From a virus (Duplodnaviria > Heunggongvirae > Uroviricota > Caudoviricetes): a DNA stretch of 9,766 bases. The position numbers were made by a program, and so were the translations under genes. The stretch is from the IMG/VR virus record IMGVR_UViG_2695420792_000004. One strand, 5' to 3'. The notes under the pieces are model-generated. The model worked only from the letters and a program-made list of their open reading frames with translations, made no database searches and was not told the origin of the DNA. Shown piece after piece: positions 1 through 9,766 of the stretch (position 1 is its first letter; every line of letters starts with the position of its first letter).

Positions 1-1074
1 TCATTTGTCGATTTCAATTTTGTCCCATTCCCGTCCACGGCTGTCCCTATACCGCGCCGCCATTGAATCTGATTTATGCCCGAGAAGACGTTGAGCAAAC
101 TTATCGCCAATCTGGTTCCGGTATAGCCTCGCTGACAGGCTACGCAGTTCATGGAATGTTGGCGGGTTTCCATCAAATGAGAGGCCAGATGCATTTCTCG
201 CCTTTGTAAAATACTTTGATACTGTTTTCGGGGAAAGCGGATCGTGATGCTTTGATGCGATTATAGTTTCACTGCTGCTGGCCTCCCTGCATTTCTGTAG
301 TGTATCAGCCAATGAGATATTGAGCGCGTCAATCGTTAGCGTTAGCGGAATGGCGAGTTTAGCCCCTGTTTTACTCTGTTTAATGTGAAGATGGTTGTCG
401 TTTATGTCTGACCATTTCATTCTGCACAAATCGCCGACTCTCTGCCCTGTAACGACGGCCAAATCCATCGCCAGCCTTAGCCAGATAGGGAGAGGTTCGG
501 CTGCATGGTAAATCTCGACATACTCATTAGCTGTCAGCCTTGAGCGCCTTACTTCTGACTTTGCTGTACGGGTTGCTGTTACCGGATTCGTTGCCACATG
601 CCCCTCGGCTATTGCTTCACGAAAAACGTCAACAAGGGTTGACCTGATTAATTTTGCGGAAGCTGCTTTACCTTCTGCTACGTAGGTGTTTAGCATTGCT
701 GCCACTTCTTTCGTTGATATGTCAGTGAGCGGTTTGTCCGGCAATTTTCTTCGGATTGCCCTGATTTTGCTGGCGTAGTCGAGTAGAGTTTTCGGCCTGA
801 TCCCCCTTTCGGTGAGGATTGTTTCATATCGGTCAAGCCACACATGAAGAGTGATTGCGTCACCGCCTTTAATTCTGTCTATCAGTGATTTGCGTCCGCT
901 GTCTGAGAGTAACTCAATATTGGCCTGTATTGCTTCAGTGATTGCTATCCTCCTGTCTCGGCCTAATCCAAACTCTTTACCCGTCCTTGGGTCCCTGTAG
1001 CAGTAATATCCATTGTTTCTTATATAAAGGTTAGGGGGTAAATCCCGGCGCTCATGACTTCGCCTTCTTCCCAT
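1..1074 (-). CDS. int: Tyrosine site-specific integrase, lambda Int type (357 aa); stop codon at 1-3, so attP lies outside the window
   Basis: Translation MGRRRSHERRDLPPNLYIRNNGYYCYRDPRTGKEFGLGRDRR...HELRSLSARLY...GREWDKIEIDK matches lambda Int along its length as I recall it, including the C-terminal catalytic region. Start overlaps the 3' end of xis as in lambda. Confidence 0.96.
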   Translation of the reverse strand: MGRRRSHERRDLPPNLYIRNNGYYCYRDPRTGKEFGLGRDRRIAITEAIQANIELLSDSGRKSLIDRIKGGDAITLHVWLDRYETILTERGIRPKTLLDYASKIRAIRRKLPDKPLTDISTKEVAAMLNTYVAEGKAASAKLIRSTLVDVFREAIAEGHVATNPVTATRTAKSEVRRSRLTANEYVEIYHAAEPLPIWLRLAMDLAVVTGQRVGDLCRMKWSDINDNHLHIKQSKTGAKLAIPLTLTIDALNISLADTLQKCREASSSETIIASKHHDPLSPKTVSKYFTKARNASGLSFDGNPPTFHELRSLSARLYRNQIGDKFAQRLLGHKSDSMAARYRDSRGREWDKIEIDK

Positions 1075-1270
1075 TTCTGATCCTCTTCAAAAGGCTACCT
1101 GTTACTGGTCGATTTAAGTCAACCTTTACCGCTGATTCGTGGAACAGATACTCTCTTCCATCCTTAACCGGAGGAGGGAATATCCTGCACTCGCGTACCC
1201 ATCGACGAACTGTTTCAAGGCTTCTTGGGCGTCGCTGGCGTGCGTTCCACTCCTGAAGTGTCAAGTACAT
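1052..1270 (-). CDS. xis: Excisionase Xis (72 aa)
   Basis: MYLTLQEWNARQRRPRSLETVRRWVRECRIFPPPVKDGREYLFHESAVKVDLNRPVTG.LLKRIRNGKKAKS is essentially lambda Xis; 23-nt overlap with the int start, as in lambda. Confidence 0.95.
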   Translation of the reverse strand: MYLTLQEWNARQRRPRSLETVRRWVRECRIFPPPVKDGREYLFHESAVKVDLNRPVTGSLLKRIRNGKKAKS

Positions 1271-1296
1271 CGCAAAGTCTCCGCAATTACACGCAA

Positions 1297-1317
1297 GAAA
1301 AAACCGCCATCAGGCGG
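1297..1317 (-). terminator. Hairpin plus U-tract on the minus strand, about 27 nt upstream of the xis start; possible intrinsic terminator or attenuator
   Basis: ccgcc(1304-1308)/ggcgg(1313-1317) stem with 4-nt loop; the A6 run at 1298-1303 gives a U6 tract directly after the hairpin on the minus-strand transcript. Confidence 0.35.
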
Positions 1318-1526
1318 CTTGGTGTTCTTTCAGTTCTTCAATTCGAATATTGGTTACGTCTGCATGTGCTATCTGCGCCCATATCATCCAGTGGTCATAG
1401 CAGTCATTGATGTTCTCTGCTTCGATAACTCTGTTGAATGGTTCTCCATTCCATTCACCTGTGACTCGGAAGTGCATTTATCATCTCCATAAAACAAAAC
1501 CCGCCGTAGCGAGTTCAGATAAAAGA

Positions 1527-1546
1527 AATCCTCGTCAGTGCGAGGA
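1527..1546 (-). terminator. 7-bp stem-loop followed on the minus strand by a U-rich run; candidate terminator near the left backbone/cargo junction
   Basis: atcctcg(1527-1533)/cgaggat(1540-1546) perfect inverted repeat with 6-nt loop; the minus-strand transcript continues uucuuuuauc. Confidence 0.3.
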
Positions 1547-1719
1547 TGCTGTTCATTGCTGCTATACACTTTTTTGCTCTCAACGTAAGCGGTAGCTCAT
1601 TCTGTTGGGTTGGTGCAGTTGCTTTTAGGAAATGCTATTTACCCCTTAAACGTCGGCTGAAAGAGCTAAAATCCATGCAAAAAATTTACGCAATTTTGTG
1701 TATTATTGTGCAGTAAGTA

Positions 1720-2322
1720 ATGAGCTATTTTCTGCGCAAAAAATGGATGGTAAATTTGTCCGGGGCAGGAAAAATTTTATGGACGCTAAACATGAAAAAA
1801 GATTCGTATCCTTATTTGATTTGCATGACAGTTTCAGGCCTGATCTTTATTTTCCTTTTCTTCTGGTGGCGGGCAGATATTTACAGGGTCACGTTTCTTA
1901 ATCAGAGTATATCCCACTATTACATTCTGTTTAGCATGGGAATAGCTTTTCTGTTATCTCTGTTTTGGGTTAAGAAGGGGATAGTAAAACAAAGCGGCTG
2001 GAAGAGTCTGTCAGCATACCTTAAGGTTTATGCAGGGATGTGCATATTTGCTGGATTTTTTCTGATTATACCCCTTACAACACTAACTTATTTTTTGCCT
2101 GGAGAGACATCGTCTTATGTTGCACCGTATCGGTATACTTCCGGTAGTTCAAAAAGTTGTTCTGGAGCTGAGGTGGATGACCCCGATCTACATGAGAATA
2201 TTCGCATTTGCTATCCGTATGGCAATTATGAGTACGATAATATTATCTATGTTGAAAAGAAAATTAATACATTAGGTGCGGTAGTAACATATGCACAGAC
2301 CGCGCGTGATGATACTGAATGA
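1720..2322 (+). CDS. Hypothetical integral membrane protein: three hydrophobic helices plus an ~75-aa C-terminal soluble tail (200 aa from first ATG; alternative start at 1795 gives 175 aa)
   Basis: Long + strand ORF, opposite in orientation to all flanking early-left genes. Hydrophobic segments YPYLICMTVSGLIFIFLFFWW, YILFSMGIAFLLSLFWV and VYAGMCIFAGFFLIIPLTTLTYFL. Visibly AT-rich; followed by a hairpin terminator at 2357-2380. No family recognised by eye. Confidence 0.55.
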   Translation: MSYFLRKKWMVNLSGAGKILWTLNMKKDSYPYLICMTVSGLIFIFLFFWWRADIYRVTFLNQSISHYYILFSMGIAFLLSLFWVKKGIVKQSGWKSLSAYLKVYAGMCIFAGFFLIIPLTTLTYFLPGETSSYVAPYRYTSGSSKSCSGAEVDDPDLHENIRICYPYGNYEYDNIIYVEKKINTLGAVVTYAQTARDDTE

Positions 2323-2356
2323 GATAGTATATAGCGGGCAAGTTTTAGTTAATTTA

Positions 2357-2380
2357 TCGAGGTAATATAATTTACCTCGA
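2357..2380 (+). terminator. Intrinsic-terminator-like hairpin between the convergent membrane-protein gene and the TraR-like gene
   Basis: tcgaggtaa(2357-2365)/ttacctcga(2372-2380) perfect 9-bp stem with 6-nt loop, followed on the + strand by cucguuuauucu. Confidence 0.5.
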
Positions 2381-2532
2381 CTCGTTTATTCTGGTATTAA
2401 TATTTCGCTTTACGATCGATTTTTATCTGATGATATCATGCGGTTTTCATATACTGACTTACTGTCTTTTCTCCGTTAGCGATTTTCTCCTGCTCAGCGA
2501 TGATTTTATCTTTGGCTTCTAGTTAATTTCGC

Positions 2533-2754
2533 TCACTTCGAACCTCTCTGTTTACTGATAAGTTCCAGATCCTCCTGGCAACTTGCACAAGTCCGACAAC
2601 CCTGAACGGCCAGGCGTCTTCGCTCATCTATGGGATCGCCACACTCACAACAATGAGTGGCAGATATAGCCTGGTGGTTCAGGCGGCGCATTTTTATTGC
2701 TGTGTTGCGCTGTAATTCTTCAATTTCTGATGCTGAATCAATGATGTCTGCCAT
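2533..2754 (-). CDS. TraR/DksA-family C4 zinc-finger protein (73 aa)
   Basis: MADIIDSASEIEELQRNTAIKMRRLNHQAISATHCCECGDPIDERRRLAVQGCRTCASCQEDLELISKQRGSK. The CxxC-(17)-CxxC spacing and size are typical of TraR-like proteins that bind the RNA polymerase secondary channel. Confidence 0.8.
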   Translation of the reverse strand: MADIIDSASEIEELQRNTAIKMRRLNHQAISATHCCECGDPIDERRRLAVQGCRTCASCQEDLELISKQRGSK

Positions 2755-2808
2755 CTTCCATTAATCCCTGAATTGTTGGTTAATACGCTTGAGGGTGAAT
2801 GCGAACAA

Positions 2809-2831
2809 TAAAAAAGGAGCCTGTAGCTCCC
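2809..2831 (-). terminator. Intrinsic terminator on the leftward (pL-direction) transcript, between the 2853-3134 ORF and the TraR-like gene
   Basis: Minus-strand RNA reads GGAGCuacagGCUCC followed by UUUUUUAUU: 5-bp GC-rich stem at 2817-2831, T-tract from the A6 run at 2811-2816. Confidence 0.55.
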
Positions 2832-2852
2832 TGATGATTTTGCTTTTCATGC

Positions 2853-3134
2853 TCACCGTTCCTTAAAGACGCCGTTTAACATGCCGATCGCCAGGCTTAA
2901 ATGAGTCGGTGTGAATCCCATCAGCGTTACCGTTTCGCGGTGCTTCTTCAGTACGCTACGGCAAATGTCATCGACGTTTTTATCCGGAAACTGCTGTCTG
3001 GCTTTTTTGATTTCAGAATTAGCCTGACGGGCAATGCTGCGAAGGGCGTTTTCTTGCTGAGGTGTCACTGAACAAGCCCCATGTCGGCAAGCATAAGCAC
3101 ACAGAATATGAAGCCCGCTGCCAGAAAAATGCAT
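2853..3134 (-). CDS. Hypothetical small protein of the lambda b region; start uncertain (ATG at 3134 gives 93 aa, GTG at 3068 gives 71 aa)
   Basis: ORF ...VTPQQENALRSIARQANSEIKKARQQFPDKNVDDICRSVLKKHRETVTLMGFTPTHLSLAIGMLNGVFKER. Lies in the cluster of small ORFs between exo and the TraR-like gene. See finding on start and frame ambiguity. Confidence 0.45.
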   Translation of the reverse strand: MHFSGSGLHILCAYACRHGACSVTPQQENALRSIARQANSEIKKARQQFPDKNVDDICRSVLKKHRETVTLMGFTPTHLSLAIGMLNGVFKER

Positions 3135-3144
3135 TCAGTGGTTG

Positions 3145-3336
3145 TCATACCTGGTCTCTCTCATCTGCTTCTGCTTTCGCCACCATCATTTCCAGCTTTT
3201 GTGAAAGGGATGTGGCTAACGTATGAAATTCTTCGTCTGTTTCTACTGGTATTGGCACAAACCTGACTCCAATTTGAGCAAGGCTATGTGCCATCTCAAT
3301 GCTCGTTCTTAACTCAACAGGAGATGCTTTGTGCAT
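3145..3336 (-). CDS. Small b-region protein, lambda orf63-like (63 aa)
   Basis: [63 protein letters not shown]. Its size (192 nt) and 28-nt overlap with the upstream ORF reproduce the lambda orf63/orf60a arrangement as I recall it. Confidence 0.7.
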   Translation of the reverse strand: MHKASPVELRTSIEMAHSLAQIGVRFVPIPVETDEEFHTLATSLSQKLEMMVAKAEADERDQV

Positions 3337-3491
3337 ACAGCCCCTCGTTTATTATTTATCTCCTCAGCCAGCCGCTGGGCTTTCAGTGGATTTTGGATAA
3401 CAGAAAGGTCGGGAAATACCCAGCCTCGCTTTGTAACGGAGTAGACGAAAGTGATCGCACCTACCCGGATATTATCGTGAGGATGCTTCAT
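3309..3491 (-). CDS. Small b-region protein, lambda orf60a-like (60 aa from the ATG at 3491; the ORF track extends 2 codons to 3497)
   Basis: [60 protein letters not shown]. The ATG at 3491-3489 overlaps the exo stop (ATGA), consistent with translational coupling. Confidence 0.6.
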
Positions 3492-4168
3492 CGCCATTGC
3501 TCCCCAAATACAAAACCAATTTCAGCCAGTGCCTCGTCCATTTTTTCGATGAACTCCGGCACCATCTCGTCAAAACCCGCCATGTACTTTTCATCCCGCT
3601 CAACCACGACATAATGCAGTCCTTCACGCTTCATACGCGGGTCATAGTTGGCAAAGTACCAGGCATCTTTTCGCGTCACCCACATGCTGTACTGCACCTG
3701 GGTCATGTAAGCTGACTTTATGGCCTCGAAACCACCGAGCCGGAACTTCATGAAATCCCGGGAGGTAAACGGGCATTTCAGTTCAAGGCCGTTGCCGTCA
3801 CTGCATAAACCATCTGGAGAGCAGGCGGTACGCATACTTTCGTCGCGATAGATGATCGGTGATTCAGTAACATTCACGCCGGAAGTGAACTCAAACAGGG
3901 CTCTGGCGTCGTTCTCGTACTGTTTTCCCCAGGCCAGCGCTTTAGCGTTAACTTCCGGAGCCACACCGGTGCAAACCTCAGCAAGCAGGGTGTGGAAGTA
4001 GGACATTTTCATGTCAGGCCACTTTTTTCCGGAGCGGGGTTTTGCTATTACGTTATGAACTTCTGAAGCTGTGATGACGCCGAGCCGTAATTTGTGCCAC
4101 GCATCATCCCCCTGTTCGACAGCTCTCACGTCGATCCCGGTACGCTGCAGGATAATGTCCGGTGTCAT
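3488..4168 (-). CDS. exo: Lambda exonuclease (Red-alpha), 226 aa
   Basis: [69 protein letters not shown]...GFVFGEQWR is near-identical to lambda Exo as recalled. ATGA overlap with the bet stop. Confidence 0.97.
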
Positions 4169-4950
4169 GCTGCCACCTTCTGCTCAGTGGCTTTCTGTTT
4201 CAGGAATCCAAGAGCTTTCACTGCTTCGGCCTGTGTCAGTTCTGACGATGCGCGAATGTCGCGGCGAAATATCTGGGAACAGAGCGGCAATAAGTCGTCA
4301 TCCCATGTTTTATCCAGGGCGATTAGCAGAGTGTTAATCTCCTGCATGGTTTCATCGTTAACCGGAGTGATGTCGCGTTCCGGCTGGCGTTCTGCAGTGT
4401 ATGCAGTATTTTCGACAATGCGCTCGGCTTCATCCTTGTCATAGATACCAGCAAATCCGAAGGCCAGACGGGCACACTGAATCATAGCTTTATGCCGTAA
4501 CATCCGTTTAGGATGCGACTGCCACGGCCCCGTGATTTCTCTGCCTTCGCGGGTTTTGAATGGTTCGCGGCGGCATTCATCCATCCATTCGGTAACGCAG
4601 ATCGGATGATTACGGTCCTTGCGGTAAATCCGGCATGTACAGGATTCATTGTCCTGCTCAAAGTCCATGCCATCAAACTGCTGGTTTTCATTGATGATGC
4701 GGGACCAGCCATCAACGCCCACCACCGGAACGATGCCGTTCTGCTTATCAGGGAAGGCGTAAATTTCTTTCGTCCACGGATTAAGGCCGTACTGGTTGGC
4801 GACGATCAACAATGCGATGAACTGCGCATCGCTGGCATCGCCTTTAAATGCCGTCTGGCGAAGAGTGGTGATCAGTTCCTGTGGGTCGACAGAATCCATG
4901 CCGACACGTTCAGCCAGCTTCCCTGCCAGCGTTGCGAGTGCTGTACTCAT
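4165..4950 (-). CDS. bet: Red-beta single-strand annealing protein, 261 aa
   Basis: [68 protein letters not shown]...KATEQKVAA is lambda Bet. Confidence 0.97.
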
Positions 4951-4955
4951 CCGTT

Positions 4956-5372
4956 TTATACCTCTGAATCAATATCAACCTGATGGTGAGCAATGGTTTC
5001 AACCATGTACCGGATGTGTTCTGCCATGCGCTCCTGAAACTCAACATCGTCATCAAACGCACGGGTAATGGCTTTTTTGCTGGCCCCGTGGCGTTGCAAA
5101 TGACCGATGCATAGCGATTCAAACAGGTGCTGGGGCAGGCCTTTTTCCATGTCGTCTGCCAGTTCTGCCTCTTTCTCTTCACGGGCTATCTGCTGGTAGT
5201 GACGCGCCCAGCTCTGAGCCTCAAGACGATCCTGAATGTAATAAGCGTTCATGGCCGAACTCCTGAAATAGCTGTGAAAATATCGCCCGCGAAATGCCGG
5301 GCTGATTAGGAAAACAGGAAAGGGGGTTAGTGAATGCTTTTGCTTGATCTCAGTTTCAGTATTAATATCCAT
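4956..5372 (-). CDS. gam: Gam, RecBCD inhibitor (138-aa long form; internal Met gives the 98-aa short form)
   Basis: [79 protein letters not shown]...VDIDSEV is lambda Gam. Confidence 0.95.
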
Positions 5373-5470
5373 TTTTTATAAGCGTCGACGGCCTCACGAA
5401 ACATCTTTTCATCGCCAATAAAAGTGGCGATAGTGAATTTAGTCTGGATAGCCATAATTGTTTGATCCAT
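5327..5470 (-). CDS. kil: Kil host-killing (FtsZ-targeting) protein, 47 aa
   Basis: Internal start of the 89-aa track ORF: [47 protein letters not shown]. Overlaps gam by 46 nt and cIII at the other end, as in lambda. Confidence 0.85.
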
Positions 5471-5603
5471 TTTTTGGGACTCCTGGCTGATTAAGTATGT
5501 CGATAAGGCGTTTCCATCCGTCACGTAATTTACGGGTGATTCGTTCAAGTAAAGATTCGGAAGGGCAGCCAGCAACAGGCCACCCTGCAATGGCATATTG
5601 CAT
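5439..5603 (-). CDS. cIII: cIII, FtsH/HflB inhibitor, 54 aa (below the ORF-track size cutoff; found by manual translation)
   Basis: Minus-strand translation from the ATG at 5603: [54 protein letters not shown], stop TAA at 5441-5439. Matches lambda CIII as recalled. Confidence 0.9.
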   Translation of the reverse strand: MQYAIAGWPVAGCPSESLLERITRKLRDGWKRLIDILNQPGVPKNGSNNYGYPD

Positions 5604-5675
5604 GGTGTGCTCCTTATTTATACATAACGAAAAACGCCTCGAGTGAAGCGTAATTGGTATGCGGTAACGCCGCGC

Positions 5676-6044
5676 TCAGGCGGCCTTGATAGTCATATCA
5701 TCTGAATCAAATATTCCTGATGTATCGATATCGGTAATTCTTATTCCTTCACTACCATCCATTGGAGGCCATCCTTCCTGACCATTTCCATCATTCCAGT
5801 CGAACTCACACACAACACCATATGCATTTAAGTCGCTTGAAATTGCTATAAGCAGAGCATGTTGCGCCAGCATGATTAATACAGCATTTAATACAGAGCC
5901 GTGTTTATTGAGTCGGTATTCAGAGTCTGACCAGAAATTATTAATCTGGTGAAGTTTTTCCTCTGTCATTACGTCATGGTCGATTTCAATTTCTATTGAT
6001 GCTTTCCAGTCGTAATCAATGATGTATTTTTTGATGTTTGACAT
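5676..6044 (-). CDS. ea10: Ea10 (lambda early protein, ssDNA-binding), 122 aa
   Basis: MSNIKKYIIDYDWKASIEIEIDHDVMTEEKLHQINNFWSDSEYRLNKHGSVLNAVLIMLAQHALLIAISSDLNAYGVVCEFDWNDGNGQEGWPPMDGSEGIRITDIDTSGIFDSDDMTIKAA matches lambda Ea10 as recalled. Confidence 0.85.
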   Translation of the reverse strand: MSNIKKYIIDYDWKASIEIEIDHDVMTEEKLHQINNFWSDSEYRLNKHGSVLNAVLIMLAQHALLIAISSDLNAYGVVCEFDWNDGNGQEGWPPMDGSEGIRITDIDTSGIFDSDDMTIKAA

Positions 6045-6062
6045 CTGTTCATATCCTCACAG

Positions 6063-6090
6063 ATAAAAAATCGCCCTCATCTTGGAGGGC
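6063..6090 (-). terminator. Intrinsic terminator in the pL operon, between the 293-aa cargo gene and ea10
   Basis: Minus-strand RNA reads GCCCUCcaagauGAGGGC followed by GAUUUUUUAUCUG: 6-bp GC stem at 6073-6078/6085-6090, U-tract from the A-run at 6063-6070. Confidence 0.6.
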
Positions 6091-6232
6091 AAAGAAGATT
6101 TCCAATAATCAGAACAAGTCGGCTCCTGTTTAGTTACGAGCGACATTGCTCCGTGTATTCACTCGTTGGAATGAATACACAGCGCTGTGTTTATTCTGTT
6201 GTTTGCGTGAAAATGAAATCCGCCTGAGCGGG

Positions 6233-7114
6233 TTATGACCACTTTTTGTTTGGGTTTCGTTGGTGAGCGTGGTTTACAGGATTATTTGATATACCCCATA
6301 ACTCTGACTCGCTTATCTCTACACGAGAGAAAGACCTGCTTTCTTTCAGTTCTTTTATAAACCTAGAACCTAAGATGACATCTATTGTACCAGAAAGTTC
6401 TTGTAAAAGATCTATGTTTTTTCTGAGGAAGAAAATATCTTCTTTATATTTAATTTTTACATAGAATTTATTCTGTATTTTTAATATATCAAAGCATGGC
6501 AGATATCTATATCCCTCATATTTTCGCCACTGCTTAACAATTATAACATCTTTTTCATTTACTGCATTAATCAGCCCAAGACCAAGTACAGGTATGAATA
6601 TTCTATTGTCTGCCGAAAGCGTACAATTATCACCACCAGGCAAATATGTATAAATCATGTCGGAATTTTTATACGCATCAACGAATGCACGTAAGAAGCG
6701 TACATATTTTTGCCATCCGTTTATACCGAATTTACCATATAAGTATTCTTTATTTGTTAGAAGAAAACTATTTGTATCAGGATCCTTATCTACAGACCTG
6801 TCGATAAGATCTCCAACTACGTTTACAAAGTCAAAGACAGAGTTTAATAAGAACAATTGTCTTTCAGTAGGGCGAATTTCAATTATGTAGCCAGGATGAA
6901 GACGATATTGCATCTGCTTACGAAGTATACCGAACGCTTGGGTCCGAGCATCTGAAAGCAACTTCTTGTCGCCATCGCCGTGAGCATTGTTTCTAATAAA
7001 ACTGATATAATTTGCTAATTTTTCAGCCTCTTTTTTGTGTTTTTTTCGCTCTGATGCTGAGTCTATTGGTTTTGGTATGGACTTGTAATCAATCTTCTTC
7101 ATTACGTACCTCAT
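6233..7114 (-). CDS. Hypothetical 293-aa soluble protein of unknown function; cargo gene in the position lambda uses for ral/sieB
   Basis: Uninterrupted 882-nt ORF; ATG at 7114-7112 overlaps the N stop TGA at 7113-7111 (ATGA). Visibly AT-rich relative to flanking genes. Lys-rich N-terminus (KKIDYKSIPKPIDSASERKKHKKEAEK); no hydrophobic helices or signal peptide evident. Hairpin 6220-6231 plus U-rich tract directly after the stop. No family recognised by eye. Confidence 0.75.
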   Translation of the reverse strand: MRYVMKKIDYKSIPKPIDSASERKKHKKEAEKLANYISFIRNNAHGDGDKKLLSDARTQAFGILRKQMQYRLHPGYIIEIRPTERQLFLLNSVFDFVNVVGDLIDRSVDKDPDTNSFLLTNKEYLYGKFGINGWQKYVRFLRAFVDAYKNSDMIYTYLPGGDNCTLSADNRIFIPVLGLGLINAVNEKDVIIVKQWRKYEGYRYLPCFDILKIQNKFYVKIKYKEDIFFLRKNIDLLQELSGTIDVILGSRFIKELKESRSFSRVEISESELWGISNNPVNHAHQRNPNKKWS

Positions 7115-7434
7115 GCCAATGGAATGGATTCCCCTTTAACCTTTTGTCTTCCTTGACAAGTTATACCGAACTCACCTGGCTTGCTATACCAAACTCGATG
7201 ATTCTTGCGCTCAATACGTTGCAGGTTGCTTTCAATCTGTTCGTGGTATTCAGCCAGCACCGTAAGGTCTATCGGATTCAGTGCGCTTTCTACTCGTGAT
7301 TTCGGTTTGCGATTCAGCGAGAGAATAGGGCGGTTAACTGGTTTAGCGCTTACCCCAACCAACAGGGGATTTGCTGCTTTCCATTGAGCCTGTTTCTCTG
7401 CGCGACGTTCGCGGCGGCGTGTTTGTGCATCCAT
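7111..7434 (-). CDS. N: Antitermination protein N (107 aa)
   Basis: From the ATG at 7434: MDAQTRRRERRAEKQAQWKAANPLLVGVSAKPVNRPILSLNRKPKSRVESALNPIDLTVLAEYHEQIESNLQRIERKNHRVWYSKPGEFGITCQGRQKVKGESIPLA, with the Arg-rich boxB-binding motif at the N-terminus. The track ORF (7111-7566) has a spurious upstream extension. The C-terminal ~30 residues differ from lambda N as I recall it. Confidence 0.93.
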   Translation of the reverse strand: MDAQTRRRERRAEKQAQWKAANPLLVGVSAKPVNRPILSLNRKPKSRVESALNPIDLTVLAEYHEQIESNLQRIERKNHRVWYSKPGEFGITCQGRQKVKGESIPLA

Positions 7435-7591
7435 CTGGATTCTCCTGTCAGTTAGCTTTGGTTGTGTGTGGGAGTCGTAGTCCTGAACGAAAACACCCCG
7501 CAATGGCACATTGGCAGCTAATCCGGATTCGCACTTCCGGCCAATGCTTCGTTTCGTATCACACACACCAAAGCCTTCTGCTTTGAATGCT

Positions 7592-7622
7592 GCCCTTCTT
7601 CAGGGCTTAATTTTTAAGAGCC
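7592..7622 (-). promoter_or_regulatory. nutL site (boxA and boxB) for N-dependent antitermination
   Basis: Minus strand reads GGCTCTTAA (boxA-like, 7614-7622) then GCCCTGAAGAAGGGC (boxB, 7592-7606, the lambda nutL boxB sequence with the GAAGAA loop). Confidence 0.85.
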
Positions 7623-7662
7623 TCACCTTCAATGGTGGTCAGTGCGTCCTGCTGATGGCTTA

Positions 7663-7735
7663 AAATTACAAGGAAGATTGTATGTTGTAAACAAGAAATA
7701 TTGTAAAAAGGGGCGTGAAAAACAAACTCCATTGT
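7663..7735 (-). promoter_or_regulatory. pL promoter and OL operators of 434-immunity type
   Basis: Three 14-bp ACAA-N6-TTGT sites: ACAAGGAAGATTGT (7668-7681), ACAAGAAATATTGT (7691-7704), ACAAACTCCATTGT (7722-7735). Candidate leftward promoter on the minus strand: -35 TTTACA (7691-7686), 17-nt spacer, -10 TAATTT (7668-7663). Confidence 0.75.
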
Positions 7736-7785
7736 TTTTAAACGGAAAATAGTTTGTTTTTTTGTTATCGAGATTGAGGTGGGGA

Positions 7786-9138
<1,353 letters not shown>

Positions 9139-9146
9139 GACATTCC

Positions 9147-9178
9147 CGCTCTTACACATCCCAGCCCTGAAAAAGGGC
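9147..9178 (+). promoter_or_regulatory. nutR site (boxA CGCTCTTAC and boxB GCCCTGAAAAAGGGC), followed by the tR1 region
   Basis: boxA at 9147-9155 and boxB at 9164-9178, matching lambda nutR. An inverted repeat (TGTATGCA...TGCATACA) lies downstream in the tR1 region. Confidence 0.85.
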
Positions 9179-9257
9179 ATCAAAATAAACCACACCTATG
9201 GTGTATGCATTTATTTGCATACATTCAATCAATTGTTATCTAAGGAAATACTTACAT

Positions 9258-9551
9258 ATGGTTCGTGCAAACAAACGCAACGAGGCTCTACGAATCGAGA
9301 GTGCGTTGCTTAACAAAATCGCAATGCTTGGAACTGAGAAGACAGCGGAAGCTGTGGGAGTTGATAAGTCGCAGATCAGCAGGTGGAAGAGGGATTGGAT
9401 TCCAAAGTTCTCAATGCTGCTTGCTGTTCTTGAATGGGGTGTCGTCGACGACGACATGGCTCGATTGGCACGACAAGTTGCTTCGATTCTCACCAATAAA
9501 AAACGCCCGGCGGCAACCGAGCGTTCTGAACAAATCCAGATGGAATTCTGA
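9258..9551 (+). CDS. cII: cII transcriptional activator (97 aa)
   Basis: From the ATG at 9258 (SD AAGGA at 9242-9246): MVRANKRNEALRIESALLNKIAMLGTEKTAEAVGVDKSQISRWKRDWIPKFSMLLAVLEWGVVDDDMARLARQVASILTNKKRPAATERSEQIQMEF is near-identical to lambda CII as recalled. The track ORF starts 20 codons upstream (spurious). Confidence 0.95.
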   Translation: MVRANKRNEALRIESALLNKIAMLGTEKTAEAVGVDKSQISRWKRDWIPKFSMLLAVLEWGVVDDDMARLARQVASILTNKKRPAATERSEQIQMEF

Positions 9552-9573
9552 GGTTATTACTGGAACTATCAAC
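9497..9573 (-). ncRNA. oop: OOP antisense RNA (~77 nt), overlapping the 3' end of cII
   Basis: Minus strand reads GTTGATAGTTCCAGTAATAACCTCAGAATTCCATCTGGATTTGTTCAGAACGCTCGGTTGCCGCCGGGCGTTTTTTATT, closely matching lambda oop RNA as recalled, including the terminal GC hairpin and U-tract. Confidence 0.7.
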
Positions 9574-9583
9574 AGGAGTCATT

Positions 9584-9766
9584 ATGACAAATACAGCAAA
9601 AATACTCAACTTCGGCAGAGGTAACTTTGCCGGACAGGAGCGTAATGTGGCAGATCTCGATGATGGTTACGCCATGAACCGCCCCGGGTTTCCTGGAGAG
9701 TGTTTTATCTGTGAACTCAGGCTGCCAGATCATCGTTTCCGATGGAAGCATAATAAGCTTTTTCTG
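9584..9766 (+). CDS. Replication initiator O-like protein, 5' partial (runs off the window end)
   Basis: ATG at 9584 with SD AGGAG at 9574-9578; open through 9766. First ~30 residues MTNTAKILNFGRGNFAGQERNVADLDDGYA match lambda O as recalled; the remainder (MNRPGFPGECFICELRLPDHRFRWKHNKLFL...) does not. Confidence 0.55.
   Translation, partial: MTNTAKILNFGRGNFAGQERNVADLDDGYAMNRPGFPGECFICELRLPDHRFRWKHNKLFL

Follow-up and report, generated by a model that had tools for sequence, protein, structure and literature searches.

We find that the plus-strand reading frame embedded in the early-left region of this virus is an accessory, moron-type gene from an uncharacterised protein family. The gene, at 1792-2322 on the plus strand of the window (the whole stretch of 9,766 nucleotides analysed here), is real and is kept under purifying selection, and it is the one gene of a self-contained accessory cassette (1655-2429) that occupies accessory sites in two unrelated types of prophage. 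Its 176-aa product is predicted to be an inner-membrane protein whose C-terminal domain faces the periplasm. The existence of the reading frame is not itself new, because it was already annotated as a putative membrane protein in the paper and record of the phage 434 genome (PMC9119081, OL657226). What is new here is the corrected start, the domain architecture and predicted topology of the product, a promoter candidate and the boundaries of the cassette; also new are its link to a hotspot of P2-like phages, remnants of P2 backbone included, the recognition of chromosomal orthologues, and figures for how widespread the gene is.

The window carries int, xis, a 55-aa ORF, a 73-aa TraR-like zinc-finger ORF, exo, bet, gam, kil and cIII, as well as an N-like gene, the phage 434 cI repressor gene, cro and cII; it is an early-left region like that of phage 434. 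Escherichia phage 434 (OL657226) matches it at 100% identity over positions 1500-2550, and phages 2B8 and mEp332 come close to this value. Over 1298-5500 the identity to 434 is 99.1%, but int and xis reach just 77%, and ORF114 of phage 434 is missing, which argues that the window belongs to a natural relative of 434 and not to 434 itself. In a blastn comparison with lambda, window 1-1547 aligns at 79% identity and 2521-5500 at 97.6%; lambda homology stops at 1547 and resumes at 2521, almost exactly where the earlier note, made from the letters alone, had put the limits of the lambda-like flanks (about 1546 and 2515). The intervening AT-rich segment (1548-2520), 973 bp of window-specific DNA, has no lambda counterpart and stands in place of lambda 29356-30379, so that it replaces exactly ea8.5 and ea22, the genes whose place the note had assigned to it. 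What lies between xis and exo is known from work on lambda and Stx phages as the 'exo-xis region', in which the TraR-like ORF corresponds to orf73 (PMC10789677).

Two further impressions of that first reading are borne out by measurement. The GC content is 0.36-0.40 over 1651-2550 against 0.45-0.54 in the flanks, a base composition that deviates from the surroundings, and 1720-2322 is the only long plus-strand ORF among the genes of an otherwise minus-strand operon (int, xis, ORF55, the TraR-like orf73, exo and bet). A scan of 1400-2600 returned four terminator-like sites, compared with 0.8 +/- 1.0 in shuffled sequence, and two of the four, on the minus strand at 1497-1547, match tL4 as annotated in the old 434 record M60848. 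A 56-aa ORF at 1546-1716, labelled a membrane protein in phage 434, was rejected as a gene, since it spans the tL4 terminator and a P2 relic described below, and its counterpart in L036, an E. coli P2-like prophage, is broken by ~79 nt.

The longest ORF at 1720-2322 encodes 200 aa, the length annotated for close homologues (96-99% identical). The diverged homologues in Salmonella, Klebsiella, Enterobacter and Cedecea (42-78% identical) have 169-180 aa, and all of them start at M25 of the long ORF. At the nucleotide level, ATG 1720 aligns with ATC in the E. coli P2-borne copy, and in the Salmonella copies stop codons immediately follow the positions of both upstream ATGs. Because the diverged homologues start at ATG 1792 and the upstream ATGs are not kept, we take ATG 1792 as the conserved start, which yields 176 aa. 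Gene callers disagree on this point and give products of 112, 176, 188 or 200 aa. The earlier note had offered 1720, 1747 or 1795; the third of these was the right codon, placed three bases off, and the other two were rejected, being not conserved, closed by stops in Salmonella, and located upstream of or inside the promoter candidate. Comparison of the CDS with the E. coli P2-borne copy gave dN 0.12 and dS 1.22, hence a dN/dS of 0.10, with 24, 19 and 73 differences at the first, second and third codon positions. The low ratio and the bias toward third positions therefore identify a protein-coding gene under purifying selection. The note had made its proposal depend on an intact frame in related prophages; such frames exist, with a dN/dS of ~0.1 and intact copies in 911 genomes.

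Hydropathy places three hydrophobic segments at residues 8-26, 40-60 and 77-102, numbered from M25 (TM1, TM2 and TM3, at nt 1813-1869, 1909-1971 and 2020-2097 on the plus strand). They coincide with the three long helices of an AlphaFold model (residues 5-29, 38-61 and 70-101) built from a 21-sequence alignment, so the three hydrophobic helices noticed in the earlier note are confirmed by both methods. The model of the whole protein (pLDDT 86.5, pTM 0.72) also contains a short strand in loop 1 and five further strands. The supposed hydrophilic C-terminal tail did not survive this analysis: it is confidently modelled as a five-stranded beta-barrel (approximately nt 2098-2301, plus strand), also when the C-terminal domain is modelled by itself (pLDDT 88.7), and for this reason we regard it as a folded domain. 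It carries two invariant cysteines, Cys123 and Cys140, within its 75 residues, and is acidic overall, with 12 acidic and 6 basic residues. Four lysines and no acidic residue are found in the loop that joins TM2 to TM3. By the positive-inside rule, the lysine-rich loop and the acidic domain together point to an N-in/C-out inner-membrane protein whose C-terminal domain would lie in the periplasm, where a disulfide could link Cys123 and Cys140. Conservation is highest in this domain (71-85% identity, against 42-75% for the TM part), and its invariant motifs, CSGAxVxDPxL, IxICYPxGxY and EKRSNxLGxVV, persist across genera at 34-78% identity. The membrane helices lack conserved charged or polar residues.

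Class I holins, products of the lysis cassette, are small proteins that cross the membrane three times, with the N-terminus out and a charged C-terminus in the cytoplasm (N-out/C-in). A holin of this class was considered and rejected, since the protein studied here is predicted to be N-in/C-out with a 75-aa folded periplasmic domain, its exo-xis locus is far from the lysis genes, and it matches no holin model in Pfam or PHROGs.

Homology searches recovered a family of relatives, as the remote-homology check proposed in the earlier note had sought, and no match that would assign a function in Pfam, NCBIfam, PADLOC, the PDB or viral folds. The best Pfam hit was DUF6057 at E 0.26, searches with NCBIfam and PADLOC models returned no match, and the sole match in PHROGs was phrog_1416 (function unknown), and this match extends over no more than the last TM helix and the C-terminal domain. 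Against PDB sequences, the best E of a profile search was 0.43; Foldseek found nothing among viral structures at E <= 0.001, and a search of the cassette with Rfam returned no match.

The gene has candidate signals for transcription of its own. An extended -10-like candidate, TGGTAAATT, lies at 1748-1756 on the plus strand (hexamer 1751-1756) and predicts a transcript start at ~1763. The pattern TGnTAnnnT occurs 41-45 nt 5' of the ATG in six diverged mobile copies, namely the window, the E. coli P2-type copy, two Salmonella types, Cedecea and Citrobacter, and two Klebsiella copies have a -10-only version at the same place; the chromosomal copies of Enterobacter, which follow a LysR gene, lack the pattern. 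By itself it does not stand out, with 6 occurrences in the window where 4.3 would be expected, so that the support for this candidate is its positional conservation and not its frequency. With a predicted start at ~1763 and a leader of ~29 nt, ATG 1720 and ATG 1747 would be excluded as starts. At the other end of the gene, the perfect 9-bp stem reported at 2357-2380 is indeed present: the hairpin TCGAGGTAA-TATAAT-TTACCTCGA on the plus strand has a 6-nt loop and a dG of -12.3 kcal/mol and is terminator-like, with a weak T-run in its tail, CTCGTTTATT. It is strong in 434-type copies, falls to -6.8 kcal/mol without a T-run in the E. coli P2-type copy, and is not conserved in more distant copies.

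The extent of the cassette was given by blastn against L036. One alignment of 775-778 bp (window 1655-2429, plus strand), at 76% identity to L036 and to a second E. coli P2-like prophage, L018, takes in ~137 nt 5' of the ATG, the CDS, and 107 nt 3' including the hairpin, and in both prophages the matching DNA lies in the gpQ-gpA interval. The same cassette recurs between gpQ and gpA in P2-like prophages of E. coli, Salmonella and Klebsiella. Between the window and L036, the upstream non-coding ~137-138 nt are 76% identical, whereas synonymous sites of the CDS differ by 60%, and the upstream region must therefore be constrained. The moron reading of the earlier note, that is, an independent accessory gene, is thus supported: the gene lies on the strand opposite to the leftward operon, deviates in GC, is followed by a hairpin, and sits in the same 775 bp in the hotspot of P2-like phages.

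Pieces of P2-like backbone adjoin the cassette. At its left edge, 1624-1659 on the plus strand matches L036 4557-4593 (37 nt at 84%) and represents a relic of the portal side of a P2-like cos-like core; in L036, ~79 extra nt, which include a P2-cohesive-end-like sequence and a hairpin with a T-run, separate this match from the cassette. Next, an A-tract followed by three direct repeats phased by 10 bp occupies 1677-1712 on the plus strand (TTACGCA at 1686, TTGTGTA at 1696 and TTGTGCA at 1706), a degenerate form of a P2-like backbone element, as all three repeats read TTGTGCA in the P2-like copies. Scanning IMG/VR for the repeat gave at least 120 loci, many of them probably by chance; among the matches listed, the full element TCAAAAAAATTGTGCAAATTTGTGCACTATTGTGCA was found in 27 P2-like contigs, ~420 nt past the portal gene. 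The portal genes of these 27 contigs are 69-100% identical to that of L036, gpA lies on the far side, and unrelated or variable sequence stands immediately to the right of the element, with the 3-TM protein encoded in none of the 27 loci among the matches listed. Since the triple repeat thus accompanies the portal gene where the 3-TM gene is lacking, it belongs to the P2-like backbone, where it lies at the hotspot's cos-proximal edge, and is not a regulatory site peculiar to this gene. We know of no convincing match between the triple repeat and OmpR/PhoB-type, CRP, LexA or MarA sites.

Two signals proposed within this element can now be set aside. The -10-like sequence TGTATTAT that the earlier note gave at 1697-1704 is in fact at 1699-1706, inside the P2-type triple repeat, where it lacks a suitably spaced -35. 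The CII site of lambda consists of TTGC-N6-TTGC flanking a -35, together with a matching -10, in phages that encode CII, and the window has TTGT-N6-TTGT. The 'CII binding site' annotated in GenBank OL657226 (window 1696-1709) comprises two of the three P2-type repeats seen in the 27 viral contigs, and the -10 candidates downstream of it are not conserved; most likely, then, the annotation reflects a chance resemblance.

To the right of the cassette, 2479-2535 on the minus strand holds the remnant of an Ea22-like gene, composed of ~44 nt that resemble the Ea22-like ORF of L036 (window 2479-2522 and L036 5521-5564, 77% by blastn) and then of the first ~15 nt of lambda ea22, the 5' end of which aligns from 2521. 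In L036 itself an Ea22-like ORF of 111 aa adjoins the cassette, and its N-terminus, (M/V)SEINxQALRE, is common to lambda Ea22. The 434-type copy appears to be derived from a P2-like phage, as the triple repeat and the 37-nt match indicate; it retains degenerate backbone of the P2-like kind from either side of the cos core, and the core is missing. We infer that the cassette passed from the cos-proximal hotspot of a P2-like phage into the lambdoid exo-xis region, beside an ea22-type gene, with loss of the cos core, and at least one further exchange probably took ea22 sequence back into a P2-like phage.

The gene is widespread. A search of 5.8 billion proteins found 74 close or diverged relatives, and a profile search of 1.84 billion proteins found 62 family representatives, 47 of them at E <= 1e-10; all members from the profile search are of Enterobacterales type, apart from two long, low-complexity or repetitive proteins (P0124 and P0131) that we discarded as spurious. 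Of 5,426 complete E. coli genomes, 911 (about one in six) carry the 434-type CDS at full length, essentially always at >= 95% identity, and 77 carry the P2-type allele at >= 99% identity; strains RM13322 and FWSEC0007 carry both alleles. O157:H7 Sakai carries the gene as ECs_0804 within Sp3, a prophage at the lambda attachment site. The frame is intact there, though int and bet of Sp3 are pseudogenised and the immunity region is gone, and the survival of an intact gene in a decaying prophage suggests that it is of value to the host. A literature search by locus tag (including ECs0804) and accession found no study naming the gene.

In P2-like prophages, homologues occupy the interval from portal gene Q to replication gene A, with transcription directed away from Q; they are 70% and 58% identical in Salmonella, 78% in an E. 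coli variant and 56% in Klebsiella. This placement (loci L004-L006, L010-L012, L018-L021 and L036-L039) concerns these homologues, not the copy in the window. The gpQ-gpA interval of P2-like phages, which adjoins cos, is an anti-phage hotspot that holds old and tin in P2, and it also carries partition (par) systems and cytolethal distending toxin (Rousset et al., PMC9122126). In phage P2 the old-tin transcript and promoter are at the same edge of the hotspot, beside cos. Table S5 of PMC9122126 lists the P2-borne protein of E. coli (WP_000711113) as 'hypothetical', beside StbA/StbB. It is not among the sequences of tested systems in PMC9122126 and PMC9519451, nor in such supplementary tables of PMC9519451 as are accessible.

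What might the protein do? Given the P2 hotspot context and the analogy to single-gene inner-membrane exclusion proteins, we favour superinfection exclusion, and speculate, with well short of even confidence, that this is a prophage-expressed inner-membrane envelope protein that excludes other phages. The gene would be transcribed from its own extended -10 promoter (1748-1756), against the pL operon, and such independent plus-strand transcription would allow the protein to be made in the repressed prophage; the transcript would stop at the hairpin 2357-2380. Held in the inner membrane, the protein would have its N-terminus on the cytoplasmic side and its beta-barrel on the periplasmic one, and the barrel may bind some conserved component of the envelope or of the injection apparatus. 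In this way other phages would be kept from delivering their genomes at the periplasm/inner-membrane step, and the lysogen would be protected. A broader and still more tentative version of the idea is that the family represents a new group of single-gene exclusion or defence proteins, with a three-helix anchor and a disulfide-bonded, OB-like periplasmic barrel that blocks a conserved step of genome entry, and with a promoter-gene cassette that has spread between P2-like hotspots and the lambdoid exo-xis region.

Several observations count against exclusion. The protein is only 'hypothetical' in the hotspot tables and matches no PADLOC, Pfam or NCBIfam model, and the P2 hotspot holds cargo other than defence genes. 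The periplasmic domain is better conserved than the rest of the protein, and an arms race with variable phage proteins would leave a different pattern. The notion of an own transcription unit is weakened by the poor T-run, by a hairpin limited to close relatives, and by an extended -10 that is not statistically rare. Orthologues at non-prophage sites in Enterobacter, Pantoea and Serratia also speak against exclusion, and they lead to the strongest of the alternatives. In seven Enterobacter species an orthologue 36-44% identical occupies one syntenic, non-prophage chromosomal site, directly after the gene for a LysR-type regulator, and further copies lie outside recognisable prophages on Pantoea megaplasmids, in Serratia (beside ptsG), Cedecea, Pseudescherichia and Citrobacter, and on one Klebsiella chromosome. 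The family is therefore both cellular and phage-borne, and not purely phage cargo.

This main rival, to which we give only slightly less weight, is that the protein has an envelope or fitness function without connection to phage and is encoded by a cellular gene that prophages captured as lysogenic-conversion cargo. Its periplasmic domain would act on a component of the host envelope, and could for example help the cell to tolerate stress, to resist bile or antimicrobial peptides, or to be immune to a bacteriocin or T6SS toxin that acts in the periplasm. Besides the syntenic Enterobacter orthologues and the copies on Pantoea megaplasmids and beside ptsG in Serratia, this explanation draws support from the highly conserved periplasmic domain, suggestive of a conserved ligand, and from the virulence and maintenance genes that the P2 hotspot also houses. 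However, the copies in E. coli, Salmonella and Klebsiella are located in prophage accessory hotspots dominated by defence genes, and no known envelope-stress or immunity family was matched in the Pfam, NCBIfam and PDB-sequence searches.

A role in the development of the phage itself, as a modulator of the lysis-lysogeny decision or of induction like the other exo-xis genes ea8.5 and ea22, seems improbable to us. The gene does exactly replace ea8.5 and ea22, in a region whose genes influence lysogenisation and induction (PMC10789677). Yet it is encoded on the strand opposite to the pL operon and would therefore not be co-expressed with the exo-xis genes; its product is a membrane protein with a predicted periplasmic domain; the cassette also occurs in P2-like hotspots and on chromosomes, away from the regulatory circuitry of lambda; and the gene is kept in Sp3, a prophage that has no immunity region. 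We consider it a little less probable again that the protein is an abortive-infection effector, which would depolarise or permeabilise the cell once an infecting phage is sensed. Membrane proteins are common as effectors of defence systems in P2/P4 hotspots, and the gene has a hotspot location, but the gene stands alone, without a sensor partner that is kept from one context to the next, the conserved residues cluster in the periplasmic domain and not at polar or charged positions of the TM helices, and the chromosomal orthologues appear to be expressed with housekeeping neighbours. Finally, a chance ORF or a decaying relic without function, which the lack of family annotation and the conflicting start calls might suggest, is effectively excluded by the conservation data, given the dN/dS value, the motifs that stay invariant across genera, the confident fold prediction and the intact ORF in 911 genomes.

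Whichever function applies, the gene is among the commonest uncharacterised prophage cargo genes in E. coli, Shiga-toxigenic lineages included, and stays intact even in decayed prophages. The cassette has crossed between two unrelated temperate-phage families together with neighbouring backbone DNA, and thus offers a concrete case of cargo exchange between hotspots. If the protein excludes phages, it would represent a new envelope-level mechanism with relevance to host range in phage therapy, and if the family as a whole serves exclusion or defence, ~17% of sequenced E. coli, including O157:H7, would be protected. If its action on the envelope has other reasons, it would count among the widely distributed factors of lysogenic conversion. 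With a corrected start, a promoter candidate and a predicted topology, the gene can be tested directly.

Comparison with known systems helps to place the gene. Morons of lambdoid phages include bor and lom of lambda and gp15 of HK97. Like them, the gene is an extra one between conserved neighbours, with deviant GC, promoter-like and terminator-like signals, and an envelope protein as its product that is possibly expressed from the prophage. Unlike bor, lom and HK97 gp15, it lies in the exo-xis region on the opposite strand and not in the late or tail region, and it belongs to an unrelated protein family. SieA of P22, a superinfection-exclusion protein of the inner membrane, is likewise encoded by a single independent prophage gene and has three predicted TM helices, at a similar size (162-164 aa, compared with 176 aa here; PMC10883804). 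In SieA, however, the motif FxRYPxEAxxFNK is predicted to be cytoplasmic, whereas the conserved part of our family is the predicted periplasmic barrel with CSGAxVxDPxL...ICYPxGxY. Homology to SieA types A-C was rejected, with an hhalign probability of 0.1% (E 0.56) and FxRYPxEAxxFNK absent from the family alignment.

The closest parallels in position are with the cargo of the two sites that the cassette occupies. Homologues sit in the same cos-proximal slot as old and tin of P2 and read away from cos as old does (PMC9122126), but the protein is unrelated to Old (an ATPase-nuclease) and to Tin, and its entry among the hotspot genes reads 'hypothetical' (PMC9122126). With lambda ea8.5 and ea22 the gene shares the slot between xis and orf73, and an Ea22-like remnant still flanks the cassette; those genes are on the opposite strand, show no sequence similarity to it, and encode soluble cytoplasmic regulators instead of a membrane protein. 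In fold, the predicted five-stranded barrel of ~70 residues resembles small beta-barrel or OB-like domains, such as DUF1093 (PDB 3npp) and the cold-shock/OB folds, some of which are membrane-associated.

The integration module sets the window apart from phage 434. Its int and xis genes (1-1301) share only ~77% identity with those of the phage, the stretch at 1298-5500 is 99.1% identical, and ORF114 of phage 434 is missing. The window thus comes from a relative of 434 that carries a different integration module, with a layout like that of mEp332.

Annotations of the three-helix membrane protein gene differ. The copy borne by P2-like prophages of E. coli (L036-L039, 5001-5339) is cut to 112 aa by gene callers, even though its 176-aa frame is intact, and in the 1990s record of phage 434 (M60848, 2550-2616) 'ORF-22+' is the same DNA read in another frame. 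The PHROG 1416 profile has 90 positions and seems to have been built from truncated calls of the 112-aa type. The cassette also turns up, at 99% identity, on a 3.5-kb contig in a 'Candidatus Nanosynbacter' bin (JARKOR010000073.1). This contig has the orf73 and exo genes of a lambdoid phage of E. coli as well, and its place in that bin is almost certainly due to contamination during binning.

The surroundings of the homologues vary. In several Salmonella P2-like prophages (L004, L006, L010 and L011; ~5230-5890) the gene is preceded by two small ORFs on the same strand, of 81 aa and 119 aa, for which Pfam gives no match; other Salmonella P2-like prophages carry the gene alone. The Serratia marcescens homologue lies directly downstream of ptsG on 'plasmid' pE28_003, a linear record of 67 kb. 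Because its neighbours there are core genes (holB, tmk, mltG and lpoB), this 'plasmid' looks like a chromosomal fragment. A chromosomal copy in Klebsiella likewise has a PTS operon beside it. HK97 uses PtsG as an inner-membrane factor when its DNA enters the cell, but the proximity of these gene copies to ptsG or a PTS operon may be a coincidence.

Elsewhere in the window, a 293-aa ORF (6233-7114, minus strand) has the N-like gene on one side and the ea10 homologue on the other, and it too looks like an accessory gene that was inserted. The DNA there is very AT-rich (GC 0.31-0.37), and the phage 434 annotation labels the product 'Nun C-terminal peptide-containing protein'; among Pfam-independent families, PADLOC and NCBIfam give no match. 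A 158-aa ORF immediately downstream of cI (7786-8262, minus strand) is the counterpart of 434 Hex, which is annotated as shielding the repressor from RecA-dependent cleavage (PMID 23303392). Since the start in the GenBank record gives a shorter Hex, the 158-aa ORF is probably too long. The lambda cIII thermoregulator element (5558-5616, minus strand) is a clear Rfam match (88.5 bits, E 4.6e-21).

Upstream of the membrane protein gene, a 56-aa ORF (CPT_434_35; 1546-1716, plus strand), annotated as a putative membrane protein in phage 434 and mEp332, is probably not a gene: it runs across the tL4 terminator and the relic of P2 backbone, and in the P2-like prophage ~79 nt break up the corresponding stretch. 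That relic includes, in degenerate form, an element made of an A-tract and, after it, three direct repeats of TTGTGCA at 10-bp spacing (window 1677-1712; 4690-4729 in the P2-like prophage locus L036). The element is present at 27 IMG/VR loci (for example L049, L060, L072 and L090), ~420 nt beyond the portal gene, where the Q-A hotspot begins on its cos-proximal side. It belongs to the conserved backbone of one P2-like lineage and may serve as a promoter, in packaging or as a recombination boundary. The 'transcription factor CII binding site' of the phage 434 GenBank record (window 1696-1709; OL657226, 27236-27249) consists of two of these P2-type repeat units, which probably fit the pattern TTGY-N6-TTGY by chance. 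P2 itself has three ATGCA repeats in the corresponding place, where they overlap the -35 element of the old-tin promoter.

What the first reader, a model, noticed from the sequence alone, without database searches (positions are those of the whole stretch)
6233..7114. AT-rich 293-aa gene fused by an ATGA overlap to N, in the position lambda uses for ral/sieB
Seen in sequence: an 882-nt ORF whose start codon overlaps the N stop (7111-7114), so it is read as part of the pL/N-antiterminated early-left transcript. It is visibly AT-rich against the surrounding lambda-like genes, with a weak hairpin plus U-tract right after its stop (6209-6231) and the strong terminator at 6063-6090 before ea10. The protein is soluble with a Lys-rich N-terminus, and I recognise no domain. 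Established knowledge: in lambda this slot holds ral (restriction alleviation) and sieB (exclusion/abortive infection) and is a variable cargo position among lambdoid phages. Inference: a single-gene anti-phage defence, exclusion or anti-restriction factor of an undescribed family is the most plausible role; function is not determinable from sequence alone.
Basis: partly seen in the sequence, partly recalled or inferred. Interest (0 to 1): 0.82.

Follow-up and report, generated by a model that had tools for sequence, protein, structure and literature searches.

The report
Long Nun-tailed, TnpB-like phage 434 protein
This AT-rich gene after N in phage 434-type prophages encodes a protein that ends in the same short peptide phage HK022 Nun uses to jam RNA polymerase, attached to a large body that looks like the nucleic-acid-recognition half of a TnpB/Cas12 nuclease, so it is probably a new kind of transcription-arrest (exclusion) factor.

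Summary
The ORF is real and is the most AT-rich stretch of the window (GC 0.346 vs 0.459). It is phage 434 gp48, present in about 1.7% of complete E. coli genomes. The proposed ATGA-overlap start is probably wrong: the conserved start is the next ATG (7102), giving 289 aa, with a GAGGT Shine-Dalgarno.

The protein is not domain-less. Its last 14 residues (VNHAHQRNPNKKWS) are identical to the RNA-polymerase-arresting C-terminus of HK022 Nun (PDB 6ALG). Homologues at 36-68% identity (46%, 42% and 36% from Pantoea, Erwinia and Morganella prophages; 68% from a metagenomic contig of unknown host) keep N97, H98, H100, R102, K106, K107 and W108. The tail is the most constrained part of the gene.

The gene always follows N, or the put-like segment in one N-less lineage, and has its own terminator.

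Best reading: a Nun-type arrest factor with a new targeting module. Its target and biological role are inferred, not shown.

GenBank's phage 434 record already notes the Nun tail. The TnpB-like core, the wider superfamily with an alternative tail, and the selection evidence appear to be undescribed.

The parts
6233..7102 (-). Coding sequence of the 289-aa protein (phage 434 gp48 / WP_001299183); stop codon TAA at 6233-6235
   Evidence: ORF. 99.7% identical to OL657226 CPT_434_48 and identical to the RefSeq calls. PHROG 12139 over the full length, E 8e-206. dN/dS 0.25 between the two E. coli alleles.
7108..7112 (-). Shine-Dalgarno GAGGT, 5 nt before the ATG at 7102-7100; it overlaps the N stop codon TGA (7111-7113)
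   Evidence: Annotated as a ribosome-binding site in the phage 434 record. The same arrangement is present in L007.
7112..7114 (-). In-frame upstream ATG forming the ATGA overlap with N; probably not the start
   Evidence: No Shine-Dalgarno within 20 nt upstream. The equivalent ATG in L007 is closed by TAA after two codons.
6908..7057 (-). N-terminal basic two-helix hairpin (aa 16-65), found only in the Nun-tailed subfamily
   Evidence: AF2 helices H16-38 and H43-65, pLDDT 84-95. Net charge +8 for aa 1-66. Absent from the GKRR-tail relatives.
6446..6892 (-). Core domain (aa 71-219) with a TnpB/Cas12 WED+REC-lobe-like fold
6332..6442 (-). Long connecting helix (aa 221-257)
   Evidence: AF2 helix H221-257, at lower confidence.
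6305..6343 (-). Conserved motif ESRSFSRVEISES (aa 254-266), shared with the GKRR-tail relatives as S-x-x-Y-S-R-V-D-F
   Evidence: Invariant columns in alignment A2; aligned with the distant relatives in A4.
6236..6277 (-). Nun-type arrest peptide VNHAHQRNPNKKWS (aa 276-289)
   Evidence: Identical to Nun residues 96-109 in PDB 6ALG. PHROG 5632 'Nun-like' E 7e-5. Invariant N-H-A-H-x-R-x3-K-K-W in homologues at 36-68% identity. Lowest pN of any segment.
6166..6279 (-). DNA segment nearly identical to the HK022 nun 3' end plus its 3' flank; a mosaic junction inside the gene
   Evidence: Alignment A1: similarity starts about 45 nt before the stop and runs to the point where HK022 has its IS903 insertion.
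6210..6232 (-). Gene-proximal weak terminator (CCCGC-TCAG-GCGG + AUUUCAUUUU)
   Evidence: Equivalent hairpin plus T-run, with compensatory stem changes, directly after the stop in L005/L080, L007, L088, L105 and L132.
6151..6182 (-). 14-bp perfect hairpin in the 3' untranslated region
   Evidence: RNA fold of 6050-6240, z-score -4.84.
6062..6092 (-). Strong intrinsic terminator before ea10
   Evidence: Terminator scan: 8-bp stem, 5 GC pairs, T-run. Annotated as a terminator in the phage 434 record.
7111..7434 (-). Lambda-type N gene (107 aa), the invariable upstream partner
   Evidence: Translation MDAQTRRRERRAEKQ.... Annotated as the antiterminator. N or an N-like gene precedes the long form in 26 of 30 viral loci and, on reading the ORFs, also in L132; L071 has no upstream sequence and L080 has cI plus a put-like segment.

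Best explanation
The gene encodes a 'long Nun': a transcription-arrest factor built from two parts.

Part 1 is a C-terminal, intrinsically disordered peptide identical to HK022 Nun residues 96-109. [quoted passage not shown] There it locks the enzyme to its nucleic acids so that it cannot translocate.

Part 2 is a ~255-aa body that replaces Nun's small arginine-rich boxB-binding motif. It consists of a basic helical hairpin, a domain with the fold of the WED+REC (nucleic-acid-recognition) lobe of TnpB/Cas12 with no nuclease lobe, and a long helix. The body would tether the warhead to particular elongation complexes by binding a nascent RNA structure or duplex DNA. That raises the local concentration of the tail, which is how boxB binding works for Nun.

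The gene is made with N from pL as an immediate-early product, and possibly also in the lysogen. The phage's own N-modified (or put-modified) polymerases are proposed to be immune. The likely victims are therefore competing phages, other mobile elements or host transcription.

Shown here: tail identity and its selective conservation; the fold of the core; the conserved position and private terminator; purifying selection.

Inferred: RNAP arrest by this protein; what the body binds; self-immunity; the exclusion role.
For: - **Tail identity.** The last 14 aa are identical to Nun 96-109 in the RNAP-Nun complex 6ALG and hit PHROG 5632.
- **Functional residues kept.** Only Nun 87-109 is ordered in that structure and holds all known arrest determinants. 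The residues mutated there because they make the key contacts, including all mutants known to abolish Nun activity in vivo, include N97, H98, H100, R102, K106, K107 and W108; N103 was the control (PMC5386594). Homologues at 68, 46, 42 and 36% identity keep these seven residues and vary at positions 101, 103, 104 and 105.
- **Selection.** Synonymous sites are saturated between lineages (pS 0.75-0.9), yet the tail has the lowest pN (0.10-0.15, against 0.19-0.41 for the whole gene). dN/dS between the two E. coli alleles is 0.25.
- **Tail as an exchangeable unit.** The tail plus 3' flank is shared at the DNA level with HK022 nun.
- **Architectures.** Apart from truncated remnants, the tail occurs at C-termini in only two forms, ARM-type short Nuns and this long form.
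- **Locus.** The 42% homologue occupies the nun slot, directly after a cI-like repressor gene and a segment nearly identical to the HK022 cI-nun spacer (which I take to include putL), in a locus with no N gene between cI and it. Where upstream sequence is available, all other lineages sit 1-10 nt after an N or N-like gene and are followed by a private terminator.
Against: - No experiment exists on this protein.
- Nun residues 87-95, including H93 and R94 (R94A strongly lowers RNAP binding), are not conserved in the long form. Intrinsic affinity for RNAP may therefore be low.
- Sequence-level support for a TnpB relationship is marginal: hhalign P 0.014 and probability 3%, and no Pfam hit for any of 20 members. 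The fold rests on one AF2 model built from 20 sequences.
- No guide-like or other conserved RNA lies next to the gene, and the ligand of the core is unknown.
- Phage 434 carries lambda-type N and nut, so a lambda-nut target as in HK022 would be self-harming. The target must differ and has not been identified.
- The promoter scan gives no evidence for expression in the lysogen.
- PADLOC has no match.
Confidence: 0.55

Rival explanations
1. Host take-over factor. The protein is made with N at the very start of lytic growth. Through its Nun tail it arrests unmodified host RNA polymerase genome-wide. Phage transcription complexes carrying N (or put RNA) are protected, so resources shift to the phage. 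The TnpB-like body would give general nucleic-acid or elongation-complex affinity and not sequence specificity.
For: - The gene lies in the immediate-early segment, always next to the antitermination device.
- The Nun tail arrests any elongation complex when concentrated, and overexpressed Nun is toxic.
- put-modified RNAP resists Nun-dependent termination, and N occupies a neighbouring path in the cavity.
Against: - Lambda and most lambdoid phages do without such a gene: only 93 of 5426 E. coli genomes have it, although 2287 of 5426 match some part of the 2-kb N-to-cIII query. It is therefore accessory.
- HK022 nun mutants grow and lysogenize normally.
- Immunity of N-modified complexes to the tail is inferred and has not been shown.
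Confidence: 0.15
2. Phage-internal regulator. The protein arrests or terminates the phage's own early transcripts at particular sites, for example to time the lysis-lysogeny decision or to limit leftward transcription. It would be targeted by the TnpB-like domain to a 434 sequence or RNA.
For: - Tight linkage to N or put, and to a terminator, in every lineage.
- Known TnpB-derived proteins have been exapted as transcription regulators (PMC10691335; the TldR preprint listed).
Against: - The gene is AT-rich accessory cargo.
- It is absent from lambda, which shares a near-identical N. 2287 of 5426 E. coli genomes match part of the N-to-cIII query, but only 93 carry this gene.
- The same gene accompanies quite different immunity regions and both N-type and put-type antitermination. 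That argues against a fixed cis target in the phage.
Confidence: 0.12
3. The Nun tail is a passenger. The gene acquired the nun 3' end by mosaic recombination. The real function lies in the core domain, for example DNA mimicry or binding, anti-restriction or another exclusion mechanism like the ral/sieB genes it replaces. In this reading the tail does not engage RNA polymerase.
For: - A DNA-level mosaic junction lies about 45 nt before the stop codon, with the 3' flank shared with HK022.
- Stx phages carry dead 45-aa nun remnants at the same place.
- Distant relatives of the core carry a different tail.
- One relative lies near an ArdA-family anti-restriction gene.
Against: - The tail is present in every long-form lineage down to 36% identity. 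Its DNA has diverged, but the functional Nun residues are invariant.
- It is the most constrained segment of the protein.
- A chance in-frame scar would not be maintained this way.
Confidence: 0.08

Closest known systems
HK022 Nun transcription termination/arrest factor (P18683; PDB 6ALG; PHROG 5632)
   Same: - The C-terminal 14 residues are identical (Nun 96-109), including H98, H100, R102, K106, K107 and W108.
- The tail is disordered and sits at the extreme C-terminus.
- The gene is the first or second of the pL operon, next to N or put.
- It has a private terminator after the stop codon.
- One lineage occupies the nun slot.
- The tail plus 3' flank is exchangeable at the DNA level with nun.
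   Different: - 289 aa against 109 aa.
- No canonical arginine-rich boxB-binding motif; the body is ~255 aa with a TnpB WED/REC-like domain.
- Nun residues 87-95 (H93, R94) are not conserved.
- In phage 434 it coexists with lambda-type N and nut, so it cannot have HK022 Nun's target.
- Expression in the lysogen is not established.
TnpB / Cas12 RNA-guided nucleases (IS200/IS605 OrfB; e.g. ISDra2 TnpB 8H1J, RdCas12n 9UDI) and their nuclease-dead derivatives (TldR, Cas12k, Cas12m)
   Same: - Residues ~71-219 have the WED (OB barrel) plus inserted four-helix REC topology.
- The N-terminal motif P-x3-Q-x3-[LI]-x3-[LF]-(x)-G is in the same place as in TnpB.
- Like TldR, Cas12k and Cas12m, it would use the scaffold for binding and not for cutting.
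   Different: - The whole NUC lobe (RuvC and the zinc-finger/TNB domain) is absent, not just inactivated.
- There is no adjacent guide-RNA-like element or Rfam hit.
- There is no transposon context.
- Sequence similarity is at noise level: 11% identity and hhalign probability 3%.
- Descent from TnpB is plausible but unproven.
Lambda Ral / SieB (occupants of the same slot in lambda)
   Same: Same genomic slot between N and ea10; accessory, variable cargo of the early-left operon.
   Different: No sequence or fold relationship. ral is 66 aa and sieB is read from the opposite strand in NC_001416. Their mechanisms (restriction alleviation, abortive exclusion) are unrelated to RNA polymerase arrest.
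PHROG 12139 (unknown function)
   Same: Full-length match, E 8e-206. The distant GKRR-tail relatives also hit its core region.
   Different: The PHROG carries no functional annotation, so it adds a name and nothing about mechanism.

Membership tests
Nun-type transcription arrest factors (HK022 Nun) | C-terminal arrest peptide with H98, H100, R102, K106, K107 and penultimate W108 at the extreme C-terminus | tested here: met
   14/14 residues identical to Nun 96-109. One codon follows W. These residues are invariant across the long-form family.
Nun-type transcription arrest factors (HK022 Nun) | Upstream part of the ordered arrest segment (Nun 87-95, including H93 and R94, which contact upstream DNA) | tested here: not met
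   The aligned residues are SELWGISNNP with no H or R. Short Nuns keep D-[AV]-[MI]-x-[RKH]-[VK] before VNHAH, but long forms do not. R94A lowers binding but not maximal activity.
Nun-type transcription arrest factors (HK022 Nun) | N-terminal arginine-rich motif that binds boxB of nut RNA | tested here: inconclusive
   There is no canonical ARM. A Lys/Arg-rich helix (aa ~16-38; ERKKHKKEAEK, or RRAARK / RRRKADKK in homologues) is present but variable and of unknown function.
Nun-type transcription arrest factors (HK022 Nun) | Location at the start of the pL operon beside the antitermination element, with its own downstream terminator | tested here: met
Nun-type transcription arrest factors (HK022 Nun) | Arrests RNAP translocation; excludes a specific superinfecting phage; suppressed by rpoC Nun-resistance alleles | not testable with these tools
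   Needs in vitro transcription and plating assays.
TnpB/Cas12 superfamily | REC lobe: WED OB-barrel with a helical REC domain inserted between b1 and b2 | tested here: met
TnpB/Cas12 superfamily | RuvC (RNase H-fold) nuclease domain with a D-E-D triad, and a TNB/zinc-finger insertion | tested here: not met
   The protein ends 70 residues after the WED-like strands with a single helix and a disordered tail. No Pfam OrfB_IS605 or RuvC hit in any of 20 members.
TnpB/Cas12 superfamily | Associated guide RNA (omega RNA / crRNA) encoded next to the gene | tested here: not met
   No Rfam family is adjacent in the window or in 11 related loci. The intergenic spaces are short and not conserved between lineages. 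A novel RNA cannot be excluded.
TnpB/Cas12 superfamily | Detectable sequence homology to TnpB profiles | tested here: inconclusive
   hhalign aligns family residues 71-96 with TnpB 6-31 (the P-x3-Q motif), but with P 0.014 and probability 3%.
Known anti-phage defence systems (PADLOC-DB 2.0) | Match to any defence-protein profile | tested here: not met
   Zero hits for the window protein and for 8 relatives.

The most novel reading that the evidence does not exclude
A nuclease-less TnpB REC lobe has been exapted as the targeting module of an RNA-polymerase-jamming peptide.

In this reading phage 434 gp48 and its relatives are sequence- or structure-specific 'guided roadblocks'. They dock on a defined DNA or RNA feature of a rival element through the WED/REC cleft and inject a Nun-type tail into the approaching or departing polymerase.

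The wider superfamily (REC-lobe core, S-x-Y-S-R-V-D-F motif, and the alternative conserved tail ...GGLPSLGKRR, found in mobile-element and defence-island-like contexts of unknown bacteria) would then be a general design: one recognition domain with interchangeable C-terminal effector peptides. Short Nun proteins might be reduced derivatives of it.
Probability: 0.25. Interest if true: 0.85.

Novelty: new variant of a known kind. Interest (0 to 1): 0.72.

Why it matters
Nun has been the only example of its mechanism: a phage peptide that crosslinks RNA polymerase to its nucleic acids, aimed by a tiny RNA-binding motif at a single rival phage. This gene suggests the same warhead is mounted on a completely different and much larger targeting body. 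That body resembles the DNA/RNA-recognition half of TnpB/Cas12.

If it works as proposed, three things follow.
- It broadens the biology of transcription-arrest exclusion beyond HK022 versus lambda.
- It provides the first case of a TnpB-like REC lobe working without any RuvC domain.
- It suggests a modular design (recognition domain plus short polymerase-jamming peptide) that could be repurposed as a programmable transcription block.

The gene sits in phage 434, a textbook phage, and in pathogenic E. coli prophages (O103, O121, O145). Every tool needed to test it already exists.

Tried and rejected
- **Family libraries.** Pfam, NCBIfam and PADLOC on the protein gave no hits. Pfam on all 20 family members gave only scattered noise.
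- **First AF2 model.** With 4 sequences the model had pLDDT 43 and was unusable. It was replaced by the 20-sequence model.
- **Other structure and sequence searches.** The PDB profile search found nothing. The viral fold library (BFVD) gave nothing significant. The afdb50 library was not available.
- **Locating distant relatives.** The search for related loci on the GKRR subfamily failed twice because the patterns were too degenerate. Their hosts remain unknown; all are metagenomic.
- **Plasmids.** No copies found.
- **'Recombination scar' reading of the tail.** Considered because of the DNA junction and the dead nun remnants in Stx phages. Rejected because diverged homologues keep the tail under strong constraint.
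- **Guide RNA.** Considered because of the TnpB-like fold. No Rfam hit and no conserved flanking non-coding region. The structured 3' UTR is shared with HK022 nun, so it is not specific to this protein.
- **Resemblance of residues 25-34 (KKEAEKLANY) to the lambda N ARM (RRAEKQAQW).** Noted but not pursued, because the aromatic position is Cys in most homologues.
- **Promoter scan for lysogenic expression.** Not above chance.
- **Literature.** Searches for the accessions, for 'Nun C-terminal peptide' and for TnpB plus Nun found no description of this protein.
Full report
**1. What is in the sequence**

The window is the early-left and immunity region of a phage 434-type lambdoid prophage. On the minus strand it reads int, xis, exo, bet, gam, kil, cIII, ea10, the gene in question, N, hex and the 434 repressor. 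The 882-nt frame at 6233-7114 exists, and its first ATG does overlap the N stop codon.

It is the most AT-rich part of the window. GC is 0.346 and GC3 is 0.303, against 0.459 for the remainder, and only 0.1% of equal-sized windows are lower.

A weak hairpin with an interrupted U-tract follows the stop codon (6210-6232). Next come a 14-bp perfect hairpin (6151-6182) and a strong terminator (6071-6092) before ea10. Lambda has ral, orf28 and sieB in the same slot.

**2. The start codon**

The ATGA-overlap ATG is unlikely to be the start.
- It has no Shine-Dalgarno sequence, while the ATG at 7102 has GAGGT five bases upstream.
- The phage 434 record, RefSeq and PHROG 12139 all define a 289-aa protein from that ATG.
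- In the 68%-identical homologue the overlap ATG is closed by TAA after two codons.

The Shine-Dalgarno overlaps the N stop codon, so coupling to N translation is still likely. No terminator was predicted between N and the gene. The gene is therefore an immediate-early gene together with N and does not need antitermination to be transcribed.

**3. Identity and distribution**

The protein is 99.7% identical to phage 434 gp48 (OL657226). Its depositors labelled it 'Nun C-terminal peptide-containing protein'. RefSeq calls it hypothetical.

It occurs in 93 of 5426 complete E. coli genomes and covers at least 80% of the query in 83 of them. There are two allele groups, at >=99% and 95-99% identity (overall range 97.6-100%). 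One copy is interrupted by IS1 and a few are truncated. For comparison, 2287 of 5426 genomes match some part of the 2-kb N-to-cIII query. No copy is on a plasmid.

Among 5.8 billion clustered proteins only four clusters match. An exhaustive profile search adds a few more. Full-length members come from E. coli, Pantoea agglomerans, Candidatus Erwinia dacicola and Morganella morganii, all named 'hypothetical protein'.

**4. The tail**

PHROG 5632 ('Nun-like transcription termination factor') matches the last 20 residues. The PDB search aligns the last 14 residues, VNHAHQRNPNKKWS, identically with Nun residues 96-109 in the RNA polymerase-Nun complex 6ALG.

In that structure only Nun 87-109 is ordered, and it contains all known arrest determinants. 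The residues chosen for mutagenesis because they appeared to make important interactions were H93, R94, N97, H98, H100, R102, K106, K107 and W108; that set included all mutants previously found to abolish Nun activity in vivo. N103 served as the control (PMC5386594).

At the DNA level the window and HK022 are nearly identical from about 45 nt before the stop codon to about 80 nt after it, and unrelated upstream. That raised the possibility that the tail is only a recombination scar. It is not, for three reasons.
- Homologues at 68, 46, 42 and 36% identity all end in V-N-H-A-H-x-R-x-x-x-K-K-W(-S). The seven tail residues N97, H98, H100, R102, K106, K107 and W108 are invariant, and variation is confined to positions 101, 103, 104 and 105.
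- Their tail codons differ at many synonymous positions.
- With synonymous sites saturated between lineages (pS 0.75-0.9), the tail has the lowest non-synonymous divergence of any segment: pN 0.10-0.15, against 0.19-0.41 for the whole gene. Between the two E. coli alleles dN/dS is 0.25.

The recent DNA exchange with nun therefore shows that the tail and its terminator behave as an interchangeable module. One difference from Nun is that residues 87-95, including H93 and R94, are not conserved. R94A weakens binding but not maximal arrest. The long form may therefore depend more on tethering by its body.

**5. Where the tail occurs**

I scanned for the back-translated invariant residues. The scan found at least 120 viral contigs and 8 species genomes. 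Three hits with the motif far from a stop codon are chance matches.

All others place the motif 0-1 codons before the stop. Apart from truncated remnants, they fall into two architectures.
- 95 short genes, of which the intact ones (83-124 aa) have varied N-terminal arginine-rich motifs. These include HK022-type and lambda-N-like ARMs.
- 30 long genes, with open frames of 276-305 codons.

**6. Position**

- In 26 of the 30 long-form viral loci a lambda-type N or N-like gene lies immediately upstream by tblastn. Reading the ORFs adds an ARM-bearing gene upstream in L132. L071 has no upstream sequence.
- In the Erwinia-type lineage (L005, L080) the gene instead directly follows a cI-like repressor gene and a segment nearly identical to part of the HK022 cI-nun spacer, with no N gene in between. 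I identify that segment as the putL region from memory; the put/nun relationship is the one HK022 is known for.
- Every lineage has a GC hairpin plus T-run directly after the stop codon, with compensatory stem changes.

This is the organisation of nun.

**7. The body**

A first AlphaFold model from four sequences failed. With 20 sequences the model reached pLDDT 79.2 and pTM 0.70. Residues 10-220 are mostly above 80, and most of the final ~30 residues fall below pLDDT 50.

The fold searches agree.
- Foldseek against the PDB puts nine Cas12 proteins on top, at weak E-values.

The predicted topology is one strand (71-77), four helices (80-145), then strands with one flanking helix (152-219). This matches the published ISDra2 map: WED is residues 1-12 plus 117-176, REC is 13-116 inserted between b1 and b2, and the TAM duplex is held in the WED/REC cleft (PMC10097598).

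Nothing corresponds to the RuvC or zinc-finger domains. Known exapted TnpBs retain an inactivated RuvC (PMC10691335).

Sequence support is marginal. hhalign aligns only the segment expected from the fold (family 71-96 with TnpB 6-31, the P-x3-Q motif), but at P 0.014 and probability 3%. Pfam sees nothing. I therefore treat 'TnpB REC-lobe-like fold' as well supported and 'derived from TnpB' as plausible.

No known RNA family or conserved non-coding element accompanies the gene.

**8. A wider superfamily**

The exhaustive search also found 213-326-aa proteins at 17-26% identity that share the core and the motif S-x-x-Y-S-R-V-D-F. They lack the N-terminal hairpin and end in a different conserved peptide...L-x-G-[RK]-x-V-x-G-G-L-P-S-L-G-K-R-R. 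An independent profile (PHROG 12139) confirms the core homology.

They are rare and metagenomic. Some sit beside methyltransferase and HNH genes, DUF4365, a large helicase, or ArdA/ParB/RadC-type leading-region genes. Their tail has no known function.

**9. Mechanism proposed**

The literature supplies these facts.
- The Nun tail arrests any elongation complex with a hybrid of 9 bp or longer when concentrated.
- boxB merely tethers it, and excess Nun is toxic (PMC4124055; PMC5386594).
- put-modified polymerase reads through Nun-dependent termination.
- Lambda N enters the catalytic cavity beside the upstream DNA and runs along the hybrid (PMC8632103).

I infer that gp48 delivers the same warhead and is tethered by its TnpB-like body to an as yet unknown RNA or DNA feature. 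I also infer that the phage's own N-modified or put-modified complexes are spared. That would explain the invariable linkage to N or put.

The natural role would be exclusion of competitors, as for Nun. Alternatives are host shut-off and phage-internal regulation. None of this has been tested experimentally.

**10. Novelty and verdict**

The Nun-tail resemblance is already recorded in GenBank. I found no paper describing the protein, its fold, its family or its conservation.

It is best filed as a new variant of a known kind: a Nun-type arrest factor with a new, TnpB REC-lobe-like targeting module. Its interpretation (an exclusion-type cargo gene) is partly right, but it missed both recognisable parts of the protein.

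Noticed in passing
window 1720-2322 (+): A second AT-rich (GC 0.37-0.40) cargo ORF of 200 aa with hydrophobic segments. It is read opposite to the early-left genes. The phage 434 record calls it 'putative membrane protein'.
   Followed up: no
window 7786-8262 (-): The Hex (repressor-protection) gene region has an unresolved start. The mechanical ORF is 158 aa, the 434 record annotates 405 nt and notes that the literature inferred a wrong start, and RefSeq nt.
   Followed up: no
window 5558-5616 (-): Rfam Lambda_thermo (cIII thermoregulator) match at 88.5 bits, the only Rfam family above threshold in the window.
   Followed up: yes
window 6151-6182 (-); L003 about 2665: A 14-bp perfect hairpin in the 3' UTR between the two terminators. 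In HK022 the IS903 copy is inserted in the loop of the same hairpin.
   Followed up: partly
L045, L048, L059, L060, L100 (IMG/VR): 88-aa proteins that join a lambda-N-like arginine-rich motif (MDAQARRREKRKEKQEEWK...) to a Nun tail, that is, N-ARM/Nun-tail hybrids. Many other short Nun variants carry different ARMs.
   Followed up: partly
L038 3257-3292 and 3556-3591 (-): One viral contig carries two Nun-tail genes in tandem (88 aa and 102 aa).
   Followed up: no
L088 3116-3430, L105 7673-7987, L132 1108-1434: The N-like genes just upstream of the diverged long forms have ARM-type N-termini. They share a C-terminus (CLP-x-V-x-[IM]-[FY]...[TS]-A-R) unlike that of lambda N.
   Followed up: no
P0008 (96 aa, metagenomic): A chimera of the first 23 residues of Bet with the last 73 residues of this protein, implying a rearranged or deleted prophage variant.
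   Followed up: no
L004 2450-2587 (phage PA28) and Stx1a phages: A 45-aa remnant of the nun 3' end, with an intact tail, sits downstream of an N-like gene. It marks the nun 3' end as a recurrent mosaic boundary.
   Followed up: partly
P0010-P0027; loci L008-L013: Distant relatives share the core domain but carry a different, strongly conserved C-terminal peptide (...GGLPSLGKRR). They are rare metagenomic genes; some lie in mobile-element or defence-island-like neighbourhoods. Hosts are unknown.
   Followed up: partly
L002 4470-5683; hit H80 (NZ_CP062851): IS3 is inserted between gam and kil in the otherwise identical prophage of strain 2015C-3163. IS1 interrupts this ORF in one O9:H10 strain.
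   Followed up: no
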